NCBI GenBank assembly: GCA_002320815.1
Contig: DCLA01000020.1
Span: 3,497-67,496 of the forward strand
Source of the DNA: Myxococcales bacterium UBA1660
GTDB lineage: Bacteria > Myxococcota_A > Polyangia > Polyangiales > Houyiibacteriaceae
Direction of reading: 5' to 3'
DNA: 64,000 nt
Shown here: piece by piece, positions 1 to 64,000 of the stretch
Layout: every line of letters starts with the position of its first letter
How positions within the stretch are numbered: the first letter of the stretch is position 1
Position numbers and translations under genes: made by a program
Notes under the pieces: generated by a model
Told to the model about the DNA's origin: nothing
Database searches by the model: none
What the model saw: the letters and a program-made list of their open reading frames with translations, nothing else

Positions 1-1
1 G

Positions 2-1138
2 GAAGAGGGTGTCGTCTTCCGCGGCGTCTCCGCGGTGCGAGACGGCGCCCTGGACGAGGAGGCGCTCCGCGCGGTGCTCGAAGGCGGGCCCCACCCGGCG
101 CGACGCCCCGACGAGAACCTGGCCGATCTCGAGGCCCAGCTCGCCGCCTGCCACCGCGGTGCCCGCGAGCTCCTGGCCCTGGCCGCCAAGCACGGCGCGG
201 ACGCGGTGGCCGCCGACATGCGGGCGGTGGTCGACGACGCCGAGGCGGCGGTCGTGGAAGCCCTCCGCGCCATCGCGCCCGGCGAGCACACCTGGACCGA
301 GACCCTCGACGACGGGACGGTCATCGCCGTGCGCCTCGAGCGCCACGGGGAGCGGCTGACCGTCGACTTCACCGGGACCGACCCGGCGGTGGCCTCCAAC
401 CTCAACGCGCCCCGGGCGGTCACCGAGGCCTGCGTGCTCTACGCGATTCGGACGCTGGTCGGCCGGCCCATCCCGCTCAACGAGGGCTGCATGCGCCCGG
501 TGGATCTGGTCGTCCCGGCGGGCTCGCTGCTGGACCCGCCGCCCGACGCGGCGGTGGCGGCCGGCAACGTGGAGACCAGCCAGCGGGTCGTGGACGCCAT
601 CCTGGCGGCCCTGGGGCGGATGGCGCCCAGCCAGGGGACCATGAACAACCTGACCTTCGGCGACGGCACCTTCGGCTACTACGAGACCCTCGCCGGCGGG
701 ATCGGGGCCGGGGAGGGGCGCTCCGGTCCCTCGGCGACCCACGTCCACATGACCAACTCCCGGATCACCGACCCCGAGATCCTCGAACGACGCTACCCGG
801 TCCGGGTGCGTCGCTTCGCCGTCCGCCGCGGGAGCGGCGGGGAGGGCGCCTGGCCCGGCGGGGACGGGCTGGTCCGGGAGCTGGAGGCCCTGGCTCCGCT
901 CTCGGTGGCTCTGATCTCGGAGCGCCGCGCCGCCGGGGCTCGGGGCCTCGCCGGGGGCCACGCCGCGGTCCCGGGCCTCAACGAGGTCCTGCGCGCGGAC
1001 GGTTCGGTGGAGGTCCTCCCGGGGCGCGTCGAGGTCCAACTCGGCGTCGGCGATCGACTTCGTATCGCCACGCCGGGTGGAGGGGGCTATGGAAACCCCG
1101 GGGCGACGCCCAGCGCGCCGCCTCCCGCCGAGCGATGA
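2..1138 (+). CDS. 5-oxoprolinase / hydantoinase B family protein, C-terminal part (5' end outside window)
   Basis: Motifs [56 protein letters not shown]; frame is open back to position 2. Confidence 0.9.
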
Positions 1139-1653
1139 CCCCCTGGCAGCGCCTCAAGAACCTCGTCGTCCATCAGATCCTGGGTGTCGCCGACACGCCC
1201 CACCGGATCGCGTGGGGCGTCGCCGTGGGGTCGGTGATCGCCTGGACCCCGACCCTGGGGTTCCAGATCATGCTCTACCTGGCCTTCGCCGCCTTGCTGC
1301 GGGCGAACAAGGTCAGCGGGATCCCGGTGCTCTTCATCAGCAACCCCTTCACCGCGGTGCCGCTCTATTGGCTGGCGTGGAAGGTCGGCGATCTGGCGCT
1401 CCACGGTGGCGAGTCGGAAGGGGGCATCAGCGCGGTCTCGCGAATGCAGGAGGCGGAAGCCGAGGCCGCGGAGACCGATCTGCTCACCGACATCTGGACC
1501 GCGGACTTCTGGGAGGACCTCGGCGAGACCTTGCTGTCCATGGGCGCCGAGCTCTGGCTCGGGGGCCTCATCCTGGGCGTGGCGATGGCCGTGCCCTTCT
1601 ACTTCCTCACGCTCTGGGCCGTGACCATCTACCGCCGCGCGCGCGGGACCTGA
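1135..1653 (+). CDS. DUF2062-family membrane protein
   Basis: TPHRIAWGVAVG..IAWTP..GFQ..ISNPFT pattern, two hydrophobic blocks; ATGA overlap with upstream stop. Confidence 0.75.
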   Translation: MTPWQRLKNLVVHQILGVADTPHRIAWGVAVGSVIAWTPTLGFQIMLYLAFAALLRANKVSGIPVLFISNPFTAVPLYWLAWKVGDLALHGGESEGGISAVSRMQEAEAEAAETDLLTDIWTADFWEDLGETLLSMGAELWLGGLILGVAMAVPFYFLTLWAVTIYRRARGT

Positions 1654-1657
1654 CGGC

Positions 1658-2416
1658 TCACTCGAAGCGGCCGTGCCGGCCGGCGCCGTCCCGAAAGCGC
1701 GCCGCGCCATCCACGGCCTCGGGGAGAGCCCGCTCGCCGTGGCGCAGCTCGTTCGCCAGGGCGGCCTCGAGGTCCAGGTCGTGCTGCTCGTACGCGCTCA
1801 GCCGATCGCCACGCAGGCACGTCTGGGGAAACGCCGCCACCGTCCGCGCGAGCTCCATGGCGACCTCGAGGGCCGCGCCGGGGGGCGCCACCCGGTTGGC
1901 GAGCCCCAGGGCCAGGGCCTCCCGGGCGTCCACGGGGCGCCCGGTGAGGATCAGGTCCAACGCCCGGGAGAGCCCGATGAGCCGGGGGAGGCGAACCGTC
2001 CCCCCGTCGATGAGAGGGACCCCCCAGCGACGACAGAATACGCCGAGCACTGCGTCCTCGGCGACCACCCGCAGGTCGCACCAGAGCGCGAGCTCCAGGC
2101 CGCCCGCCACCGCGTGGCCCTCGATGGCCGCGATCACCGGTTTGCCCAGGACCATGCGTGACGGCCCCATCGGTCCGTCGCCGTCGGGGGCCACCCGGTT
2201 GGTCCCTTCGCCGTCCGCGAGGGCCCGGAGGTCCGCGCCGGCGCAGAAGGTGCCGCCTCGCCCGTGGAAGACCGCCACGTGAGCCTCGGGATCGTCGTCG
2301 AAGGCCCGGAAGGCGGCGGCCAGGGCCTCGGCGGTGGCCCGGTCCACCGCGTTGCGGCGGTCGGGACGGTCGAGCGCGACCAGGGTGATGGGCCCATCGC
2401 GGTGGACGTGGATCAT
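1658..2416 (-). CDS. Enoyl-CoA hydratase / crotonase family protein
   Basis: FCAGADL, KPVIAAIEGHAVAGGLELALWCD, GVPLIDGGTVRLPRLIG. Confidence 0.9.
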   Translation of the reverse strand: MIHVHRDGPITLVALDRPDRRNAVDRATAEALAAAFRAFDDDPEAHVAVFHGRGGTFCAGADLRALADGEGTNRVAPDGDGPMGPSRMVLGKPVIAAIEGHAVAGGLELALWCDLRVVAEDAVLGVFCRRWGVPLIDGGTVRLPRLIGLSRALDLILTGRPVDAREALALGLANRVAPPGAALEVAMELARTVAAFPQTCLRGDRLSAYEQHDLDLEAALANELRHGERALPEAVDGAARFRDGAGRHGRFE

Positions 2417-2485
2417 GGGCCCGAGGGTACTCCTTCGGGAAGGAGGGTTCGATGTCGCGGCGTCGTCCCCTATGCTCCCGCGCCC

Positions 2486-4195
2486 ATGGACGTCCGCCGA
2501 AGTCTACCGGCCGCCCTCGCGGCCCTCTCGCTCCTCGTCTGGGGCTCGTTCGCCGAGGCCCAGACCGCCCCCGACGACTGCTCCACGCCCCGCCAGGCCG
2601 CGCGCACCTTCCTCGCCAACCTGCAGGCGGACTCGATGAATCCCGCCGTGGCCGCGCGTTGCTTCGCCTGGTCCGAGGCCGGCGTCCGCGGCGAGGCGCG
2701 GCAGGACGCGGCCCGAGATCTGCTCGCGGTCCTGGACCAGCGCGGCCACTACGTCGACCTGGAGGCCCTCCCGGACACCCCCGAGGTCGACGCCGAGACC
2801 TACGCCGACGGCAAGGTCCCGCTGACCCGGCGCCTCCCGGAAATCCACCTGGTCCGCGTGGGCGACGAGTGGCGCATCTCGGCCCAGAGCATCGGGCTCA
2901 TCCAGCCCCTTTACGACGAGACCTTCACCGTGGACGTGGAGTCCATGGTCGACCAGCTGCCGGGGTGGATGCGCGCCGAGCCGCTGCCGGGGGTGGCGCT
3001 CTGGCAGTTCTTCGGCCTCTTCGTGGTGCTCCTCGGCGGCATGCTGATCCGCTTCCTGGTCGCCCGGGTGCTCTTCAGCTGGGCCGGGCGGATCCTGAAG
3101 AAGCGGAACCTCAAGTTCGACTTCGAGGTGGCCCAGCGCGCGGCGACCCCCATCGGGACCCTGGCCATGGCGGCCTTCCTCTGGTGGCTCTTCCCGATGC
3201 TGCGTTTCAGCGTGCGGGTGAACCAGATCACCATGATCGCGCTGCGGGTCATCGCCGCCGCGGCGGCGGTGATGGTGCTCTATCGCCTCGTGGACTTCGG
3301 GGCCGACGTCTTCGCCCGGCGCGCGGAGAAGACCGAGACGAAGCTCGACGACCAGATCGTCCCCATGGTCCGCAAGACCCTCAAGGTCTTCGTCGTCGTG
3401 GTGGGGGTCATCTTCGTCCTACAGAACCTGGACGTCGACGTGGGCTCGCTCTTGGCCGGCGTCTCCCTGGGCGGTCTGGCGTTCACCCTCGCGGCCCGGG
3501 ACACGGTGGCCAACCTCTTCGGCAGCATCAGCATCTTCGCGGACCAACCCTTCCAGGTGGGCGACTGGGTGGTCATCGACGGGCACGAGGGCATCGTCGA
3601 AGAGGTGGGCATGCGCTCCACGCGGATCCGCACCTTCTACGACTCGGTCATCGCCATCCCCAACTCCGTCGTGGCCAACGCCGCCGTCGACAACTGGGGC
3701 AAGCGCCGCTACCGCCGCTGCCTGGTCACCCTGGGCCTGACCTACGACACTGCGCCCGACCAGATGCAGGCCTTCGTCGAGGGCATCCGCGCCATCCTCC
3801 AGGCCAACCCCAAGGTCCGCAAGGACTCCTACGAGGTCTGCTTCCGCGACTTCGGCGAAAGCGCCTTGGAGGTGATGGTCTACTTCTTCTTCCGCTGCGA
3901 CTCGTGGTCCGAGGAGCTGAAGCAGCGGCAGAACGTCTTCCTGGAGATCATGCGCATGGCCGAAGCGATCGGCGTGGACTTCGCGTTCCCGACCCAGACC
4001 CTGCACCTGGAGACCCGCGCCCGCGAACGCGAGATCCCCGCCCGGGCGCGGCCGTCCCGGGACGAGCTGAGCGACGTGGTCGCCGCCTTCGGGCCCAGCG
4101 GCGGGCGGTCCACCGCCGAGTCGCCGCTCTTGACCCAGGGCTTCTTCCCCGGCGGCGGGGTCGTCCGGGGTTCGGACGCCGAGGGCGATGGCTGA
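2486..4195 (+). CDS. Small-conductance mechanosensitive channel (MscS family) with periplasmic N-terminal domain
   Basis: Signal peptide at ATG 2486; GLAFTLAARDTVANLFGS, PFQVGDWV, GIVEEVGMRSTRIRT, IPNS, FAFPTQ. Confidence 0.9.
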   Translation: MDVRRSLPAALAALSLLVWGSFAEAQTAPDDCSTPRQAARTFLANLQADSMNPAVAARCFAWSEAGVRGEARQDAARDLLAVLDQRGHYVDLEALPDTPEVDAETYADGKVPLTRRLPEIHLVRVGDEWRISAQSIGLIQPLYDETFTVDVESMVDQLPGWMRAEPLPGVALWQFFGLFVVLLGGMLIRFLVARVLFSWAGRILKKRNLKFDFEVAQRAATPIGTLAMAAFLWWLFPMLRFSVRVNQITMIALRVIAAAAAVMVLYRLVDFGADVFARRAEKTETKLDDQIVPMVRKTLKVFVVVVGVIFVLQNLDVDVGSLLAGVSLGGLAFTLAARDTVANLFGSISIFADQPFQVGDWVVIDGHEGIVEEVGMRSTRIRTFYDSVIAIPNSVVANAAVDNWGKRRYRRCLVTLGLTYDTAPDQMQAFVEGIRAILQANPKVRKDSYEVCFRDFGESALEVMVYFFFRCDSWSEELKQRQNVFLEIMRMAEAIGVDFAFPTQTLHLETRAREREIPARARPSRDELSDVVAAFGPSGGRSTAESPLLTQGFFPGGGVVRGSDAEGDG

Positions 4196-4715
4196 GGCGA
4201 ACGAGCCCGAGGTCGCTTCGCCCGCGCCGTCGCGCGCCGCGGTGTGGCGACGCCGAGTCCTCGAGTTGCTCCTCTTCGCCGCCGCGGTCTACGGCCTCCA
4301 TCGATGGCAGACCCGCGGCGCGGCGAGCGGCGACGCGCCGGCCCTCGCCGGGGTGGACCTCGCCGGTCGACCGGTGCGACTGGAGGGGCCCGCGGTGGTG
4401 CACTTCTGGGCCACCTGGTGCGGCGTCTGCGAGGCCATGGACGACAATGTCGCCGCCCTGGCCGAGGACCATCGGGTGATCACCGTCGCCAGCCGCTCCG
4501 AGGGCCCCGACGCCATCCGCGCCCACCTGACCGAAGAGGGCCTCGACGGCGCGTTTTCGGTGATCGCCGATCCCACCGGGGCGCTCGCCGCCCGGTGGGG
4601 CGTCGACGCCTATCCGACCACCTTCGTCGTCGACGAAGCCGGCGAGATCCGCTCGGTCACCGTCGGCTACACCACGACCGCGGGTCTGCGCGCTCGCGCC
4701 GCGCTGGGCGAGTAG
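4188..4715 (+). CDS. TlpA/ResA-like thioredoxin (membrane-anchored redoxin)
   Basis: FWATWCGVC active site, WGVDAYPTTFVVD, N-terminal TM segment; overlaps mscS stop. Confidence 0.85.
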   Translation: MAEANEPEVASPAPSRAAVWRRRVLELLLFAAAVYGLHRWQTRGAASGDAPALAGVDLAGRPVRLEGPAVVHFWATWCGVCEAMDDNVAALAEDHRVITVASRSEGPDAIRAHLTEEGLDGAFSVIADPTGALAARWGVDAYPTTFVVDEAGEIRSVTVGYTTTAGLRARAALGE

Positions 4716-4787
4716 GGAACCTTTCGCGCCGCCGCAGGTCCGCCTGGGGGCCGCCGTGGTGTAGTACGGGGCTCGGAGGAGAGACGG

Positions 4788-5669
4788 ATGCGGACCTGGC
4801 GAATCGGAGCGTGGGTGATGGTCGTGGCGCTGGCGGCCCTGGCGGGGTGCGAGCCGGAGGGCGCACCCGGCGCGCGGAAGGCGCTCCTCGAAGAGCACGT
4901 GCCCCGGGTGAAGGCGATCCTGCGCGAGGACCGGGAGAAGCACTGGGAGGCGATCCAGGAAGCGGCCAGCCGCCTGGCGCCCGGCTTCCAGGTGGAGGAC
5001 CCCGCGACCCGGGAAGCGCAGATGCGCACCGCCCTGAAGCGGGTCCAGGAGCTCCCCCGGGGGATCGCGGGCCTCGTGGTCTCGCCGATCACCTTCCTCG
5101 CCGCCGTGGACGCGCAGGGCCTGGTGATCGCCCGGGACGTCGACGACGCCGACGACCGCATGCAGGGCCAGGACTTCGCCGAGCGCTTCGCGCCGGTGCG
5201 CGCGGCGCTGGAGTCTGGGCAGCCCCAGCGGGGCCTGGTGACCTTCGAGACCGAGGAGAACGCCGAGGCCGACGTGAACCGCTCGAGCTGGCTCTTCGTG
5301 GCCCCGGCGCGTCGCGGCGGTGAGGTGGTCGGCGCGGTCGTCGCCGGCATCCCGCTCTGGCGCATGGCCCAGCGCCTCAGCCGGCAGCTCCGCGTCGAGC
5401 TGGCCCAGGAGATCGAGCAGGGTCTGATCGTCTGGGCGCTGATGCTCGACGGCGACCAGTTGGTGGTGCCGCCCGACGCCCCGTCGGAGATCGCTGGCGA
5501 GCTGCCCTCGGGCGCGGAACTCCGCCAGCGGCTCGGCGACGGGCCGGGGTACACCGGCGAGCTCCAGGCCTTCCAGAAGTGGTACGGGTACGCCGTCGTC
5601 CCGGTGCCGTCGGTGGGAGAGGGCGTGGCCCTGGTGGTCCTGCGCGCGGGCGAAGGCGCCGACGAGTAG
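4788..5669 (+). CDS. Lipoprotein with Cache-like sensor fold and no output domain
   Basis: Lipobox LAGC; FLAAVDAQGLVIARD..VRAALESG..LFVAPARRGGEVVGAVVAG resembles a Cache/PDC module; SD GGAGGAG upstream. Confidence 0.55.
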   Translation: MRTWRIGAWVMVVALAALAGCEPEGAPGARKALLEEHVPRVKAILREDREKHWEAIQEAASRLAPGFQVEDPATREAQMRTALKRVQELPRGIAGLVVSPITFLAAVDAQGLVIARDVDDADDRMQGQDFAERFAPVRAALESGQPQRGLVTFETEENAEADVNRSSWLFVAPARRGGEVVGAVVAGIPLWRMAQRLSRQLRVELAQEIEQGLIVWALMLDGDQLVVPPDAPSEIAGELPSGAELRQRLGDGPGYTGELQAFQKWYGYAVVPVPSVGEGVALVVLRAGEGADE

Positions 5670-5732
5670 GGCGCGACCCGGGCCACGGGCCCGACCGCTC
5701 GCGCCCAAACGCACGCCGCACCCCGTCCGGGG

Positions 5733-5785
5733 TTGACGGCGGAGCTCGTTCGGCCCAGGCTTAGACCACTGGTCGAACCAGTGGT
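5733..5785 (+). promoter_or_regulatory. sigma70-like promoter (TTGACG-N17-CAGGCT) and palindromic TetR operator ACCACTGGT-cga-ACCAGTGGT (5765-5785)
   Basis: Perfect 9-bp inverted repeat ending 11 nt before the tetR ATG. Confidence 0.65.
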
Positions 5786-5796
5786 TCAAAAGCGTC

Positions 5797-6417
5797 ATGC
5801 CGCCCCTCCCGAGATTCGAGAAGCTCCCCCTCGCCAAGCGCCGCGCCATCCTCGCGGCCGCCGCCGCCGAGTTCGCCGAGCACGGCTTCGAGGCCGCGTC
5901 GTTCAACCGAATCATCGCCGCCGCGGGAATCAGCAAGGGCGCGATGTACTACTACTTCGCCGACAAGGCGGACGCCTACGCCGCCGTGCTGGACGACGTC
6001 TTCGCGCGGATGGACGAGGCCCTGGGATCGCTCCCGGAGCCGACCACGGCCGACGAGTTCTGGAGCACCGTCGCCGCCGGCACGGCGCGGCTCGACGAGA
6101 CGATCTTCAGCGATCCGCAGCTCGCGGCGCTCGCTCGTAGCCTCTACCGCGGCGGGGACACCAACCCCGCCCACCGGCACCTGATGGCCGCGAGCCGGTC
6201 GCGGGTGGAGCGGATCCTCGCGCGCGGCCAGGCCGTCGGCGCGGTCCGAAAGGACCTCCCCCAGGACCTCCTCGCCGAGGCCACCACGGGCTTGCTCACC
6301 GCGGTGGACCGCTGGTTCGTCGAAGCGCTGGAGGACCGCCCCCTGATCGAGCTCCTCCCGCTCGTTCCCCCGTTGCTCGGGATGGCGCGCGCGCTGCTCG
6401 CGCCTCCCGAAGCCTGA
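5797..6417 (+). CDS. TetR/AcrR family transcriptional regulator
   Basis: AEFAEHGFEAASFNRIIAAAGISKGAMYYYFADK helix-turn-helix. Confidence 0.92.
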   Translation: MPPLPRFEKLPLAKRRAILAAAAAEFAEHGFEAASFNRIIAAAGISKGAMYYYFADKADAYAAVLDDVFARMDEALGSLPEPTTADEFWSTVAAGTARLDETIFSDPQLAALARSLYRGGDTNPAHRHLMAASRSRVERILARGQAVGAVRKDLPQDLLAEATTGLLTAVDRWFVEALEDRPLIELLPLVPPLLGMARALLAPPEA

Positions 6418-6439
6418 CCCCACCGAGAAGGAGCCCGCC

Positions 6440-7708
6440 ATGGAAGCCGTCGTCCCCGAGTCCCCCCGCCGCCCCCTGCGCATCGCCGTTCATGGCGCGG
6501 GGGTGGCCGGACCCACGTTGGCCTGGTGGCTCCGCCACCACGGCCACGAGCCGGTGCTCTTCGAGAAGGCCCCGGCCCTGCGCACCGGTGGCTACGTGAT
6601 CGACTTCTGGGGCACGGGCTACGACGTGGCCGAGCGGATGGGGCTCCTGCCCGCCATCCACGCCGCGGGCTTCCAGGCGGAGGAGCTGCGCGTCGAGGAC
6701 GCCGACGGGCGGCGCCGCGCCGCGATGGGTCTCCGAACCTTCCTCGAGGTCACCGACGGCCGCTACACCAGCATCCAGCGCGGCGAGCTGGCGCGGATCG
6801 TCTGGGAAGCCTGCGCCGGGATCGAGACCCGCTTCGGCACCTCCATCGACGCCCTGGAGCAGCGTCCGGACGGAGTGCGCGTCCATTCCGCGGGCCGCGC
6901 GGAGACCTTCGATCTGGTGGTCGGTACCGACGGGCTCCACTCGCGGATCCGCACGCTCGCGTTCGGTCCGGAGGAGGACTACCTCCACCCCCTCGGGCTG
7001 CACGTCGCGGCGTTCCGGGCCCGGGGAACCAGCCCGCGCGACCCGCGGCGCTTCGTGGTCCACACGCGACCCGGTCGGCAGCTCGGCCGCGTGGCCTGCG
7101 GCGAGGACGAGACCGCGTTCATCTTCATCTGGCGCGACGAGTCGGACCCCATCGCGGTGGGCATCGGCGAGGGCGATTCGAGCGACCCCGTGGCCACCGT
7201 CGAGCGCGTCTTCGCCGACATGGGTTGGGAGTGGCCGGCCATCCGCGAGCTCCTCCGCGCGGCGCCCGAGGTCTACCTCGACGGCGTCAGTCAGATCCGG
7301 ATGGAGCGCTGGACCCGGGACCGGGTGGCCCTCGTGGGCGACGCCGCCGCCTGCGTCTCGCTCCTGGCCGGGGAGGGGACCGGGCTGGCGATGACCGAAG
7401 CCTACGTCTTGGCCGGCGAGCTGAGCCGCGCCCCGCACCCCGAGGCTTTCGCCGCTTACGAGGAGCGCCTCCGCCCGCTCCTCCAGGCCAAGCAGGCAGC
7501 GGCTCCTTCGTTCGCGGGCTTCTTCGCGCCCCGGACCCGGGCCGGGCTCTTCGCCCGGGACTGGGCGGTGCGGCTCTCCAATCTCCCCGGCCTGGCGCGA
7601 CTCTTCGCCGGCGCGTCGTTGCGCGACGATTTCGACCTGCCGGACTACCCGTCACCCGCGCCGGGGCACCCCCGGGAGATCGCGATGCCCCATCCGGCTC
7701 CACTCTGA
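6440..7708 (+). CDS. FAD-dependent monooxygenase
   Basis: GAGVAG dinucleotide fold, DLVVGTDGLHS, VGDAAACVSLLAGEGTGLA. Confidence 0.9.
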   Translation: MEAVVPESPRRPLRIAVHGAGVAGPTLAWWLRHHGHEPVLFEKAPALRTGGYVIDFWGTGYDVAERMGLLPAIHAAGFQAEELRVEDADGRRRAAMGLRTFLEVTDGRYTSIQRGELARIVWEACAGIETRFGTSIDALEQRPDGVRVHSAGRAETFDLVVGTDGLHSRIRTLAFGPEEDYLHPLGLHVAAFRARGTSPRDPRRFVVHTRPGRQLGRVACGEDETAFIFIWRDESDPIAVGIGEGDSSDPVATVERVFADMGWEWPAIRELLRAAPEVYLDGVSQIRMERWTRDRVALVGDAAACVSLLAGEGTGLAMTEAYVLAGELSRAPHPEAFAAYEERLRPLLQAKQAAAPSFAGFFAPRTRAGLFARDWAVRLSNLPGLARLFAGASLRDDFDLPDYPSPAPGHPREIAMPHPAPL

Positions 7709-7772
7709 GCCGCCGCTCGGCCGCGCTCCGAGCCCGCTCGCGCGCTGGACCTCCGTGCGGTAGGACCTGGCC

Positions 7773-10532
7773 ATGATTCGCCCGAGCGCTCGGCTCCTCT
7801 TCGTCTCCCTGGTCCTCGGCTGTGGGGGTTCGGCCGCCGTCCAGCAGAGCTCGGTCGTCACCGACGAAGCGCCGCCCGCGCCGGCCCCCGCCGCGGAAGG
7901 CGCCGCGCCGGCCGAGGGCCGGCTCCCCCGGGGCGTGCAGCCGACCCGCTACGGCCTCGATCTGACCATCGACCCGCGCGAGAGCCACTTCTCCGGGGTG
8001 GTCACCATCGACGTCGAGCTCGCCGAGGCGCGCCGGGTTCTCTGGCTGCACGCGATGGACCTGGAGATCACCGAGGCGGTCTTCCAGCCGCTCCTCGCCT
8101 CGGGGGACTTCGGTCCGACGCGAACGGGCGCCATGACCCAGGCCGAGGACGAGAACGGCTTCGCCTCGCTCGCCTTCCCCGAGCCGGTCGAGGGTGAGGG
8201 GCGCCTGGTCATCGCCTACCGCGCGCCCTTCGGGGCGGCCCTCGGCGGCATCTACAAGGTGGAGCACGGCGGCGAGGCCTACGCCTTCACCCAGATGGAG
8301 CCTCTCTCGGCCCGGACGGCGTTCCCCTGCTTCGACGAGCCGGCCTTCAAGACGCCCTTCGACGTCACCCTGCACGTGGACGCCGAGCACTTCGCCGCCG
8401 CCAACGCGCCGCTCGCGTCGCGCAGCGAACCCGACGGAGAGGGCCGCGCGACGGTTCGTTTCGAGACCACCCCGCCGATCTCGACCTACCTCTTCGCCCT
8501 GGCCGTGGGCCCCTTCGACGTCGTGGAGGGAGAGCCCATCCCCGCGAGCGAGGTCCGCGCCGAGCCGCTGCCCTTCCGCGGGTTGGCCCCGAAGGGCCGC
8601 GGCGCCGAGCTGGCCTACACCATGGAGCACACCCCGGCGATCCTCGCCGAGCTCGAGGGCTACTTCGGCGTCCCGTACCCCTATGGGAAGCTGGACATGG
8701 TCGCGGTGCCGGACTTCGAGGCCGGCGCCATGGAGAACGTCGGGCTGGTGACCTTCCGGGACACCATCCTCCTGGTCGACGAGGCCCGGACCCCGACCCG
8801 GCGCATGCGCTTCTGGGCCTACATCGTGGCCCACGAGCTGGCCCACATGTGGTTCGGCGATCTGGTCACCATGGAGTGGTGGGATGACCTCTGGCTCAAC
8901 GAGGCCTTCGCGAGCTGGATGGAGCACCGGGTCGTCGCCGGCTGGCGTCCGGCCTACGAGGCCGACGTGGAGCTCCTGCAGTGGGTGACCCGCGTGATGG
9001 ACGAGGACAGCCTGAGCAGCGCCCGGGCCATCCGGCAGCCCATCGCCTCGAGCCACGACATCCACAACGCCTTCGACGGCATCACCTACGGCAAGGGCGC
9101 CGGCGTGCTGGCCATGTTCGAGCGCTCGCTCGGTGAAGACGCCTTCCGCGAGGGGATCCGCGCCTACGTGCGCGCCCACGCCGAGGGCAACGCCACCGCC
9201 GAGGACCTCTTCCGCGCTCTCGCCCAGGCGGCGGGCCGGGAGGTCCAGGCCCCCTTCGACACCTTCGTGACCCAGACCGGTGTCCCGCTGGTCGGCGCGA
9301 CGCTGACCTGCGGGGACGATGGCGCGAGGGTGGAGCTCACCCAGAGTCGCTACCGCCCGGTGGGCTCGCCGGCGACCGAGGATCGCCAGTGGCAGATCCC
9401 CGTGTGCGTGCGCCATGGACAGCGGCGCGGCGAGCCCGCGGTCACCTGCGGCATGCTCACCGAGGCCACCGGCTCCATCGCGCTGGAGTCCTGCCCGGCG
9501 TGGATCCACCCCAACGCCGACGGCATCGGCTACTACCGCTGGGCCCTGGACGACGCAGGCCTCGCCGCCCTCCGCGAGCAGGGGCTCGCCCGGCTCACCA
9601 CCGCCGAGAAGCTCTCGTTGGTCGACTCGCTCGAGGCGGCCTTCACCGCCGACCGCGCCGAGCCCGGCGCCGTCCTGGACGCGCTCCTCGCGCTCGCCCG
9701 GGACGACCACCACACGGTCGCGGCGGCGCCGCTGGGCCTCTACGCCACCCTCCTCGACCAGCACCTCGACCAGGCCCAGGCCGACCGGTTCCGCGCGCGT
9801 CTCCGCCGCGCCTACGGCGCCGAGGGGCGCCGCCTGGGGTGGGCGGCGCGCGGGGGCCGCACCGAGAGCGAAGACGTCCGGCTGCGCCGAGCGGCCATCG
9901 TCGGCTTCCTGGCGATCGACGCCGAAGATCCGCAGGTCCGACGAGAGGGCGAGCGGCGCGGCCGCGCCTACGTGCGCTGGGGGACCGAGGACGCCACCGT
10001 CGACCTCGAGGCCGTATCGGCCGACCTGGCCCAGGCGGCGCTCACCGTCGCCATCCAGGAAGGCGACGCCGCCTTCTTCGAGCACGTGATGGGGGTCCTC
10101 GCCCGCACCGAGGACGGCGTGGTCCGCGGGAACCTCCTGCGCGCCCTCGGGGCCACCCGGGACCCGGAGCTCGGCGCGCGCGTCCTCGCGCTGGCGCTCG
10201 ACCCCGCGCTGCGGGTCAACGAGGTCATGGTCCCGGTGGCGCGGCAGATCGCCGAGCCCGCCACCCGCGATGCGGCCTGGACCTGGGTCCAGGCGCACTT
10301 CGACGAGCTGGTCGCGCGCCTTCCCCCCGGCTACGCCGGGTACCTGCCCATGCTGATGGACGACGCCTGCGACCCCGCGACGGCCGAGGCGGTGGAGGCG
10401 TTCTTCGGCTCGCGGGTCGAAGCGCTGCCCGGCGGACCCCGCAACCTCGCCGCGGTGACCGAGTCCATCCGGCTCTGCGGCGCCCTCCACGAGGCCCAGG
10501 GCGCCGAGCTCGCCCGGTGGCTGGAGCGCTGA
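7773..10532 (+). CDS. M1 family aminopeptidase (PepN-like, ERAP1-C domain), probable lipoprotein
   Basis: GAMEN and HELAH..W..WLNE zinc motifs, ITYGKG; lipobox VLGC. Confidence 0.95.
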   Translation: MIRPSARLLFVSLVLGCGGSAAVQQSSVVTDEAPPAPAPAAEGAAPAEGRLPRGVQPTRYGLDLTIDPRESHFSGVVTIDVELAEARRVLWLHAMDLEITEAVFQPLLASGDFGPTRTGAMTQAEDENGFASLAFPEPVEGEGRLVIAYRAPFGAALGGIYKVEHGGEAYAFTQMEPLSARTAFPCFDEPAFKTPFDVTLHVDAEHFAAANAPLASRSEPDGEGRATVRFETTPPISTYLFALAVGPFDVVEGEPIPASEVRAEPLPFRGLAPKGRGAELAYTMEHTPAILAELEGYFGVPYPYGKLDMVAVPDFEAGAMENVGLVTFRDTILLVDEARTPTRRMRFWAYIVAHELAHMWFGDLVTMEWWDDLWLNEAFASWMEHRVVAGWRPAYEADVELLQWVTRVMDEDSLSSARAIRQPIASSHDIHNAFDGITYGKGAGVLAMFERSLGEDAFREGIRAYVRAHAEGNATAEDLFRALAQAAGREVQAPFDTFVTQTGVPLVGATLTCGDDGARVELTQSRYRPVGSPATEDRQWQIPVCVRHGQRRGEPAVTCGMLTEATGSIALESCPAWIHPNADGIGYYRWALDDAGLAALREQGLARLTTAEKLSLVDSLEAAFTADRAEPGAVLDALLALARDDHHTVAAAPLGLYATLLDQHLDQAQADRFRARLRRAYGAEGRRLGWAARGGRTESEDVRLRRAAIVGFLAIDAEDPQVRREGERRGRAYVRWGTEDATVDLEAVSADLAQAALTVAIQEGDAAFFEHVMGVLARTEDGVVRGNLLRALGATRDPELGARVLALALDPALRVNEVMVPVARQIAEPATRDAAWTWVQAHFDELVARLPPGYAGYLPMLMDDACDPATAEAVEAFFGSRVEALPGGPRNLAAVTESIRLCGALHEAQGAELARWLER

Positions 10533-10539
10533 GGCCGGC

Positions 10540-11226
10540 TTGAGCCTCGCGAAGCAGCTCGCGGCCATGGGCGCTCCGGCGTCGCTGGTGGACGCCGTCC
10601 CCGACGATCCGGAGGACGCCTGGGCGTGGAGCGAGCGGCTCGAGGGGTCGGTCTGGATCGGGGGGGCCGCCGCGGTGGCCCTCGACGAGATGCTCCGGGT
10701 GGTCAGCGGCCTGGTAGCGGAGGCGCTGGTCCAGGTCCCGCCCGCGGAGTCGCTGGTCCTCGAGGCCCTGGAGACCGCCGAGCGCTGCGTCCGCCGTCAG
10801 GCGACCCGCGCGGACTGCCAGCGCCTCGCCGCCGCCTGCGAGGAGGCCGCCCGCGAAGCCCCGGCCACGTTCCGCGCGGCGCCGCCCCGGGCCTACCGCG
10901 AGCTGGTCGGCGCCGGCGCGGCGGTGGCGCGCGCGGCCGAGGCGATCATGAGCGCGCGCCTCCGCGACGAGGCCGCGCGCATGGAGCGGGCCCGCAACAG
11001 CGCGCGGCTCCTGGGGATCGGCGTCGACGTCTTCGCCCCGGCCGCGGACCCGGCACCGCGCCTCGACGTGGACCACCTGGGCCACCCGATCCAAGCGGAG
11101 CTCCTCTACGTGGTGGCCGCCCTCGCCGAGGCCGCGCGCCTGCTCGAGGCGGCCCACGCCGAGCTCGACGAGCCCACCGGCGCCGCGCTGAGCGCCGCCT
11201 TCCGCGAGCGCTTCACCACCCTCTGA
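10540..11226 (+). CDS. Hypothetical helical protein
   Basis: Ala-rich ORF with coding-like codon usage between same-strand genes; TTG start. Confidence 0.6.
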   Translation: MSLAKQLAAMGAPASLVDAVPDDPEDAWAWSERLEGSVWIGGAAAVALDEMLRVVSGLVAEALVQVPPAESLVLEALETAERCVRRQATRADCQRLAAACEEAAREAPATFRAAPPRAYRELVGAGAAVARAAEAIMSARLRDEAARMERARNSARLLGIGVDVFAPAADPAPRLDVDHLGHPIQAELLYVVAALAEAARLLEAAHAELDEPTGAALSAAFRERFTTL

Positions 11227-11263
11227 CGCTTGCCAACGGGCCCCAGACGTCTAGGGTTCGGCC

Positions 11264-12607
11264 GTGATCCTGCGGGACCCCATCCACGGCCTGGTCGAGT
11301 TCGAGGGCGACGACCAGGAGGTCGTCGAGGCGCTCCTCGCTACCCGCGAGGTGCAGCGCCTGCGGCGGGTGCGCCAGCTGGGGCTCACCTCCCTGGTCTT
11401 CCCCGGCGCCGAGCACTCGCGCTTCGCCCACGCGGTGGGCGCGGCCCACGTGATGACCCGGCTGCTCGGCCGGGTCCGCCGGGTCGAGGGCGTGCTCCCG
11501 GCGGACCAGCGCCTGGACCGGGACGCCGCCCGCGAGGCTCTCGCGGCCGCGCTCCTGCACGATCTGGGACACGGGCCCTTCAGCCACCTCTTCGAGGACG
11601 TGATGCCCGACGCGCGGCACCACGAGGACTGGACCCGGGACATCATCCGCGACCCGTCCACCGAGGTGCACGGCGCCCTCGAGCGCCTGTCCGCGGGGAT
11701 GGCCGACCGGGTCGCCGATCTGCTCGCTGGGCATCACCGGCTGACGTACCTCGCCCGCACGGTGAGCGGCACCCTCGACGTGGACCGCGCCGACTACCTG
11801 CTCCGCGACAGCCACATGACCGGCGCCCGCTACGGTCTCTACGATCTGGACTGGCTGTTGCGGGCGCTCACCTTCGGCCAGGTCCCCGAGGCCGATGGCG
11901 GCGAGTGGGTCCTGGCCATCGAGGGCCGCAAGGGCCTGCCGCCCATCGAGGGGTTCTTCCTGGGGCGGCACTTCATGTACGAACAGGTCTACCACCACAA
12001 GGCCACCCGCGCGGGCGAAGCGCTGGTCCGGGGGGTCCTGGCGCGCACCGCGGAGCTCATCCGCGACGGGGACCTCGCGGCGGTGGGAGACGTTCCCGAA
12101 GGCTTGGCCCGGGCGGCCCGCGGTGAGCCGGTCTCGCTCGGCGCCTACCTGGATCTCGACGACTCCCAGCTCCTGGCGAGCGTGGCTCGCTGGGCCCGCT
12201 CCTCGGACCCCTTCCTGGCCGAGCACGCGGCGCGCCTCCTCGAGCGACGCTTGCCCAAGACCTTGCCGCTTCCGGACGACGAAGCCGTCTGGGAGGAGGT
12301 CCAGCGCCGCGCCCGCGGGGTCGCCGACGCCGCCGGGGGGCGGGCCGAGCTCACCGTCTACGTCGACGTGGCCAAGGACGTTCCCTATCCGGAGCCGGCC
12401 ACCGGCGCCGGCGGCCTCTGGATCCAGATTCGACACCAGCCCATGCGCCGCCTCGGCGAGGTCTCCTTCCTCCTCGGGGAGCTCCGCAACAAGCGCATCC
12501 GCCGGCCCCGGCTGATCTTCCCCGCGCCCCTGCGGGCGGCCGTGGTCGACGCCGTCCGCGACCTCCTCACCGACGACGAGCCGACCCTCGTCGCCCCCAG
12601 CTCATGA
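11264..12607 (+). CDS. HD-domain phosphohydrolase (SAMHD1/YwfO-like dNTPase family)
   Basis: RDPIHG, QRLRRVRQLG, HSRFAH, LLHDLGHGPFSH, DVDRADYLLRD, VYHHK. Confidence 0.9.
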   Translation: MILRDPIHGLVEFEGDDQEVVEALLATREVQRLRRVRQLGLTSLVFPGAEHSRFAHAVGAAHVMTRLLGRVRRVEGVLPADQRLDRDAAREALAAALLHDLGHGPFSHLFEDVMPDARHHEDWTRDIIRDPSTEVHGALERLSAGMADRVADLLAGHHRLTYLARTVSGTLDVDRADYLLRDSHMTGARYGLYDLDWLLRALTFGQVPEADGGEWVLAIEGRKGLPPIEGFFLGRHFMYEQVYHHKATRAGEALVRGVLARTAELIRDGDLAAVGDVPEGLARAARGEPVSLGAYLDLDDSQLLASVARWARSSDPFLAEHAARLLERRLPKTLPLPDDEAVWEEVQRRARGVADAAGGRAELTVYVDVAKDVPYPEPATGAGGLWIQIRHQPMRRLGEVSFLLGELRNKRIRRPRLIFPAPLRAAVVDAVRDLLTDDEPTLVAPSS

Positions 12608-13554
12608 CTCGCATCCTTCCTCTCCTGACCGCCCTCGCGCTGCTCCCCGCCGTCGCGGACGCCGCCGACGAACCGGACCCCATCACCGTGGCCCTCACGC
12701 CCCTGGCGGACCACGGCCCCTACAAGTGGCGGCTTCAGATCCGAGCCGACGAGGCCCGCGAGGTGGCCACCGACCGGCGGCTCCTCCGCCTCACGGTCCG
12801 GCCGAAGGTCGAGGGCCGACGCCGCTCGCCGCGACTTCGCTGCACCCACGCCGACGCGCCGCGTCGGGCGACACGCACCCAGGCCATGGTCGCCGGCGAG
12901 ACCTACGAGGAGTGGGTCGACCTGCGCATGTATTGCTGGGGGAGGGCGCTCCGGGCCCTGGAGAGTGGCGAAGCCACCGTCGAGGTCGAGTACGGCTTCG
13001 CCGGCCGCGGCCGGGATCGCTTCGTGGCGCGCACCGAAGGCGAGCGCCGACCGCCCCATCGCGTGAGCGGCGGCGAGATCGCCTGGACCGCGCCCGCCGC
13101 AGGCGTCGAGACCGAGGCCCCCGTCGAGGTGGGCCTCCGCCCGACCTCGAGCCGCGGGACCCCGCGCCTGCAGCCCACGCTGCGCGCCGCGAGCGGGAGC
13201 CCGCGGGTCTACCTCCGGGACGATCTCTGGTCCTTCACCGTCCGGGGGCCCCTGGGGACCGTCGAGTGCCGCGCGCCGCGGCAGGTCATCGTCCCCATCG
13301 TCGACTTCTACTCTCGCCTGAGCCGACGGGAGCGCCGGTCCACCTTCGACGCCGACTACTTCTGCCCCGAGGACACCTTCGCGGTGCCCGGGGTCTACGA
13401 GGTCACCCCGCACATGGAGCTGATCTACGGCGCCGACGCCTACGACTTCGACGCCGTCACCGGGACCTTCGATGGGGACCCGGCGCCGGTCCGGGTCACC
13501 CGCGGCAACTACGTGGAGCAGACCCTCGACACCCTCCCGCCGGTCGAGGGATGA
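12604..13554 (+). CDS. Secreted hypothetical protein
   Basis: Signal peptide ending ADA-AD; ATGA overlaps with both neighbours. Confidence 0.7.
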   Translation: MTRILPLLTALALLPAVADAADEPDPITVALTPLADHGPYKWRLQIRADEAREVATDRRLLRLTVRPKVEGRRRSPRLRCTHADAPRRATRTQAMVAGETYEEWVDLRMYCWGRALRALESGEATVEVEYGFAGRGRDRFVARTEGERRPPHRVSGGEIAWTAPAAGVETEAPVEVGLRPTSSRGTPRLQPTLRAASGSPRVYLRDDLWSFTVRGPLGTVECRAPRQVIVPIVDFYSRLSRRERRSTFDADYFCPEDTFAVPGVYEVTPHMELIYGADAYDFDAVTGTFDGDPAPVRVTRGNYVEQTLDTLPPVEG

Positions 13555-13766
13555 GCGAGGTCCGAGATCCGGTCGCGCGCCGGATCGCCGCCATTGCGCT
13601 CGTCGCGGCGCTGCTCGCGCTGGTGATGAGCGCCTACGCGGTGAACCTCGGCCTTCGCTACCTGGACGACGTGCAGACCCTGGGCGACGCGATCCAGGAA
13701 GCCGACCGCGACGTCCCCATCGAGGAGCGAACCCTCGTGCCGCCGCCCCCCGCGCTGGCCGAGTGA
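13551..13766 (+). CDS. Small single-TM hypothetical protein (71 aa)
   Basis: ATG 13551 overlaps upstream stop; MSEVRDPVARRIAAIALVAALLALVMSAYAV hydrophobic segment. Confidence 0.6.
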   Translation: MSEVRDPVARRIAAIALVAALLALVMSAYAVNLGLRYLDDVQTLGDAIQEADRDVPIEERTLVPPPPALAE

Positions 13767-13820
13767 CGTTGGCGGGAGTGAAATCGGCGAGCAAAAGTGG
13801 TAGGGCGGAAGGCTGATCCG

Positions 13821-15296
13821 ATGGCCAAGATCCTCGTAGTCGACGACCAGCGCAACATGCGCACCACGCTCGCCCTCATGCTGCGCGGTGCCGGCCACGA
13901 CGTGGACGAAGCCGAGGACGGCGACGTCGCCTGTGCCAAGGTGGTCGAGGACTCCTACGACCTGGTGCTCACCGACCTGAAGATGGGCGCCACCGACGGC
14001 ATGGACGTGCTCCGGCACGCCCGAGAGAAGTCGCCGCTCACCGAGGTCATCGTCATGACCGCCTACGGCACCATCGAGAGCGCGGTCGAGGCCATGCGGG
14101 TCGGGGCCCACGACTACATCCAGAAGCCCTTCGCCGAGGAGGCGCTCCTGGTGAAGGTGGAGAAGGCCCTCGAGAAGCGGCAGCTCGCCGGCGAGGTGTC
14201 GGTGATGGCCGCGGAGTTCCGCGACCGGTACCACTTCGACAACATCATCGGCCGCTCCCAGGCCATCCGCGACGTGCTGGGCCGCATCGTGCGCATCGCC
14301 CCCACGCCGGCGACGGTGTTGATCACCGGCGAAAGCGGCACCGGTAAGGAGCTGGTCGCGCGGGCCATCCACGCGAACTCGCTGCGGTCCGAGCGCCCCT
14401 TCGTGGGCGTGAACTGTGCCGCCATCACCGAGACGCTCCTCGAGAGCGAGCTCTTCGGGCACGTGCGCGGTGCGTTCACCGGCGCCGTCAGCTCCCGTAA
14501 GGGCCTCTTCGAGGAGGCCAACGGGGGCACCTTCTTCTTCGACGAGATCGCCGAGACCCCCCCGAGCTTCCAGGCGAAGCTGCTCCGGGCCATCCAGGAG
14601 GGCGAGGTTCGCCGCCTGGGCGACAACCGCGCGTTCCACGTGGACGTGCGCATCATCGCGGCGACCAACAAGGATCTGAAGCAGTCCATCGAGGACAAGG
14701 AGTTCCGCGAGGACCTCTACTACCGCCTCCGGGGCGTGGCGGTGGACGTCCCCGCCCTGCGCAACCGCACCGAGGACCTCCGCGAGCTCAGCGAGGCCCT
14801 CCTCCGCCGCATCGGCGACGAGCGGGGCGAGCCGCCGAAGCGGGTCGGGACCGATGTCCTGCAGATGCTCGCGCGCCACCGCTGGCCCGGCAACGTCCGC
14901 GAGTTGCAGAACGTGCTCCGCAGCGCCAGTCTCTTCAGCGACGGTCCCATGTTGCGGACCGAAGATTTCTCCGCCTTCTCCGAAACGTTCACGCCCCCCG
15001 CGGCGTCGGAGGGCACGACGGCAGACTCGGTGAACGACGATCGCGCCGACCTGCTGCCGCCGCCGCCCCTGGAGGAGGCGATCTACGAAAGAATCCGCGA
15101 GGGCGACAATTCTCTCCTGGAGATGAAAAAAGTCATCGAGAGAGAATGCATCGTTCGTGCAATGTCCGAGGCAGACGGTAATATTACTCGCGCAGCCGAG
15201 CTTCTGGGGATGAAGCGCCCCAGACTCTCACAGCTCGTGAAGCAACACGGGCTGAATACCTGCAAGCGAGGCAAGTCTCGAGGAAAGTCCAAGTGA
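13821..15296 (+). CDS. sigma54-dependent response regulator (REC-AAA+-Fis HTH enhancer-binding protein)
   Basis: KILVVDD, DLKM, GESGTGKE, ESELFGHVRGAFTGA, FFDEI, WPGNVRELQN, GNITRAAELLG. Confidence 0.93.
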   Translation: MAKILVVDDQRNMRTTLALMLRGAGHDVDEAEDGDVACAKVVEDSYDLVLTDLKMGATDGMDVLRHAREKSPLTEVIVMTAYGTIESAVEAMRVGAHDYIQKPFAEEALLVKVEKALEKRQLAGEVSVMAAEFRDRYHFDNIIGRSQAIRDVLGRIVRIAPTPATVLITGESGTGKELVARAIHANSLRSERPFVGVNCAAITETLLESELFGHVRGAFTGAVSSRKGLFEEANGGTFFFDEIAETPPSFQAKLLRAIQEGEVRRLGDNRAFHVDVRIIAATNKDLKQSIEDKEFREDLYYRLRGVAVDVPALRNRTEDLRELSEALLRRIGDERGEPPKRVGTDVLQMLARHRWPGNVRELQNVLRSASLFSDGPMLRTEDFSAFSETFTPPAASEGTTADSVNDDRADLLPPPPLEEAIYERIREGDNSLLEMKKVIERECIVRAMSEADGNITRAAELLGMKRPRLSQLVKQHGLNTCKRGKSRGKSK

Positions 15297-15994
15297 TGAG
15301 GCTGGGTAGGATGATGAACGCTGGTACGAAGCAGCGCGGGAGGGGACCCGCCATCGGCTCACGGAGCCGCTGGAGTGCCCTGCTGTGCGTGATCGCGCTG
15401 GTGGGTTGCACCGGTGACGACGACCTCGTCGGCGCCACCACCGCATCGAGCGCCCTCGGCGCCACCCGCCTGCCCGAGGTAGAGCGCGGGGTGTGGGAGC
15501 TCGCCCCCGCCGGCTGCGAGGGTCTCCTCGCGGACCTCGACTGGACCTTCGGCGTCGCCGCCGGTGCCCCGGAACTGGTGGTCGTCAGCGATCCCTTCGG
15601 CGCCCCGGTCTGCGCGGACACCTACTCGGCCGTGGACGCCGAGCTCCGCGACATCGGCTCCGGCGCGGTGGACCAGCTCTGGCAGAGCTACGTCACCACG
15701 CTCCAGGAGCTCGAGGTCTACTCGGGCATGAACCACGCGACCGCGCCGCCGACGGCCGCGGTCGATGGGAACGTGGTCGAGGACGCTCGCACGCCTTTCA
15801 TGGGCGACCCGAACCCGCAGCCGAACCGGGGCTTCGACCCGGTCGAGCTCCAGAACGAGCCCAACCCCCAGCCGAACGACACCGGCGACATGGGTGGCAT
15901 GGGCGGGGGCGGCACCTCCAGCGAAGCCTTCCGGCCCAACGTGACCGAGCCCACCGACGCGATCGCGCCGACGACCCAGGCCGCGGGCATCTGA
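15293..15994 (+). CDS. Lipoprotein with twice-repeated PNPQPN motif
   Basis: Lipobox LVGC; GDPNPQPN and EPNPQPN; GTGA overlap with regulator stop (true start may be a few codons downstream). Confidence 0.65.
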   Translation: MMRLGRMMNAGTKQRGRGPAIGSRSRWSALLCVIALVGCTGDDDLVGATTASSALGATRLPEVERGVWELAPAGCEGLLADLDWTFGVAAGAPELVVVSDPFGAPVCADTYSAVDAELRDIGSGAVDQLWQSYVTTLQELEVYSGMNHATAPPTAAVDGNVVEDARTPFMGDPNPQPNRGFDPVELQNEPNPQPNDTGDMGGMGGGGTSSEAFRPNVTEPTDAIAPTTQAAGI

Positions 15995-16046
15995 GCTCCG
16001 GTCCTCGGGACCTCCGAACGCGGTCGGCGAGCTTCGCCGGCCGCGT

Positions 16047-16874
16047 TCACGGGTGGGCGAGTCGGTCCCGGACGGCGGCCAGGTGCGCGGGGCCGGTCCC
16101 GCAGCAGCCCCCGACGACCGTCGCGCCCAGATCGACCCATTCGGCAGCCAGCTCGGCGTAGCGACGAGCGCCGAACCCGGGGTCGCTCTGCCAGCCGATG
16201 GCGTCGTCTGCGGAGCCCGCGTTCGCGTAGGCGCCGAAGGGCACGCCGACCCGGGCCAGCTCCCGGAGGTAGTCGGCCGTGACCGGAGCCGGCGTGCAGT
16301 TCACCAGGACGACGGCGGCCCCCGCGGCCGCCACCTGCTCGGCGGCGCGCGCCAGCCCCAGCGGGTCGAAGAGGTCGGCGTCGGGGCCGGCGGTCAGGCT
16401 CGCCCAGACCTCGGGGGCGCCGCTCTCACGCGCCGCCTGGACCGCGGCGACGGCCTCGGTGGCCAGGGGGAAGGTCTCGCAGAGCACGAGGTCGCAGCCC
16501 GCGTCCACGAGCACCTCGGCCATCTGCCGGTGCGCCGCCGAGGCGCCCTCCCCCGGACTCAAGTCCGGACGGTAGCAGTCCGCCAGCGGCGCGATGGAGC
16601 CGGCGACCCGCCCGGTCCCGGCGCCCCCGCGCGCGAGACGCACGGCGACCCGGGTGAGCTCGCGCCAGCTCTCCCCCACGTCGGACTCACGGGTCCGGAA
16701 GGTGTTGGTGGTGTGGACCGTGGCGCCCGCCTCCGCGTAGGCCCGGTGGATGGCGAGGACCTCATCGGGGGCGCCGCGCAGCGCCCCCGCGCTCCAGGTG
16801 GGGAGCGGCGTGGCGACCCCGCGGGCCGCCAGCTCCGTGCCCATCGGACCATCGAGGAGGACGACCCGGCTCAC
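16047..16874 (-). CDS. Homocysteine S-methyltransferase family protein
   Basis: LLDGPMGTEL, TTNTFR, LCETF, LVNC, GAYANAG, VGGCCGTGP; GTG start overlaps GMC stop. Confidence 0.88.
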   Translation of the reverse strand: MSRVVLLDGPMGTELAARGVATPLPTWSAGALRGAPDEVLAIHRAYAEAGATVHTTNTFRTRESDVGESWRELTRVAVRLARGGAGTGRVAGSIAPLADCYRPDLSPGEGASAAHRQMAEVLVDAGCDLVLCETFPLATEAVAAVQAARESGAPEVWASLTAGPDADLFDPLGLARAAEQVAAAGAAVVLVNCTPAPVTADYLRELARVGVPFGAYANAGSADDAIGWQSDPGFGARRYAELAAEWVDLGATVVGGCCGTGPAHLAAVRDRLAHP

Positions 16875-18397
16875 GCGGCGCGGCGCCGCCCGCGGCTCGC
16901 CGCCAGCTGCTCCGCGGCCCGATACACCACCGCCATGATCGCGTGCTGGGGGTTCACGCCCATGTTCGTGGGGAACACGCTGGCGTCCATCACGTAGAGG
17001 CCGCTCACCTGGTGGCTCTGGAGCTGCGGGTCCACCACGCTTCGCGAGGGATCCGCGCCGGCCACCGCGGTGCCGAAGAGGTGGGAGGCGACCAGATGGA
17101 CCTGGTTCCGGCCCAGCGGCAACCGCGCCGCGTGCTCGAGCTCGTCCTCGGTGCGGAGCACCTCGGGGTAGCCGTCGATGCCGGGGTAGACCTCGCGCGC
17201 GCCGGCGGCGAAGAGCATCCGCCCGATGGTCACGAAGGCGTCCTTCATCTTCGCCATGTCGCGGTCGGTGGGCGCGAACGAGATGGAGGGCCCCAGGAGT
17301 CCGGGCCGGATGCGGCCGTGGGCCTCCATGCGGACCTGCGCGCACCACTGGGCGTAGTGGTCCAGGTGCTTCATGCGCTCCTGCCACTCGGCGCCGACGC
17401 CGGGGAGCCGGGCGGCGAGCATCTCGGGCGGGAGCGAGAGGCTCTCCACCTTGAAGCCCCGGGATCGCATGGGGACCTCGTATCCCTGCGTCGCGCCGTA
17501 GGCCATGCGCACCGGCTCGTCGAAGCGACCCAACATGGCCGCGCCCGGGTGGGCCTGGAAGCGCTCTCCGACCTGGCCGCGCAGGCCGCTGCGCCGGAGG
17601 ATGATCGGGGTGTGGACCACGCCGGCGGCCACGACCACGTTCTCCGCGCGGACCTGGAAGCGACCGACGGGCTCCCGGGTCTCGGGGTCCAGGGCCATCC
17701 CCAGGACGCCCACGGCGCGCCCGTTCTCGATCCAGACCCGGTCGACCCGGGCCAGGGTCCGCAGCCGCGCGCCATCGGCGATGGCCCGGGGCACGTAGGA
17801 GACGTCCATCGACTGCCGGTTCTCGTTGGGGCAGCCCTGGAGGCACTCGCCGTTCGCCTCGCAGCGGCCCGCGTTCCGGGTCATCGGCTTGCCGGGGAGC
17901 CCCAGCGCCTTGCTGGCCTTGGCCATCAGCGCGCCGTTGCCTCCCAGGAGGTCCTCCCGGGTCTCTTCGACCTCGAGGTCCTCCTCGATGACGTCGTAGA
18001 TGCGCTCGAACTCGGTCGCGTCGACCAGGCTGGCCAAGCCATGGTTCCGGATCCAGTCCTCGCGTACGTCCTCCGGCATCCGCCAGATGATGCCGCTGTT
18101 GATCGCCGTGCTCCCGCCGACGCACTTCCCCTGGAGCACCACGAGGGGCGAGAGGTCGCCGCTCGCCTGCGTGCCGCCCTCACGCATGGTGGAGGCGAGG
18201 GCCGCGGGGACGTCACGGGGGCGGTCGGCGGTGACCAGCTTCGGTCCCTCCTCGAGCATCAGCACGTCCACGCCCTGGGCCGCGAGGACGCGCGCGGCCG
18301 TCGCGCCACCGGCGCCCGTTCCCACGACGAGGGTGTGCGCCCGGTCTTCCCAGACCGGCTTGCCGAACATCGAGACCAACGTCTGCTTCAGACCCAT
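16871..18397 (-). CDS. GMC family oxidoreductase
   Basis: VVGTGAGG, GKCVGGSTAINSG, CLQGCP, ASHLFGT, LYVMDASVFPTNMGVNPQ. Confidence 0.9.
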   Translation of the reverse strand: MGLKQTLVSMFGKPVWEDRAHTLVVGTGAGGATAARVLAAQGVDVLMLEEGPKLVTADRPRDVPAALASTMREGGTQASGDLSPLVVLQGKCVGGSTAINSGIIWRMPEDVREDWIRNHGLASLVDATEFERIYDVIEEDLEVEETREDLLGGNGALMAKASKALGLPGKPMTRNAGRCEANGECLQGCPNENRQSMDVSYVPRAIADGARLRTLARVDRVWIENGRAVGVLGMALDPETREPVGRFQVRAENVVVAAGVVHTPIILRRSGLRGQVGERFQAHPGAAMLGRFDEPVRMAYGATQGYEVPMRSRGFKVESLSLPPEMLAARLPGVGAEWQERMKHLDHYAQWCAQVRMEAHGRIRPGLLGPSISFAPTDRDMAKMKDAFVTIGRMLFAAGAREVYPGIDGYPEVLRTEDELEHAARLPLGRNQVHLVASHLFGTAVAGADPSRSVVDPQLQSHQVSGLYVMDASVFPTNMGVNPQHAIMAVVYRAAEQLAASRGRRRAA

Positions 18398-18861
18398 CAC
18401 GCCACCTCCTGCATCGTCTTCTTCGCCGCCTTGGAGAGCCGCAGGCGCACCGGGGTCCCCTCCGAGCGCGCCGTGTCGTAGTTCGAGCGGGCGCGAACCG
18501 TGGGCTCCCGAAGCAGCGCCATCGAGGTCTGGACCTTCATGAGCAGGGTCAGCTCCCGGACGATCTGCAGCGGATGCTGCAGGAGGTCCTCGAGGAGCGC
18601 GATGCGCTCCGCGGTGTTCAGGCCGTCGATGAAGGTCGGCCGGGCGCGCATCCACACCGGAGACGACGCGATGAGCAGCGCCGCGGCCCGGATGCCGTAG
18701 CGGACCTTCGGGCCGCCGGCGCCGTTGAGCTCCTCGAAGGTGCCGGCGTAGTCCACCTCGCCCCGCTCGGGAGCCAAGTGCTCGGCGTCCCCGGAGCCCG
18801 GGGGCGCGAAGCCTTCCATGATGGCGGTGAGCCACTGCCGCTCGGGTTGGGTCAGCTTCAT
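18397..18861 (-). CDS. Hypothetical protein, probable small partner of the GMC oxidoreductase
   Basis: MKLTQPERQWL.. coupled to both gntR and GMC; ends with SD GGAGG for the GMC gene. Confidence 0.6.
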   Translation of the reverse strand: MKLTQPERQWLTAIMEGFAPPGSGDAEHLAPERGEVDYAGTFEELNGAGGPKVRYGIRAAALLIASSPVWMRARPTFIDGLNTAERIALLEDLLQHPLQIVRELTLLMKVQTSMALLREPTVRARSNYDTARSEGTPVRLRLSKAAKKTMQEVA

Positions 18862-19628
18862 GCTTCCTCTCTTTCGGGGGCGGGTCGGGGACCGGTGAGC
18901 ATGCGCGCCAGGGCGCTGAGCCGGTCCAGGGTCTTGCGGTCCAGGGGCTCCAGGACCTTTGTCGCCGCGCTGCGGATGCGGTCGGGGTCCCGGGTCTCGA
19001 GCAGGTCCAGGAGCAGGTCGTAGGTGGCCAGGGTCTGGGGCGCGTTGACGATGAAAGCGGCCTCGAAGCCCGGGCTCTGCGTGATGATCCGCTGCACCGT
19101 GTTGTAGAGCAGCTCGAGGGCGAGGTTGTGGGTCGCTCGCACCAGGAGCCGAGCGAACTGCAGGTCCTCGCGCATGAACGCCTCGCCGTCCTCGAGGACG
19201 GTCTCCAGGAGCGCGCGCTGGTCGCGCAGCCCCTGCACCTCGGCGGGGGTCCCGCGCTCGGCGATGACCGCGAGGATCTGGGTGGCGACGAGGCGCCGGA
19301 ACTCCAGCAGGTCCCCCAGGAGCCGGAGGGGCATCTCGCCGCCTTCGATGGCGTAGCGGGCCAGGTGCGCGATGAGGTCCACGCCGCCATGGGCGCGGAA
19401 GTCCAGGACCCGATTGCCGGCTCCATGCACCTTCTCCACCAGGCCCTCGGACTGCAGCGTGGCCAGCGCCGAGCGTAGGGTCAGCCGGCTGACACCGAGT
19501 TTCTCGGAGAGCTCGCGCTCGCCCGGGAGCATCGAGCCCGGCTCGAGGTCGCCCATGAGGATGCCTCGGCGCAGCTCGTGGGCGGCGGCTTCGGCGGCGT
19601 TCGGTTTGCTGGAGGTTCGTCGGGCCAC
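18858..19628 (-). CDS. GntR family regulator, FadR subfamily
   Basis: LPGERELSEKLGVSRLTLRSALATLQSEGLVE; FCD-like C-terminus; GTG at 19628 preferred over TTG 19640. Confidence 0.88.
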   Translation of the reverse strand: MARRTSSKPNAAEAAAHELRRGILMGDLEPGSMLPGERELSEKLGVSRLTLRSALATLQSEGLVEKVHGAGNRVLDFRAHGGVDLIAHLARYAIEGGEMPLRLLGDLLEFRRLVATQILAVIAERGTPAEVQGLRDQRALLETVLEDGEAFMREDLQFARLLVRATHNLALELLYNTVQRIITQSPGFEAAFIVNAPQTLATYDLLLDLLETRDPDRIRSAATKVLEPLDRKTLDRLSALARMLTGPRPAPEREEA

Positions 19629-19657
19629 TGGTATTACCAATCAAAGTGGTATTACCA
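19629..19657. promoter_or_regulatory. Twin FadR-type operators TGGTATTACCA (19629-19639 and 19647-19657)
   Basis: Two identical 11-bp near-palindromes immediately upstream of the gntR start. Confidence 0.7.
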
Positions 19658-19860
19658 GTCGTCGCCGGCCGCAAGGAGATTCTCGCGGCTCGCCGATGAT
19701 CCTCCGCACGGACGCCGAGATCATTGATGAAAACGTGCCGCGATTTTCGGCCCGACGGCCCGTATTGGCGACGTCCTGCGCGGGAGCCGGGCTGGCGGAG
19801 GTCGCATCGCCGCCGCGCGGCCCGACAAAACAGGGGCCCCCACGCGGTGGTGCTGAAACT

Positions 19861-19912
19861 TTGACAACTGCTCAGATGAACCGTAGCGTCCAGCCCAGCA
19901 CACCTGCTCAGG
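19861..19912 (+). promoter_or_regulatory. lexA promoter TTGACA-N17-TAGCGT and candidate LexA box CAGCACACCTGCTCAGG (19896-19912)
   Basis: Consensus -35 with 17-nt spacing; box matches the Myxococcus consensus CTRHAMRYBYGTTCAGS at 15/17 positions. Confidence 0.65.
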
Positions 19913-19949
19913 TCATCAGTCCTGATCCCCCGTTCCGCCGAGGTCCCCC

Positions 19950-20612
19950 ATGCAGAAGCTCACCGATCGCCAGCGCGCCGTACTCGAGTTCATCTCCGAG
20001 TCCATCACCGACCGCGGCTACCCCCCCACCCTTCGGGAGATCGGCAACCACCTGGGCATCCGCAGCACCAACGGGGTGAACGACCATCTGCGCGCGCTGG
20101 AGCGGAAGGGCTACCTGACCCGCGAGGACATGAAGTCGCGCACCCTGCGGCTCGTGCGCACGCCGGATGGCGAACCGGTCGACAAGCCGAACAGCAGCCC
20201 GGCCAACGACGACGCGGACATGGTCGACATCCCGATCCTCGGTCGCGTCGCCGCCGGTGCCCTCAGCGAGGCCTTCCAGGAGCCCGAGGACACCGTGCGC
20301 ATTGACCGGATGCTGGTCGGTCGCGGCAAGGACGTCTTCGGCCTCCGGATCCGCGGTGAGTCGATGATCGAGGCCGGGATCCACGACGGGGACTACGTCT
20401 TCGTGCGCAAGCAGATCGAGGCCAAGCGCGGGGACATCGTGATCGCCCTCGTGCACGACGAGGCGACCTGCAAGACCTTCTACCCCGAGAAGGACCACAT
20501 CCGCCTGCAGCCGGAGAACAGCTCCATGGCGCCGATTCTGGTGCCCAAGAACGACTGGCGCGAGACGCAGATCCTCGGCGTCGTGGTCGGCGTCTACCGC
20601 CGCCTCGACTGA
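19950..20612 (+). CDS. lexA: SOS repressor LexA
   Basis: LTDRQ..GYPPTLREIG, GRVAAG cleavage site, GESM catalytic Ser, ATCK catalytic Lys, RLQPEN. Confidence 0.96.
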   Translation: MQKLTDRQRAVLEFISESITDRGYPPTLREIGNHLGIRSTNGVNDHLRALERKGYLTREDMKSRTLRLVRTPDGEPVDKPNSSPANDDADMVDIPILGRVAAGALSEAFQEPEDTVRIDRMLVGRGKDVFGLRIRGESMIEAGIHDGDYVFVRKQIEAKRGDIVIALVHDEATCKTFYPEKDHIRLQPENSSMAPILVPKNDWRETQILGVVVGVYRRLD

Positions 20613-20634
20613 CGCCCCGCGGCCTCGGCGCCCG

Positions 20635-20669
20635 TCAGCACGGCGCTCATCAGCACGGCGCCAATCAGC
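20635..20669. repeat. 15-bp tandem repeat (tcagcacggcgctca / tcagcacggcgccaa / tcagc) between convergent genes
   Basis: Read directly from sequence. Confidence 0.7.
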
Positions 20670-21777
20670 TCAGGGCGTCTTCCAGGGCGCTCAGACAGAG
20701 CGCGATGTGCCGCGGGGTGCACGACGCCCCCATCAGCCCGATTCGCCAGGCCTTGCCCGCGAAGTCGCCCAGCCCGCCGCCGATCTCCAGGCCGTACCGG
20801 TCCAAGAGGTGGCGGCGGACCTGCTTGTCGTCCTTGCCGTCCGGGATCCCCACGAGGGTCAGGGGCGGGAGCCGATGGGTCTCGGCGACCGGGAGCTCGA
20901 GGCCGAGCCCGCGGAGACCGGCCTGCAGCTCGCCGGAGAGCCGCGCGTGTCGCTCGTAGCGTGCCTCGAGCCCCTCGGTGAGCACCAGCCGGAGCGCCTC
21001 GTGGAGCCCGAAGATGGCGTTGACCGGCGCGGTGTGGTGGTAGGCGCGCTCGTCGCCCCAGTACCGAGCCAGGAGCCGCAGGTCGAGGTACCAGCTGCGC
21101 ACCTCGTGCTCCCGGGCCCGCACGCGCTCCATGGCCCGCTCCGAGAGCGAGATGGGCGCCAGCCCCGGAGGCGCGCTGAGGCACTTCTGGGTCCCGCTGT
21201 AGGCCGCGTCCACGCCGTGCCGATCGAGCTCGATGGGCACACCGGCGAAGCTGGTCACGCAGTCGGCGACCAGGAGCGCGCCGTGCTCGTCGGCGATGGC
21301 GCGGAAGGGCGCCAGGTCCTGGAGGACCCCGGTGGAGGTCTCGGCGTGGACCAACGCGAGCACCCGAAAGCGCCGCCCGGCGCCGGCCGCGGCGACCTTC
21401 TCGGGGTCGAGGGGCTGACCCCAGGGCGCCTTCACCTCGACGACCTCGGCGCCCTGGCGACGGGCCACCTCGGCCATGCGACCCCCGAAGACCCCGTGGG
21501 TGCAGATCAGCGCGGCGTCGCCGGGCTCGAGGAGGTTGGCGAAGAGGGTCTCCATGCCCGCCGACCCGGTGCCGCTGATGGGCAGCGTCATGGTGTTCTC
21601 GGTGCCGTAGACCGCGCGGATCATCGCGCGGCACTCGTCCATGCAGCGGAGGAACTCGGGGTCCAAGTGGCCGATGGTCGGCGCGCCCTGGGCGCGGAGG
21701 ACCTGGCTGGGCACGTCCGACGGGCCGGGGCCCATCAGCACGCGCTCCTTGGCGACGAAGGGGGCCGGGGCCTTCAC
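20665..21777 (-). CDS. Alanine-glyoxylate / serine-pyruvate aminotransferase (class V PLP)
   Basis: [36 protein letters not shown] (PLP Lys), WRIGLMG. Confidence 0.92.
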
Positions 21778-22172
21778 TGGATCGACTCCTCGCCCACCGG
21801 CGACTGGCTCAGGCGCGCCGCGCAGCGCCCCTCGTGGCAGAGGCAGGCGCCGCCGCAGTCGAGGGTCCCGTACTGGCAGTTGGCGGTGCACATGATGTCG
21901 GTGCAGTCCGGGGCGTTGGCGGTGGCCACGCAGGCGGCGGCGTGGCAGCAGCCGGCAGGGACGCAGTCGGCGTCGGTGGTGCAGGCGTCGTCGCCGATGA
22001 CCAGGTCGTCGTTCTCCCCGGCGGTCTCCTCGCCGCCCTCGGAGACGGGGTCGGCGGGTTCGGCCGGGTCCACCACCGGGGTGGTCTCGTCGGCGGGCTC
22101 CAGCGTGTGGTGCTCGACCGTGCAGGCCGACAGCGACAGGAGGGCCAGGGTGGCGAAGCGGAGGAATCGCAT
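21774..22172 (-). CDS. Small Cys-rich lipoprotein
   Basis: Lipobox LSAC; [40 protein letters not shown]. Confidence 0.75.
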
Positions 22173-22279
22173 GGGGCCTACGTAGTACAACCGAGCCGAG
22201 CGGTCGACGGACGGCGAGAATCGACCCCGGCATAGACCGAACCCGGATCTCGGCCGTCCGAGCGCCCCTCGGAGGATCG

Positions 22280-23926
22280 ATGAACATGCGCACGAACGAC
22301 CGGGGCCGTCCCCGGGCCGATGGAACTCGCCCACGGGCTCGGACCTTGGGTCGAATCTCGATGATGGGGATCGCCCTGGTTGCCAGCTCGATCTCGCCCG
22401 CGCCGGCGGCCGCGTTCTGCGGCTTCATGGTGTCCAGCGGCGAGGGGACCCCGACCAACGGCGGGAGCATGGTGGCCCTGATGCGCGACGGGTCGCGCAC
22501 CGTGGTCTCGATGCAGAACGACTACCAGGGGCCGCCCGAGGACTTCGCGCTGGTGATCCCGGTGCCCGAGATCCTCGAAGAAGGTCAGGTGCGCACGCTG
22601 CCCGCGGACGTCTTCGCCCGGCTGGACACCCTCGCCGCGCCACGGCTGGTCGAGTACTGGGAGCAGGACCCCTGCTACCAACCCGCCGCCTACGACTTCG
22701 AGGACGACCTGATCTCGCAGGCGGCGACGGAGTCCACGGGCGACGAAGAGCGCTCCGCGGAGCCGGAGGATCTCGGGGTCACGATCGAGGCCGAGTACGC
22801 GGTGGGCGAGTACGACGTCCTGATCCTCGGCGCCCGGGACTCGGCGGGGCTCGACACCTGGCTGCGCCGCAACGGGTACGCCATCCCCGCCGGCGCCGAA
22901 CAGGTGCTGCGCGCCTACGTCGAGCAGGACATGAAGTTCTTCGTGGCCAAGGTGGCCATCGAGCGGGTCACCTTCGACGACCGGCAGCAGGTGGTGCTCA
23001 GCCCGCTGCGCTTCCACTACGACTCGGAGCTCCTCTCGCTCCCCATCCGGCTGGGGCTCCTCAACGCGGACGGGTCCCAGGACGTGGTGGTCCACGTGCT
23101 CGGGCGCGGCGTCCGCTACGAGGTCGTGAACTACGACAACTACGCCATCCCCACCAACCTCACGGTCACCGATGAAGTTCGCGAAGCCTTCGGCTCCTTC
23201 TACGACGCCCTCTTCGACCGCATGACCGAGCTCCACCCGCGGGCGGTGATGACCGAGTACGCCTGGCAGGCGGGCTCCTGTGATCCCTGCCCCGGGCCCA
23301 CCCTGACCGCGGAGGATCTGACCCTCCTCGGCGCGGACGTGGTGCCCACCTACGAACGCGCCATCGCCCGGGGCCGCGTGCAGACCGGCTTCGAGCAGGA
23401 CTTCGTCCTCACGCGCCTGCACCTGCGGTATACCGAGCAGAGCCTCGGGGAGGACCTCGTCTTCCGCACCGCGCCGGCCATCGAAGGGGGCCGCGGGCAG
23501 CCCGGGTCCGATGGGTCGATGAGTCGCGGGGTGCGGCCCTACTCGGTGAACAACTTCCAGGCGCGCTACGCCATCCTCAACGAATGGGAGGGGCCCATCG
23601 AGTGCGCGAGCCCGCGCCGCGGGATCTGGGGCGGCCCGCCCTCGACGGTCCAGGGCACCAGCGCTCCGATGGCCGCCGCGGGCCTGGTCTTCGCGAGCCC
23701 GGTGCAGACCTCCCTCGACGCGCTCCTCAGTGGTCCGGTGCCCGAGCTCGGCCGCTCCACCGAGACCCTCCCCTCGGGCGAGGTCGAGCCGGCGCCGCGG
23801 CCCCAGATCCCCGGCTCCGGCTGCGCCCACTGCGCCGTGGACGCGACCCCCGGCCGCGCGTCGGGCTTCGGGCTGCTCCTGGTCGGCTGGGTGCTCGGCC
23901 TCATCGCCCGGCGGCGGAGGCGCTAG
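22280..23926 (+). CDS. DUF2330-domain protein with MYXO-CTERM-type sorting signal
   Basis: [37 protein letters not shown]; C-terminal GCAHC..TM..RRRRR. Confidence 0.85.
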
Positions 23927-23935
23927 GCTCGCGGG

Positions 23936-25120
23936 GTGTCGCGCAGCCTCGCCCTCGTCTCGGTGGACTTCTACTCCCGCTACGGAGTGCGTCCGCCGCT
24001 CCAGCTCCACGCCGTCGCCCGCGACGGGTCCGCCATCGGCTTCCGCCGGCAGGCGCTCTCGTCGCGGGAGTTCGAGGAGCACTGGTTCACGCCGGGCGGG
24101 GCCGAGGTCGAGGCTCCCCGCGACGTCCGTTCCCTCGCCAGCGCCCGGTGGTGCGGCCTCTACGGGCACGAGCCCCCGCGGGACGATGAACCGCCGAGCT
24201 GGCCCGAGGGCTACCGCAAGCGGTCGCAGCAGTCCGGCGAGCTCTTCTATGTCGAGGTGAGCACGCCCCTGGGGAAGCGCGAGCTCCATCGGGTCGGCCC
24301 CGAGACCAGCGAACGCGTCGACGGTCACGTGCCCAGCGACACGCAGCTCGAAGCCATTGGTGGTGGCCGCGCGGTCCGGGCCTCGAAGGACACCTGGCGC
24401 ATCGTCCGGGCCCAGGGCCCGGACCTCGTCGCCGAGCTCCCGACGAGCCTCCGGCGGATCGCCCGCGAGTGGCGGGCCAGCGCGCTCCGGCAGCTCTTCT
24501 ACCTGCCCGAGGCGGACGTCCTGGTCTTCATCTCCCAGCGGGAGGGCGCCTGGGTCGCCGCCGAAGCGTTGCGCGCGGTGGAACCGGGGGAAGCCCTGGG
24601 CGGCGCGGGCTCGCCGGTCGCCTTCGAGGTCCGGACCGAGAAGCCGAAGAGGCGTCGACCGGTCCTCCGCAAGAAGGAGCGCGAGCGATTGGCGATCCTG
24701 CAGGAGGCCGGCCTCTTCGGCGAGCTCGACGACGCGCTGCTCCGGGAGCTCGCCCACCTCGTCGGCGGGAGCGACCGCCTGGCCTCGGCCGTGGACACCG
24801 CCTTCGTCCACGGCAAGCTCCACGACCCGGCGGTGCGCTCCATCCAGAGCGTGTGGCCCGGGCTCGGCGTCGAGGCGGTGCTCCGGGAAGAAGACGGCCG
24901 GCTCCGGCTCACCGACGCCGACGGGACGGTGCGCGAGCTCCCGAACCGCACGCACCATGACTGGGCCGCGGCCCACAACGAAGCCCTGCGCGTGCTCGGC
25001 GACCCCCGCCGTCTCGTGGGCGTGCCCACCGACGACTGGGAGGAGCCGCTTTTCGTGATCTGCGACCCCGCGGGCGCCGCCGCCCTGGCCGCCACGGGCC
25101 TGGTCGACGAGGGGTACTGA
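23936..25120 (+). CDS. Hypothetical protein
   Basis: 394-aa ORF with coding-like codon usage, 9 nt after the upstream stop. Confidence 0.6.
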   Translation: MSRSLALVSVDFYSRYGVRPPLQLHAVARDGSAIGFRRQALSSREFEEHWFTPGGAEVEAPRDVRSLASARWCGLYGHEPPRDDEPPSWPEGYRKRSQQSGELFYVEVSTPLGKRELHRVGPETSERVDGHVPSDTQLEAIGGGRAVRASKDTWRIVRAQGPDLVAELPTSLRRIAREWRASALRQLFYLPEADVLVFISQREGAWVAAEALRAVEPGEALGGAGSPVAFEVRTEKPKRRRPVLRKKERERLAILQEAGLFGELDDALLRELAHLVGGSDRLASAVDTAFVHGKLHDPAVRSIQSVWPGLGVEAVLREEDGRLRLTDADGTVRELPNRTHHDWAAAHNEALRVLGDPRRLVGVPTDDWEEPLFVICDPAGAAALAATGLVDEGY

Positions 25121-25121
25121 A

Positions 25122-26333
25122 TCAACGCGCTTCGAAGACCTGGAGCGCGAAGCCGCCGTAGCCGTTGGTGGCCTTGAGCTCGGCGCGGTAGGTCCCGCCC
25201 GAGCTGGCGCAGAAGCGGGCGCTGGGGCGAGGCTCCTCGCGACTCGAGGCCCGCTCGGAGCCGTAGGCGTCCATGAAGCGGACCCGGAGCGAGCGCACCG
25301 AGGGCATCCCGACGGCGATGACCCGGTAGCACTGCCCCGAGCGCGCGGTGAAGTCGAAGGTCCGGGTCTCGCTGCGCCCGAGCTGCCCCTCCACGGCGGG
25401 GAGCAGGGGCAACATCCCTTCGCCGACCTCGCCATGGCGGTCGCGGAGCGCGCGGGCCACGAAGCCGGTCCCGGCGCCGCCCACTGGCGGGCGAGGCCGG
25501 GCGGCGGCGGCCGCGGCGGCGCGCTCGGCGGCCGCGGCGCGGAAGGTGCGCCAGGCGACTTCGCCGCCGCCCTCGGCGCGGATGCGGAGCGCGTAGTCAC
25601 CAGTCCTGGTGGGGCAGAGCGGCCGCAGCACCCCGAGGGTCGCGCGGGGCCGGCCCTGAGCGCTCCGAGCGACGCGGTCGCCGCCCGGCGCCATGAGCTC
25701 CAGGCTCAACGCGCGGACACCGGGGCCGCCGGCGGCGAGGACCCGGTAGCAGGAGCCGCCGACCAGATGGACCGGCTTCTGCGCCTGCGCGCCGTCGGTG
25801 AGCCCCTCCGTCTCCACGCCGCTGGCGGGCACCTGGCCCTCACCGTGGCGGCGGACCATCGCCTCGAGGGCGTCGTGGGACGTGGCGGCCTCCTGGGGGC
25901 TCTGGAGCGCCGACTCGGAGGCCACGCGGAAGGCCGCGGCGGCGAAGGCGCCCTCCCCCCTCGCCCGCACCTCGAGCACTCCCCGGGCGGCCGCCCCCTC
26001 GTGGCAATGGACCAACTGCGCCGGCCGCCCCTCCGCGCGGGCACGCACGCGGCCGCCGATCGTCAACGCGAGCTGCACCGGGAAGTCGGCGCCCTGCGCC
26101 ACGAGGAGCACGCAGGTGTCCGCCGGGACCTGGAAGCGCATCCGGTGACGTCCGTTGCGGCGAAGGGTCCCGTCGGCCACCTCCGTGAGGGGAGTGCCTC
26201 CGGCGTCGGCTTCCCCGCGCGCGGAGACCGCGAGCACCAGGGCCGCCCGCTGGGAGCTCTCGTCGGGGTCGTCGGCCATCGAGCGGGCCGGGAGGAGCGA
26301 ACAGAAGGCGAGGGTCAGGGCGAGGCGCGTCAC
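25122..26333 (-). CDS. Secreted protein with three ~100-aa repeated beta-sandwich-like (PPC-like) modules
   Basis: Signal peptide; repeats ADTCVLLVAQG / GGSCYRVLAAG / GQCYRVIAVG each followed by a second Cys. Confidence 0.7.
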   Translation of the reverse strand: MTRLALTLAFCSLLPARSMADDPDESSQRAALVLAVSARGEADAGGTPLTEVADGTLRRNGRHRMRFQVPADTCVLLVAQGADFPVQLALTIGGRVRARAEGRPAQLVHCHEGAAARGVLEVRARGEGAFAAAAFRVASESALQSPQEAATSHDALEAMVRRHGEGQVPASGVETEGLTDGAQAQKPVHLVGGSCYRVLAAGGPGVRALSLELMAPGGDRVARSAQGRPRATLGVLRPLCPTRTGDYALRIRAEGGGEVAWRTFRAAAAERAAAAAAARPRPPVGGAGTGFVARALRDRHGEVGEGMLPLLPAVEGQLGRSETRTFDFTARSGQCYRVIAVGMPSVRSLRVRFMDAYGSERASSREEPRPSARFCASSGGTYRAELKATNGYGGFALQVFEAR

Positions 26334-26415
26334 GGAGCGATGGTACGCACGGGGCGGGCCCGATCTTCAACCGCCGGGCTGGGGTTCGGCCGAGGTCCGT
26401 AGTAGGGATGGGGCC

Positions 26416-27918
26416 ATGACCTTGGACACCTTCGACGCTCCCGGTGACTACATCAACGGCGCCTTCGTGGTCCCCGACGCGCCCGACGAGACGCTGCGCA
26501 TCCTGAGCCCGGCGGACCAGAACGACGTGGTCGGCGTGCACCCGGTGGCCCACGACCACGTGGACCAGGCCATCGACGCCGCGCGCCGGGCCTACCCGGC
26601 TTGGCGCCGGCTGGGGGAAGCCAAGCGCCGGGAGCTGCTGCGGAAGTACCAGGAGGTCGTCCGCGGCTACGAGGCCCAGATCGCCGAGACCATCGCCCGC
26701 GAGGTGGGCAAGCCCCTCTGGGACGCGATGGGCGAGGCCAAGGCCCTGGCGGGCAAGGTCGATCTGATGCTCGGCGAGGGCGCGCGCTTCACCCGCGACG
26801 AAGCGCTGGACGATCTGCCCGGCGCCATCCGCCACCGCCCCCACGGCGTGCTGAGCGTGGTGGGTCCCTTCAACTTCCCGGCCCACCTGCCCAACGGGCA
26901 GATCGTGCCGGCGCTGCTCCACGGGAACACCGTGGTCTTCAAGCCCAGCGAGAAGACGCCCAACGCCGCGGTATGGCTGGCCCGGGCGTTCCACGAGGCC
27001 GGCTTCCCGCCCGGCGTCTTCAACGTGGTCCAGGGCGGCTCGCACAGCGCCAAGGCGCTGGTCCGGCATCGGGGCATCGACGGCATCCTCTTCACCGGCT
27101 CGGTGGCCGTGGGCCAGTCGATCGTCGCGGCCAACGCCGACCGGCCGGGGTGTCTCATCGCCCTGGAGCTGGGCGGCAAGAACGCCTCCATCGTCCTGGA
27201 CGACGCCGACGTGGAGCGTGCCGCCCGGCAGATCGCCTTCGCGGCCTACGCCAGCGCGGGTCAGCGCTGCACCGCGACCAGCCGGGTCTACGCGACCCCG
27301 GGGATCATCGACCGGCTCCAGGAGCGCCTCGCCGCCGCGGCCCAGGCGATCACCGTGGGCTACCCCCTCGATTCGGGCGTCTTCATGGGTCCGCTCATCG
27401 ACGAGGGCTCCCGGGAGCGGCTCCTCGCCGCCCAGGGCCGGGCCCGCGCGGCGGGCTTCGAGGCCATCGTGGACGGTGGCGCCCTCCCGAAGGTCGGCGA
27501 TCACCAAGGCTGGTACGTGCGCCCCTCGCTCCATCGCGCGCCCCGCGCCGACCTGGTGGTCGAGGGCTACACCCACGACGAGCTCTTCGGCCCCGACGTG
27601 GCCCTCTACCCGGTGGCCGACCTCGCGGAGGCCTGCCAGCGCGCCAACGGGACCCGCTACGGCCTCGCCGCCGCGGTCTTCACCGCCAGCGAGGAGAGCT
27701 TCGAGGCCGCGGCCGACGAGCTCCGGGTCGGCGTACTCCACTGGAACCAGTCCAGCGCCGGCGCCAGCGGCCGCCTGCCCTTCGGCGGTGTCGGCGAGAG
27801 CGGCAACCACCGCCCGGCGGGCATCCTGGCGGGCACCTTCTGCGCCTGGCCCCAGGCCGTCCGCTTCACCCCCCCCGCCGACGCCCCCCTCCCCACCTGG
27901 CCCGGCCTCTACGGCTAA
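26416..27918 (+). CDS. astD: Aldehyde dehydrogenase, succinylglutamate-semialdehyde dehydrogenase-like
   Basis: IRHRPHGVLSVVGPFNFPAHLPNG, KPSEKTP, FTGS, LELGGKN, GQRCT, PFGGVGESGNHRP; symbol tentative. Confidence 0.75.
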   Translation: MTLDTFDAPGDYINGAFVVPDAPDETLRILSPADQNDVVGVHPVAHDHVDQAIDAARRAYPAWRRLGEAKRRELLRKYQEVVRGYEAQIAETIAREVGKPLWDAMGEAKALAGKVDLMLGEGARFTRDEALDDLPGAIRHRPHGVLSVVGPFNFPAHLPNGQIVPALLHGNTVVFKPSEKTPNAAVWLARAFHEAGFPPGVFNVVQGGSHSAKALVRHRGIDGILFTGSVAVGQSIVAANADRPGCLIALELGGKNASIVLDDADVERAARQIAFAAYASAGQRCTATSRVYATPGIIDRLQERLAAAAQAITVGYPLDSGVFMGPLIDEGSRERLLAAQGRARAAGFEAIVDGGALPKVGDHQGWYVRPSLHRAPRADLVVEGYTHDELFGPDVALYPVADLAEACQRANGTRYGLAAAVFTASEESFEAAADELRVGVLHWNQSSAGASGRLPFGGVGESGNHRPAGILAGTFCAWPQAVRFTPPADAPLPTWPGLYG

Positions 27919-27919
27919 C

Positions 27920-28050
27920 GGGGACGATCGTCGTCATTGTCGTCATTCGACCCCGGGGACGATCGTCGTCATTGTCGTCATTCGACCCCGCCGGCGATCG
28001 GCCGCCGCTGGAAACATGTTTCCAATGACGACATGACGACGATCGTCCCC
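27920..28050. repeat. Two direct 35-bp repeats, a 16-bp perfect palindrome and an inverted partial copy
   Basis: ggggacgatcgtcgtcattgtcgtcattcgacccc at 27920-27954 and 27955-27989; tggaaacatgtttcca at 28009-28024; inverted copy aatgacgacatgacgacgatcgtcccc at 28024-28050. Confidence 0.9.
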
Positions 28051-28071
28051 GGCGTTTGGTATGACGGGGGG

Positions 28072-29202
28072 ATGGATGGGATGGAGTCGCTGACCTTGCC
28101 TCTCGCGCCGACGGAGCTCCCCGAGAAGCTCCGTCGCTTCGCCGACCCCAACGCGCCGGTCCCCGCCAAGACCATGGCGGCCAAGGGCCTGGTCCCCGTG
28201 CGCGGCGGCGACCTGGTCACGCTGTTGGTGCAGCTCGGCGCGGACCCGGAGCCGAGCGTCGCCGACGCCGCCCGCAAGTCGCTGCGGGACATGCCCGACG
28301 AGGTGCTCCTGCCCGCGGTGGGCGGCGAGCTCCACCCGGCCGTCCTCCACGGCCTGGCCACGAGTCTCTACGAGAACGAGGGCGTCCTCGAGCAGATCGT
28401 CGAGCACCCCAACGTCCATCCCGGGACCGTGGAGCGCGTCGCGCGGCACGCCTCGGAGCGCATCTGCGAGATCATCGCCACCAACCAAGCGCGCCTGTTG
28501 GACGCGCCGGCCATCGTCGAGTCCCTCTACAAGAACAAGCACGCGCGCATGTCCACCATCGACCGGCTGGTCGAGCTCTGCGCGCGCAACGGCGTCCGCC
28601 TGGAGGGCATCCCCAGCTTCGACGCGCACGTGAAGGCCATCCAAGGCCAGCTCATCCCCGAGCCCACCGACGAGCCGCTCCCCACCGACACCCTCTTCCA
28701 GGAAGCCCTCGCCGAAGACGACGGCGACGCCACCGCGGTCGACATCGACAAGGTCGACGGCTCGGAGACGGTGAAGGAGAAGAACAAGCCGCTCAGCTTC
28801 CGCATCCGGCAGATGAGCATCTCGGAGAAGATCCGCATGGCCGTCGTCGGCGACGCGGCGGCGCGCTCCATCCTGCTGCGCGACCCCAACCGCATGGTCT
28901 CCAACGCGGCCATCAACTCGCCCTCGATGAGCGAGCCCGAGGCCGCGGCCATCGCGCACAGCAAGGAGGTCGCCGAGGACATCCTGCGGATCATCGCCAA
29001 CCGGAAGGAGTGGACGCGGACCTACGAGGTGAAGCGCGCCCTGACCTTCAACCCGAAGACCCCGGTGGGCATCTCCATGCGCTTCCTCAGCCACATGCGG
29101 CCGAGCGACCTGAAGCTGCTGGCCAAGAGCCGCGGCGTACCCAACCCCCTGAAGACCGCCGCGAAGCAGCGGCTCGAGAAGAAGATGAAGGGACGTTCCT
29201 GA
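28072..29202 (+). CDS. Conserved helical-repeat (HEAT / LRR-variant-like) protein of unknown function
   Basis: IRQMSISEKIRMAVVGDAAARSILLRDPNRMV..SP..NPKTP pattern as recalled for deltaproteobacterial/myxobacterial hypotheticals. Confidence 0.7.
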   Translation: MDGMESLTLPLAPTELPEKLRRFADPNAPVPAKTMAAKGLVPVRGGDLVTLLVQLGADPEPSVADAARKSLRDMPDEVLLPAVGGELHPAVLHGLATSLYENEGVLEQIVEHPNVHPGTVERVARHASERICEIIATNQARLLDAPAIVESLYKNKHARMSTIDRLVELCARNGVRLEGIPSFDAHVKAIQGQLIPEPTDEPLPTDTLFQEALAEDDGDATAVDIDKVDGSETVKEKNKPLSFRIRQMSISEKIRMAVVGDAAARSILLRDPNRMVSNAAINSPSMSEPEAAAIAHSKEVAEDILRIIANRKEWTRTYEVKRALTFNPKTPVGISMRFLSHMRPSDLKLLAKSRGVPNPLKTAAKQRLEKKMKGRS

Positions 29203-30458
29203 TGGGCCTCCTGGGCAAGATCTTCGGCGGCAAGAGCGCCGCCGACCACGCCGCCACCGGCGAGACGCTCCTCGACCGCGACGACCCCGGCGGCGCCAAG
29301 CTGGCCTTCGAGAAGGCCCTGGCCAAAGCGAGCACCGACGAGGAACGGGCCACCTACCGAGCGCGCATCGACGAGGCCATGGACGGCATCGCCTACCAGC
29401 GGCTGGACGAAGCGGAGCGACTCCTGGACCAGGGCGACCACGGGCTCGCCCTGGAGGAGCTGGCCAATGCCTTGGAGGTCGCGGCCACCGACGAGGCGCG
29501 CGCCGAGATCCAGGCGCGCGTGGACGGACTGGAGCGCGAGGAGGCCATCGCCGCCGCCGCCGAGGTCGGCGAGGTGGGCGACGAGGAGAAGTGGGCCATC
29601 CTGGTCGGCGGCTGGGAGGCGGCCCAGGCCGAAGAACTCGAGGAGTACGGCGACCCACTTCGGGACGCGCTCCTCCTGCTCCACGGCGGAAAGGCCGAGG
29701 GGGCGCTCCCGCTGCTGGAGGCGCTCCTGGACGAGGCCGAGGCGCCCCGTTTCCTCTGGGCCGAGGTGGCCCGGGTTCGGCTCGCCGTGGGTGATGACAC
29801 AGGCTGCCGCGAAGCCCTCGAGGAGCTGGTGGACAGCATCGCGGCCGAGGAGATCGGCGAGGTCTGGCTGGGCGCGCAGATCAGCCTGGCGCAGCTCGCC
29901 GACGACGCCGGAGACTTCGACGAGGCCATGGCCCGGCTGCAGAAGGCGGTGGAGGTCTTCGACGACGACCACCGGCCCTACTTCCTGATGGGGCGCTTCC
30001 TGCGCGGCAAGGACCTCCCCGAGGAGGCCATCGAGGTCCTGGAGGTCGCCGCCGGTCTCCTCGACGAGATCCGCCCCGATTGGCAGGTGCTCGAGGAGCT
30101 CGGCCTGGCCTACGCCGACGCCGACCGCGAGCCCGAGGCCATCGAGACCCTCGAACGGGTGATCACCTTCTTCACCGACCGGAAGCTCCTCGACTTCCCG
30201 GTGGAGACCACCACGACCCTGGCCGCCCTCCACGAGGAGGCGGGCAAGCTCGAGCGCGCGGCCGATCTCTACGCCTCCCTGGCCCGCGGCAGCGACCGCG
30301 CCCACCACGCCGAGTACCACGCGGAGGCTGGCCGTCTCCTGGCCGAGCTGGGGCTCGCCGACGAAGCCCGTCGCATGCTCAAGCGCGCGGTGGCCCTGGC
30401 CGAGAACGACGACGAGCTGCGGGACGAAGCCCAGACCCTCCTCGACGACCTCGACTGA
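29202..30458 (+). CDS. Tetratricopeptide-repeat protein
   Basis: Repeated helical pairs ([42 protein letters not shown]); start overlaps upstream stop. Confidence 0.8.
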
Positions 30459-30489
30459 CATCGCCCTTGCCGGCGGGCCGAACCCATCG

Positions 30490-30579
30490 CATGGTTCCGT
30501 CGTCAGCTCGGGGCGTGGACCGGGAAGCTCTCGGCCGCGACCGTCGACCCCTCGGGGTCTCCGGGCAGAAAGTACGCCG
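30490..30579 (+). ncRNA. Candidate structured leader of panBC (possible pan RNA motif)
   Basis: About 120-nt intergenic leader with gaccc-ctcg-gggtc hairpin and further possible pairings; position fits the pan motif but no covariance model was run. Confidence 0.3.
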
Positions 30580-31497
30580 ATGACCGAAGCCGCGCGCAAG
30601 CCGGTGACTCTTCCGATGCTCCGTCGCATGAAGGCGAAGGGACAGAAGATCACCATGGTGACCGCCTACGATGCCACCTTCGCCCGGATGATCGACGAGG
30701 CAGGGGCCGACATCCTGCTCGTCGGCGACTCCCTGGGCATGGTGGTCCAGGGGCTGGACACCACGCTCCCGGTCACCGTCGAGGAGATCGCCTACCACAC
30801 CCGGGCCGTCGCCCGGGGCACCCGCGCGGCGCACATCGTCGCCGACATGCCCTTCCTGAGCCACCAGGTCAGCGGGGAGGAGGCCCTGCGCAACGCGGGC
30901 AAGCTGCTCGCCATCGGCGGCGCCCACGCGGTGAAGATCGAGGGCGGCGTGAGCGCCGCGCCCACCATCCGCCGCATCGTCGAGGCGGGGATCCCGGTCA
31001 TGGGCCACGTGGGCCTCACCCCCCAGAGCGTGCACGCCATGGGCGGCTTCCGGGTGCAGGGCAAGACCGAGGACGCCGCCGCCCGGGTCCTCGCCGACGC
31101 GCGCGCCGTCGCCGAGGCGGGGGCCTACGCCGTGGTCCTGGAGGGCGTCCCCAGCGACCTGGCCGCCGAGGTCACCGCGGCCCTGGACGTCCCCACCATC
31201 GGCATCGGCGCCGGCCCCGACTGCGATGGCCAGGTGCTGGTCTGCTACGACCTCCTGGGGCTCACGCCGGATCTCAAGCCCCGCTTCGTGAAGCGCTACG
31301 CCGAGCTCTTCGAGAGCGGCAAGGCCGCCGTCGCCGCCTACTGCGACGAGGTCCGCCAGGGCGCCTTCCCCGCCGCCGAGCACGGGTTCGGCGAGGTGAA
31401 GCGCGGCGCCCCGCGCTCGGTGGTGCAGCCCATCGCGAACCCCGAGGTCACCGTTCCGGCCGCGAGCCGCTTCGGGACCTACGGGCCTCAGGCCTGA
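30580..31497 (+). CDS. panB: 3-methyl-2-oxobutanoate hydroxymethyltransferase
   Basis: [46 protein letters not shown]. Confidence 0.97.
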
Positions 31498-31501
31498 GCC
31501 C

Positions 31502-32374
31502 ATGACGCCCACCGTCCTCGAGACCCCCCCGGCCTTCCGGGAGGCCACCGACGCGCTGCGGGCCGAGGGGCACGTGGTGGGCCTGGTGCCGACCATGGGC
31601 GCCCTCCACCCCGGGCACCTCGCCCTGGTGGCGGAGGCGCGCCGCCGCGGGGCCACGAAGGTGGCGGTGACCATCTTCGTGAACCCCCTGCAGTTCGACC
31701 GCGCCGACGACCTGGAGCGCTACCCGCGCACCTTCGAGGCCGACCTGGCCGCGTGCGCGGAGGTGGGCGTGGACCTGGTCTTCGCGCCGGCGCCGGGGAG
31801 CATGTACCCCGAAGGCTTCCAGACCCACGTCGAGGTGGGCGAGCTCAGCCGAGCCCTCGAGGGCGCCCACCGCCCCGGTCACTTCCAGGGCGTGACCACC
31901 GTGGTCACCAAGCTCCTCTTGGCCTGCGGTCCCTGCGTGGCCGTCTTCGGACGCAAGGACTACCAGCAGTGGCGGATCCTGGAGCGGATGGCGCGCGATC
32001 TGGGGATCCCGGCCACCATCGTCGGTCACCCCATCGTCCGCGAGCGCGACGGCCTGGCGATGTCCTCGCGCAATCGGCTCCTCCCGCCCGCCGACCGGGA
32101 GCGCGCGCTGGCCATCGCCGCCGGCCTCCGCGCCGCGGGGGAAGCCTGGGAGCGCGGCGAGCGCGACGCGGCGACCCTGCGGCAGCACGTGCTGACGCCG
32201 GTCGAGGTCGCCTTCGACCGGGTGGACTACGTGTTCCTGGTGGACCCCGAGACTCTGCGCGAGAGCGAGGGCCCCGTCGACCGCGGGCTCCTGGTGGTCG
32301 CCGGCCACCTCGGCCCCGTTCGCCTCATCGACAACCTGGAGCTGGGCGTCGACCCGCTGCCCGTCACGGGCTGA
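31502..32374 (+). CDS. panC: Pantoate-beta-alanine ligase
   Basis: VPTMGALHPGH, FVNPLQF, YPRT, RPGHFQGV, FGRKDYQQ, GLAMSSRN, RLIDN. Confidence 0.97.
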   Translation: MTPTVLETPPAFREATDALRAEGHVVGLVPTMGALHPGHLALVAEARRRGATKVAVTIFVNPLQFDRADDLERYPRTFEADLAACAEVGVDLVFAPAPGSMYPEGFQTHVEVGELSRALEGAHRPGHFQGVTTVVTKLLLACGPCVAVFGRKDYQQWRILERMARDLGIPATIVGHPIVRERDGLAMSSRNRLLPPADRERALAIAAGLRAAGEAWERGERDAATLRQHVLTPVEVAFDRVDYVFLVDPETLRESEGPVDRGLLVVAGHLGPVRLIDNLELGVDPLPVTG

Positions 32375-34601
32375 GAACGATCTCGCCGCCCTCGGTGGGC
32401 ACCGGTCGCGTCTCGCGGACCTCGCGCCCCTCGACCTGCGCGCGGAGCCGGAGCTCCCGACCCACCGGGAGCCGCTGCAGCGTGACCGGCGACGTGCCGT
32501 GGTCGACCCCATCGACCCAGACCTGGCCACCCGCGGGCTCGGTCCGAACCGTCACGTCGACGCGGATGGGCACCAGCACGGCGATCTGACTCACCGGAGC
32601 GCCGGCGCGCGCCTCGTACTGGCTGCTCCAGGCCTCGTAGCCGTCGAGCTGCACTTGCACCATGTAGGTCTGTCCGGCCTCGATGCCGTCCTCGACCACC
32701 AGCGGCGTGGTCCCGGTGCGCTGCTCCCCGCCGAAGAAGACCCTCGCCCCCGGCGGCACGGAGCGCACCTCCAACCGCGGCGGCGCCTCCACCGGCGTCG
32801 CCAGAGAGCGCACCGCGAACACGGCCGCCACCACCAGCGCGGCCAGCGCCAGGCCGATGAACCACTTGCGCCGTGACTTGCGGGCCGCGACGTCCTGCAT
32901 CGCGGCGAGCTGGAAGGTGTCCACCGAAGCCGCCGAGGGCCGCGGCTGGACGCCGCCCTGCCCTTCGGTCCCATCCTGCCAGCTCAGGTCCGGGAGCTGG
33001 CCCGGGGCCACCGAGGGTCCGCTGCCGGCCGTGGGCGGCCCCGGAGGCCACACGGAGGCAGCGCTGGGTCGCGGCGGGGGCGGCGCGGGCGGCGGCGCGC
33101 TGATCCGTGCCGGCCCTGGGGGCGGACCGAGCCGGGCCGCGGCCAGGGCCCCCGACGTCGGCGGAGGCGGGGGAACGGAACGCGGCGCGCGGTCGTCCGC
33201 CAGGACGTGGGCCGGGATCTCGTCCCGGTCCCGGGGGATGGTCGCCTCCTCCGACGCTGGCGCCTGCCGGTTCTTCTCCGCAACCTGCCGCTCGAGTAGG
33301 CCGCGCATCCGGTCCATCAGGTCGTCGGAGTCGTCGACGACCGTCGCGTCCTCCCAGGTCGAGTCCTCGGGCGCGCCAATCGGCGTGGTGGAGGCCTCGG
33401 ACGGGACCTCCCGAGAGGTGGACTCGTCTTCCCAGCTCCCCGACTGCCGCGCCTTGCGACGCGCCGCGACAGCCTTGGGAAGCTGCGCGCTGGTCTGCTC
33501 GTCGCCGAAGTCCGCGCCGAGATCGAAGATCACGCTCTTGGCCGGGTCCGGCCGGAACTCCTCCGCGCGCATCACCTCCGAGCTCGGCGGACCGGTGGGG
33601 GTCTGCGCGGTGTGGATCGACGAGAGCACCTTGGCGCTGCTGGACGGTAGGCTGGCCGCCGAGCCGGCGGAGGTGCGCTCGGTGGCGAAGAGCTGGGCCA
33701 TGAGCCCCGCCAGCCGCGCGGGGGTGAACGAGGGCAGGTGCCCGTAGAGGAACTGGGTGAGCGCCTGACCGAAGTCGTGGGCCGAGCCGTAGCGCTCCTC
33801 GGGATGCTTCGCGAGGGCGCGCATCACGATCTCGTCGAGCTCCGGCGGGACCTCCGGGCGCAGCTTGGACGGCCGCGGGATCTCGGCCTTGCGCACCCGG
33901 TCGAGGAGCTTGGGGAGGTTGTCCTCCTCGTAGACCATGCGGCCGGTCAGGAGCTCGTGGAGCACGATCCCGGTGGAGAAGATGTCGCTCCGGTGGTCCA
34001 CCGGGTCGGCCCAGGCCTGCTCGGGGGACATGTAGTAGTACTTGCCCTTGATGACCCCGACCTCGGTGTTCGCGCTCCGCAGGGCGGCCTTGGCGATCCC
34101 GAAGTCGACGATCTTCACCTCGCCGGCGAAGGAGACCAGCACGTTCTGCGGCGAGATGTCCCGATGGACGATGCGCAGCGGGGCCCCGGTCATGTCCCGC
34201 TTGCGGTGGGCGTAGTCCAGGCCCTGGCACATCTCGCTGGCGATGTAGGCGCAGAGGTCGAGGGGCACCTGGGCGGGTCGCTCGGCCGCGCGCTTCAGGA
34301 GCTTGTAGGCGTCCGCGCCCTCCACCAGCTCCATCACGATGAAGTAGGTATCGTCGATGCAGCCCAGGTCGAAGGTCTGGGCGACGTTCACGTGGGTCAG
34401 GAGGACCGAGAGCTTGGCCTCCTCCACCAGCATCTGGACGAAGTGATCGTCCTCCGAGTAGCGCGGGTGGATGACCTTGATGGCCACCAGCTTCTCGAAG
34501 CCACCGATGCCCTTGGCCTTCGCCACGTAGACCTCGGCCATGCCACCCACCGCCAGACGGCGTTGGAGGGTGTACGGCCCGAAGGGCCGGGGCAGGTCCA
34601 T
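32364..34601 (-). CDS. Ser/Thr protein kinase with Pro-rich linker, TM and two PEGA domains
   Basis: LAVGGMAEVY, VAIK, HRDISPQN, DFGIAK, YMSPEQ; TM then LEVRSVPPGA and VRTEPAGG..WVDG PEGA repeats. Confidence 0.92.
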   Translation of the reverse strand: MDLPRPFGPYTLQRRLAVGGMAEVYVAKAKGIGGFEKLVAIKVIHPRYSEDDHFVQMLVEEAKLSVLLTHVNVAQTFDLGCIDDTYFIVMELVEGADAYKLLKRAAERPAQVPLDLCAYIASEMCQGLDYAHRKRDMTGAPLRIVHRDISPQNVLVSFAGEVKIVDFGIAKAALRSANTEVGVIKGKYYYMSPEQAWADPVDHRSDIFSTGIVLHELLTGRMVYEEDNLPKLLDRVRKAEIPRPSKLRPEVPPELDEIVMRALAKHPEERYGSAHDFGQALTQFLYGHLPSFTPARLAGLMAQLFATERTSAGSAASLPSSSAKVLSSIHTAQTPTGPPSSEVMRAEEFRPDPAKSVIFDLGADFGDEQTSAQLPKAVAARRKARQSGSWEDESTSREVPSEASTTPIGAPEDSTWEDATVVDDSDDLMDRMRGLLERQVAEKNRQAPASEEATIPRDRDEIPAHVLADDRAPRSVPPPPPTSGALAAARLGPPPGPARISAPPPAPPPPRPSAASVWPPGPPTAGSGPSVAPGQLPDLSWQDGTEGQGGVQPRPSAASVDTFQLAAMQDVAARKSRRKWFIGLALAALVVAAVFAVRSLATPVEAPPRLEVRSVPPGARVFFGGEQRTGTTPLVVEDGIEAGQTYMVQVQLDGYEAWSSQYEARAGAPVSQIAVLVPIRVDVTVRTEPAGGQVWVDGVDHGTSPVTLQRLPVGRELRLRAQVEGREVRETRPVPTEGGEIVLSP

Positions 34602-34757
34602 GGAGTCGCGGAGCGGCAAAGGTCGAGGCGACGCGCGAGGCCACCGGACGGAACGGCGGGGGGAATCCTACGCGGCGCGAAAGAGTGTGGGGAGGGAGAG
34701 GATACCCCGGCGAGCGAGCCGAGGTCCAAGATCGGCACCGAGGCCGGGCGCCAGGTG

Positions 34758-35300
34758 TCAGCGCCGTCGCTTGGCGACGTACTCGTCGCTGACCGCCGTC
34801 ACGAGCTGGGCGACGATCCCGTCGGCCACCCGGAGCCGACGGCTGAGTTCCCGGGCGATGTTCATGAGGAAGAGCGAGTAGGTCTTCAGATCCCGCCGGT
34901 AGAGGAGCTGATCCACGTGCTCGTTGGTGATCTTCACCAGCATCGTGGGCGCCACGGCGCGGACGGTGGCCGAGCGCGGGGCCGGCTCCAGGATGGACAT
35001 CTCGCCGAACCAGTCGCCGGGTCCGAAGAGGGCCACCCGGGCCTCGCCGCCGCTGCGGCTCTCTTTGACCACCTCGAGCTCGCCGCCGACCACGATGAAC
35101 ATCTCGCGGGAGGTGCCGCCCTCTTCGACGATCACCTCGCCGGTCTCGACCGTGAGCGTGGGAAGCTCCCGGGCCAGCAGGCTCAGCGTCTCGTCGTCCA
35201 GGCCGCCGAAGACGCCGACGTCGCCGAGCATCTGAGCGGTGATTCGCGGGCCTCGGGCCCGTTCCGTGTCGCGGTGCGGAGTTTCGGTGTCGCTCGCCAT
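34758..35300 (-). CDS. Cyclic-nucleotide-binding domain protein (no HTH)
   Basis: GEVIVEEG..MFIVVGGELEV..FGPGDWFGEMSIL..PRSATVRA. Confidence 0.88.
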   Translation of the reverse strand: MASDTETPHRDTERARGPRITAQMLGDVGVFGGLDDETLSLLARELPTLTVETGEVIVEEGGTSREMFIVVGGELEVVKESRSGGEARVALFGPGDWFGEMSILEPAPRSATVRAVAPTMLVKITNEHVDQLLYRRDLKTYSLFLMNIARELSRRLRVADGIVAQLVTAVSDEYVAKRRR

Positions 35301-35358
35301 GATTGCCTCTCGGTCTCATACCACGAGGCGCGGCGCAGCGACTAGGACGCGCGAACGT

Positions 35359-36213
35359 TCAGAGCACGCGCTCGGGGATCCAAGTGCCCCGGTTCTCTTC
35401 GCGCTCTTTGTAGGCCTCGAGGATGATCGTCGCCGTCTCCTCGATCGCCCGGTTGCTCACGTTGACCACCATCCAGTCGGGGTGCTGCTTGAAGAGCCCG
35501 TGGGCGAAGTCCAGCTCGGCCTTCACGTGCTCGCGCATCCCGTAGTTGGCGTCGACGGGCATCCCCAGCTGCTTCAGGCGCTCCTTGCGGATCTCCAGGA
35601 GCAGATCGACGTCGATGGTCAGGGCCACGACCTTGTGCTCGGGGACCTCGTGGAGCTCCTTGGGCGGGTCCACGCCGTAGACCAGGGGCACGTTGGCCAC
35701 CTTGAGCCCCCGGCCGGCCAGGTAGGTCGACAGCGGGGTCTTGCTGGTCCGGCTGACCCCGGTGAGCACCAGGTCGGCCTTGCGCAGGTTCCGCGGCTCC
35801 TTGCCGTCGTCGCTCTTCACCGCGAACTCGATGGCCTCGACCCGGCGGAAATACTCCTCCGAGAGCGACATCTGGGCGGTGGGGATGTTCAGCGGCGTCG
35901 ACTCCAGGAAGCCGGCCACCTTGTGGATGAGCGACCCGATCACGTCCACGACCTCGACCTGGTGCTGGCGCGCCTGCTCGAAGAAGTAGTCGCGGAGCTC
36001 CGGCCGGACCAAGGTGAAGACGATCATCGCCTCGGCCTCCTTGGCCTTGGCGAGGACGTCGCGGACGGAGGACTCGTCGCGGACCCGGGTGAAGAGCCGC
36101 ACCCGCACCCGCTGGTCGGGGAACTGGAGCAGCGCGGCCCGGACGACTCGCTCGGCGGTCTCGCCGGTGGAGTCGCTGACCACGTAGATCGGTCGTCGCT
36201 GAGTCGCCGTCAT
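35359..36213 (-). CDS. ppsR: PEP synthase / PPDK regulatory kinase-pyrophosphorylase (DUF299)
   Basis: VVSDSTGETAE, FAVKSDDG, GVSRTSKTPLSTYLA, AIEETA. Confidence 0.9.
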   Translation of the reverse strand: MTATQRRPIYVVSDSTGETAERVVRAALLQFPDQRVRVRLFTRVRDESSVRDVLAKAKEAEAMIVFTLVRPELRDYFFEQARQHQVEVVDVIGSLIHKVAGFLESTPLNIPTAQMSLSEEYFRRVEAIEFAVKSDDGKEPRNLRKADLVLTGVSRTSKTPLSTYLAGRGLKVANVPLVYGVDPPKELHEVPEHKVVALTIDVDLLLEIRKERLKQLGMPVDANYGMREHVKAELDFAHGLFKQHPDWMVVNVSNRAIEETATIILEAYKEREENRGTWIPERVL

Positions 36214-36301
36214 GGGGCCTCTCATACCACGGGGAGAAACGACACGGCCCCCGCACGGCGGCTGCCGGGGCGGGGGCGCGGGATCTCCACCGGGGAGGGA
36301 C

Positions 36302-36445
36302 TCAGCCGTTGCGCTTCAGCTTGCGGCCGAGCGTGCGCTTGTGCATGCGGTTCACGCGACGGCGGTTCTTGGCCTTGTGCTTGGCGTTGCGACGAGCGGT
36401 CTTGGACCGCTTGGAGGAGTTCTTCTGGCCGATGGGCAAGTACAT
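36302..36445 (-). CDS. Small Lys/Arg-rich protein (47 aa), not in the ORF track
   Basis: Manual translation MYLPIGQKNSSKRSKTARRNAKHKAKNRRRVNRMHKRTLGRKLKRNG*; strong codon bias (AAG, CGC/CGT, AAC). Confidence 0.7.
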   Translation of the reverse strand: MYLPIGQKNSSKRSKTARRNAKHKAKNRRRVNRMHKRTLGRKLKRNG

Positions 36446-36565
36446 GGTGCCCGCTCGATAGCCGACGGAGGGATGGCTCGCAAGTCGATCCGGCTCGGAA
36501 AACGCACCGCGTTCCCCTGATCTCGCACGGTCCTGAGCGGACGAGCGAACGACCCCGGACGGAAC

Positions 36566-36601
36566 GAGAAAGCCCCCGCCGGAGTCCGGCGAGGGCTTCT
36601 C
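36566..36601 (-). terminator. Intrinsic terminator downstream of the Cys-rich lipoprotein
   Basis: gagaaagcccccgccgga-g-tccggcgagggcttctc inverted repeat, U-rich tail on minus strand. Confidence 0.7.
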
Positions 36602-36631
36602 GAAGGTGGGCCGCTCAGCGGCCCTACTGGC

Positions 36632-38194
36632 TCACTCGGGAACGCACTCGGCGTTCGCGGTGCCGGCCATGGAGCAGCGCTCGCCGGTGCGGCAGTCGGC
36701 GTCAGCCGAGCAGCCCGGGAAGCAGCCCTTGGTGGTGGCGGTGATGTCCACGCAGCCAAGGCCGGCAGCGCAGGTGTCCGCGGTGGTGCAGGTCTCGAGG
36801 CAGAGCGCGAAGGTCGGGTCCTCTTCGTCGAAGCTGACGCAGAAGCCGCTGTCGCCGCAGACGTTGGCGTCGGCGGGGGTGCCCTCGGTGAACCACGGCG
36901 CGCCGCAGTTGCTCACGGTGCAGTAGCCGTTCGGGAAGGAGGTGTTCCGGAGGCAGCGACCCACGCCGAAGGGCGAGAAGCAGTCCGAATCGGCCTCACA
37001 CTCGTCGCCGGTGTTCGGCGCGGTGACCTCGGGGTTGTACTCGACGGGGAGGCAAGCGCCGTTGTTGGCGACGCCACCGGCGCCCGCGCCGTCCCAGAAG
37101 CAGCCGTAACCGTCGCGGCAGGTGTCCTGCGCGGCGCCGTCGGCGGACCAGGTGCTGGGGTCGGAGGTGGTGTCGAAGCCACCCACGGTGCAGCCCTCGG
37201 TGCAGGCGAAGACGCCCAGACCGGACTCCTGGCACTTGCCGCCGTTGGCGCACTCGTTGCCGGGGAGGTCACAGCGGAGCTTGATGCAGTAGCCGCCGGG
37301 CCAGCTGCCGTCGTCGGGATCTTCCTCGATGCAGAAGCCCTCGGCCTCGCAGTCGGTGTCCGTGGTGCAGGTGTCACCGCCGGCGGCGGTGGGGTTGCTC
37401 GGGGCACCCACGCAGCGGAAGGTGTCGGGGTCGCACACGGCCTCCGACGTGGTGTCGTACACCAGGCGGTCGAAGTTGCCGCTGGGGGTGGCGCAAGCGG
37501 CCGGGTCGGCCGGGGTCTCGTCGCCGCAGTCGGCGGGGGTGCAGGCGGCCGGGGTCTCGCTGCACTCCGCGGCGGTCTGGAGACCGGGGATGCCGTTGCC
37601 CTCGACGCGAGAGATCCGACAGGAAGCGTCGGAGGTGCAGCCGTCGAGGCAGAACTCGCCGGAGAGGTTGCACTCGTAGCCGTCGCGGCAGCTGCCGTTG
37701 TCGGTCACGCTGGGCTCGCAGCTGGCGAGGCAGGTGCCGCCACCGTCGCCGAAGAGATCGACGCAGGTCGCACAGTCGCCGCAGAACTCCTCACCCTCGT
37801 CCGTGTCGGGCACGCACTCGGTGGGAAGACCGGGGAAGGACGTGGTGCAGTAGCCACCGGCAAAGAAGGTCGCCTGGTAGGTCGAGTCCTCACCGTCCGG
37901 GTGATCGGTGATGGGGTCGCTCGGTCCTCCCTGGGGGGGGATGGTGAACTCGAGACACTCGGCGCCTACGGTCGCGCAGCCGCGAACCTCGGTGCAGGCC
38001 GTACCGATGCCGCAGGAGGAGCCGCCCATGTCCGGGCCGGCGTCCACACCGAGATCCACTCCGCCGTCGCCCTCGGGCGTGTCAGCGTCCGTGCCCATGT
38101 CGAGTTCGAGCGTCGTGTCGTCGCCGTCGTCGTCACCACAACCGATGCCCGCCAAGGCGAGCATGGCCGTCAAGCCAATCATCCGCTTCATCAT
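36632..38194 (-). CDS. Large Cys-rich lipoprotein (surface/adhesin-like)
   Basis: Lipobox AGIGC; acidic linker; repeated GDxCxxDxDC and GGYC modules; SD GGAGG. Confidence 0.8.
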   Translation of the reverse strand: MMKRMIGLTAMLALAGIGCGDDDGDDTTLELDMGTDADTPEGDGGVDLGVDAGPDMGGSSCGIGTACTEVRGCATVGAECLEFTIPPQGGPSDPITDHPDGEDSTYQATFFAGGYCTTSFPGLPTECVPDTDEGEEFCGDCATCVDLFGDGGGTCLASCEPSVTDNGSCRDGYECNLSGEFCLDGCTSDASCRISRVEGNGIPGLQTAAECSETPAACTPADCGDETPADPAACATPSGNFDRLVYDTTSEAVCDPDTFRCVGAPSNPTAAGGDTCTTDTDCEAEGFCIEEDPDDGSWPGGYCIKLRCDLPGNECANGGKCQESGLGVFACTEGCTVGGFDTTSDPSTWSADGAAQDTCRDGYGCFWDGAGAGGVANNGACLPVEYNPEVTAPNTGDECEADSDCFSPFGVGRCLRNTSFPNGYCTVSNCGAPWFTEGTPADANVCGDSGFCVSFDEEDPTFALCLETCTTADTCAAGLGCVDITATTKGCFPGCSADADCRTGERCSMAGTANAECVPE

Positions 38195-38288
38195 TTCCTC
38201 CGAACCTTCGCCGCCCGGGGGAGGCGGCCCAAGAATGGGGCACCCGAAGGGGTAGCCCGTTTCGGCGAGGGAGCGCCGAGAACGACGC

Positions 38289-38317
38289 AACCTAGCGGGG
38301 GCCCCGAAGAGCGTCAA
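38289..38317 (-). promoter_or_regulatory. sigma70 promoter TTGACG-N17-TAGGTT of the Cys-rich lipoprotein
   Basis: Near-consensus hexamers at 17-nt spacing about 95 nt upstream of the ATG. Confidence 0.7.
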
Positions 38318-38341
38318 GCCGCCACCCACATGTGGGCCCGC

Positions 38342-39040
38342 TCACCGGCGGAGGAGACGTCGCAGCGCGTCGATGTACTCCGCCCGGGTGACGACGCCGG
38401 CGTCGATCAACGCGAGGAGGAGGGCCTCGTGGCGCTGCTCGGCGGTCGCCTCGTCCGTCAGGCGGTGGACCGGCGCCGTCCCCACGGAGGGGGCCGAGGA
38501 GGGGAGCCCCGACTCGCGCTTGTCGAGGCGCTGGGTGGCCTCGCCCTCGAGCGCCCCCGGGGGTTCGGAGGGCCGGAGGTCTTCCGGCCGACTCATCACG
38601 TGGGTGTCTCGACCGTAGACCTTGCGGATCGCGGCGCGCACGTCGCTGACGGTGGCCACCAGAGGCTCGATCTCCAGCCCGGCGATCTCACACACGGCGC
38701 GCACCGCGCGGCGGTCGAGGGGATCGGCGAAGGCCACCCGGAGGCGGCGGCCGCTCTCGTCCGGGGCGACGGGCACCATCAGGTGGCGGCGCGCCAGGGC
38801 TTCGGGCAACAGCTCCACCGAAGCGGGATCCAGCTCGCCCTGTTGGAGATCGACGACCATGGACCCGACGGCGCCGGCGACCAGCTCCGCGAGGCGGTCT
38901 TCCTCCACCAGCTCGGCGTCGACCAGATGCGCCGCGATGGACCACTCGTTGGCGCGGGCGGCAGCCACCCCTGCGGCCACGGGCCCGGAGAGCGCGCCTT
39001 CGCGTCGGAGGGCCTCTTCGATGTCCTCGACCGGCTCCAT
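38342..39040 (-). CDS. Stand-alone GspE/PilB N-terminal (T2SSE_N / MshEN-like) domain protein
   Basis: VELLPEALARRHLMVPV..LRVAFADPLD..IEPLVATVSDVRAAIRKVYG; no ATPase domain. Confidence 0.8.
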   Translation of the reverse strand: MEPVEDIEEALRREGALSGPVAAGVAAARANEWSIAAHLVDAELVEEDRLAELVAGAVGSMVVDLQQGELDPASVELLPEALARRHLMVPVAPDESGRRLRVAFADPLDRRAVRAVCEIAGLEIEPLVATVSDVRAAIRKVYGRDTHVMSRPEDLRPSEPPGALEGEATQRLDKRESGLPSSAPSVGTAPVHRLTDEATAEQRHEALLLALIDAGVVTRAEYIDALRRLLRR

Positions 39041-39070
39041 GCCCCCTTCTGGTCCCCGCCGGAGCGGTTC

Positions 39071-39091
39071 GCCCCCCGACGAGCGGGGGGC
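39071..39091 (-). terminator. Hairpin just downstream of the tRNA
   Basis: gcccccc-gacgagc-ggggggc. Confidence 0.45.
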
Positions 39092-39092
39092 T

Positions 39093-39169
39093 TGGCAGAC
39101 GCTAGAGGATTCGAACCTCTGACCTCCGCCTCCGGAGGGCGGCGCTCTATCCAGCTGAGCTAAGCGTCC
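39093..39169 (-). tRNA. tRNA-Arg(CCG)
   Basis: GGACGCT acceptor stem, D-loop AGCTGGATAG, anticodon arm ccgcc-ctCCGga-ggcgg, T-loop GTTCGAAT, encoded CCA; upstream TTGCCC-N17-TACAAG promoter. Confidence 0.97.
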
Positions 39170-39233
39170 GAGTCGGGCCCCTTGTACGACGGGTCGGCCC
39201 CGAGGGCAACCTCATACTGGAGCCCAGGCTAGC

Positions 39234-40031
39234 TCACGGGCTCGGGGGGGTCGACGGGCAGGCGTTGGAGCAAGCTCCGCTCAGGATCCAGGTCGTAGTC
39301 GCGCCGAGGACGGTTTCGCACCCATCGGGAAACTCCCCTGAACTCATCGCCTGATCAGTTTCTGGGGTCGAGTAGCTGAGCCCGTGGCAGTAGTCGTCGA
39401 CTCCCGAACCACCATCCAAACACTCGAAGTCGGACGCCGAGTCACCAGCATCTCCATACAGGGCGTCCGTTCCCTCGTAACCGCACAATACATCCATCGA
39501 GCCATCCTCGACCCAGAGGTTGTAGTACCCAGAGTAAGTATCCGCTTCGTGGTAGCTACTAATCATGCGATCGTCATTCGGCGAACCATAGAAGACATCA
39601 CTACCAGCGCCCAGCGCGCCGCTGATGCCAAACGAAAAAATCGTCGCCCATGGCCCGATCAAAGTCCCTCCGCAGGAGAACACAGGGTTACCGGACCGGT
39701 ACGTGTAGATCACATCGTCTCCACGGCCGGTTTCAAGAGTAATGGGGTCTACTGCGGTCGCATTACATGCCGACAATACGTGACTCGTCGACCCGCCCGC
39801 GGATGTGACGCACACCGCTGCCACCTTCTTGGGCTTCAGAATTGAGCCAACTAGGGTGTACTGCTGCCCCACCACGACCTCCAGATCGTCGGCACTCAGC
39901 GAGTAGTCGACATGTCCGCAGTTCTGCGCCCCTGCATCCGATGCATGCAATGAGAAAAGCGCTACCACCAGCGACGCCAAAATCCAAGAACCCAACTTGC
40001 ACCATGAAATATCACGATAATTTTTGATCAC
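39234..40031 (-). CDS. Low-GC orphan secreted protein with RTX-like Gly/Asp motifs and several Cys
   Basis: GTG start with SD AAGGAG; signal-like segment ending AGA-Q; TGRGDD, GAGSD, GYEGTDALYGDAG, LDGGSGVDDYC; atypical codon usage. Confidence 0.7.
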   Translation of the reverse strand: MIKNYRDISWCKLGSWILASLVVALFSLHASDAGAQNCGHVDYSLSADDLEVVVGQQYTLVGSILKPKKVAAVCVTSAGGSTSHVLSACNATAVDPITLETGRGDDVIYTYRSGNPVFSCGGTLIGPWATIFSFGISGALGAGSDVFYGSPNDDRMISSYHEADTYSGYYNLWVEDGSMDVLCGYEGTDALYGDAGDSASDFECLDGGSGVDDYCHGLSYSTPETDQAMSSGEFPDGCETVLGATTTWILSGACSNACPSTPPSP

Positions 40032-40295
40032 GTCGACTCCTTGTGTTTCACCAACTTCTAACGCACTACCAGCAACATGTGACAACATCAAAGCAATTAA
40101 ACAGAGACCACCCACTCGAGTGACACAAGAGAACTCCGGATTCCACCCAAACGCGGAGACTGGCAACCCCGAGGGTGGCGACCGCCGGCGGATGGCGGCC
40201 CCGACCCGCCGATTCCGCCACTCGTTGCCCATCGCCGGCCGAAATTGCCCAAGGGTTCGCCCCACGCACGGGCGGCACGAGTCCTGCTCTTACGG

Positions 40296-42548
40296 ATGGC
40301 CATGCTGGTGGTCGTCACCCTCGCCTTCGTCCTCGGCCTGGTGGTCGCCCCCCACCTCGCCGCCCTCGCTTGGCCCGCCGGGGTCGCTCTCGGGGTGGCC
40401 GCCCTCCTCGGCTACGTGGGCCGGCGAGCTCAGGCCCGGTCCTGGGCCGCGCCGCTGGTGGTCGCGGCGCTCGGCGCCGGTCTGGTCGCCGGCCCCCGGG
40501 AGGTCGTCCGCACCGTCCCCGCGGGCACCGCGCGTTTGGTCGGCGTGGTGGAGACCGCCCGCCTCGGCCGCGACGGCGACGTGCGCGTGGAGTCGGCGCG
40601 CTTCCTCGATGGCGCCGGGATAGTCCCCGCCGGCGCGCGGGTGCGCATCGACGACCTCGGGGTCGCCCCCGGGACCCGGATCGAGGCGCTGGTGGACCTC
40701 GCGCCGGCGCAGGGCTTCCACAACCCCTCGCCCCACCCCGCCTGGCTCGACGGACGCCGCATCGACGCCCACGGGACCCTGGCCGCGCCGGCCCGCACCC
40801 TGGACCCGGCGCGGCTCGGCGGGATCCTCTTCCGGGCTCGGGAAAGCCTGCGCCGCCGGCTGGACGCGACGCTCCCCCCGCGGGCCGCGGGGATCGCGCG
40901 CGCGCTCTTGCTCGGCGACGGCGCCGCGGTCGCGCGCGCCGACCGCGCGTCGGTGCAGCGCGCGGGCCTCGCGCATCTGCTGGCGGTGTCCGGGCTCCAC
41001 GTGGCGCTGGTGGTCGGCGCCTTCTTCCTGGGGCTGCGCGCCCTGCTCCGGCGGCGGGGTCGCCGGGAGCCGGAGCGGCTGGCCGCCGCCGCGGCCATCC
41101 CGGTGGCGCTGGGCTTCGCCCTGATGGCCGGCGGCGCCCCCAGCGCGTGGCGCGCGGCGGGGATGGCCGCCCTCGGCCTCGGCGCCGTGGTCCTCCGGCG
41201 ACGCCCCCGGGGCGCGGCCATCGCCGCGCTGGCGGTGGCGCTCTATGCCTTGGCGCGCCCCGGAGACGGGCCCCGGCCGGGCTTCCTCCTCTCTGTACTG
41301 GCCACTGCGGCGATCGTCGCCTTCCCGGTCCCGCGCGAGGGCCTCCGCGCGGCGTGGGTGGTGAGCCTCCGGACCACGGTGGCCACCGCGCCCCTGGTGG
41401 TGTGGTGCTTCCTCTCGCTGCCGCCGCTGGGGATCCTGGCCAACGTCGTCTTGGTCCCCGTCGCGGTGCTCGCGCTGGTGCCCCTGGCCTTCGTGCACGC
41501 GCTCTGCGCCGGCGTGGGGCTCGGCGAGGTGAGCGCGCCCCTCTTCGTGGTCTGCTCCGACGGTCTCGTCGGCGCCGCGGAGCTCTTCGGCGCCGGCAGC
41601 GGCGAGCTCCCGCCGCCCGACCTGGTCCAAGGCGCGCTGATCACCGTGCTCGCCTTCGGGCTCCTGGCGCTCCGGGGAGTCCGCGCGCGCCTGGTCCTCG
41701 CCGCCGTCGGCGTGCTGCTCCTCGCGGGCGCCGAGCTCCACCTGCGGCATCGGGAACGACCCCGGGACCGACTGCGCATCACCATGCTCGACGTGGGCCA
41801 AGGGGACGGCGCGCTGGTCGACCTCCCCGACGGGCGCCTCTTGCTCGTCGACGCGGGGGGCGGACGCCCCGATCCCGGCGCCCGGGCCATGGTCCCGCTC
41901 TTGCGCGCCCGCCGACGCGACCGGGTGGACCTGGCGATCCTCACCCACCCGCACCCGGATCACTACGGCGGCCTCCGGGCCATCCGGGAGGCCGTGCCCA
42001 TCCGCGAGCTCTGGGACTCGGGTCAGGCCGACGCGGAGAGCCCCCATGGCCCGGTGGCGCGGATGCTCCGACGGATGCGTCGCGGATCCCGCGTGCGCTC
42101 GGCGGCCGAGGTCTGCGGACGTCCGCACCGCCTGGGTGAGGTGCGCCTGGAGGTCCTCTGGCCCTGCCCGGGCTACGACGCCGGCTACGACCCCAACGAC
42201 AACTCGCTGGTCGTGCGCCTCACCTACGGGTCGCGGCGCTTCCTCTTCACCGGGGACGTCGAGCGGCTCGCCGAAGCCCAGCTGGCCGGCGTCGACGTCG
42301 CCGCCGACTGGCTCAAGGTCCCCCACCACGGGTCCCGGACCTCGTCCACCGACGCCTTCCTGGACGCGGTGAATCCGCGGCTGGCCGCGGTGAGCTGCGG
42401 GAGGCAGAACCGCTTCGGCCACCCGCACCCCGAGGTCGCCGCGCGTTACGCCGCGCGCGGCATCCCGCTCTTCCGCACCGACCGGGAGGGCGGCCTCGTC
42501 TTCGAGAGCGACGGCCGGGTCATCCGCGCCCGCACCACCCTACCCTGA
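40296..42548 (+). CDS. comEC: ComEC/Rec2 DNA uptake channel with metallo-beta-lactamase domain
   Basis: HLLAVSGLHV, PSAWRAA, LDVGQGD, THPHPDHYGG, NDNSLV, KVPHHGS, NRFGHP. Confidence 0.93.
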   Translation: MAMLVVVTLAFVLGLVVAPHLAALAWPAGVALGVAALLGYVGRRAQARSWAAPLVVAALGAGLVAGPREVVRTVPAGTARLVGVVETARLGRDGDVRVESARFLDGAGIVPAGARVRIDDLGVAPGTRIEALVDLAPAQGFHNPSPHPAWLDGRRIDAHGTLAAPARTLDPARLGGILFRARESLRRRLDATLPPRAAGIARALLLGDGAAVARADRASVQRAGLAHLLAVSGLHVALVVGAFFLGLRALLRRRGRREPERLAAAAAIPVALGFALMAGGAPSAWRAAGMAALGLGAVVLRRRPRGAAIAALAVALYALARPGDGPRPGFLLSVLATAAIVAFPVPREGLRAAWVVSLRTTVATAPLVVWCFLSLPPLGILANVVLVPVAVLALVPLAFVHALCAGVGLGEVSAPLFVVCSDGLVGAAELFGAGSGELPPPDLVQGALITVLAFGLLALRGVRARLVLAAVGVLLLAGAELHLRHRERPRDRLRITMLDVGQGDGALVDLPDGRLLLVDAGGGRPDPGARAMVPLLRARRRDRVDLAILTHPHPDHYGGLRAIREAVPIRELWDSGQADAESPHGPVARMLRRMRRGSRVRSAAEVCGRPHRLGEVRLEVLWPCPGYDAGYDPNDNSLVVRLTYGSRRFLFTGDVERLAEAQLAGVDVAADWLKVPHHGSRTSSTDAFLDAVNPRLAAVSCGRQNRFGHPHPEVAARYAARGIPLFRTDREGGLVFESDGRVIRARTTLP

Positions 42549-42551
42549 GGA

Positions 42552-43022
42552 TCAGTTCTCGCGGCAGCCGCCGAAGTGGAGCTCGGCGGTCGCGCTCGCC
42601 GGGGACGGGCCCTCCAGGGTGCAGTCGAGCTCCACGGCGGCGACGTCGTCGTCGCGGTACAGGAGGCCGATGGAGCACGCCTCGCCCTCGGTGGCGCCGA
42701 AGGTGGCGTCGCCGAGCTGGGCGGTGACCGTGGCCACGCCCTCCGCGGGGACGTCGACCTCGAAGCGGTACAGGCCCACGCCTTCGGGGGGCGCGCCGGG
42801 CGCCTGGAGGAGAAAGCTGGCGCCCGCATCGTCGAGGACGCACTTGCCGGCCATGCGGGTCTCGCTGTCCTCGTAGCCGAGGTCCACCAGCTTGGTGGTC
42901 TCGACGAACTCGAAGCCGGTGGGGGTGCCGTCGGCGTCGATGGCCACGTCGCCCCGGACGGTGAGCCCGTCATCGGCGCAGGCGAAGGCGAGGAGCAGGG
43001 AGGCGAGGAGGGCGTGGCGCAT
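42552..43022 (-). CDS. Hypothetical lipoprotein
   Basis: MRHALLASLLLAFAC lipobox; SD GAAGGA. Confidence 0.7.
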   Translation of the reverse strand: MRHALLASLLLAFACADDGLTVRGDVAIDADGTPTGFEFVETTKLVDLGYEDSETRMAGKCVLDDAGASFLLQAPGAPPEGVGLYRFEVDVPAEGVATVTAQLGDATFGATEGEACSIGLLYRDDDVAAVELDCTLEGPSPASATAELHFGGCREN

Positions 43023-43049
43023 GGTGGAATCCTTCACGCGGAAGGATAC

Positions 43050-43065
43050 AGCGAAGACCGTGCCA
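43050..43065 (-). promoter_or_regulatory. sigma54 promoter TGGCACGGTCTTCGCT
   Basis: GG-N10-GC spacing with a perfect TGGCACG -24 element, 28 nt upstream of the lipoprotein ATG. Confidence 0.7.
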
Positions 43066-43184
43066 CGCATGAAATCATTGCCGAATCAGAGATTCACGGT
43101 GCCGAGGGGGGGGCCCGAGCCGCGAACGGCCGTTCACGGCGCGGGCGGCCACGCCCCACCCGGCAACGAAGCCAACCCGTCGAC

Positions 43185-43610
43185 TCAGCCCATCAGGAGC
43201 GGCCCGGCGAGCGCCAGGACCACGTTGAGGACCGCCAGGACCACGATGACGATCCCGAAGGTGCGCAAGGTCCCCGGCTTCACCTCTTCACCCTGGGCCG
43301 CGCGGCGCAGCTTTCCGCTGAGCACCCCGGTGAGGGCGGCCACCACCAAGGCGATGGTGATCTTGCCGTGCATCCACCCCGCGCGGAGGTACCCATCGAG
43401 GTGCAGCGCGAACATGGCGAGGCCCCCGAGCCACGCGAGGACCATGCCCGGGGTGGCCACCTTCAACGCGACGCTCCGGGCGACGGTGGCCAGCGAACGC
43501 CGGGCCTCGCCCTCCGCCGCGGCCGCCACCAGGGCGACGCTGAGCGCGCCGCCGATCCAGAGCACCACGCCCACGATGTGCGCGATGCGCAGCCAGACGT
43601 CCACGGTCAC
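43185..43610 (-). CDS. Small membrane protein, HemJ/CopD-like
   Basis: WLRIAHIVGVVLWIGG, GWMHGK, four TM segments. Confidence 0.6.
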   Translation of the reverse strand: MTVDVWLRIAHIVGVVLWIGGALSVALVAAAAEGEARRSLATVARSVALKVATPGMVLAWLGGLAMFALHLDGYLRAGWMHGKITIALVVAALTGVLSGKLRRAAQGEEVKPGTLRTFGIVIVVLAVLNVVLALAGPLLMG

Positions 43611-44749
43611 TGATCACCTCCGATGGGTCGCTCGTAGATGCGGTAGGTCTTGTAGACCTTCCCGCGCATGGCCTTGATGCCGAGGTTGATCGGCCGGTTG
43701 TCCTCGAGGGTCCAGCTCAGCTCGGCCCACTCGTAGCCGTACTGGATGCCGCGATAGGCCAGCTCCGCGTACATGGCGGTGCTGAGCCCGCCATAGCGCT
43801 TGATGCCGCGCATCTTCTGCTTGATGCCCAAGAGCATCAGCCGAGCCGACTTGGGCTTCTGCACCTTCAGACGCCAGAGCAGCTTGGCCCAACCGAAGGG
43901 CAGGAGGCGCCCGTTCAAGTCGTGGATCATGTCCGGCAGGTTGGGCAGGCAGATCACCATGCCCACCGGCTCGCCCTTCACCTCGACGAAGAAGGCCAGC
44001 CGCTCGTCGATGATGAGCTTCATGTCCTCGGCCATCTTGTCGACCTCGGACTCGGTGGTGGGCACGAAGCCCCAGTTGTTGGCCCAGGCGTCGTTGAAGA
44101 TCTCCAGGACGATCCCCAGCTCCTCGCGCATGCGGCTCTTGTCCACGCTGCGGAAGCGCACCTCGGGCAAGGCGCTCATCATCTCGTGGGCCCGAGCGGC
44201 GCGCTTGGGGGGCTCGGCCACTTCGTAGCGCCAGGCCCAGAGGTCCTTGACCTTCTCCAGCCCCGCGCCCTCGGCGAGCTTCTGCTGGTAGGGGCGGTCG
44301 TGGCCCATGGCGAGGGCCGGCGGGGTGTCGAAGCCGTCGACCAGGAGCCCCGCCTCTTCCCAGATGTAGAGGCTCAGCGGCCCGCGCATCGTGGTCATCT
44401 CGCGGGCGGCGAGCCAACGCTCGGCCCGCTCGAGCAGGGCGTCGGCGACCTCCTGGTCGTCGATGGTGTCGAAGAAGCCGAAGAACCCGGCGCCGTCCTG
44501 GTGGATGCGCAGGTGCTCCCGATCGATCTGCGCCGAGATCCGCCCGACGAGCTTCCCGTCCTTCCAGGCGGTGAAGAGCGCCCCCTCGGCGTGCTCCCAG
44601 AAAGGATTCTTCCCCGGGGTGAGGCGGTCCTTCAGCTCCATCTGGAGCGGCGGGACGTAGGTGGGGTCATCGCCGTAGACGATGTCCGACACCCGCAGGA
44701 AGTCGCCCAGGTCGGCCCCGGGCGCGTGCTGCCGGATCTCGATGGTCAA
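43607..44749 (-). CDS. GNAT-family N-acetyltransferase (YghO-like)
   Basis: LVGRISAQID, GFFGFFD, GLLVDGFD, ELSWTLEDN..YKTYRIY. Confidence 0.8.
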   Translation of the reverse strand: MTIEIRQHAPGADLGDFLRVSDIVYGDDPTYVPPLQMELKDRLTPGKNPFWEHAEGALFTAWKDGKLVGRISAQIDREHLRIHQDGAGFFGFFDTIDDQEVADALLERAERWLAAREMTTMRGPLSLYIWEEAGLLVDGFDTPPALAMGHDRPYQQKLAEGAGLEKVKDLWAWRYEVAEPPKRAARAHEMMSALPEVRFRSVDKSRMREELGIVLEIFNDAWANNWGFVPTTESEVDKMAEDMKLIIDERLAFFVEVKGEPVGMVICLPNLPDMIHDLNGRLLPFGWAKLLWRLKVQKPKSARLMLLGIKQKMRGIKRYGGLSTAMYAELAYRGIQYGYEWAELSWTLEDNRPINLGIKAMRGKVYKTYRIYERPIGGDQ

Positions 44750-44789
44750 AGGTTCGGCCTCGTCGTCGTTCGCAAAGGGGACCCGCGGC

Positions 44790-46184
44790 TCACTTGGGGG
44801 TCGGGTGGGTCATGTCCTTGGGCGTGACCGCGGCGTCGAACTCCTCACCGGTCATGAAGCCCAGGTCCTGCACCGACTCGCGGAGCGTGATGTCCTTCTG
44901 GAAGGCGTTCTTGGCCACCTTGGCGGCCTTGTCGTAGCCGATGTGCGGGTTCAGGGCGGTGACCAGCATGAGCGAGCCGTGGAGGTTCTTCTCGATGGTC
45001 TTGGTCACCGGCTCCAGCCCCCGGACGCAGCGCTCCTCGAAGGAGGCGCAGGCGTCGCCGAGGAGGCGCACCGAGTGCAGGAGCGCGTTGGCCATGACCG
45101 GCTTGTAGACGTTGAGCTCGAAGTTGCCCTGGCTGCCGGCGAAGCCGACGGTGGCGTCGTTCCCGAAGACCTGGCAGCAGACCATGGTCAGCGCCTCGCA
45201 CTGGGTCGGGTTCACCTTGCCGGGCATGATGGAGCTGCCCGGCTCGTTCTCGGGGATGCGGATCTCCCCGATGCCGCAGCGCGGTCCGGAGGCGAGCCAG
45301 CGGACGTCGTTGGCGATCTTCATGCACGCCGCCGCGAGCTGCTTCACCGCGCCGTGGGTCCCCACGAAGGCGTCGTGGGCCGCCAGGGCGGCGAACTTGT
45401 TGGGCGCGGTCACGAAGGCGTGGCCGGTGAGCTCGCCGATGACCTCGGCCACGCGCTCGGCGTAGCCCTCCACCGTGTTGAGCCCGGTGCCGACCGCGGT
45501 GCCGCCGAGGGCCAGCTCGTAGAGCTGGGGCAGCGTGTTCTGGATGGCCCGCATGGCGTGGTCGAGCTGCGAGACCCAACCGCTGATCTCCTGGCCCAGG
45601 GTCAGCGGGGTGGCGTCCTGCAGGTGGGTACGGCCGATCTTGACGATGTCGGTGAAGGCCTTGGCCTTCTCGTCCAGGGTGTCCCGGAGGACCTTCACCT
45701 TGGGGATCATCTCGGCGATGGCCACGACCGCCGCGATGTGCATCGCGGTGGGGAAGGTGTCGTTGCTCGACTGGGAGCGGTTGACGTGGTCGTTGGGGTG
45801 GACCGGCGCCTTACTGCCCATCTCGCCCCCGGCGATCTCGATCGCGCGGTTCGAGATGACCTCGTTGACGTTCATGTTCGACTGGGTGCCCGACCCGGTC
45901 TGCCAGACCACCAGGGGGAAGTGGTCGTCGAGCTTCCCGGCGATGACCTCGTCGGCGGCCTTCACGATGAGGTCGCAGATCTCCGGCTCCAGGTTGCCCA
46001 GCTCGCGGTTGGTCAGCGCCGCGGCCTTCTTGAGCACACCGAAGGCGCGGACGACCTCCAGGGGCATGCGGTCGTCGCCGATGGGGAAGTTCATCTTCGA
46101 GCGGGCCGTTTGCGCCCCGTAGTACCGATCCTTCGGCACCTCGATCTCACCCATGGAGTCCTTCTCGATCCGTACGTCGCTCAT
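44790..46184 (-). CDS. fumC: Class II fumarate hydratase
   Basis: [47 protein letters not shown]. Confidence 0.98.
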
Positions 46185-46287
46185 CGCTGGCATGACCTCC
46201 TGGGCCGCGGCTTACCGCAGGTGGGGGCCGCGGTCCAACGCGCTCGCTTTTCTCGACTTTCGGAGGCCATCGTCTATCTCTGGCCCC

Positions 46288-48990
46288 ATGGCCGGCCTCC
46301 GCCGAACGCTCCCCCTCCTCCTCGCTCTGCTCGCCTTCGCCCCGGTGGCCGAGGCCCAGGACCTGCGCGCCCAGCTCCAGGCGCTCCGGGCGGACCGGCC
46401 CGCCGGGATCCCCGAGGGCACGCTCGTCTCCATCGAGCACCTCCTGGACACCGCGGACCGCATCGAGACCCGCGACTTCGGGGACGAAGCGGCCTCCTGG
46501 CGCCGCCGGGCCGAGCGCTATCTCACGCTCGCCGCCCGGGGCACGGACCCCTACCCCCTGGCCAAGAACGAGATCGTCAACCGCGGCTACCGCTCCGTGG
46601 TCAGCGAGCGGCTCCAGGGGTACGCCATCTACGTCCCCCCGGACTACGACCCCACCAAGTCCTACCCGCTTTACATCGCCCTCCACGGGGGCTCGTCCAA
46701 CGGGAACCTCTTCGTCGGCGTGGTGCTGGGGAACAACATGGACTGGCTGACCTACGACGAGCACCTCTACGACGACTACGTGCCGCGCTGGTCGCCCGAG
46801 TGGATCGTCGTCGCCCCCACCGGCTTCGGGCAGATCATGTGGCGCTGGATGGGCGAGAAAGACGTCCTCGACGTGCTCGACGACGTGCAGCGGCACTACG
46901 CGGTGGACCCCGACCGAGTGGTGCTCGGCGGCCTCAGCAACGGCGGCGTGGGCGCCTACGCCATCGGCATGCGGCACGCCTGGCGCTTCGCGATGGTCCA
47001 GGCGATGGCCGGCGCGCCGAGCTGGGAGCAGTACCTGGGCGGCCGAATGGAGACCGCCGAGCGGCGGGTGGTGCGGCCCTGGAGCGGCATGCACCTGGCC
47101 CAGAACTCGGTGAACACCACCTTCCACTACTACCACGGTCGCACCGACACCGGGCCCATGCGGCCGCGCTACATCGAGGAGTTCACGCGGCACCTGCGGG
47201 GGCTCGACGACGTGCCGGTCAACGAGACCTGGTTCGACGCCGGGCACGACATCCTCTACCGGGTCCATCGGCACGGCCGCATCTACGACCGGCTCGACGC
47301 CACCCGGGACCCGCGACCGGCCGAGGTCCGGGTGGCGACCGGGGACTACCGCGCCGCGCGCCAGCACTGGCTGACGGTGACGCGCATCCGGGACTACCCG
47401 CAGATGGTCGAGATCCGCGGCGCGGTGGCGGGCTCCACGCTGAACCTCACCGACGCCCCGGGCGTGGACGCGGTCAGCCTGGAGATGGCCGACGTGCCGC
47501 TGCCCGCGGGGGACGTGACGGTGAAGGTGGGCCAGGCCGAGGTCTACTCCGGGCCCCGGGCGGCCCTGGGCACCCGGCTCCATCTGACCCGCACCGCCGG
47601 CGGCTGGCGCACCGGCTTCCCGCCCACCGACGGCCTCCGGAAGCGCCCCGGCCTCAGCGGGCCGGTCAGCGACGCCTACTTCGGGCGCATGATCCACGTC
47701 TACGGGACCCGGAACGCCGAGCACACCGAGGACCTCCGGGAGGCCGCCCAGCGGGGCGCCCGGGGTTGGCCCCTGTGGTCCTGGGATCTCAGCCAGCAGG
47801 TGGTCGCCGACACCGAGCTGACCGACGCCATGATGGCCCAGGCCCACGTGGTCCTCTACGGCTCGCCGGGCGACAACGCCGTGCTCGAGCGGATCGCCGG
47901 CGCCCTGCCCATCCGCGTCGAACCCGGCGCGGTCGTCGTGGGCTCGGAGCGCTACGAGGGCGCCGACGTGGGGGTGCGCTTCATCCACCCCAACCCGCTG
48001 GCGCCGCAGCGCTACGTGATCGTCCAGGCGGGCGTGACGCCCCGCGCGGTGAAGAAGGGCAACGAGCTCCCGGAGTTCGTCCCCGACTACCTGGTCTGGG
48101 ACGACCGGACCGTGAGCGGGCCCCAGCGGCGGGTCACCGGGCCCAAGCCGGTCCGCGCGATGGGCTTCTTCGACGACCGGTGGCAGCTCCCCGGCCGGGA
48201 GCGCGCGGCGGCCGAAGGCGCCGGCCCCGACCAGCTCGACGCCGAGGCCGAGACCCCGGAGCCCTCGTTGCCCATCCCGGCCGCCCCCGCGGTCCCCGCC
48301 GCGCCCCGACGCTTTCGGGCCCCGGCCAGCGACCAGGCCGGCCAGGCGGCGCGCCGCATCGCCCGGCTGGTCCCCACCTTCGAGAACTATCGGGCCACCA
48401 TCGGCGGCGCCGAGTGGCGGGTGAAGCGGGCGGCCGAGTGGTCCATCGGACCCACCGACGAGTGCCTCGCCGAGCTGGCCGACACCGGCATCCCGGCCCG
48501 GGCGCGGCCGGAGCCCCACCCCCTCACGCCCAGCGCGGTGGAGATCCTCGGTCCGGTCGACGGCGTGTGGTTCCGGATGACCCACGAGGAGCAACCCTTC
48601 GTGGTGAGCTGCGAGCTGGCGAAGCGGATCCCGGCCATCGTCGCCATCCTGAAGGAGCACGGCGTCCACGGAGTGGAGGTGCTGAGCGCCCACCGCACCT
48701 ACCCGCGGACCAGCTTCCACCGCATGGGCCTCGCGCTGGACCTGATGCGCTTCTGGACCGACGACGGCTGGCTCTCGGTCCAGGAGCACTACGAGGCCAC
48801 CCCGATGCAGGCGACCTGCGGCGGCCCCCGACCGCGGGATCCCCGCGCGCGCACCCTCCGCGCCATCGGCTGCGCTCTCTGGGAGACCGAAGGCTTCGCC
48901 AGCGTGCTCACCCCCAACTACAACGAGGGGCACCGGGACCACTTCCACCTGGACATCCGGCCCGACGATCCTCGGCTCTTCTTGCGCTGA
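46288..48990 (+). CDS. Secreted alpha/beta-hydrolase fused to a C-terminal extensin-like (Zn DD-peptidase clan) domain
   Basis: Signal peptide; LYIALHG, GLSNG nucleophile elbow; C-terminal SCELAKR..SFHRMGLALD..YNEGHRDHFHLD. Confidence 0.75.
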   Translation: MAGLRRTLPLLLALLAFAPVAEAQDLRAQLQALRADRPAGIPEGTLVSIEHLLDTADRIETRDFGDEAASWRRRAERYLTLAARGTDPYPLAKNEIVNRGYRSVVSERLQGYAIYVPPDYDPTKSYPLYIALHGGSSNGNLFVGVVLGNNMDWLTYDEHLYDDYVPRWSPEWIVVAPTGFGQIMWRWMGEKDVLDVLDDVQRHYAVDPDRVVLGGLSNGGVGAYAIGMRHAWRFAMVQAMAGAPSWEQYLGGRMETAERRVVRPWSGMHLAQNSVNTTFHYYHGRTDTGPMRPRYIEEFTRHLRGLDDVPVNETWFDAGHDILYRVHRHGRIYDRLDATRDPRPAEVRVATGDYRAARQHWLTVTRIRDYPQMVEIRGAVAGSTLNLTDAPGVDAVSLEMADVPLPAGDVTVKVGQAEVYSGPRAALGTRLHLTRTAGGWRTGFPPTDGLRKRPGLSGPVSDAYFGRMIHVYGTRNAEHTEDLREAAQRGARGWPLWSWDLSQQVVADTELTDAMMAQAHVVLYGSPGDNAVLERIAGALPIRVEPGAVVVGSERYEGADVGVRFIHPNPLAPQRYVIVQAGVTPRAVKKGNELPEFVPDYLVWDDRTVSGPQRRVTGPKPVRAMGFFDDRWQLPGRERAAAEGAGPDQLDAEAETPEPSLPIPAAPAVPAAPRRFRAPASDQAGQAARRIARLVPTFENYRATIGGAEWRVKRAAEWSIGPTDECLAELADTGIPARARPEPHPLTPSAVEILGPVDGVWFRMTHEEQPFVVSCELAKRIPAIVAILKEHGVHGVEVLSAHRTYPRTSFHRMGLALDLMRFWTDDGWLSVQEHYEATPMQATCGGPRPRDPRARTLRAIGCALWETEGFASVLTPNYNEGHRDHFHLDIRPDDPRLFLR

Positions 48991-49033
48991 AGAGTCTTTG
49001 CGCTTCGGCGCAGGACCGGTACAACGCCCGCCG

Positions 49034-50233
49034 ATGAAGGACGAGACCCGCGAAGCCCTCGAGGCCCTGCGTTCGGCGCTCCAGCTGGACACCGACCTGG
49101 GGGAGGACCCGGTCCAGGCCCTGCGAGCCCTGGCCGCCGACGCCGACGCGATCACCGCGCGCACCTTCGAAGGCGACCCCTACGCCGCCCTGGTGCTGGC
49201 CGACGCCCCGGGCTCGGCCGAGCTCGAGGTCGCCGCCCGCGTCTCCGGACTGGTCCCCTTCGCCACCGAGTGGTGGCAACACACCGTGTTCTACGTGGAC
49301 CAGACCGAGGACCCCGAGGGGAACCACCGGGTCTACGTCCGCGACGAGGACTCGCTGCCGGGCCTGCCCGAGTTCTCGCTGCCTTCCGTCGCCGCGCTGG
49401 CGCGGGGCTGGGCCCAGGCCGCCGGCGGCGACACCGAGGTCGCCTGGGAGCGCCTGGTGGACGACGATTGGGAAGAGGGCCCGACCTCCGGCTCCTTCGT
49501 CCTCGAGACCATGGTGCGCGGCTCGCTCTCGTCCCAGTGGGCGATGGCCGGCGTGGGGGCCTTCATGCCTTCCCGGCCCGAGCTCGCCGATCAGCCGCTG
49601 CCCGTGGGCGCCGACGCCCCCGGCCGGACCCTCTGCCTCCACGCGCTGCGCGTGGTGCGCCTCGCCGGCGAGCTCCCGCTGCCCCAGGACCTGGTCCTGG
49701 CCGCCCTGGCGCCGGAGCACCGGGAATACCTCGAGCACCTCAAGGAGCTCGAGGGCGCCTTCACCGGCGAAGAGCCGCCGGTGGTGGTCGCCGCGTCCAA
49801 GAGCGGCCCCGCGCCGACCAAGAAGGCCGCCAAGGCTTGGCTGAAGAGCTTCGCCGCCATCGAGGTGGCTCCCGAGCCGATGGACCCGCTGGCCGCGCTC
49901 CTCAGCGAGCTGGGCGGCGCCGGCGGCCTCGGTGACGCCCTCGACCTCGAGGACGAGGAGGACGAGAAGCCCGCCGAGCTGACCACCTTCGAGAAGCGGC
50001 TTCGCAACGGAGTCGACGAGGTGATCGCCAGCATGGAAGAGAACGGCGAGCTCGAGGTCATCCGCCGCGACATGCTCCTCGACGAGCTCACCCGGGTGGC
50101 CGAGGACGCACGCAGCCCCAAGCACCTCTTGAAGAAGCTGGTCTACGCCCTCGTGGAGTCCGAGGCGGTCGAGGAGATCTACGTCACCGACGACCAGATC
50201 CACGACGCCTTCAAGGCCAAGCTGGGCCTCTGA
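49034..50233 (+). CDS. Hypothetical acidic multi-domain protein
   Basis: Coding-like ORF; N-terminal VFYVDQ..RVYVRDED beta region, acidic linker, helical C-terminal domain. Confidence 0.7.
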   Translation: MKDETREALEALRSALQLDTDLGEDPVQALRALAADADAITARTFEGDPYAALVLADAPGSAELEVAARVSGLVPFATEWWQHTVFYVDQTEDPEGNHRVYVRDEDSLPGLPEFSLPSVAALARGWAQAAGGDTEVAWERLVDDDWEEGPTSGSFVLETMVRGSLSSQWAMAGVGAFMPSRPELADQPLPVGADAPGRTLCLHALRVVRLAGELPLPQDLVLAALAPEHREYLEHLKELEGAFTGEEPPVVVAASKSGPAPTKKAAKAWLKSFAAIEVAPEPMDPLAALLSELGGAGGLGDALDLEDEEDEKPAELTTFEKRLRNGVDEVIASMEENGELEVIRRDMLLDELTRVAEDARSPKHLLKKLVYALVESEAVEEIYVTDDQIHDAFKAKLGL

Positions 50234-50310
50234 CCGGCTCCGGCGACGGCGCGTCGTCGGGCTCCGTAGAAAACTTGGTCGCCACGCCTACGGCGTGCGA
50301 CGGCCGAGGT

Positions 50311-51957
50311 ATGGGTCGTCTTCGAGCAGGTCTCCTCCCTCTTCTCGTCGGGCTCTTGGGCTGCGACCCGAAGGGCGCCGAAGAGAGCGACGCCCGGGTA
50401 CCCGATGCCCGCGCGCGGGTGGTCGCGATCCCCGCGACCGAGGGCCCGGCGCCCGCGGTGGCGGAGGACCCCCCGGAGGCGCCGCCGACGCCGACGACGG
50501 AGGCCTCCGAGCCCGAGGCGTCGCACGAGCCCGCCCCCGAGGCGGTGGATCCCCGCGCGGCCTTCGACGCGCGCTACCCCAACCACGGGATCACCTTCCA
50601 CTTCCTCGCGCGGGTCCGCGCCGAGCCCAACCAGAGCGCCGACGTCGTGGGCTACATGCGCCGCGGCGCCCGCTTCAGGGCCACCGAGCGGGTCCCCGGC
50701 GTGGGCTGCGCCCGCGGCTGGTTCGAGGTGCCCGGCGACGGCTTCGTCTGCCGCGGCGAGGGCTTCCTCATCGGCAGCGAGCCCCCCAGCTTCGAGCCCA
50801 CGCCGGTGCCCCCCGCGCTGGAAGACGCCCTACCCTACGCCTACGGCTGGGTCCCCCGGGACGACGTCGCCCAGTTCTGGCACCTGCCCACCGAGAGCGA
50901 GGAGCGCGCGGTGGCCGACGTCTTCGCCGGCCTCCGCCGCCAGGCGGAAGCGGCCCCGAGCCCCGAAGTCGCCAGCGAGGGCGAGACCGTGGAGCAGGCC
51001 GCCGTCGACGAGGGCGCGGTCGAGGCCCCGCCGCCGCCGGGAAGCGCCGAGGACGACAGCGCCGAGGACGAAGAACTCGGCGAGGCCGGCAGCTTGGCCC
51101 CGGTGACCGTGGCCCAGGCGAACCCCTTGGAGATCCCCGACTTCGTGCGCCTGCGCATGCGCCGCGGCTTCTACGTGAGCCTCGACCGCGAAGAGGTCGA
51201 CGGGTCGCGGAACTTCTTCCGGACCGTCCGCGGCGCCTACGTCCGCGCCGACGCGGTCGCGCCCAACGAGCCGCCCGACCACCGCGGCGTGGTGCTCGGC
51301 GGTCAGTGGCAGCTCCCCATCGCGTTCGTCTACCGGGGCAACACCAGCCGCCTCCGCCGTGTGGGCACCTCCAACCGCTTCCGCGAGGTGGGCCGCCTGG
51401 ACAAGCACACCCCGCTCCGGGTGCTGGACACCCTCGAGCGCGGCGGCCAGCGCTACGCCATCACCCGCGGCGGCGACCTCGTGCGGGGGACCTCTCTGCG
51501 CTGGGCGGAGCCCATCGAGCGCCCGGAGGACATCGAGGAGGGCGAGCGCTGGATCCACGTCCGGCTGAGCGAGCAGACCGTGGTGGCCTACGAGGGAGAC
51601 ACGCCCATCTTCGCCACCACCGTCAGCACCGGCCGCGCCGGCTTCGAGACCCCGACCGGGCTCTTCCGGGTCCAGTCGAAGCACGTGTCGACCACCATGG
51701 ACGACCTGACCAACCCCGACGAGGCCTACCTCATCGAGGACGTCCCCTGGACCATGTACTTCGAGGGGAACTACGCCCTCCACGCCGCGTTCTGGCACGA
51801 CGGCTTCGGCCGCCAGCGCAGCCACGGCTGCGTGAACCTGGCGCCGGCCGACGCCCGCTGGCTCTTCCGCTGGTCGGGCCCGGAGCTCCCCGCGAGCTGG
51901 CACGGCACCTTCGCCACCCGGAACCGCCGGGGCAGCGCCGTCTACGTCACCGAGTAG
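50311..51957 (+). CDS. L,D-transpeptidase (YkuD family) lipoprotein
   Basis: Lipobox LLGC; WIHVRLSEQT, VSTG, TPTG, VPWTMYF, ALHAAFWH..FG..SHGCVN. Confidence 0.93.
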   Translation: MGRLRAGLLPLLVGLLGCDPKGAEESDARVPDARARVVAIPATEGPAPAVAEDPPEAPPTPTTEASEPEASHEPAPEAVDPRAAFDARYPNHGITFHFLARVRAEPNQSADVVGYMRRGARFRATERVPGVGCARGWFEVPGDGFVCRGEGFLIGSEPPSFEPTPVPPALEDALPYAYGWVPRDDVAQFWHLPTESEERAVADVFAGLRRQAEAAPSPEVASEGETVEQAAVDEGAVEAPPPPGSAEDDSAEDEELGEAGSLAPVTVAQANPLEIPDFVRLRMRRGFYVSLDREEVDGSRNFFRTVRGAYVRADAVAPNEPPDHRGVVLGGQWQLPIAFVYRGNTSRLRRVGTSNRFREVGRLDKHTPLRVLDTLERGGQRYAITRGGDLVRGTSLRWAEPIERPEDIEEGERWIHVRLSEQTVVAYEGDTPIFATTVSTGRAGFETPTGLFRVQSKHVSTTMDDLTNPDEAYLIEDVPWTMYFEGNYALHAAFWHDGFGRQRSHGCVNLAPADARWLFRWSGPELPASWHGTFATRNRRGSAVYVTE

Positions 51958-52003
51958 CGGCTGGCTGCACCGGCTGGCTGCACCGGCTGGCTGCACCGGC
52001 TGG
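51958..52003. repeat. 13-bp tandem repeat cggctggctgcac, three full copies plus a partial
   Basis: Units at 51958, 51971, 51984, partial at 51997. Confidence 0.9.
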
Positions 52004-52026
52004 CGACGCCTGCTACATCGCCGCGG

Positions 52027-54228
52027 ATGCACCCCGCCCGGCCGCAGGTACCCAGCCGTCCCTGCCCGGCGTGCGCCAAGCCGGTCGACCCGCTGCGCGC
52101 GCCGGAGGTGGTCGTCGTGCCCGCCGGCCCGCGCTACCTGTGCAGCGAGGGCTGCCGGCAGCGGTACCTGGAGACGGTGCGCACCCAGGAGTCCCGGCGC
52201 CAGGTGCAGCCCGCCCCGGTCACCGTCCCCCAACGGGTCCGCGACGCCACCCGGCCCTCGATGATCCTGCCCGCGGCGGACGCCAGCACCAGCACCATGC
52301 GGCGCCCCGCGCTGCTCGACGTGGGCGAGACCCCGGTGCCCTGGCCCGCGCTGGTTGCCGCGCTGAGCGCCTTCGCCCTGGCGCTGGTCGCGCGCACCCC
52401 GCTCGTCGGCGGGGTCGCCGCCGTGCTGGTGGCCACCTCGGCAGCGCTCACGCTGCAGCACCACGCCAGCGCGCGTTCGACCATCGGGTGGCTCACCTGG
52501 CTCGCGGGACCGGTCGGCGCGACGCTGACCGCCGCCGGCGGATGGCTCGCCCTCCGCGAGGACTCCACGCACTGGTGGACCCTGGCCGCGTCCGGCCTGG
52601 CCGCCGCCGCGATGGCTCTGCGCGCCCTCCTCGACGCCCGCGGTCGCGAGCCGGTGGCCGACGCCGTGCGCGCGCTCCTGGCGCAGCTCCCGACCCGCGC
52701 CCGCATCCCCGCACGCGACGACGGCGAGACCACCCGCTACGAAGAGGTCCACCTCTCCGAGGTGCGCGCCGGCGAGGTGGTCCTGGTCGTCGAGGGCGAG
52801 ACCCTCGGCGTCGATGGCGTGGTGCAGGCGGGCGAGGCGGACGCGCTCCTGCACCCCGGCGCCCAGACTCCGGAGCACCGCCGCCCCGGCGACTCGCTCC
52901 TGGCCGGAGCCAAGGTCACCCGGGGCGCGCTCCGGGTCCGGGCCACCCGCGTGGGCGCCGAGCGCGCGCTCCAGCGCATCCCGCGCTTCGGTCTCGTCGC
53001 CGGCCGCCGCGCGGCGCGCACGGCCCGCGTCGCCGATCGCATCCAGACCATCGGCGGCGCCGTCGCCGTGGCCGGGGCCTTGGCCGGCGCGCTCCTGCTC
53101 ACGGGCAACCCCGGTCTGGCGGGCGCGCTGACCGCAGGCGGCGCGGTGCTCCTCGCGGCCCCGCTCCTGGCCGCCCGCCGCGCCGCCGAGTCGCCCTTCG
53201 TGGCCGCCGCCGCCAGCGCCGCCAGCCGGGGCATCGTCTTCAGCGACGCGCGCACCCTGGACGCCGCGGGGCGGGTGTCCACCGCGGCCCTCTGCACCAC
53301 CGGCACCGTCACCGTGGGGCACCCCGAGGTGGTCGAGGTGACCCCCATCGGCGACGCCGACGTCGACGCGCTGCTGGGCATGGTCGCCGGCACCTGCGCC
53401 AAGGTGGAGGTCCCCGAAGCCCGCGGCATCCGCCGGTACACCCGCGCCCACATGATCGAGCCGCGCCTCGTCCGGCGGGTCGTACGGCATCCGGGCCGCG
53501 GCGTGACGGCGTTCGTCCCCGGCAGCGAGGGCCTGGTGGTCGGGAACCGGCAGCTCCTGCTGGACGAGGGCATCAGCGTGGCCGTCGCCGACGCCGCCGC
53601 GATGCGCGCAGAAGAGCGGGGCGAGACGGCGGTCTTCGTCGGCCTGGGCGGCCGGGTCCGCGCGGTCCTGGCCCTCCGCGACGAGGTTCGCCCCGGCGCG
53701 CGCGCCGCGGTCCAGCGCATGTTCGACCAGCAGATCGAGGTGGTCCTGGTCTCGGGTGACCACCGCGCCACCGTCGAGGCTCTGGCGAGCACCCTGGACG
53801 TCCAGAACGTCAAAGCCGAGCTGGTCCCCGACGAGCAGCGCGACGCCGTCCGCGCCCTGACCGGCGCCGGCGAAGACGTCGCCGCCGTCGGCTTCGCCCC
53901 CCAGGACGCCGAGGTCCTCGGCGCCGCCGGCGTCCCCATCGTCCTCGCCGCCGCCGGCGGCGCGCAGGGCGAACGCGGCATCGCCCTCGCCACCGATGAC
54001 GTCCGCGACGCCGCCGCCGCCCTGTGGATCGCCCGCGCCGCCCGCACCGAAGCCTGGCGCGGCGTCCTCCTCGCCACCGGCGCCGGCAGCCTCCTCATGG
54101 CCGCCGCCGCCCTCGGCTGGGCCGGCCCCGCCGTCGCCGCCCTCGGCGCCCTGGCCATCGACGCCCACACCCTCCTCGGCGGCCCCCGCCTCCTCCACCG
54201 CGTCGCCCTCCGCATCCCGCTCCGCTGA
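52027..54228 (+). CDS. Degenerate P1B-type ATPase homologue (predicted pseudo-ATPase) with N-terminal TRASH/YHS-like metal-binding domain
   Basis: P1B layout (CPAC..LCSEGC, TMs, A, N and P domains) but DKTGT is CTTGT, TGE is PGA, CPC is absent, GDGxND is GFAPQD. Confidence 0.8.
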   Translation: MHPARPQVPSRPCPACAKPVDPLRAPEVVVVPAGPRYLCSEGCRQRYLETVRTQESRRQVQPAPVTVPQRVRDATRPSMILPAADASTSTMRRPALLDVGETPVPWPALVAALSAFALALVARTPLVGGVAAVLVATSAALTLQHHASARSTIGWLTWLAGPVGATLTAAGGWLALREDSTHWWTLAASGLAAAAMALRALLDARGREPVADAVRALLAQLPTRARIPARDDGETTRYEEVHLSEVRAGEVVLVVEGETLGVDGVVQAGEADALLHPGAQTPEHRRPGDSLLAGAKVTRGALRVRATRVGAERALQRIPRFGLVAGRRAARTARVADRIQTIGGAVAVAGALAGALLLTGNPGLAGALTAGGAVLLAAPLLAARRAAESPFVAAAASAASRGIVFSDARTLDAAGRVSTAALCTTGTVTVGHPEVVEVTPIGDADVDALLGMVAGTCAKVEVPEARGIRRYTRAHMIEPRLVRRVVRHPGRGVTAFVPGSEGLVVGNRQLLLDEGISVAVADAAAMRAEERGETAVFVGLGGRVRAVLALRDEVRPGARAAVQRMFDQQIEVVLVSGDHRATVEALASTLDVQNVKAELVPDEQRDAVRALTGAGEDVAAVGFAPQDAEVLGAAGVPIVLAAAGGAQGERGIALATDDVRDAAAALWIARAARTEAWRGVLLATGAGSLLMAAAALGWAGPAVAALGALAIDAHTLLGGPRLLHRVALRIPLR

Positions 54229-54229
54229 A

Positions 54230-54294
54230 GCGAAACGCGCTGGCGAAACGCGCTGGCGAAACGCGCCGGCGGAACGCGCTGGCGCAACGCGCGG
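54230..54294. repeat. 13-bp tandem repeat gcgaaacgcgctg, five diverging copies
   Basis: Units at 54230, 54243, 54256, 54269, 54282. Confidence 0.9.
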
Positions 54295-54304
54295 GCCACC
54301 CCAT

Positions 54305-54501
54305 GTTCGGCGACGACGACCGGCAGGACAGCCCCTCGCAAACCCGATGCGCAAGTTGGCAAGTGCGTCCCCAAAGCAAGTCGGGGCGTGCTGCACCCCC
54401 ACGTTCGGCGACGACGACCCGACGAGGGCCCATCGAAGACGAAGCGCGCGACCCGATGCGCAAGTTGGCAAGTGCGTCCCCAAAGCAAGTCGGGGCGTGC
54501 T
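54305..54501. repeat. Composite A-spacer-B-A-spacer-B intergenic repeat
   Basis: A = gttcggcgacgacgacc at 54305 and 54403; B = identical 51-mer acccgatgcgcaagttggcaagtgcgtccccaaagcaagtcggggcgtgct at 54342-54392 and 54451-54501. Confidence 0.9.
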
Positions 54502-54540
54502 CCTCGCGGGGGGAGGCGGCAGGTGCTACCACCGCGCGCG

Positions 54541-55986
<1,446 letters not shown>

Positions 55987-55987
55987 G

Positions 55988-57265
55988 ATGAGCCTGCCCA
56001 GCGAAGCCTTCGCCTACGCCGACGGCGTCCTGACTACCAGCGGCGTGGACCTGCGCGCCGTCGCCGAGGCCCACGGGACCCCGACGTGGGTCTACTCCGG
56101 TGAGCGGGTCGACGCCGCGTACCGTTCGATCACCGAAGCCATGGCCCAGGCGAGTGGCGGCAGCGAGACCCTCATCGCCTACGCCATCAAGGCCAACGGC
56201 AACCAGGCGCTCCTGAAGCGCCTGGCGGCCCTCGGCTGCGGCGCGGACATCGTCAGCGGCGGCGAGCTCCTCCGCGCGCTACGCGCGGGGATCCCGGCGG
56301 AGCGCATCGTCTACAGCGGCGTCGGGAAGTCCCGCGCCGAGCTCCGGCTGGCGCTCGAGAAGGGCATCCGCGCCGTCCACGTGGAGAGCGAGAGCGAGCT
56401 CCGGCTCCTGGGAGAGGTCGCCGCGGACCTCGGCACCACCGCGACCATCGCGCTCCGCGTGAACCCCAACGTGGACGCCGAGACCCACCCCTACATCGCC
56501 ACCGGGCTCCACTCGACCAAGTTCGGCCTGGAGCTGGACGTGGCCGAGCGGCTGGTCCCCGAGATCGTGGGCGACGACCGCTTCCACCTCGACGGCGTGA
56601 GCTGCCACATCGGGTCCCAGCTCGGGTCCGTCGACCCGCTGCGCGAAGCGGTCACCCTCCTGGCCCAGTTCGCGCTCCAGTGCCGCGAGCTCGGCGCGCC
56701 CATCCGCTCCCTCGACGTGGGCGGCGGTTGGCCCCTCACCTACGGCAACGAGAAGGCCCCCTACCCCGCCGACGCCGCCTTCGGCGCCGCCATCGCCGAA
56801 GGCCTCGAGGCCGCCGGCGCCCGCGACTTCGACCTCATCACCGAGCCCGGCCGGGCGCTCGTCGGCGACGCGGGCGCGCTGCTGACCTCGGTGCTCGCGA
56901 TCAAGGACCAGGGCGGCAAGCGCTTCGTGATCCTCGACGGCGCGATGACCGAGCTCATCCGCCCCAGCCTCTACCAGGCGTACCACGCCATCGTGCCCGT
57001 CGTGGCCCCCGAGGGCCCCACCCGGGAGACCGACCTGGTGGGCCCGGTCTGCGAGTCCGGCGACTTCTTCGCGCGCAGCCGCCCCTTCCCCGAGGTCCGC
57101 GAGGGCGACCTGGTCGCCGTGCTCGGCGCCGGCGCCTACGGCCGGGAGATGGCCAGCTCCTACAACGCGCGCCCCCGCGCCGCCGAGGTCCTCTGCGAGG
57201 CCGGGAGCGCCTCCCTCGTGCGCCGCCGGGGTGACGTCGAGAGCCTCTGGGCCGGCGAGGACTGA
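55988..57265 (+). CDS. lysA: Diaminopimelate decarboxylase
   Basis: YAIKAN, DIVSGGEL, YSGVGK, SKFG, HIGSQL, EPGR, GPVCESGD, GAYG..YN. Confidence 0.96.
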   Translation: MSLPSEAFAYADGVLTTSGVDLRAVAEAHGTPTWVYSGERVDAAYRSITEAMAQASGGSETLIAYAIKANGNQALLKRLAALGCGADIVSGGELLRALRAGIPAERIVYSGVGKSRAELRLALEKGIRAVHVESESELRLLGEVAADLGTTATIALRVNPNVDAETHPYIATGLHSTKFGLELDVAERLVPEIVGDDRFHLDGVSCHIGSQLGSVDPLREAVTLLAQFALQCRELGAPIRSLDVGGGWPLTYGNEKAPYPADAAFGAAIAEGLEAAGARDFDLITEPGRALVGDAGALLTSVLAIKDQGGKRFVILDGAMTELIRPSLYQAYHAIVPVVAPEGPTRETDLVGPVCESGDFFARSRPFPEVREGDLVAVLGAGAYGREMASSYNARPRAAEVLCEAGSASLVRRRGDVESLWAGED

Positions 57266-57394
57266 CCCCCGCGGTCGCGGTGGTCTTCGCCTGGTACGAA
57301 GCCGTCCAGACCGACCACGAGCGCCAGATCGAGCGCCAGCTGCCGAAGCTTCGCGAGCGCAGCGTCCGGTTCTTCGAGCCTGCCCTGGAGCCGC

Positions 57395-58207
57395 TCACTC
57401 CAGGATGAAGCACTCGATCGAGGTCTCGATCCGGAAGTTGCTCTCGTTCGTGTGGCGTTCGGCGTGGAAGACGTCGAGGGAGTAGCGGGTGCCCACCTCG
57501 ATGCCGAGCTCGGCCGCCTGGGCGTCGAAGTCGATGGTCCCGGCGAGCGCGCCGTGGAGGCCACCGAGGTCCAGGGCCAGGCGGTCGTTCACGAAGACCC
57601 ACACGTCGTCGTCGCCGCGGAAGGTGAAGACCTCGCCCCCGCGGTACTGGAAGGTGGCGTGGATCTCGGTGGTGAAGTGGAAGTTGTGCGGGTTGCCCTC
57701 GTTGCCGAAGCCCATGTCGGCCAGCGGGAAGAACGCACTGTTGTCATAGACGTAGTTCCCGGGCGACTCCTCGGTGAGCGCCAGGCCGACGGTGAAGGGC
57801 ATGTTCACGCCGTCGACGTCCCGGTACCACTGGTCGAAGTTGTCCGGGCCGGTGGTCTGGCTGGTCGGACCCGCCGCGGCGTGGACGGGCTTGCCGTCGG
57901 CGCCGAGCATGGACTCCACCAGCCCGGTGGTCGCCCCGGAGCCGCCGAACGACTCGAAGTCCGGGTGAGCGGCGTGGAAGTCGCGCACGGTGGCTTCGAG
58001 GTCACCACAGCGCTCCGGGTCGCCGAAGTCCCGGGGCGGACCGAAGTCGGTGGGTCCACTCGCGTCGCGACCGACCCCCGCGTCGTCGCCGCCTCCCGCG
58101 TCCACGCCGCCGCCGCCATCGCGGGCCAAGGTGTCCGAGCCGAGGGTCTCCCCGCAGTCGCAGGCGACGGTCAGCGAGAGAGCGAGGAAGACGACCGGGG
58201 TCCGCAT
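57395..58207 (-). CDS. Fibro-slime (PA14-like) domain lipoprotein
   Basis: VRDF..HPDFE, FDQWYRD, HNFHFTTE, FRGDDDVWVFVN, LDLGGLH, FHAERH..SNFRIET. Confidence 0.88.
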   Translation of the reverse strand: MRTPVVFLALSLTVACDCGETLGSDTLARDGGGGVDAGGGDDAGVGRDASGPTDFGPPRDFGDPERCGDLEATVRDFHAAHPDFESFGGSGATTGLVESMLGADGKPVHAAAGPTSQTTGPDNFDQWYRDVDGVNMPFTVGLALTEESPGNYVYDNSAFFPLADMGFGNEGNPHNFHFTTEIHATFQYRGGEVFTFRGDDDVWVFVNDRLALDLGGLHGALAGTIDFDAQAAELGIEVGTRYSLDVFHAERHTNESNFRIETSIECFILE

Positions 58208-58253
58208 CCCGAAAGCTTCGGCGCTGCCCCCAGCGACCGCAAGGCACACCGTT

Positions 58254-58293
58254 GGCGCGGTGAGTTTCCGGCAACGCCGAAACCCACCGCGCC
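58254..58293. terminator. Imperfect 40-nt hairpin between the dynamin stop and the fibro-slime start
   Basis: ggcgcggtg-a-gtttc-c-ggc / aac / gcc-gaaac-c-caccgcgcc; no clear U tract. Confidence 0.4.
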
Positions 58294-58304
58294 TCTCCGG
58301 TGCG

Positions 58305-60080
58305 TCAGTGCACGGCGTCGGAGGTGGCGCCGCTGGCCCAGAGCCCGGTGCGCATGCCCTGCATGCGGGTCTCGACCTCTTCGAGACGCGCGAGGGTCAT
58401 GCCCACGTCGCCGGCCAGCTTGGTCTGCGCCGCGGCGCCCGAGCTCTTGGCCTCCCGGGCGGTGCGCACCAGCTCGGCGATGGACCGGCTCATCTCCTCG
58501 TTCGCGCGGGTGACGAAGTCGATCAGGCGCTCGCCGAACTCGTCGATGCGCTCGTCGAAGGCGTCCGCCATCTTCTTGGCGGCGTCGATGACCACCTTCG
58601 GGGCCTCTTCCTTCGCGCGCTCCTTGACCTGCTTGTCGGCGCGGCCCCGGAAGACCAGCGCGAGCACCGGCGCCGCGAGGGCCAGCGCGCCGCCGACCAG
58701 CACGTTGGAGAGCACCATCAGGGTCACGCCGAAGGCGCCGACGGCGAAGACGCCCACGTCGTAGGCGAAGGTGTTCACGTCGAGGTCGAGCTCGGTGGAG
58801 TCGTCCCCCAGCACCGCGCGCAGATGCTCCGCCCGGGCCGAGGCGTCTTCGGTCACGAAGGCGATGGCCTCTTCGGCCACCTTCTCCAGGCGCGTCGCGA
58901 TGGCCTCGGCCTGCTCCTCGGCGAGGTTCTTGAACTTCTCCTCGATGAAGCCGCCGAGGTGCTTCCGCAGATCCTTGGCGTCGCTCTGCTCGATCTCCCC
59001 GGGGAGCTGGTCGGCGAAGCGACGGGCGAAGCCCTCGACGTCGGCGCGGACCACCGCCTTGACCGCGCTGACCGACTCGCGGATGCGCGCCTTGCGCTCG
59101 CTCATCCGCTCGGCGCTCTGCTCGAGGTCTTCCTCGAGGGTCTTCAGGCGCCGCTCCAGCTCGGCCTGGTCCATCGCCAGGGCCCGCTTCTGGACCTCGA
59201 TACCGGTCTTGAGCGTCGCCGCGGTGCGGATGCCGTCCCCGAGCGCGTTGTCGAGGAGGACTCGGCCGCGCTCGTCGCGCAGGAAGGTGCGCAGATGCTC
59301 GACCAGCTCGTCCATGCCGGAGGTGCTCCGGTCGCCCTCGAGGGCCTGCTCGGCGCTCACGCCGAAGACGATGGGGTCGGCCATCAGCTTGCCCAGGTTG
59401 AGCCGGGCGTAGGCCAGGGCCTCCTCGCGCTCCTCGTCGTCGAGGATGTCCATCTTGTTCACGACGAAGACGACCTTGTCGCGCGACTGGGCGAGGAGCT
59501 TGCTGGCCACGAAGGCCCGCTCGGACTCCTTGAGGATCTGTCCGGCGTCCAGGAGGAACAGGATGGCGTCCGAGCGCGGGATGTAGCCGTAGGTGATCTC
59601 GGCCCGCGCCTCGTTGATGTCGTTCACGCCCGGCGTGTCCACCAGGACCACGCCCTCCTCGAGGAAGGGCGCGGGGTACTTCACGTCCAGGTGCTTCACC
59701 GCGTCGGCCTGGGCCGCTCCGCCGACCTCGTACTGCTCGAGCTCGCCGATGGCGACGTCCTTCTCCCCCGCGTCGCCGACCGCCTTGGCGGTCTGGGTCT
59801 CGCCGTGGGCCACGTGGTGGATCACCGCGGTGGTCGGCGTGACGCCCATGGGCAGGAGCGGCGCGCCGAGGAGCGCGTTCACGAAGGTCGTCTTGCCGTG
59901 GTTGAACTCCCCGAGGACCACCAGGTGGAAGCGCTCGTCGCGCAGCCGCGGGATCCGGTCGTCGCGCAGCTTGCGCGCCAGGGACTTGGCTCCGGCCTCG
60001 TCGGCCAGCGCCGCCACGTCCCGGAGGCTCCGTAGCGCCTGCTGCTTCAGCTCGCCGTAGCGGCTCGTCGTCTCGCTCAT
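58305..60080 (-). CDS. Bacterial dynamin-like GTPase (BDLP / mitofusin-like)
   Basis: G1 GEFNHGKTT, G2 PTT, G3 DTPG, G4 NKMD; coiled-coil stalk; hydrophobic paddle VGVFAVGAFGVTLMVLSNVLVGGALALAAPVLALVF. Confidence 0.92.
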   Translation of the reverse strand: MSETTSRYGELKQQALRSLRDVAALADEAGAKSLARKLRDDRIPRLRDERFHLVVLGEFNHGKTTFVNALLGAPLLPMGVTPTTAVIHHVAHGETQTAKAVGDAGEKDVAIGELEQYEVGGAAQADAVKHLDVKYPAPFLEEGVVLVDTPGVNDINEARAEITYGYIPRSDAILFLLDAGQILKESERAFVASKLLAQSRDKVVFVVNKMDILDDEEREEALAYARLNLGKLMADPIVFGVSAEQALEGDRSTSGMDELVEHLRTFLRDERGRVLLDNALGDGIRTAATLKTGIEVQKRALAMDQAELERRLKTLEEDLEQSAERMSERKARIRESVSAVKAVVRADVEGFARRFADQLPGEIEQSDAKDLRKHLGGFIEEKFKNLAEEQAEAIATRLEKVAEEAIAFVTEDASARAEHLRAVLGDDSTELDLDVNTFAYDVGVFAVGAFGVTLMVLSNVLVGGALALAAPVLALVFRGRADKQVKERAKEEAPKVVIDAAKKMADAFDERIDEFGERLIDFVTRANEEMSRSIAELVRTAREAKSSGAAAQTKLAGDVGMTLARLEEVETRMQGMRTGLWASGATSDAVH

Positions 60081-61012
60081 TCGCTTCCCTTCTCGGTGTC
60101 GTCGGCGACGGGGAGCTCCCCCGGCATCTCGCCCTTGGCGTTGATCTTTACGATGTCGGTGGTCCGCTCGTCGACCGTCTTCAGGTCCAGCCCGTCCTGC
60201 CCGAGGCCGACGGCCTTGCGGTAGTAGGCGCTCTCCCCGAAGACCCGCAGCGCGGCGATGCGCTTGGGTAGCGCGGGGTGCGAGTCGAAGATCTCGGTGA
60301 AGCGCCCGACGCCCTTCCGGGCCTCCTCGAGCTGGTCCATATAGGCCTCGACGTCGATGGCGTCGTAGTGCTTGGTGGAACCGGAGGCCATCTTCACGAA
60401 GGTCCGCTCGGCGACCCCGATGTCCCCGCAGCAGAGCGCGCCGGCGCGGTCGCAGGTGATCTCCGCGCGGCGGGACCAGGTGCGCAACGCGGCCTGCACC
60501 ACCGGCTGCAGGGGTCGCAGGATCGCCGGGAGCTGCGAGAGGAGGAGCATGGTGGTCAGGTAGACCACGTGGCCGTTCTGGATGTGGCCCATCTCGTGGC
60601 CGATGACGAAGCGCAGCTCGTCTTCGGTGAAGTGATCCACCAGCTTCGAGTGGACCACGATGAACGAGTCCTCCTGGGTCCCGAAGGTGAAGGCGTTCAT
60701 CACCGGGCTGTTGGAGATGTAGAGGGCCGGCATCGCGATGCCCAGGACGTCGGCGCATTCCTTGGCCAGGGCGTGGACCTGGGGGAGCTGGCGCGGACCG
60801 ACCTTGAGAGAGTTGGCGATGAAGCGATGCTGGAAGAGGTGCTTCTGGCCGCGGACCAACGAGGCCACCACCAGCTTCAGCGGACGGAACTTGTCGAACC
60901 CGCGGAGCATGGTGAGGTCCGGACCGAAGGCGTAGCGGGTCTCCTCGGCCATGCCGCCGAGGGCTCCGCTCTCGCGCTTGCTGACGTATGCGTCGAAGCT
61001 GAATTCGCTCAC
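60077..61012 (-). CDS. M48 (HtpX/Ste24/OMA1-like) zinc metallopeptidase
   Basis: NAFTFG, ELRFVIGHEMGH, WSRRAEITCDRAG, SHP..RI; ATGA overlap with the dynamin start. Confidence 0.9.
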   Translation of the reverse strand: MSEFSFDAYVSKRESGALGGMAEETRYAFGPDLTMLRGFDKFRPLKLVVASLVRGQKHLFQHRFIANSLKVGPRQLPQVHALAKECADVLGIAMPALYISNSPVMNAFTFGTQEDSFIVVHSKLVDHFTEDELRFVIGHEMGHIQNGHVVYLTTMLLLSQLPAILRPLQPVVQAALRTWSRRAEITCDRAGALCCGDIGVAERTFVKMASGSTKHYDAIDVEAYMDQLEEARKGVGRFTEIFDSHPALPKRIAALRVFGESAYYRKAVGLGQDGLDLKTVDERTTDIVKINAKGEMPGELPVADDTEKGSE

Positions 61013-61174
61013 TGGACCTCCATGCCCCCGGCTCGGGAGCCACGCGAGAACAGTAGGCCTGGGGCTCGGGCGTGACAACGGTGCACGCGAACCCAACGGC
61101 TCGGCGCCCCCCGCGATTCCACCGACCGCCGCGGAGGATGACTATGTCGTCACGTTCTGGTAGGCGGGCAGGCC

Positions 61175-62227
61175 ATGGGCATCACGATCCTCGGCACCGG
61201 CCACCACGTCCCCGGCGTCCCCGTCACCAACGACCAGCTCTCCGCGGTGATGGAGACCAGCGACGAGTGGATCTACCCGCGCACCGGCATCAAGCAGCGC
61301 CACTTCGTCGCCGAGGGCGAAGGGGTGAGCGATCTGGCCCTCAAGGCCAGCCAGCGGGCGCTGGCCAACGCGGGCGTCGACGCCGAAGAGGTCGACTTCA
61401 TCGTCTTCGCCACCATGACCCCGGAGTTCATCTTCCCGGGGGCCGGCGGGCTCCTGGGCGCCAAGCTGGGCATCCCGCGCGTGCCCGCGCTGGACATCCG
61501 CCAGCAGTGCGCGGCGATGCCCTTCGGGATGCAGGTCGCCAACGGCCTGGTGGCCACCGGCGCGGCCAAGACGATCCTCCTGGTGGGAGCCGACGCCCAC
61601 GCCGGCTTCATGCCCTGGGAGGACTGGGACGTGCTCTACGGCGAGAGCGACCGCCCGGTGAGCCAGGAGGCCATGGAGCGCGGCACCCGGCATCGGGGCC
61701 TGGCGGTGCTCTTCGGCGACGGCGCGGCGGCCATGGTGCTCCGCGAGGGCGGCGAGGACCGGGGGTTCCTGGGCGCCGATCTCCACACCGACGGGCGGCT
61801 CTTCGACCGCATCTACATCGCCTCGGGCGGCTTCCGCAGCCGCCCCTACTTCACCCCGGAGATGTACGAGCGGGAGGAGCACATCCCCAAGATGCAGGGC
61901 CGGGACCTCTTCAAGGTGGCGGTCACCGAGCTGAGCCGCTCGGTGCGCACGGTCTGCGAGAAGTGCGCCGTGACCCTCGACGACGTCGACTGGTTCATCG
62001 CTCACCAGGCCAACGACCGCATCAACGGCGCGGTGCGCCAGGCCCTGAAGCTCCCCGAATCCAAGGTCCCCTCCAACATCGCCAAGTACGGGAACACGTC
62101 GGCGGCGACGATCGGGCTCCTCCTCGACGAGCTCCGCCGGGGCGGCGAGGTGAAGGAGGGCCAGCTCATCTGCTTCCTCGCCCTGGGCTCCGGCCTCAAC
62201 TGGGGCTCGGTCTTGATGCGACTCTGA
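61175..62227 (+). CDS. fabH: 3-oxoacyl-ACP synthase III (FabH-like)
   Basis: RTGIKQRH, QQCAA catalytic Cys, LFGDGA, HQAN, YGNTSAA, GSGLNWG. Confidence 0.85.
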   Translation: MGITILGTGHHVPGVPVTNDQLSAVMETSDEWIYPRTGIKQRHFVAEGEGVSDLALKASQRALANAGVDAEEVDFIVFATMTPEFIFPGAGGLLGAKLGIPRVPALDIRQQCAAMPFGMQVANGLVATGAAKTILLVGADAHAGFMPWEDWDVLYGESDRPVSQEAMERGTRHRGLAVLFGDGAAAMVLREGGEDRGFLGADLHTDGRLFDRIYIASGGFRSRPYFTPEMYEREEHIPKMQGRDLFKVAVTELSRSVRTVCEKCAVTLDDVDWFIAHQANDRINGAVRQALKLPESKVPSNIAKYGNTSAATIGLLLDELRRGGEVKEGQLICFLALGSGLNWGSVLMRL

Positions 62228-62237
62228 GCCCGGTCGC

Positions 62238-62846
62238 TCAGGCGGTCCCTTCGGCCGGCGCGGCCAGCGCGCCGCCCGCGAGCGCGTCGGCCAGGCGGGC
62301 CAGCGCGTCGCTCACCGCCGCCTGGGCCTCCACTCGGCCCGAGGCGCGGACCAGCGCGACGAGGTCCTCGTCTTCCAGGGCGGCGAAGTGCTGGGCCCCC
62401 CAGGTCAGGCATTGGACGATCACCCGGCGGTCCTGCTCGCTCCACCCCGCGCCCCAGGGCTCGCGGGTGGTGATGTCCAGGAGGTGCTCCATCTGCCGCT
62501 GCCGCCGCTGGGGCAGCGACCAACTCTCGACCCAGGTGCCGATGCGGCGACGGACGTCGCTCCGGCTGTGGAAGAGGTGGCCGACGAGCTGCTCGACCAG
62601 GACGCCCGCGCGGGCCTTGCCCTTCTTCCGCATCCAGCCCTCCACCAGGTCGGAGATCACGCTGTGGTAGCGCTCGAGCGCAGCGTCCATGAGCGCCGAC
62701 CGGGAGGCGAAGTAGTAGGTCACCGTGCCGGGGCTGAGCCCGGCCTTGCGCGCGATGGCGCGGACGGAGAGTCCGCCGCCCTCGTGGCCGGTGACCACTT
62801 CCAGGATTCGATCGATGGGATGTGCTTCCGCGGTGAGTGCAGCCAT
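62238..62846 (-). CDS. TetR family transcriptional regulator
   Basis: LSVRAIARKAGLSPGTVTYYFASRSAL helix-turn-helix. Confidence 0.8.
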   Translation of the reverse strand: MAALTAEAHPIDRILEVVTGHEGGGLSVRAIARKAGLSPGTVTYYFASRSALMDAALERYHSVISDLVEGWMRKKGKARAGVLVEQLVGHLFHSRSDVRRRIGTWVESWSLPQRRQRQMEHLLDITTREPWGAGWSEQDRRVIVQCLTWGAQHFAALEDEDLVALVRASGRVEAQAAVSDALARLADALAGGALAAPAEGTA

Positions 62847-62914
62847 GCCCCCTCTAGGAGCAAGGGCCGTTCCACCCATCAAAAGCACGAAAAGCCCGTG
62901 CCGAGGGAATGATC

Positions 62915-62930
62915 GTGAAGTTCACTTCAC
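62915..62930. promoter_or_regulatory. Palindrome GTGAAG-ttca-CTTCAC upstream of the tetR gene (candidate operator)
   Basis: 6-4-6 inverted repeat in an AT-richer intergenic region. Confidence 0.4.
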
Positions 62931-62980
62931 ACGGACCTCGACGCCCGTTCGCAGGAGCGAGAGCGGAATCCTCTACGGCT

Positions 62981-63436
62981 TCAGTCCTCGTCGAGGCGAG
63001 CTTCCCAGCGCTCGCGCTGGGCCGGCGTCCCGAGGTCGTGCTCGAGGAGCCACTCCACCAGGTCGTCGTCGATCAGGTCCACCACGGTGTCCGAGCGCTC
63101 GATGACCTGGGCGGCGACGACCTCGATGTCCAGCTCGTCGTCCACGTCGAGATCGGAGTGCACCAGGAGGAGACCGCGGTCGTCGAGGCCGACCTTCACG
63201 TCCCAGTAGCGCGCGTTGAGGGCCAGGCACCAGAGCAGGAAGGAGCGACCGCTGCCCGCCGGGGGCGGCACCGCGGCGCTCACCCGCAGCATCTCCGCCT
63301 CCGGATCGTGGTCGACCGCGACGGTCACCTCCCCGAAGCGCCCGTCGACGATCGCCCGCAGACCGTCCGGAGTCATCGTTACGCCATCGAGGTCTTCCTC
63401 GACGTGATCGAAGAGCTCGCCCATCAAATCCCGCAT
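62981..63436 (-). CDS. YbjN / type III secretion chaperone-like protein
   Basis: Acidic 151 aa; LRVSAAV..LLWCLALN..KVGLDDRGLLLVHSDL pattern. Confidence 0.6.
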   Translation of the reverse strand: MRDLMGELFDHVEEDLDGVTMTPDGLRAIVDGRFGEVTVAVDHDPEAEMLRVSAAVPPPAGSGRSFLLWCLALNARYWDVKVGLDDRGLLLVHSDLDVDDELDIEVVAAQVIERSDTVVDLIDDDLVEWLLEHDLGTPAQRERWEARLDED

Positions 63437-63480
63437 CGCGCCCGATGATGGGGCCTCGATCGCCCGGGCGCCAGGCCGAC

Positions 63481-63930
63481 ATGACCCAGCAAAGCAATCC
63501 CTCCGCCCCCGGGCGCCGCCTCACCGACCGGACCGCCATCGACGCGGTCGCCCAGGACGCCAGCGCCGTCGCGGTCCTGGGTATCCGCTCCGAAGCCCAC
63601 GCGCAGAAGCCCGCGCACTACGTCCCGGCGCGGCTCCAGAGGCTCGGCGTGCGCATCGTCCCCGTCCCCGTCTACGAGCCGGAGGTGTCCGAGATGCTCG
63701 GCGAGCCGGTCGTGCGCGACCTGCGGGAGGCCGGGCCGGTGGACATCGTCTGCGTCTTCCGCCGCCCCGAAGATGTCACCGGGCATCTGGAGGACCTGCT
63801 GGCGCTGCACCCACCGGTCGTCTGGCTCCAGAGCGGCATCCGCAACGAGGAAGTCGCCGACGCCCTCACCGCGGCGGGGATCGACGTGGTGCAGGACGAG
63901 TGCCTGATGGTGCGCCGAATGGCCGGCTGA
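63481..63930 (+). CDS. CoA-binding protein (YccU-like)
   Basis: VAVLG, IVPVP, VDIVCVFRR, VWLQSGI, VVQDECL. Confidence 0.9.
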   Translation: MTQQSNPSAPGRRLTDRTAIDAVAQDASAVAVLGIRSEAHAQKPAHYVPARLQRLGVRIVPVPVYEPEVSEMLGEPVVRDLREAGPVDIVCVFRRPEDVTGHLEDLLALHPPVVWLQSGIRNEEVADALTAAGIDVVQDECLMVRRMAG

Positions 63931-64000
63931 CGTTCGGCCGAGGGGCGATCGACGTCACACGTCGTGAGACGTATCGGTGCCGAGGGCCTCACGGGGTGAT

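What the first reader, a model, noticed from the sequence alone, without database searches (positions are those of the whole stretch)
52027..54228. Full-length but catalytically dead P1B-ATPase homologue
Seen: a 733-aa uninterrupted ORF with P1B architecture in which every catalytic hallmark is replaced. The phospho-acceptor DKTGT is CTTGT (codon TGC at 53293, several base changes, so not a single sequencing error); A-domain TGE is PGA; the transmembrane CPC is AAP; the N-domain HP is lost; TGDN is SGDH; GDGxND is GFAPQD. The N-terminal CxxC..C-x3-C metal-binding domain and scaffold motifs (GRGV, GNRQLL, LRDEVRPGA) are kept. Established: the Asp of DKTGT is essential for P-type catalysis. Inference: a pseudo-enzyme kept as a metal sensor, scaffold or regulator of an active pump; a decaying pseudogene in a GC-rich genome could also stay open, so selection needs testing.
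Basis: partly seen in the sequence, partly recalled or inferred. Interest (0 to 1): 0.7.

Follow-up and report, generated by a model that had tools for sequence, protein, structure and literature searches.

The report
Conserved dead copper-pump homologue
This gene encodes a full-length relative of bacterial copper-exporting P-type ATPases that cannot pump because its catalytic residues are gone, yet it is kept under strong selection across one order of myxobacteria, almost always next to arginine-biosynthesis genes, so it is a repurposed "pseudo-pump" and not a broken gene.

Summary
ORF 52027-54228 (+), 733 aa, has the P1B-ATPase fold (AlphaFold pLDDT 92.8; best structural match CopA). It lacks the phospho-Asp (CTTGT), the TGE Glu (PGA), the CPC cysteines (AAPL) and the first Asp of GDGxND. 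Two details were overstated. SGDH lies within normal P1B variation. Only the His of HP is lost.

It is neither an error nor decay. Two independent metagenomes carry the identical gene, and a strain variant differs by 16 synonymous and 3 conservative changes. dN/dS is 0.04 between two congeners and 0.22 against the window, similar to fumC, argH and lysA.

None of 264 family sequences has the catalytic Asp or Glu. The family forms one clade (support 100) beside CPC-type copper pumps. I found it only in Polyangiales (Sandaracinaceae, Polyangiaceae).

Lost motifs were replaced by new conserved ones, such as C-x-[RH]-G-T and G-[RH]-x3-D. The gene abuts argH-lysA (median gap about 2 bp). In a divergent lineage it follows argD or argF.

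Best reading: a non-catalytic membrane protein tied to arginine and lysine biosynthesis, acting as a sensor, regulator or scaffold. Its exact role is unknown. I found no literature on it, though this scan has met the family twice before. The window's genus has also lost the family's own nucleotide-pocket residues.

The parts
52027..54228 (+). Pseudo-P1B-ATPase gene (733 aa plus stop)
   Evidence: ORF and translation. Pfam PF00122 and PF00702. GC3 0.95. AlphaFold pLDDT 92.8, and Foldseek best hit CopA 7r0g.
52057..52197 (+). N-terminal TRASH-like Cys4 zinc ribbon (residues about 11-57; C13, C16, C39, C43)
   Evidence: The pattern C-x2-C-x21/22-C-x3-C occurs in 171 of 214 full-length family members; the rest have truncated start calls. 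Pfam hits to TRASH_HVO_1752_C, DUF7576 and zf-FCS are below threshold. The model shows two beta-hairpins plus a helix at pLDDT above 90.
52198..52326 (+). Disordered linker (residues about 58-100)
   Evidence: pLDDT 46-60 in the AlphaFold model.
52327..52683 (+). Transmembrane helices MA, MB, M1 and M2 (residues about 101-219)
   Evidence: Helices 106-120, 125-153, 155-178 and 183-219 in the model. G154, W158, P162 and G164 are conserved. The Met/Glu/Asp residues of the copper entry site are absent.
52684..53001 (+). A (actuator) domain; the TGE loop is replaced by H-P-G-A (residues 276-279, nt 52852-52863)
   Evidence: Alignment to CopA. Family column 279 is Ala in 194 and Ser in 32 sequences, never Glu.
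53017..53223 (+). M3-M4; the CPC metal site is replaced by A-A-P-L (residues 377-380)
   Evidence: The kink Pro is kept in 196 of 264 sequences and the cysteines are absent.
53293..53307 (+). Former phosphorylation motif, now CTTGT (C423 replaces the phospho-Asp)
   Evidence: The DNA reads tgc acc acc ggc acc. The family column is Cys 161, Ser 40, Ala 20, Arg 10 and never Asp.
53323..53676 (+). N (nucleotide-binding) domain. G490-x-G492 is kept. E457 becomes Cys and H462 becomes Val in this genus only.
53677..54000 (+). P domain, second half. It carries SGDH (576-579), Q604 at the HAD motif III Lys position, and GFAPQD (622-627).
54001..54225 (+). M5, M6 and a C-terminal helix; conserved Asp712 in M6
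   Evidence: Helices 659-695, 701-715 and 718-729. D712 is conserved in 90% of alignment A1 and is D or E in 162 of 264 sequences.
54230..54505 (.). Repeat block inserted between the pseudo-pump and argH. It stretches a normally 0-40 bp junction to about 310 bp.
   Evidence: A 13-bp unit is repeated 5.2 times at 54230-54296. Two identical 47-mers lie at 54346-54392 and 54455-54501. Metagenome depth over these bins is 460-900x (one 464x), against 10-60x within the gene. The junction has a median of about 2 bp in other genomes.
54541..55986 (+). argH (argininosuccinate lyase), the conserved downstream partner
   Evidence: TIGR00838 scores 614 bits. Synteny is shown.
55988..57265 (+). lysA (diaminopimelate decarboxylase), third gene of the conserved unit
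   Evidence: TIGR01048 scores 452 bits. Synteny is shown.

Best explanation
The gene encodes a real, expressed, membrane-embedded pseudo-enzyme. It descends from a CPC-type (Cu+) P1B-ATPase and keeps the whole pump architecture: a Cys4 zinc ribbon, eight transmembrane helices, and A, P and N domains.

Shown from sequence. It has lost the aspartyl-phosphate acceptor, the dephosphorylation Glu, the Mg2+-binding Asp and the transmembrane metal ligands. It therefore cannot run the E1P/E2P cycle or pump metal.

Shown. The loss happened once, at the base of a clade confined to Polyangiales. The protein has since been kept under strong purifying selection. New conserved motifs replaced the old ones: [HYF]-P-G-A, A-P-L, C-x-[RH]-G-T, P-x-E-R and G-[RH]-x3-D.

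Inferred. It works by binding or conformational signalling, or as a membrane scaffold, and not by catalysis. Its role is tied to the arginine and lysine biosynthesis operon in which it sits, either as the first gene of X-argH-lysA or just after argD/argF. In most of the family the rebuilt P/N cleft probably still binds a nucleotide or another anion. That cleft keeps the adenine-site Glu and His and the G-x-G motif, and Arg/His take the place of the acidic Mg2+-site residues.

The window's own genus has lost those pocket residues as well (C457, V462, T425, Q604, F623), yet stays under omega = 0.04. So in this genus the retained function most likely rests on the scaffold, the membrane domain or the zinc ribbon.
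For: Fold and homology
- Pfam, NCBIfam and PDB sequence matches.
- AlphaFold pLDDT 92.8 and pTM 0.85. The Foldseek best hit is CopA in the E1 state, TM-score 0.66/0.73.

Catalytic residues are absent family-wide
- 0 of 143 new 50%-identity representatives have DKTG[TS].
- Column counts over 264 sequences confirm the losses.
- 24 genome-derived members from five GTDB families lack the motifs.
- All 36 myxobacterial loci lack DKTGT, while all 33 non-myxobacterial hits in which a full-length ORF was read, and two further partial ones, have it.

Selection
- dN/dS is 0.04 between two congeners, and 0.00-0.09 in every domain.
- dN/dS is 0.225 against the window, compared with fumC 0.216, argH 0.202, lysA 0.271 and ykuD 0.247.
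- A strain variant shows 16 synonymous and 3 conservative changes.
- There are no internal stops in 29 relatives, each with a single copy.
- 29 columns are invariant, many of them family-specific charged residues: R483, R484, E529, R559, Q563, D567.

The sequence is real
- Identical contigs occur in two independent metagenomes, and three exact contigs lie inside the gene in a metatranscriptome.

Single origin
- The family is one clade with SH-aLRT 100 on a stem of 0.89, grouped with CopA/FixI-type CPC pumps at support 97.

Link to arginine biosynthesis
- argH-lysA lies co-directionally downstream in 25 of 36 loci and divergently upstream in 6 of 36.
- The median stop-to-start gap is about 2 bp.
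- In the deeply divergent f17 lineage, argD (TIGR00707) lies directly upstream in 4 of 5 loci and argF (TIGR00658) in 1 of 5.

Genus-specific second loss
- The window's genus alone lacks all five pocket residues together. All 9 of its departures from 131 conserved family positions fall in the N and P domains.
Against: - No experiment exists, and the function is inferred only from sequence and neighbourhood.
- Much of the argH adjacency within Sandaracinaceae is inherited as part of a larger syntenic block (fumC, esterase/extensin-like, YkuD, X, argH, lysA). It therefore counts as few independent events. The argD/argF and argH contexts could both descend from one ancestral operon.
- No DNA-binding or signalling output domain is present.
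- Nucleotide or anion binding in the rebuilt pocket is untested, and the window's genus lacks those residues.
- The metatranscriptome evidence is thin: three short contigs, and DNA carry-over is possible.
- The AlphaFold conformation (E1-like) carries little weight.
Confidence: 0.6

Rival explanations
1. Metal sensor, metallochaperone or regulator of an active P1B pump. The Cys4 TRASH-like ribbon would bind Cu or Zn, and the dead body would relay this signal or dock onto a working pump.
For: - The four cysteines are nearly universal.
- The family descends from Cu+-type pumps, some of which have YHS/TRASH N-termini.
- The MB/M1 'platform' glycines and proline are conserved.
- One locus (L028) has a Fur-like gene immediately downstream.
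- An earlier scan note reports metal-regulator neighbours in another lineage; I did not verify this.
Against: - About 60 loci show no active pump, chaperone or metal-resistance gene next to it.
- A Fur-like neighbour appears in only 1 locus.
- All transmembrane metal ligands are gone.
- A Cys4 ribbon is as likely to be a structural Zn site.
- The constant neighbours are arg and lys genes.
Confidence: 0.15
2. It is still a transporter, but an uncoupled one. The membrane domain would act as a passive carrier or channel, or be driven by a partner protein. It might move a cationic metabolite of the pathway, such as arginine, ornithine or lysine.
For: - The membrane helices are as constrained as the soluble domains (omega 0.04-0.05).
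- The M4 helix-breaking Pro is kept in 196 of 264 sequences, and an Asp/Glu in M6 in 162 of 264.
- Membrane proteins inside amino-acid biosynthesis operons are often exporters or importers (general knowledge).
Against: - The helices are almost pure Ala/Gly/Leu, with no conserved polar pathway.
- The M6 Asp is missing from the divergent f17/f16 lineages.
- No P-type ATPase is known to carry amino acids, and polyamine-carrying P5B pumps need the full catalytic cycle.
Confidence: 0.1
3. It has an alternative catalytic chemistry. This could be a Cys-based phosphatase or phosphotransfer at C423, or ATP hydrolysis without a phosphoenzyme intermediate.
For: - Cys occupies the former Asp position in 161 of 264 sequences.
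- Most members keep the N-domain adenine-site residues and G-x-G.
Against: - The position is also Ser, Ala, Arg, Gly, Met and others, so no nucleophile is conserved.
- The Mg2+-binding Asp of GDGxND and the Lys of DKTGT are gone.
- The window's genus lacks the nucleotide-site Glu and His as well.
Confidence: 0.05
4. It is a decaying pseudogene that stays open by chance in a GC-rich genome, or a sequencing or assembly error.
For: Long spurious ORFs are common in this 72% GC window.
Against: - dN/dS is 0.04-0.22.
- A natural strain variant shows 16 synonymous and 3 non-synonymous differences.
- There are 264 homologues without stops, sharing 29 invariant columns.
- Identical sequence occurs in independent metagenomes.
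- GC3 is 0.95.
Confidence: 0.02

Closest known systems
P1B-1 Cu(I)-exporting P-type ATPases (CopA of Archaeoglobus fulgidus 7r0g/3j09, Legionella pneumophila 3rfu; human ATP7A/B)
   Same: - Homologous over residues 188-695 (E 2e-44).
- Same eight-helix membrane domain and A, P and N domains (TM-score 0.66/0.73 to 7r0g).
- The N-domain G-x-G, the S/T-G-D motif, the last Asp of GDGxND and the GNRxLL motif are kept.
- The family is sister to CPC-type pumps in the tree.
- Some CopAs, including this genome's own, carry YHS/TRASH-type N-termini.
   Different: - It has no phospho-Asp, no TGE Glu, no CPC cysteines, no Mg2+-site Asp and no Lys of DKTGT.
- It scores below the curated TIGR01525 cut-off.
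- Arg/His occupy former catalytic positions.
- It sits in arg/lys operons rather than cop operons.
- It is not a member in the functional sense.
Pseudoenzymes in general (pseudokinases, pseudophosphatases such as the myotubularin-related dead phosphatases, degenerate ABC nucleotide sites)
   Same: It is an enzyme fold retained under purifying selection after loss of the catalytic residues. The lost motifs are replaced by new conserved ones, and ligand binding is probably retained in most members.
   Different: I found no pseudo-P-type ATPase family described in the searchable literature. Here a whole multi-domain membrane pump is dead, not a soluble domain.
Transceptors and trigger transporters (yeast Snf3/Rgt2 and Ssy1; bacterial UhpC, and LysP acting on CadC)
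   Same: This is a conceptual analogue. These are transporter homologues that no longer transport, or need not transport, and that signal nutrient status. Some of them signal amino-acid status.
   Different: They have an unrelated fold (MFS/APC). No signalling output or partner has been shown for this protein. The resemblance is an analogy from my own knowledge, not a tested similarity.
P4-ATPase-like domains fused to apicomplexan guanylate cyclases
   Same: A P-type ATPase body is used as a regulatory or sensing module and not as an autonomous pump (my own knowledge).
   Different: Those are eukaryotic, belong to the P4 subfamily and are fused to a cyclase output. Several retain the catalytic Asp. 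The protein here is a stand-alone bacterial P1B derivative.

Membership tests
Functional P1B-type heavy-metal P-type ATPase (TIGR01525) | Phosphorylated Asp in DKTGT | tested here: not met
   The window reads CTTGT. Asp is absent in all 264 family sequences.
Functional P1B-type heavy-metal P-type ATPase (TIGR01525) | A-domain (T/S)GE dephosphorylation loop | tested here: not met
   The window reads PGA. The Glu column is Ala 194 and Ser 32, never Glu.
Functional P1B-type heavy-metal P-type ATPase (TIGR01525) | M4 metal-binding (C/S/T)P(C/H) motif | tested here: not met
   The window reads A-A-P-L. The Pro is kept and the Cys/Ser/His ligands are absent.
Functional P1B-type heavy-metal P-type ATPase (TIGR01525) | HAD motif IV GDGxND (Mg2+ ligands) and motif III Lys | tested here: not met
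   The window reads GFAPQD. The first Asp is replaced by Phe here and by Arg/His in 181 of 264 sequences. The motif III Lys is replaced by Gln here and by Arg in 230 of 264.
Functional P1B-type heavy-metal P-type ATPase (TIGR01525) | Curated HMM score cut-off | tested here: not met
   228.9 bits against a cut-off of 346.25. The genome's own canonical pumps score 622 and 591.5 bits.
Functional P1B-type heavy-metal P-type ATPase (TIGR01525) | ATP-driven metal transport and phosphoenzyme formation | not testable with these tools
   This needs biochemistry.
P-type ATPase superfamily (by descent and fold) | E1-E2_ATPase and HAD-type P/N domains with an 8-helix P1B membrane topology | tested here: met
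   PF00122 at 54 bits and PF00702 at 48 bits, both above cut-off. AlphaFold and Foldseek place it with CopA, ZntA, ATP7B and KdpB at probability 1.00.
TRASH / YHS-type zinc ribbon | C-x2-C-x19-22-C-x3-C cysteine pattern | tested here: met
   The window has C13-x2-C16-x22-C39-x3-C43. The pattern occurs in 171 of 214 full-length members, with a spacing of 21 in 161 of them.
TRASH / YHS-type zinc ribbon | Significant match to a curated domain model | tested here: inconclusive
   Only sub-threshold hits were found: TRASH_HVO_1752_C at 14-19 bits against a cut-off of 27, and zf-FCS at 15-17 against 22.4. One member reaches 27.7 against 27 on DUF7576. The window's own N-terminus gives nothing at E <= 0.01.
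Pseudoenzyme | Homologue of an enzyme lacking essential catalytic residues | tested here: met
Pseudoenzyme | Maintained by purifying selection across species | tested here: met
   Omega is 0.04 and 0.225. A strain variant has 16 synonymous and 3 non-synonymous SNPs. The gene is intact in 29 of 41 relatives.
Pseudoenzyme | Expressed | tested here: inconclusive
   Three exact contigs of 169-181 bp lie inside the gene in one marine metatranscriptome. DNA carry-over cannot be excluded.
Pseudogene | Frame disruption or neutral evolution (omega near 1) | tested here: not met
   No stops occur in any homologue, and omega is far below 1.

The most novel reading that the evidence does not exclude
This would be the first described family of pseudo-P-type ATPases: a pump scaffold turned into a membrane receptor or organiser for amino-acid biosynthesis. 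In most members the rebuilt P/N cleft would bind a nucleotide or a pathway anion without turnover. In that cleft Arg/His replace the acidic Mg2+-site residues, and the adenine-site Glu/His are kept. Binding would switch the A/P/N head between E1-like and E2-like poses. That switch would control or tether ArgH, LysA and ArgD/F, or a neighbouring Ser/Thr kinase in the Polyangiaceae-like lineage. The window's genus would be a further step, in which ligand sensing was lost and only the scaffold role remains.
Probability: 0.25. Interest if true: 0.85.

Novelty: new variant of a known kind. Interest (0 to 1): 0.65.

Why it matters
P-type ATPases are defined by their aspartyl-phosphate intermediate. 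A large, ancient and strongly conserved clade that keeps the whole machine while discarding that chemistry raises two questions. What else can this scaffold do? And which parts of the fold have value apart from pumping?

The family offers a natural experiment at three stages. Canonical pumps have full catalysis. The family consensus has lost catalysis but kept a nucleotide-type pocket. The window's genus has lost the pocket too.

The work also corrects database annotation. These proteins are currently named 'cation-translocating P-type ATPase', 'Cu+-exporting ATPase' or 'HAD family hydrolase'. Those names would inflate metal-resistance gene counts in myxobacterial and marine metagenome surveys.

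The tight linkage to argH-lysA and argD/argF points to an unrecognised membrane component of arginine and lysine metabolism in Polyangiales.

Tried and rejected
- **Literature.** Three full-text searches and one review scan found no description of a P-type ATPase family lacking the phospho-Asp.
- **Domain fusions.** I checked whether longer family members (839-916 aa) carry extra informative domains. Pfam finds only the two ATPase domains and a weak TRASH hit.
- **Fur or metal-regulator neighbours.** An earlier scan note suggested these. A tblastn search with E. coli Fur found one hit (L028) in about 95 loci.
- **Promoter and terminator scan around the gene.** No sigma-70-like site was found, and only two weak minus-strand terminator-like hairpins inside the repeat block. 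This was uninformative at 72% GC.
- **Divergent target/argH intergenic regions.** These show back-to-back TTGAC-like boxes but no obvious ARG box. I did not pursue this.
- **Ungapped codon comparison of the window with its congeners.** It gave meaningless omega values above 1 in two segments, because indels shift the alignment. I used the gapped alignment and the indel-free congener pair instead.
- **YN00 estimates.** These failed numerically, so only NG86 values are reported. At GC3 of 0.95, NG86 probably overestimates omega.
- **The look-up of encoding contigs.** It found no record for the Sandaracinus amylolyticus protein P0077.
Full report
**1. The observation**

The ORF at 52027-54228 (+) is open for 733 codons. 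In a window of 72% GC this proves little, because the antisense strand has a 1217-codon open frame. The frame nevertheless looks like a real gene, with GC3 of 0.95 and GC2 of 0.58.

Pfam finds E1-E2_ATPase and the HAD-type Hydrolase domain. NCBIfam's heavy-metal P-type ATPase model TIGR01525 matches end to end at only 228.9 bits, below its 346-bit cut-off.

The best solved relatives are the copper pumps of A. fulgidus (E 2e-44) and L. pneumophila.
- SGE becomes PGA.
- CPC becomes AAPL.
- DKTGT becomes CTTGT.
- EHP becomes EVP.
- GDGIND becomes GFAPQD.

The DNA at 53293 reads tgc acc acc ggc acc.

Two corrections are needed. SGDH is normal P1B variation, since this genome's working pumps read TGDS, TGDH and SGDR. 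Only the His of HP is lost.

**2. Not an artefact and not decay**

Two marine metagenomes from different studies each hold an identical 2382-bp contig covering the gene. A metatranscriptome holds three exact fragments inside it.

A 2023 seawater metagenome carries a strain variant with 19 differences inside the gene. Sixteen are synonymous. The three others are Gly to Ala, Val to Ile and Ala to Gly. By my own binomial estimate, assuming 30% of random changes are synonymous, this has a probability of roughly 1e-6 under neutrality.

Against the congener at 79% identity, NG86 dN/dS is 0.225. That sits beside fumC 0.216, argH 0.202, lysA 0.271 and ykuD 0.247. Between two congeners that align without indels, dN is 0.029 and dS is 0.728, so omega is 0.04. 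It is 0.00-0.09 in every domain, including the membrane helices and the 'dead' P domain.

**3. A large family in which every member is dead**
- A word-indexed search found 276 clusters at 40-79% identity and the same length. They come from Sandaracinaceae, Polyangiales and 'Myxococcota' MAGs and from Sandaracinus amylolyticus.
- A profile search of 1.84 billion representatives listed 150 clusters at 50% identity, scoring 335-946 bits. None of the 143 new ones has DKTG[TS].
- Over 264 sequences the phospho-Asp column is Cys 161, Ser 40, Ala 20, Arg 10 and never Asp. The TGE Glu column is Ala 194, Ser 32 and never Glu. The CPC cysteines are absent.
- Whole-genome searches found one intact copy in 29 of 41 relatives. 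In an even sample of 301 genomes of the phylum, 32 had a match, all in the window's own order. That run scored only three candidates per genome.
- A scan of GTDB species genomes gave 36 myxobacterial loci without DKTGT. It also gave 35 hits from other phyla with DKTGT, 33 of them read as full-length ORFs.
- A maximum-likelihood tree puts the family in one clade (SH-aLRT 100, stem length 0.89). It is grouped at 97 with CPC-type CopA/FixI pumps.

This points to one loss event in a Cu(I)-pump lineage.

**4. What replaced the catalytic site**

The lost motifs did not drift. They were replaced by new conserved ones:
- TGE became [HYF]-P-[GS]-A.
- CPC became A-P-L, with the Pro kept in 196 of 264 sequences.
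- DKTGT became C-x-[RH]-G-T, with Arg 128 and His 82 at the third position.
- The motif III Lys became Arg in 230 sequences.
- GDGxND became G-[RH]-x3-D, with Arg 113 and His 68 at the second position and the last Asp kept in 247.
- S/T-G-D is kept.

In the N domain, the adenine-site Glu (211 of 264), His (177), Pro (216) and G-x-G (about 255) are mostly kept.

Twenty-nine columns are invariant. They include family-specific charged residues R483, R484, E529, R559, Q563 and D567.

The membrane helices are Ala/Gly/Leu-rich with no metal ligands. One Asp in M6 is kept in 150 of 264 sequences.

AlphaFold with the family alignment gives a confident model (pLDDT 92.8, pTM 0.85). It shows a zinc-ribbon N-terminus, a disordered linker, eight helices and A, P and N domains. 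The model superposes best on E1-state structures: CopA 7r0g at TM 0.66/0.73, ATP7B D1027A at 0.62-0.64 and KdpB E1-ATP at about 0.58. E2P states give 0.35-0.40. I give this conformational preference little weight.

**5. The window's genus is one step further along**

P0001-P0003 are the only family members that lack all five pocket residues together: C457, V462, T425, Q604 and F623. All nine of their departures from 131 family-conserved positions lie in the N and P domains, between residues 452 and 630.

The gene is nevertheless under omega = 0.04 within this genus. Whatever the rebuilt cleft does in other members, it seems dispensable here. The scaffold, the membrane domain and the ribbon remain constrained.

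**6. Genomic context**

In the window the gene order is:
- fumC (minus strand)
- esterase/extensin-like
- a hypothetical gene
- YkuD L,D-transpeptidase
- X (this gene)
- argH
- lysA
- a PA14-domain protein (minus strand)
- a dynamin-like gene (minus strand)

Across 36 species-level loci, argH-lysA follows co-directionally in 25 and lies divergently upstream in 6. The estimated gap between the stop of X and the start of argH has a median of about 2 bp. That suggests co-transcription and perhaps translational coupling. In the window the gap is about 310 bp because a repeat block has been inserted.

In the most divergent lineage (f17, 35-39% identity), argH is not adjacent. Instead argD lies directly upstream in four of five loci and argF in the fifth. 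Both identifications are above NCBIfam cut-offs. A large Ser/Thr kinase follows in three of the five.

No active pump, copper chaperone or metal-resistance gene is adjacent in any locus. A Fur-like gene follows X in one locus.

The genome has three canonical P1B pumps elsewhere: a CopA-like CPC type, a P1B-4-like SPC type and a FixI-like type.

**7. Interpretation**

Shown:
- This is a real, selected, non-phosphorylatable P1B-ATPase derivative.
- It has a single origin.
- It was found only in Polyangiales.

Inferred:
- It cannot pump, so it acts by binding, conformational change or scaffolding.
- Its role is connected with the arginine and lysine operon.

The metal-sensor and pump-regulator idea is not excluded, but it lacks contextual support. 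I judge an uncoupled transporter or an alternative chemistry unlikely, for the reasons given under the rival explanations.

**8. Novelty**

I found no paper describing such a family. Databases name these proteins as pumps or HAD hydrolases.

Earlier notes from this scan (e1-2103398 and e1-3857020) reached the same reading for the family in two other genomes. I reproduced their main claims independently but do not count them as evidence. New in this report is the concerted second loss of the pocket residues in the window's genus.

**9. Limits**

The family's outer boundary within the class, the location of the other arg genes in this genome and the copy number of the intergenic repeat are therefore untested.

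Noticed in passing
window 54230-54505: The pseudo-pump/argH junction holds a 13-bp tandem array (GCGAAACGCGCTG, 5.2 copies). It is followed by two identical 47-mers at 54346-54392 and 54455-54501. Metagenome contig depth over these bins is 460-900x, against 10-60x within the gene. This suggests a multi-copy REP/MITE-like element. Orthologous junctions in other genomes are only 0-40 bp.
   Followed up: partly
window 51958-52004: A perfect 13-bp tandem repeat (CGGCTGGCTGCAC, 3.6 copies) fills the 69-bp gap between the ykuD stop and the pseudo-pump start. A strain in another metagenome lacks exactly one 13-bp unit, so this is a length polymorphism.
   Followed up: partly
window 44790-51957: A block is syntenic across several Sandaracinaceae/Polyangiales genomes. 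It comprises fumC (minus strand), a 945-aa esterase plus extensin-like C-terminal protein, a 411-aa protein with no family match, and an SH3 plus YkuD L,D-transpeptidase. fumC lies close to argH, whose by-product is fumarate.
   Followed up: partly
window 50830-54483 (-) and 50295-53759 (+): Very long spurious ORFs of 1217 and 1154 aa overlap the real genes, as is typical of 72% GC DNA. ORF length is not evidence of coding in this window.
   Followed up: yes
L026, L027, L037 (divergent family members): In the f17 lineage the pseudo-pump is followed by a 940-1390-aa Ser/Thr protein kinase. In L027 the kinase has a C-terminal DUF4388 domain. An RlmI-like PUA methyltransferase and argD lie upstream.
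   Followed up: partly
L028 3596-4021 (-): A Fur-family regulator gene lies immediately downstream of the pseudo-pump in one f17 genome, followed by a penicillin amidase gene. It was not seen in any other locus examined.
   Followed up: partly
L001, L002, L003 (other contigs of the window's genome): The genome has three canonical P1B pumps. One is CopA-like with several YHS/TRASH-type N-terminal repeats and CPC. One has SPC plus HEGST (P1B-4-like) with a His-rich N-terminus. One is FixI/CcoI-like with CPC.
   Followed up: partly
window 58305-61043 (-): A large dynamin-family GTPase gene lies near lysA. It is conserved there in at least three related genomes.
   Followed up: no

Follow-up and report, generated by a model that had tools for sequence, protein, structure and literature searches.

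An M48 metallopeptidase gene paired with a gene for a BDLP/mitofusin-class dynamin-like GTPase in Polyangia and other bacteria

Bacterial dynamin-like proteins (DLPs) are well known from their structures, while their cellular roles and regulation are unclear. DynA of Bacillus subtilis, mycobacterial IniA, and BDLP of Nostoc punctiforme bind membranes and remodel them under stress. In the paradigm set by Campylobacter jejuni DLP1/DLP2 (Cj-DLP1/2) and DynA, two cooperating DLPs are produced from one operon or from one fused gene, and we know of no M48 peptidase in either system. IniA is linked to membrane stress and is encoded in the iniBAC operon, which has no protease. The characterised M48 enzymes—HtpX, Ste24, OMA1, and BepA—work at membrane surfaces, where their targets are membrane or envelope proteins; coupling between such a protease and a dynamin is a theme known mainly from mitochondria, where OMA1, which is membrane-embedded, cleaves OPA1.

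The locus analysed here lies in a window of 64 kb (the whole stretch of DNA under study) and joins the two protein types in a single operon: the partner of its DLP is a peptidase, whereas in the Campylobacter/DynA paradigm it is a second DLP. We found no description of an M48-dynamin pairing in the searchable literature, Jilly et al. 2018 (where no peptidase partner is mentioned for BDLP) and Pfiffer et al. 2019 included, so the view taken in the original prediction, that the pairing is uncharacterised, still stands. Mentions of HtpX in a paper on E. coli RdcA/RdcB-DgcE were considered and are unrelated to the pairing.

The peptidase gene and its junction with the dynamin gene

The peptidase gene, its junction with the DLP gene, and a neighbour downstream of both comprise the following features:

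61013..61043, minus strand: 5' leader of the M48 gene, with a GGAGG ribosome-binding site at 61017-61021 (from the sequence)
60077..61012, minus strand: M48 zinc metallopeptidase gene, DLP-associated subfamily, 311 aa (translation and Pfam PF01435)
60584..60598, minus strand: HEMGH, the zinc-binding and catalytic motif, residues 139-143, within the signature GHExGHI[HQ]NxH
60446..60463, minus strand: EITCDR, residues 184-189, inside the subfamily-defining W..R..E.TCDRAG (alignment A2)
60077..60080, minus strand: ATGA overlap of M48 stop and DLP start (sequence), the overlap suggesting translational coupling
57395..58249, minus strand: PA14/fibro-slime-like gene, co-directional and downstream of the DLP gene (Pfam PA14, E 5.6e-7)

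An M48 gene with HEMGH, E..DR, and SHP motifs and no signal peptide had been predicted, and its coordinates, Pfam match, and sequence agree with that description. Profile score, HExxH with a downstream Glu, and catalytic fold all place the protein in the M48 family (PF01435): it matches Pfam Peptidase_M48 at 108.1 bits (cut-off 20.3; E 6.2e-31) over profile positions 2-183 of 186, and its AlphaFold2 model (pLDDT 87, pTM 0.86) retrieves ZMPSTE24, Ste24, HtpX, 3c37, BlaR1, and BepA with Foldseek at ranks 1-14, with a probability of at least 0.99. Translation starts at a GTG four bases past the GGAGG. Within the motifs, H139, E140, and H143 are invariant or nearly so, and E184, presumed from its position to be the third zinc ligand, is invariant in 41 of 41 sequences, as are W179, R181, T186, D188, R189, and A190 (alignment A2). 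The SHP motif occupies residues 244-246. The C-terminal half has a signature of its own, W..R..E.TCDRAG plus HP.LPKR, and alignment A2 also reveals conserved non-catalytic positions, namely F6, Y27, and D32 in the N-terminal part and D281 in the C-terminal part.

The nearest named relatives of this peptidase are HtpX models. HtpX (M48B; Vibrio domain 3CQB) provides its only PDB sequence match (E 2.5e-9), and its best NCBIfam matches are partial ones to HtpX models, covering about residues 84-155 with the HExxH region included; the highest reaches 65.3 bits against an equivalog cut-off of 245. The local motif past the second His is presumably similar in E. coli HtpX. The peptidase lacks the transmembrane helices of HtpX: we found neither a signal peptide nor an N-terminal hydrophobic segment, and no 19-residue segment of the protein has a Kyte-Doolittle mean above 1.43, so that no transmembrane helix is predicted.

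As had been noted, the two genes overlap by ATGA at 60077-60080, the TGA stop of M48 (60077-60079) running into the ATG of the DLP gene (60078-60080). By a rough assignment of starts, 33 of the 76 orthologous loci share a 4-nt overlap of this kind, and at nearly all of the rest the DLP start lies within 120 nt of the M48 stop. Contigs from marine metatranscriptome runs span the junction in four runs, although these data are assembled contigs and may contain DNA. They stop at 61001-61043, around the M48 5' leader; the beginning of the divergent fabH (61158-61311) has no contig, and the sampled parts of neighbouring genes have little or no coverage. One RNA contig (58161-58760) bridges the DLP stop and the start of the PA14 gene. 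Since only the two closest relatives (L001 and L002) share this gene, we rejected it as a third component; it is probably a local passenger outside the conserved module. Scans of 57200-61300 for promoter and terminator consensus sequences found nothing, as expected at ~70% G+C.

The dynamin-like protein and its relatives

The downstream gene encodes a DLP with these features:

58305..60080, minus strand: DLP gene, BDLP/mitofusin class, 591 aa (Pfam Dynamin_N, PDB matches, AlphaFold2/Foldseek)
59889..59912, minus strand: G1 or P-loop GEFNHGKT, residues 57-64, with G57, G62, and K63 invariant (alignment A3)
59628..59639, minus strand: G3 DTPG, residues 148-151, with D148, T149, P150, and G151 invariant (alignment A3)
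59448..59459, minus strand: G4 NKMD, residues 208-211, with D211 invariant (alignment A3)
58641..58772, minus strand: hydrophobic hairpin or paddle, residues 437-480 (Kyte-Doolittle 19-residue means up to 2.2)

The protein matches Pfam Dynamin_N at 103.9 bits (cut-off 27; E 1e-29), and its GTPase motifs are intact, as predicted, with the switch-I residues P82 and T84 also invariant in the family alignment (A3). The prediction of a C-terminal hydrophobic paddle was right about the paddle and less so about its place: the hydrophobic stretch of 44 residues, presumably a membrane anchor judging from its composition, falls in the last quarter of the 591-residue chain and not at its extreme C-terminus. 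In the AlphaFold2 model (pLDDT 74), long helices (256-424 and 481-582) flank this stretch, which forms a low-confidence helix (442-474) set between the long helices of the stalk, much like the paddle of BDLP. Just N-terminal of the hairpin lies a low-confidence linker (residues 425-441) that ends in the invariant D441 (alignment A3).

Both fold and sequence point to BDLP as the closest described protein. Nostoc punctiforme BDLP (2J68/2J69/2W6D) is the top Foldseek match (E 1e-20) and also leads the PDB sequence matches (E 8e-20 across the GTPase domain, with an identity of only 18-19%), and the two share a layout of GTPase, helical neck and trunk, and hydrophobic paddle. The PDB sequence matches comprise BDLP (2j68), Cj-DLP1/2, and IniA, with no OPA1 among them. 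IniA (6J72/6J73), a single BDLP-type protein of similar length, matches in fold (E 3.5e-17) while its sequence similarity is low (18%); Cj-DLP1/2 (5OWV/5OXF) and B. subtilis DynA belong to the same DLP class. Of the features that mark the BDLP class, Dynamin_N with its G motifs is present, as are, in the model, a helical neck and trunk and a predicted membrane-binding paddle; the tandem gene pair is missing from the window, which has one DLP, and is found in sister orders and in other phyla. M48-linked cyanobacterial DLPs were also considered as orthologues of Nostoc BDLP1 and rejected, since they match it at 65-72 bits over the GTPase domain only.

The statement that no second dynamin is adjacent holds within the 64-kb window and does not extend to the wider lineage. 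The only other Dynamin_N match of the genome, on contig C125, is an unlinked, TPR-fused DLP with a TPR arm of ~450 aa, encoded between an lptB-like gene and rpoN. In a search covering a class-level genome sample, other Polyangia orders have a TPR-fused DLP directly after the first one, in an M48-DLP1-TPR-DLP2 operon. This arrangement in sister lineages, like DLP-M48-DLP in other phyla, echoes the two-DLP paradigm.

Conservation of the pairing

Of 77 related Polyangia loci, 76 have the M48 gene directly upstream of the DLP gene, whereas none of the flanking genes is constant; at the exception (L011), no M48 gene or remnant was found within 5 kb upstream of the DLP gene. The two genes share a strand and lie within 2.1 kb of each other in 60 of the 62 Myxococcota genomes that carry a DLP orthologue, the exceptions being a DLP gene without an adjacent M48 (G191) and a genome in which the genes are on different contigs (G037). 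A strong M48 orthologue (E<1e-60) occurs in 53 genomes, each of which also carries the DLP, and 16 relatives with small genomes in the same family lack both genes. Outside Myxococcota, the M48 clade has a sister form that is embedded in two- to four-gene dynamin clusters, arranged DLP-(DLP)-M48-DLP, at 42 of 43 loci, which the records label as Bacillota, Cyanobacteriota, Acidobacteriota, Chloroflexota, Pseudomonadota, and Fibrobacterota. In these three separately drawn locus sets the adjacency is far beyond chance, and the earlier proposal of a real, tightly coupled module is upheld by this survey. The family was retrieved across phyla with W..R..E.TCDRAG as bait; an AT-codon-restricted DNA pattern for HECGHIHN was too narrow, with 2 matches. 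An apparent in-frame M48-DLP fusion (L287) was not used, as its long-read contig also has a frame-shifted piece of DLP.

Phylogenies separate the linked peptidases from their look-alikes. The DLP-linked side of the M48 tree contains 75 rows (67 linked, 7 truncated at a contig end, and 1 unlinked), while none of the 13 rows in the opposing clade is linked. The M48 of the window falls in a set of 15 rows with 98% support, all DLP-linked; its side of the tree, both motif signatures, and a DLP directly downstream assign it to the DLP-associated M48 subfamily, an operational clade defined within the present analysis. In the DLP tree, a 99% split places the DLP of the window together with all M48-downstream DLPs of other phyla. 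Among the DLPs next to M48 in those phyla, only 26% have a hydrophobic anchor. Within Myxococcota the M48 tree tracks labelled lineages, consistent with vertical descent, and in Sandaracinaceae the synteny of the locus, between fabH and lysA/argH, is conserved.

All 76 Polyangia M48 orthologues, chosen through their DLP and thus independently of the motif (L001-L080), retain HExGH, N146, H148, and E184, and catalysis is therefore under selection in this lineage. This claim uses L001-L080 only, since the HExxH census in L211-L289 is biased by retrieval patterns that included GHECGHI. A few DLP-paired lineages have a catalytically dead M48, in which HExxH is destroyed (NELGH, RLAGH, or QQLGH). 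Such pseudo-peptidases still adjoin a DLP in L085 and L086 (family f32) and in L087 (NELGH), and the retention of the M48 fold beside the DLP despite a lost active site argues for a physical partnership. The same variants show that some lineages can do without proteolysis.

Possible functions of the pairing

A functional link between protease and dynamin is a reasonable inference. On balance we lean towards a working partnership, in which the operon would provide a transmembrane-less, HtpX-like M48 and a membrane-anchored BDLP/mitofusin-class DLP that act as a protease-dynamin complex in surveillance of the cytoplasmic membrane. The DLP would insert its hydrophobic hairpin into that membrane and assemble, dependent on GTP, where the membrane is stressed or curved; through ATGA coupling, production of the peptidase would be matched to that of the DLP, and the peptidase, riding on the DLP, would thereby gain access to the membrane surface. 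The pairing may thus explain how an anchor-less protease reaches membrane substrates. Once there, the peptidase might cut damaged or exposed segments of membrane proteins, in a form of HtpX-like quality control, and possibly the DLP too. A likely third partner would be the TPR-fused second DLP encoded elsewhere in the genome. The myxobacterial pair would be a pared-down form of an old module—an M48 gene, then a dynamin gene—that elsewhere sits within clusters containing two to four dynamin genes. Rather than mobile defence, the role of the pair would be to survey and remodel the membrane, either as housekeeping or in response to stress.

More tentatively, and with confidence well short of that given to the partnership itself, these proteins may form obligate protease-dynamin machines, in which the DLP recruits and perhaps allosterically activates the anchor-less M48 where the membrane is damaged, or in which the M48 switches the DLP. 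This would be an ancient, multi-phylum mechanism, an analogue of OMA1-OPA1 that went unnoticed in work on BDLP, DynA, and IniA. Because the pair is conserved across myxobacteria, cyanobacteria, and gut clostridia and is not described in the searchable literature, bacterial dynamins probably have a so far unstudied protease partner, and the co-inheritance of a dedicated M48 in hosts labelled as seven phyla provides a testable handle on DLP function.

An unlikely alternative is that the M48 cleaves the DLP, for instance near the hairpin, and so switches it between anchored and soluble or active states under membrane stress, much as OMA1, the established precedent, acts on OPA1. Translational coupling, strict co-inheritance, the strictly conserved catalytic site in the Polyangia lineage, and the low-confidence linker at 425-441 with its invariant D441 would all fit such gating, and the pair resembles the mitochondrial one in that a zinc protease of the M48 family has a membrane GTPase of the dynamin superfamily as its functional partner. 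The original label 'OMA1-OPA1-type' is nevertheless not supported in the form given. The best folds for the DLP are BDLP, IniA, the Campylobacter pair, and mitofusin/Fzo1, which make it BDLP/mitofusin-class and not OPA1-class; S-OPA1 (8ct1) is a weak match at rank 50 (E 3.6e-8), behind BDLP, IniA, Cj-DLPs, SynDLP, Fzo1/MFN, LeoA, EHD, and Drp1/dynamin, and OMA1 is membrane-embedded, whereas the peptidase here is HtpX-like with no predicted transmembrane segment. As no evidence of common descent was obtained, the resemblance is an analogy at best. No cleavage site in the DLP is identifiable by sequence, the anchor to be cut is often lacking from M48-adjoining DLPs of other phyla, and the pairing persists in lineages with a destroyed HExxH, so that proteolytic gating, also part of the earlier claim, cannot be the universal logic of the module. 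Whichever way the two proteins act on each other, they offer a bacterial system for the genetic dissection of protease-dynamin coupling.

The same pseudo-peptidases, together with the conservation of F6, Y27, D32, and D281 outside the catalytic site, could instead indicate that the M48 serves the dynamin assembly chiefly in a structural or regulatory capacity that needs no catalysis (as an adaptor, as an assembly factor, or as a regulator of the nucleotide cycle), its peptidase activity being secondary. We regard this as improbable, since the catalytic residues retained in all 76 Polyangia orthologues are hard to explain without catalysis.

Equally improbable, in our judgement, is the suggested anti-phage system, an Eleos-like defence or abortive infection in which the DLP senses or counters phage damage to the membrane and the protease acts as effector. 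Protection against phage is reported for both B. subtilis DynA and Eleos, and the DLP is partially similar to the PADLOC models LeoA (92.6 bits, E 7e-27) and LeoBC (70.6 bits, E 4e-20). Both matches, however, fall on the same DLP protein, where Eleos would have LeoA and LeoBC at one locus; PADLOC yielded no match for the M48, and the locus has no LeoBC-type neighbour. Eleos for its part has no M48, and the locus here is chromosomal, with the conserved fabH-lysA/argH synteny of a housekeeping setting and an M48 tree consistent with vertical inheritance. No phage match was obtained; the nine plasmid matches are all at ≤34% identity, and the two of these examined are not DLP-linked, which leaves no copy of the linked type on phages or among the plasmid matches examined. 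Expression of the pair in natural marine samples (as metatranscriptome contigs, which may contain DNA) likewise speaks against a defence role.

That M48 and DLP are mere neighbours without functional coupling is very hard to reconcile with their near-constant adjacency amid changing flanks in hosts labelled as seven phyla, with their being present together and lost together, and with the existence of an M48 subfamily dedicated to the pairing.

As the simplest form of the pairing, the two-gene version of the myxobacteria is a good entry point to it. Culturable carriers include Sorangium cellulosum So ce56, Labilithrix luteola, and Lujinxingia vulgaris, as well as Enterocloster lavalensis, Aetokthonos hydrillicola, and Vasconcelosia minhoensis.

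The peptidase and dynamin-like genes

The two genes lie on the reverse strand and are followed by a third:

60077-61012 (-): M48 peptidase gene, 311 aa by translation, GTG start with GGAGG four bases ahead
60077-60080 (-): junction, ATGA, shared by the TGA stop of the peptidase gene and the ATG start of the DLP gene
58305-60080 (-): dynamin-like protein (DLP) gene, 591 aa, Dynamin_N domain (Pfam, E 1e-29)
57395-58249 (-): PA14/fibro-slime-like gene, 55 nt downstream of the DLP gene

All that the original prediction had seen here is borne out, with one correction, given below, for the paddle; the overlap is where it had read an ATGA stop/start coupling. We read the same peptidase motifs as that prediction, HEMGH (residues 139-143), EITCDR (184-189) and SHP (244-246), and its absence of a signal peptide agrees with our finding neither a hydrophobic N-terminus nor a segment of transmembrane-like hydrophobicity in the protein (maximum 1.43). 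The protein scores 108 bits with the Pfam Peptidase_M48 profile (cut-off 20.3), and a confident structure model (pLDDT 87, pTM 0.86) has as its closest folds ZMPSTE24/Ste24, the HtpX domain, the Geobacter M48 protein 3c37, BlaR1 and BepA. By sequence, the HtpX domain was the sole PDB match, and the top NCBIfam matches were HtpX models, covering only residues 84-155 and falling far under their cut-offs.

The DLP carries G1 (GEFNHGKT), G3 (DTPG) and G4 (NKMD) motifs and, in its hydrophobicity profile, a 44-residue stretch at residues 437-480; the paddle described earlier as C-terminal is therefore present, together with these G motifs, but sits at three quarters of the protein's length and not at its end. 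The structure model (pLDDT 74) comprises a GTPase domain and long paired helices, with the hydrophobic tip at low confidence. Its best fold match is Nostoc BDLP (E 1e-20), with IniA, the Campylobacter DLP1/DLP2 pair, SynDLP and Fzo1/mitofusins among the others; folds of the BDLP class are matched and OPA1 ranks only 50, so that the proposed OMA1-OPA1-type identity is not borne out.

Contigs identical to the operon occur in four marine metatranscriptome runs, including a single 1417-nt contig covering 59589-61001 and several more that cross the ATGA junction. The contigs reach no further than 61001-61043, which lies about 0-30 nt ahead of the GTG, and contig coverage of the fabH start and the lysA end is zero. 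These contigs are evidence for the assigned start codon, for co-transcription and for expression in the natural environment, with the proviso that assembled contigs may include DNA. One RNA contig also bridges the DLP and PA14 genes, the latter encoding a protein with a hydrophobic, lipoprotein-like N-terminus. Separately, a longer foreign contig (670-1193 nt) turns up in all four runs; its match to 58866-58924 is confined to pieces of 21 and 18 nt separated by 28 other letters, and probably reflects a conserved or low-complexity stretch that another organism's gene has in common with the window.

Conservation of the pairing

The survey of M48-DLP adjacency proposed in the original prediction found the pairing conserved in three separately drawn samples. 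The first comprised 80 loci drawn by the DLP alone from Sandaracinaceae, Polyangiaceae (including at least 10 complete Sorangium genomes) and other Polyangia; an M48 gene stands immediately upstream on the same strand in 76 of the 77 loci having upstream DNA, and a search for an M48 remnant in the lone exception (L011) found none. No other window neighbour is conserved throughout this set, fabH being retained in Sandaracinaceae only and the PA14 gene in the two closest relatives only. Among 301 evenly sampled Myxococcota genomes, 62 encode a full-length DLP orthologue, with an M48 gene at most 2.1 kb upstream on the same strand in 60; strong M48 orthologues (E<1e-60) occur in 53 genomes, all of them DLP carriers. 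Both genes are missing from 16 small-genome members of UBA1660's own family. In a Bradymonadales-like family the M48-DLP gap is 0.4-2 kb, with no overlap, and in its member G276 an opposite-strand 346-aa gene is inserted between the two (L083:4119-5159, +).

We searched for the peptidase subfamily across phyla with a DNA-pattern scan for W..R..E.TCDRAG, followed by custom profile searches, and recovered the motif from several phyla. A tree of 88 M48 sequences divides into a side of 75 rows, with a DLP neighbour in 67, a contig edge in 7 and no DLP in 1, and a side of 13 rows with zero DLP-linked members; their signatures are GHE[CTM]GHI[HQ]NxH and HELGHxK, respectively. The third sample, 43 non-Myxococcota loci obtained by profile retrieval centred on the non-myxobacterial M48 branch, shows the order DLP-(DLP)-M48-DLP in 42. 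These loci include Bacillota (among them Enterocloster lavalensis, Lachnoclostridium sp. An131 and Pseudoflavonifractor phocaeensis), Cyanobacteriota (among them Nostoc, Aetokthonos and Vasconcelosia), Acidobacteriota (Pyrinomonadaceae), Chloroflexota (Roseiflexus), Accumulibacter and Fibrimonadales, phyla being assigned from record labels, of which some for metagenome bins are doubtful. At L287:5980-10284, M48 and DLP matches share a single stop-free frame; this fusion-like arrangement may be an assembly error, the long-read contig also having a frame-shifted DLP piece.

These surveys show that a dedicated M48 subfamily shares its locus, its inheritance and its losses with one particular type of DLP; in the window, by the RNA contigs, the two genes are also transcribed together.

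Dynamin types around the peptidase

The DLP tree contains one split at 99% support, placing the window DLP, its myxobacterial orthologues, TPR-fused DLPs and, from other phyla, all DLPs immediately downstream of M48 on one side, and DLPs upstream of M48 or farther downstream on the other. The conserved core is thus an M48 gene followed by a DLP of the window type. In multi-DLP clusters, a strong hydrophobic paddle is invariably present in the DLP directly upstream of M48, and only 26% of the DLPs directly downstream have a strong hydrophobic segment. This pattern suggests that an anchored and a soluble dynamin divide the work around the peptidase. The downstream-type DLP of the myxobacterial gene pair has a hairpin of its own. 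The upstream DLP in L211-L252, loci outside Myxococcota, is about 700 aa long.

Other Polyangia orders have the operon order M48-DLP1-TPR-DLP2 (window-type DLP, then a TPR-fused second DLP), tight in four genomes (G245, at L087; G135; G150; G090) and with a gap of about 1 kb in two (G115, G290). No second dynamin is adjacent in the window, as first noted; the one other Dynamin_N gene of the UBA1660 genome is on a separate contig, C125, with rpoN/ptsN on one side of it and an lptB-like ABC ATPase gene on the other, and its orthologue is the TPR-DLP2 that comes straight after M48-DLP1 in the sister orders:

L081:6053-8845 (G000:C125:20052-22841): TPR-DLP, 930 aa, TPR arm of about 450 aa fused to a DLP

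Proposed roles and dead active sites

The two proteins very probably form a true functional pair belonging to a widespread module, and we infer that they act as a complex. Characterised enzymes of the M48 family (HtpX, Ste24, OMA1, BepA) have membrane-associated substrates and are in most cases themselves membrane proteins or bound to the envelope, whereas the window enzyme has no predicted anchor. On the most economical account, membrane targeting, and perhaps activation, would come from the DLP, and the peptidase would perform proteolysis at the sites the DLP marks; we lean modestly towards recruitment and quality control in this form. We regard this as a BDLP system whose peptidase partner is obligate and undescribed, having found no description of an M48 partner of bacterial dynamins in the searchable literature (most subscription journals lay outside the search). 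What the window contributes is the module in its minimal, two-gene version from myxobacteria, its connection to a TPR-fused DLP, and expression in situ.

Two variant modules occur in other Myxococcota families:

L085:4209-8794 and L086:3390-8220: family f32, M48 pseudo-peptidase, then a ~460-aa gene without Pfam match, then a DLP with a bacterial dynamin helical domain
L089:2411-7468: family f37, M48 ending in a zinc ribbon, followed by a 572-aa protein and a DLP

HExxH is destroyed in both f32 genomes examined (RLAGH, QQLGH) and replaced by NELGH in one f8 genome; the dead-site M48 still accompanies a DLP, so the partnership outlasts catalysis in some lineages. Because such partners exist and the DLP is not OPA1-type, the original idea that the peptidase gates the DLP by cleaving it is disfavoured as a general logic, and we consider it unlikely. 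A mainly structural role of the M48 protein appears more doubtful still: HExGH is present in all 76 orthologues, chosen through the DLP and hence blind to the motif, and N146, H148 and E184 are invariant or nearly so in the alignment, indicating that catalysis is clearly maintained in this lineage. The 572-aa f37 protein has an N-terminal zinc ribbon and no further Pfam match.

A defence role, raised earlier as an anti-phage system, is just as improbable, PADLOC giving no match for the peptidase and only partial LeoA and LeoBC similarity for the DLP. No phage record searched with the peptidase matched; nine plasmid matches reached at most 34% identity, and the two examined (H1, H3) lacked a DLP neighbour. 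Within Myxococcota, the M48 tree tracks labelled lineages, consistent with vertical descent.
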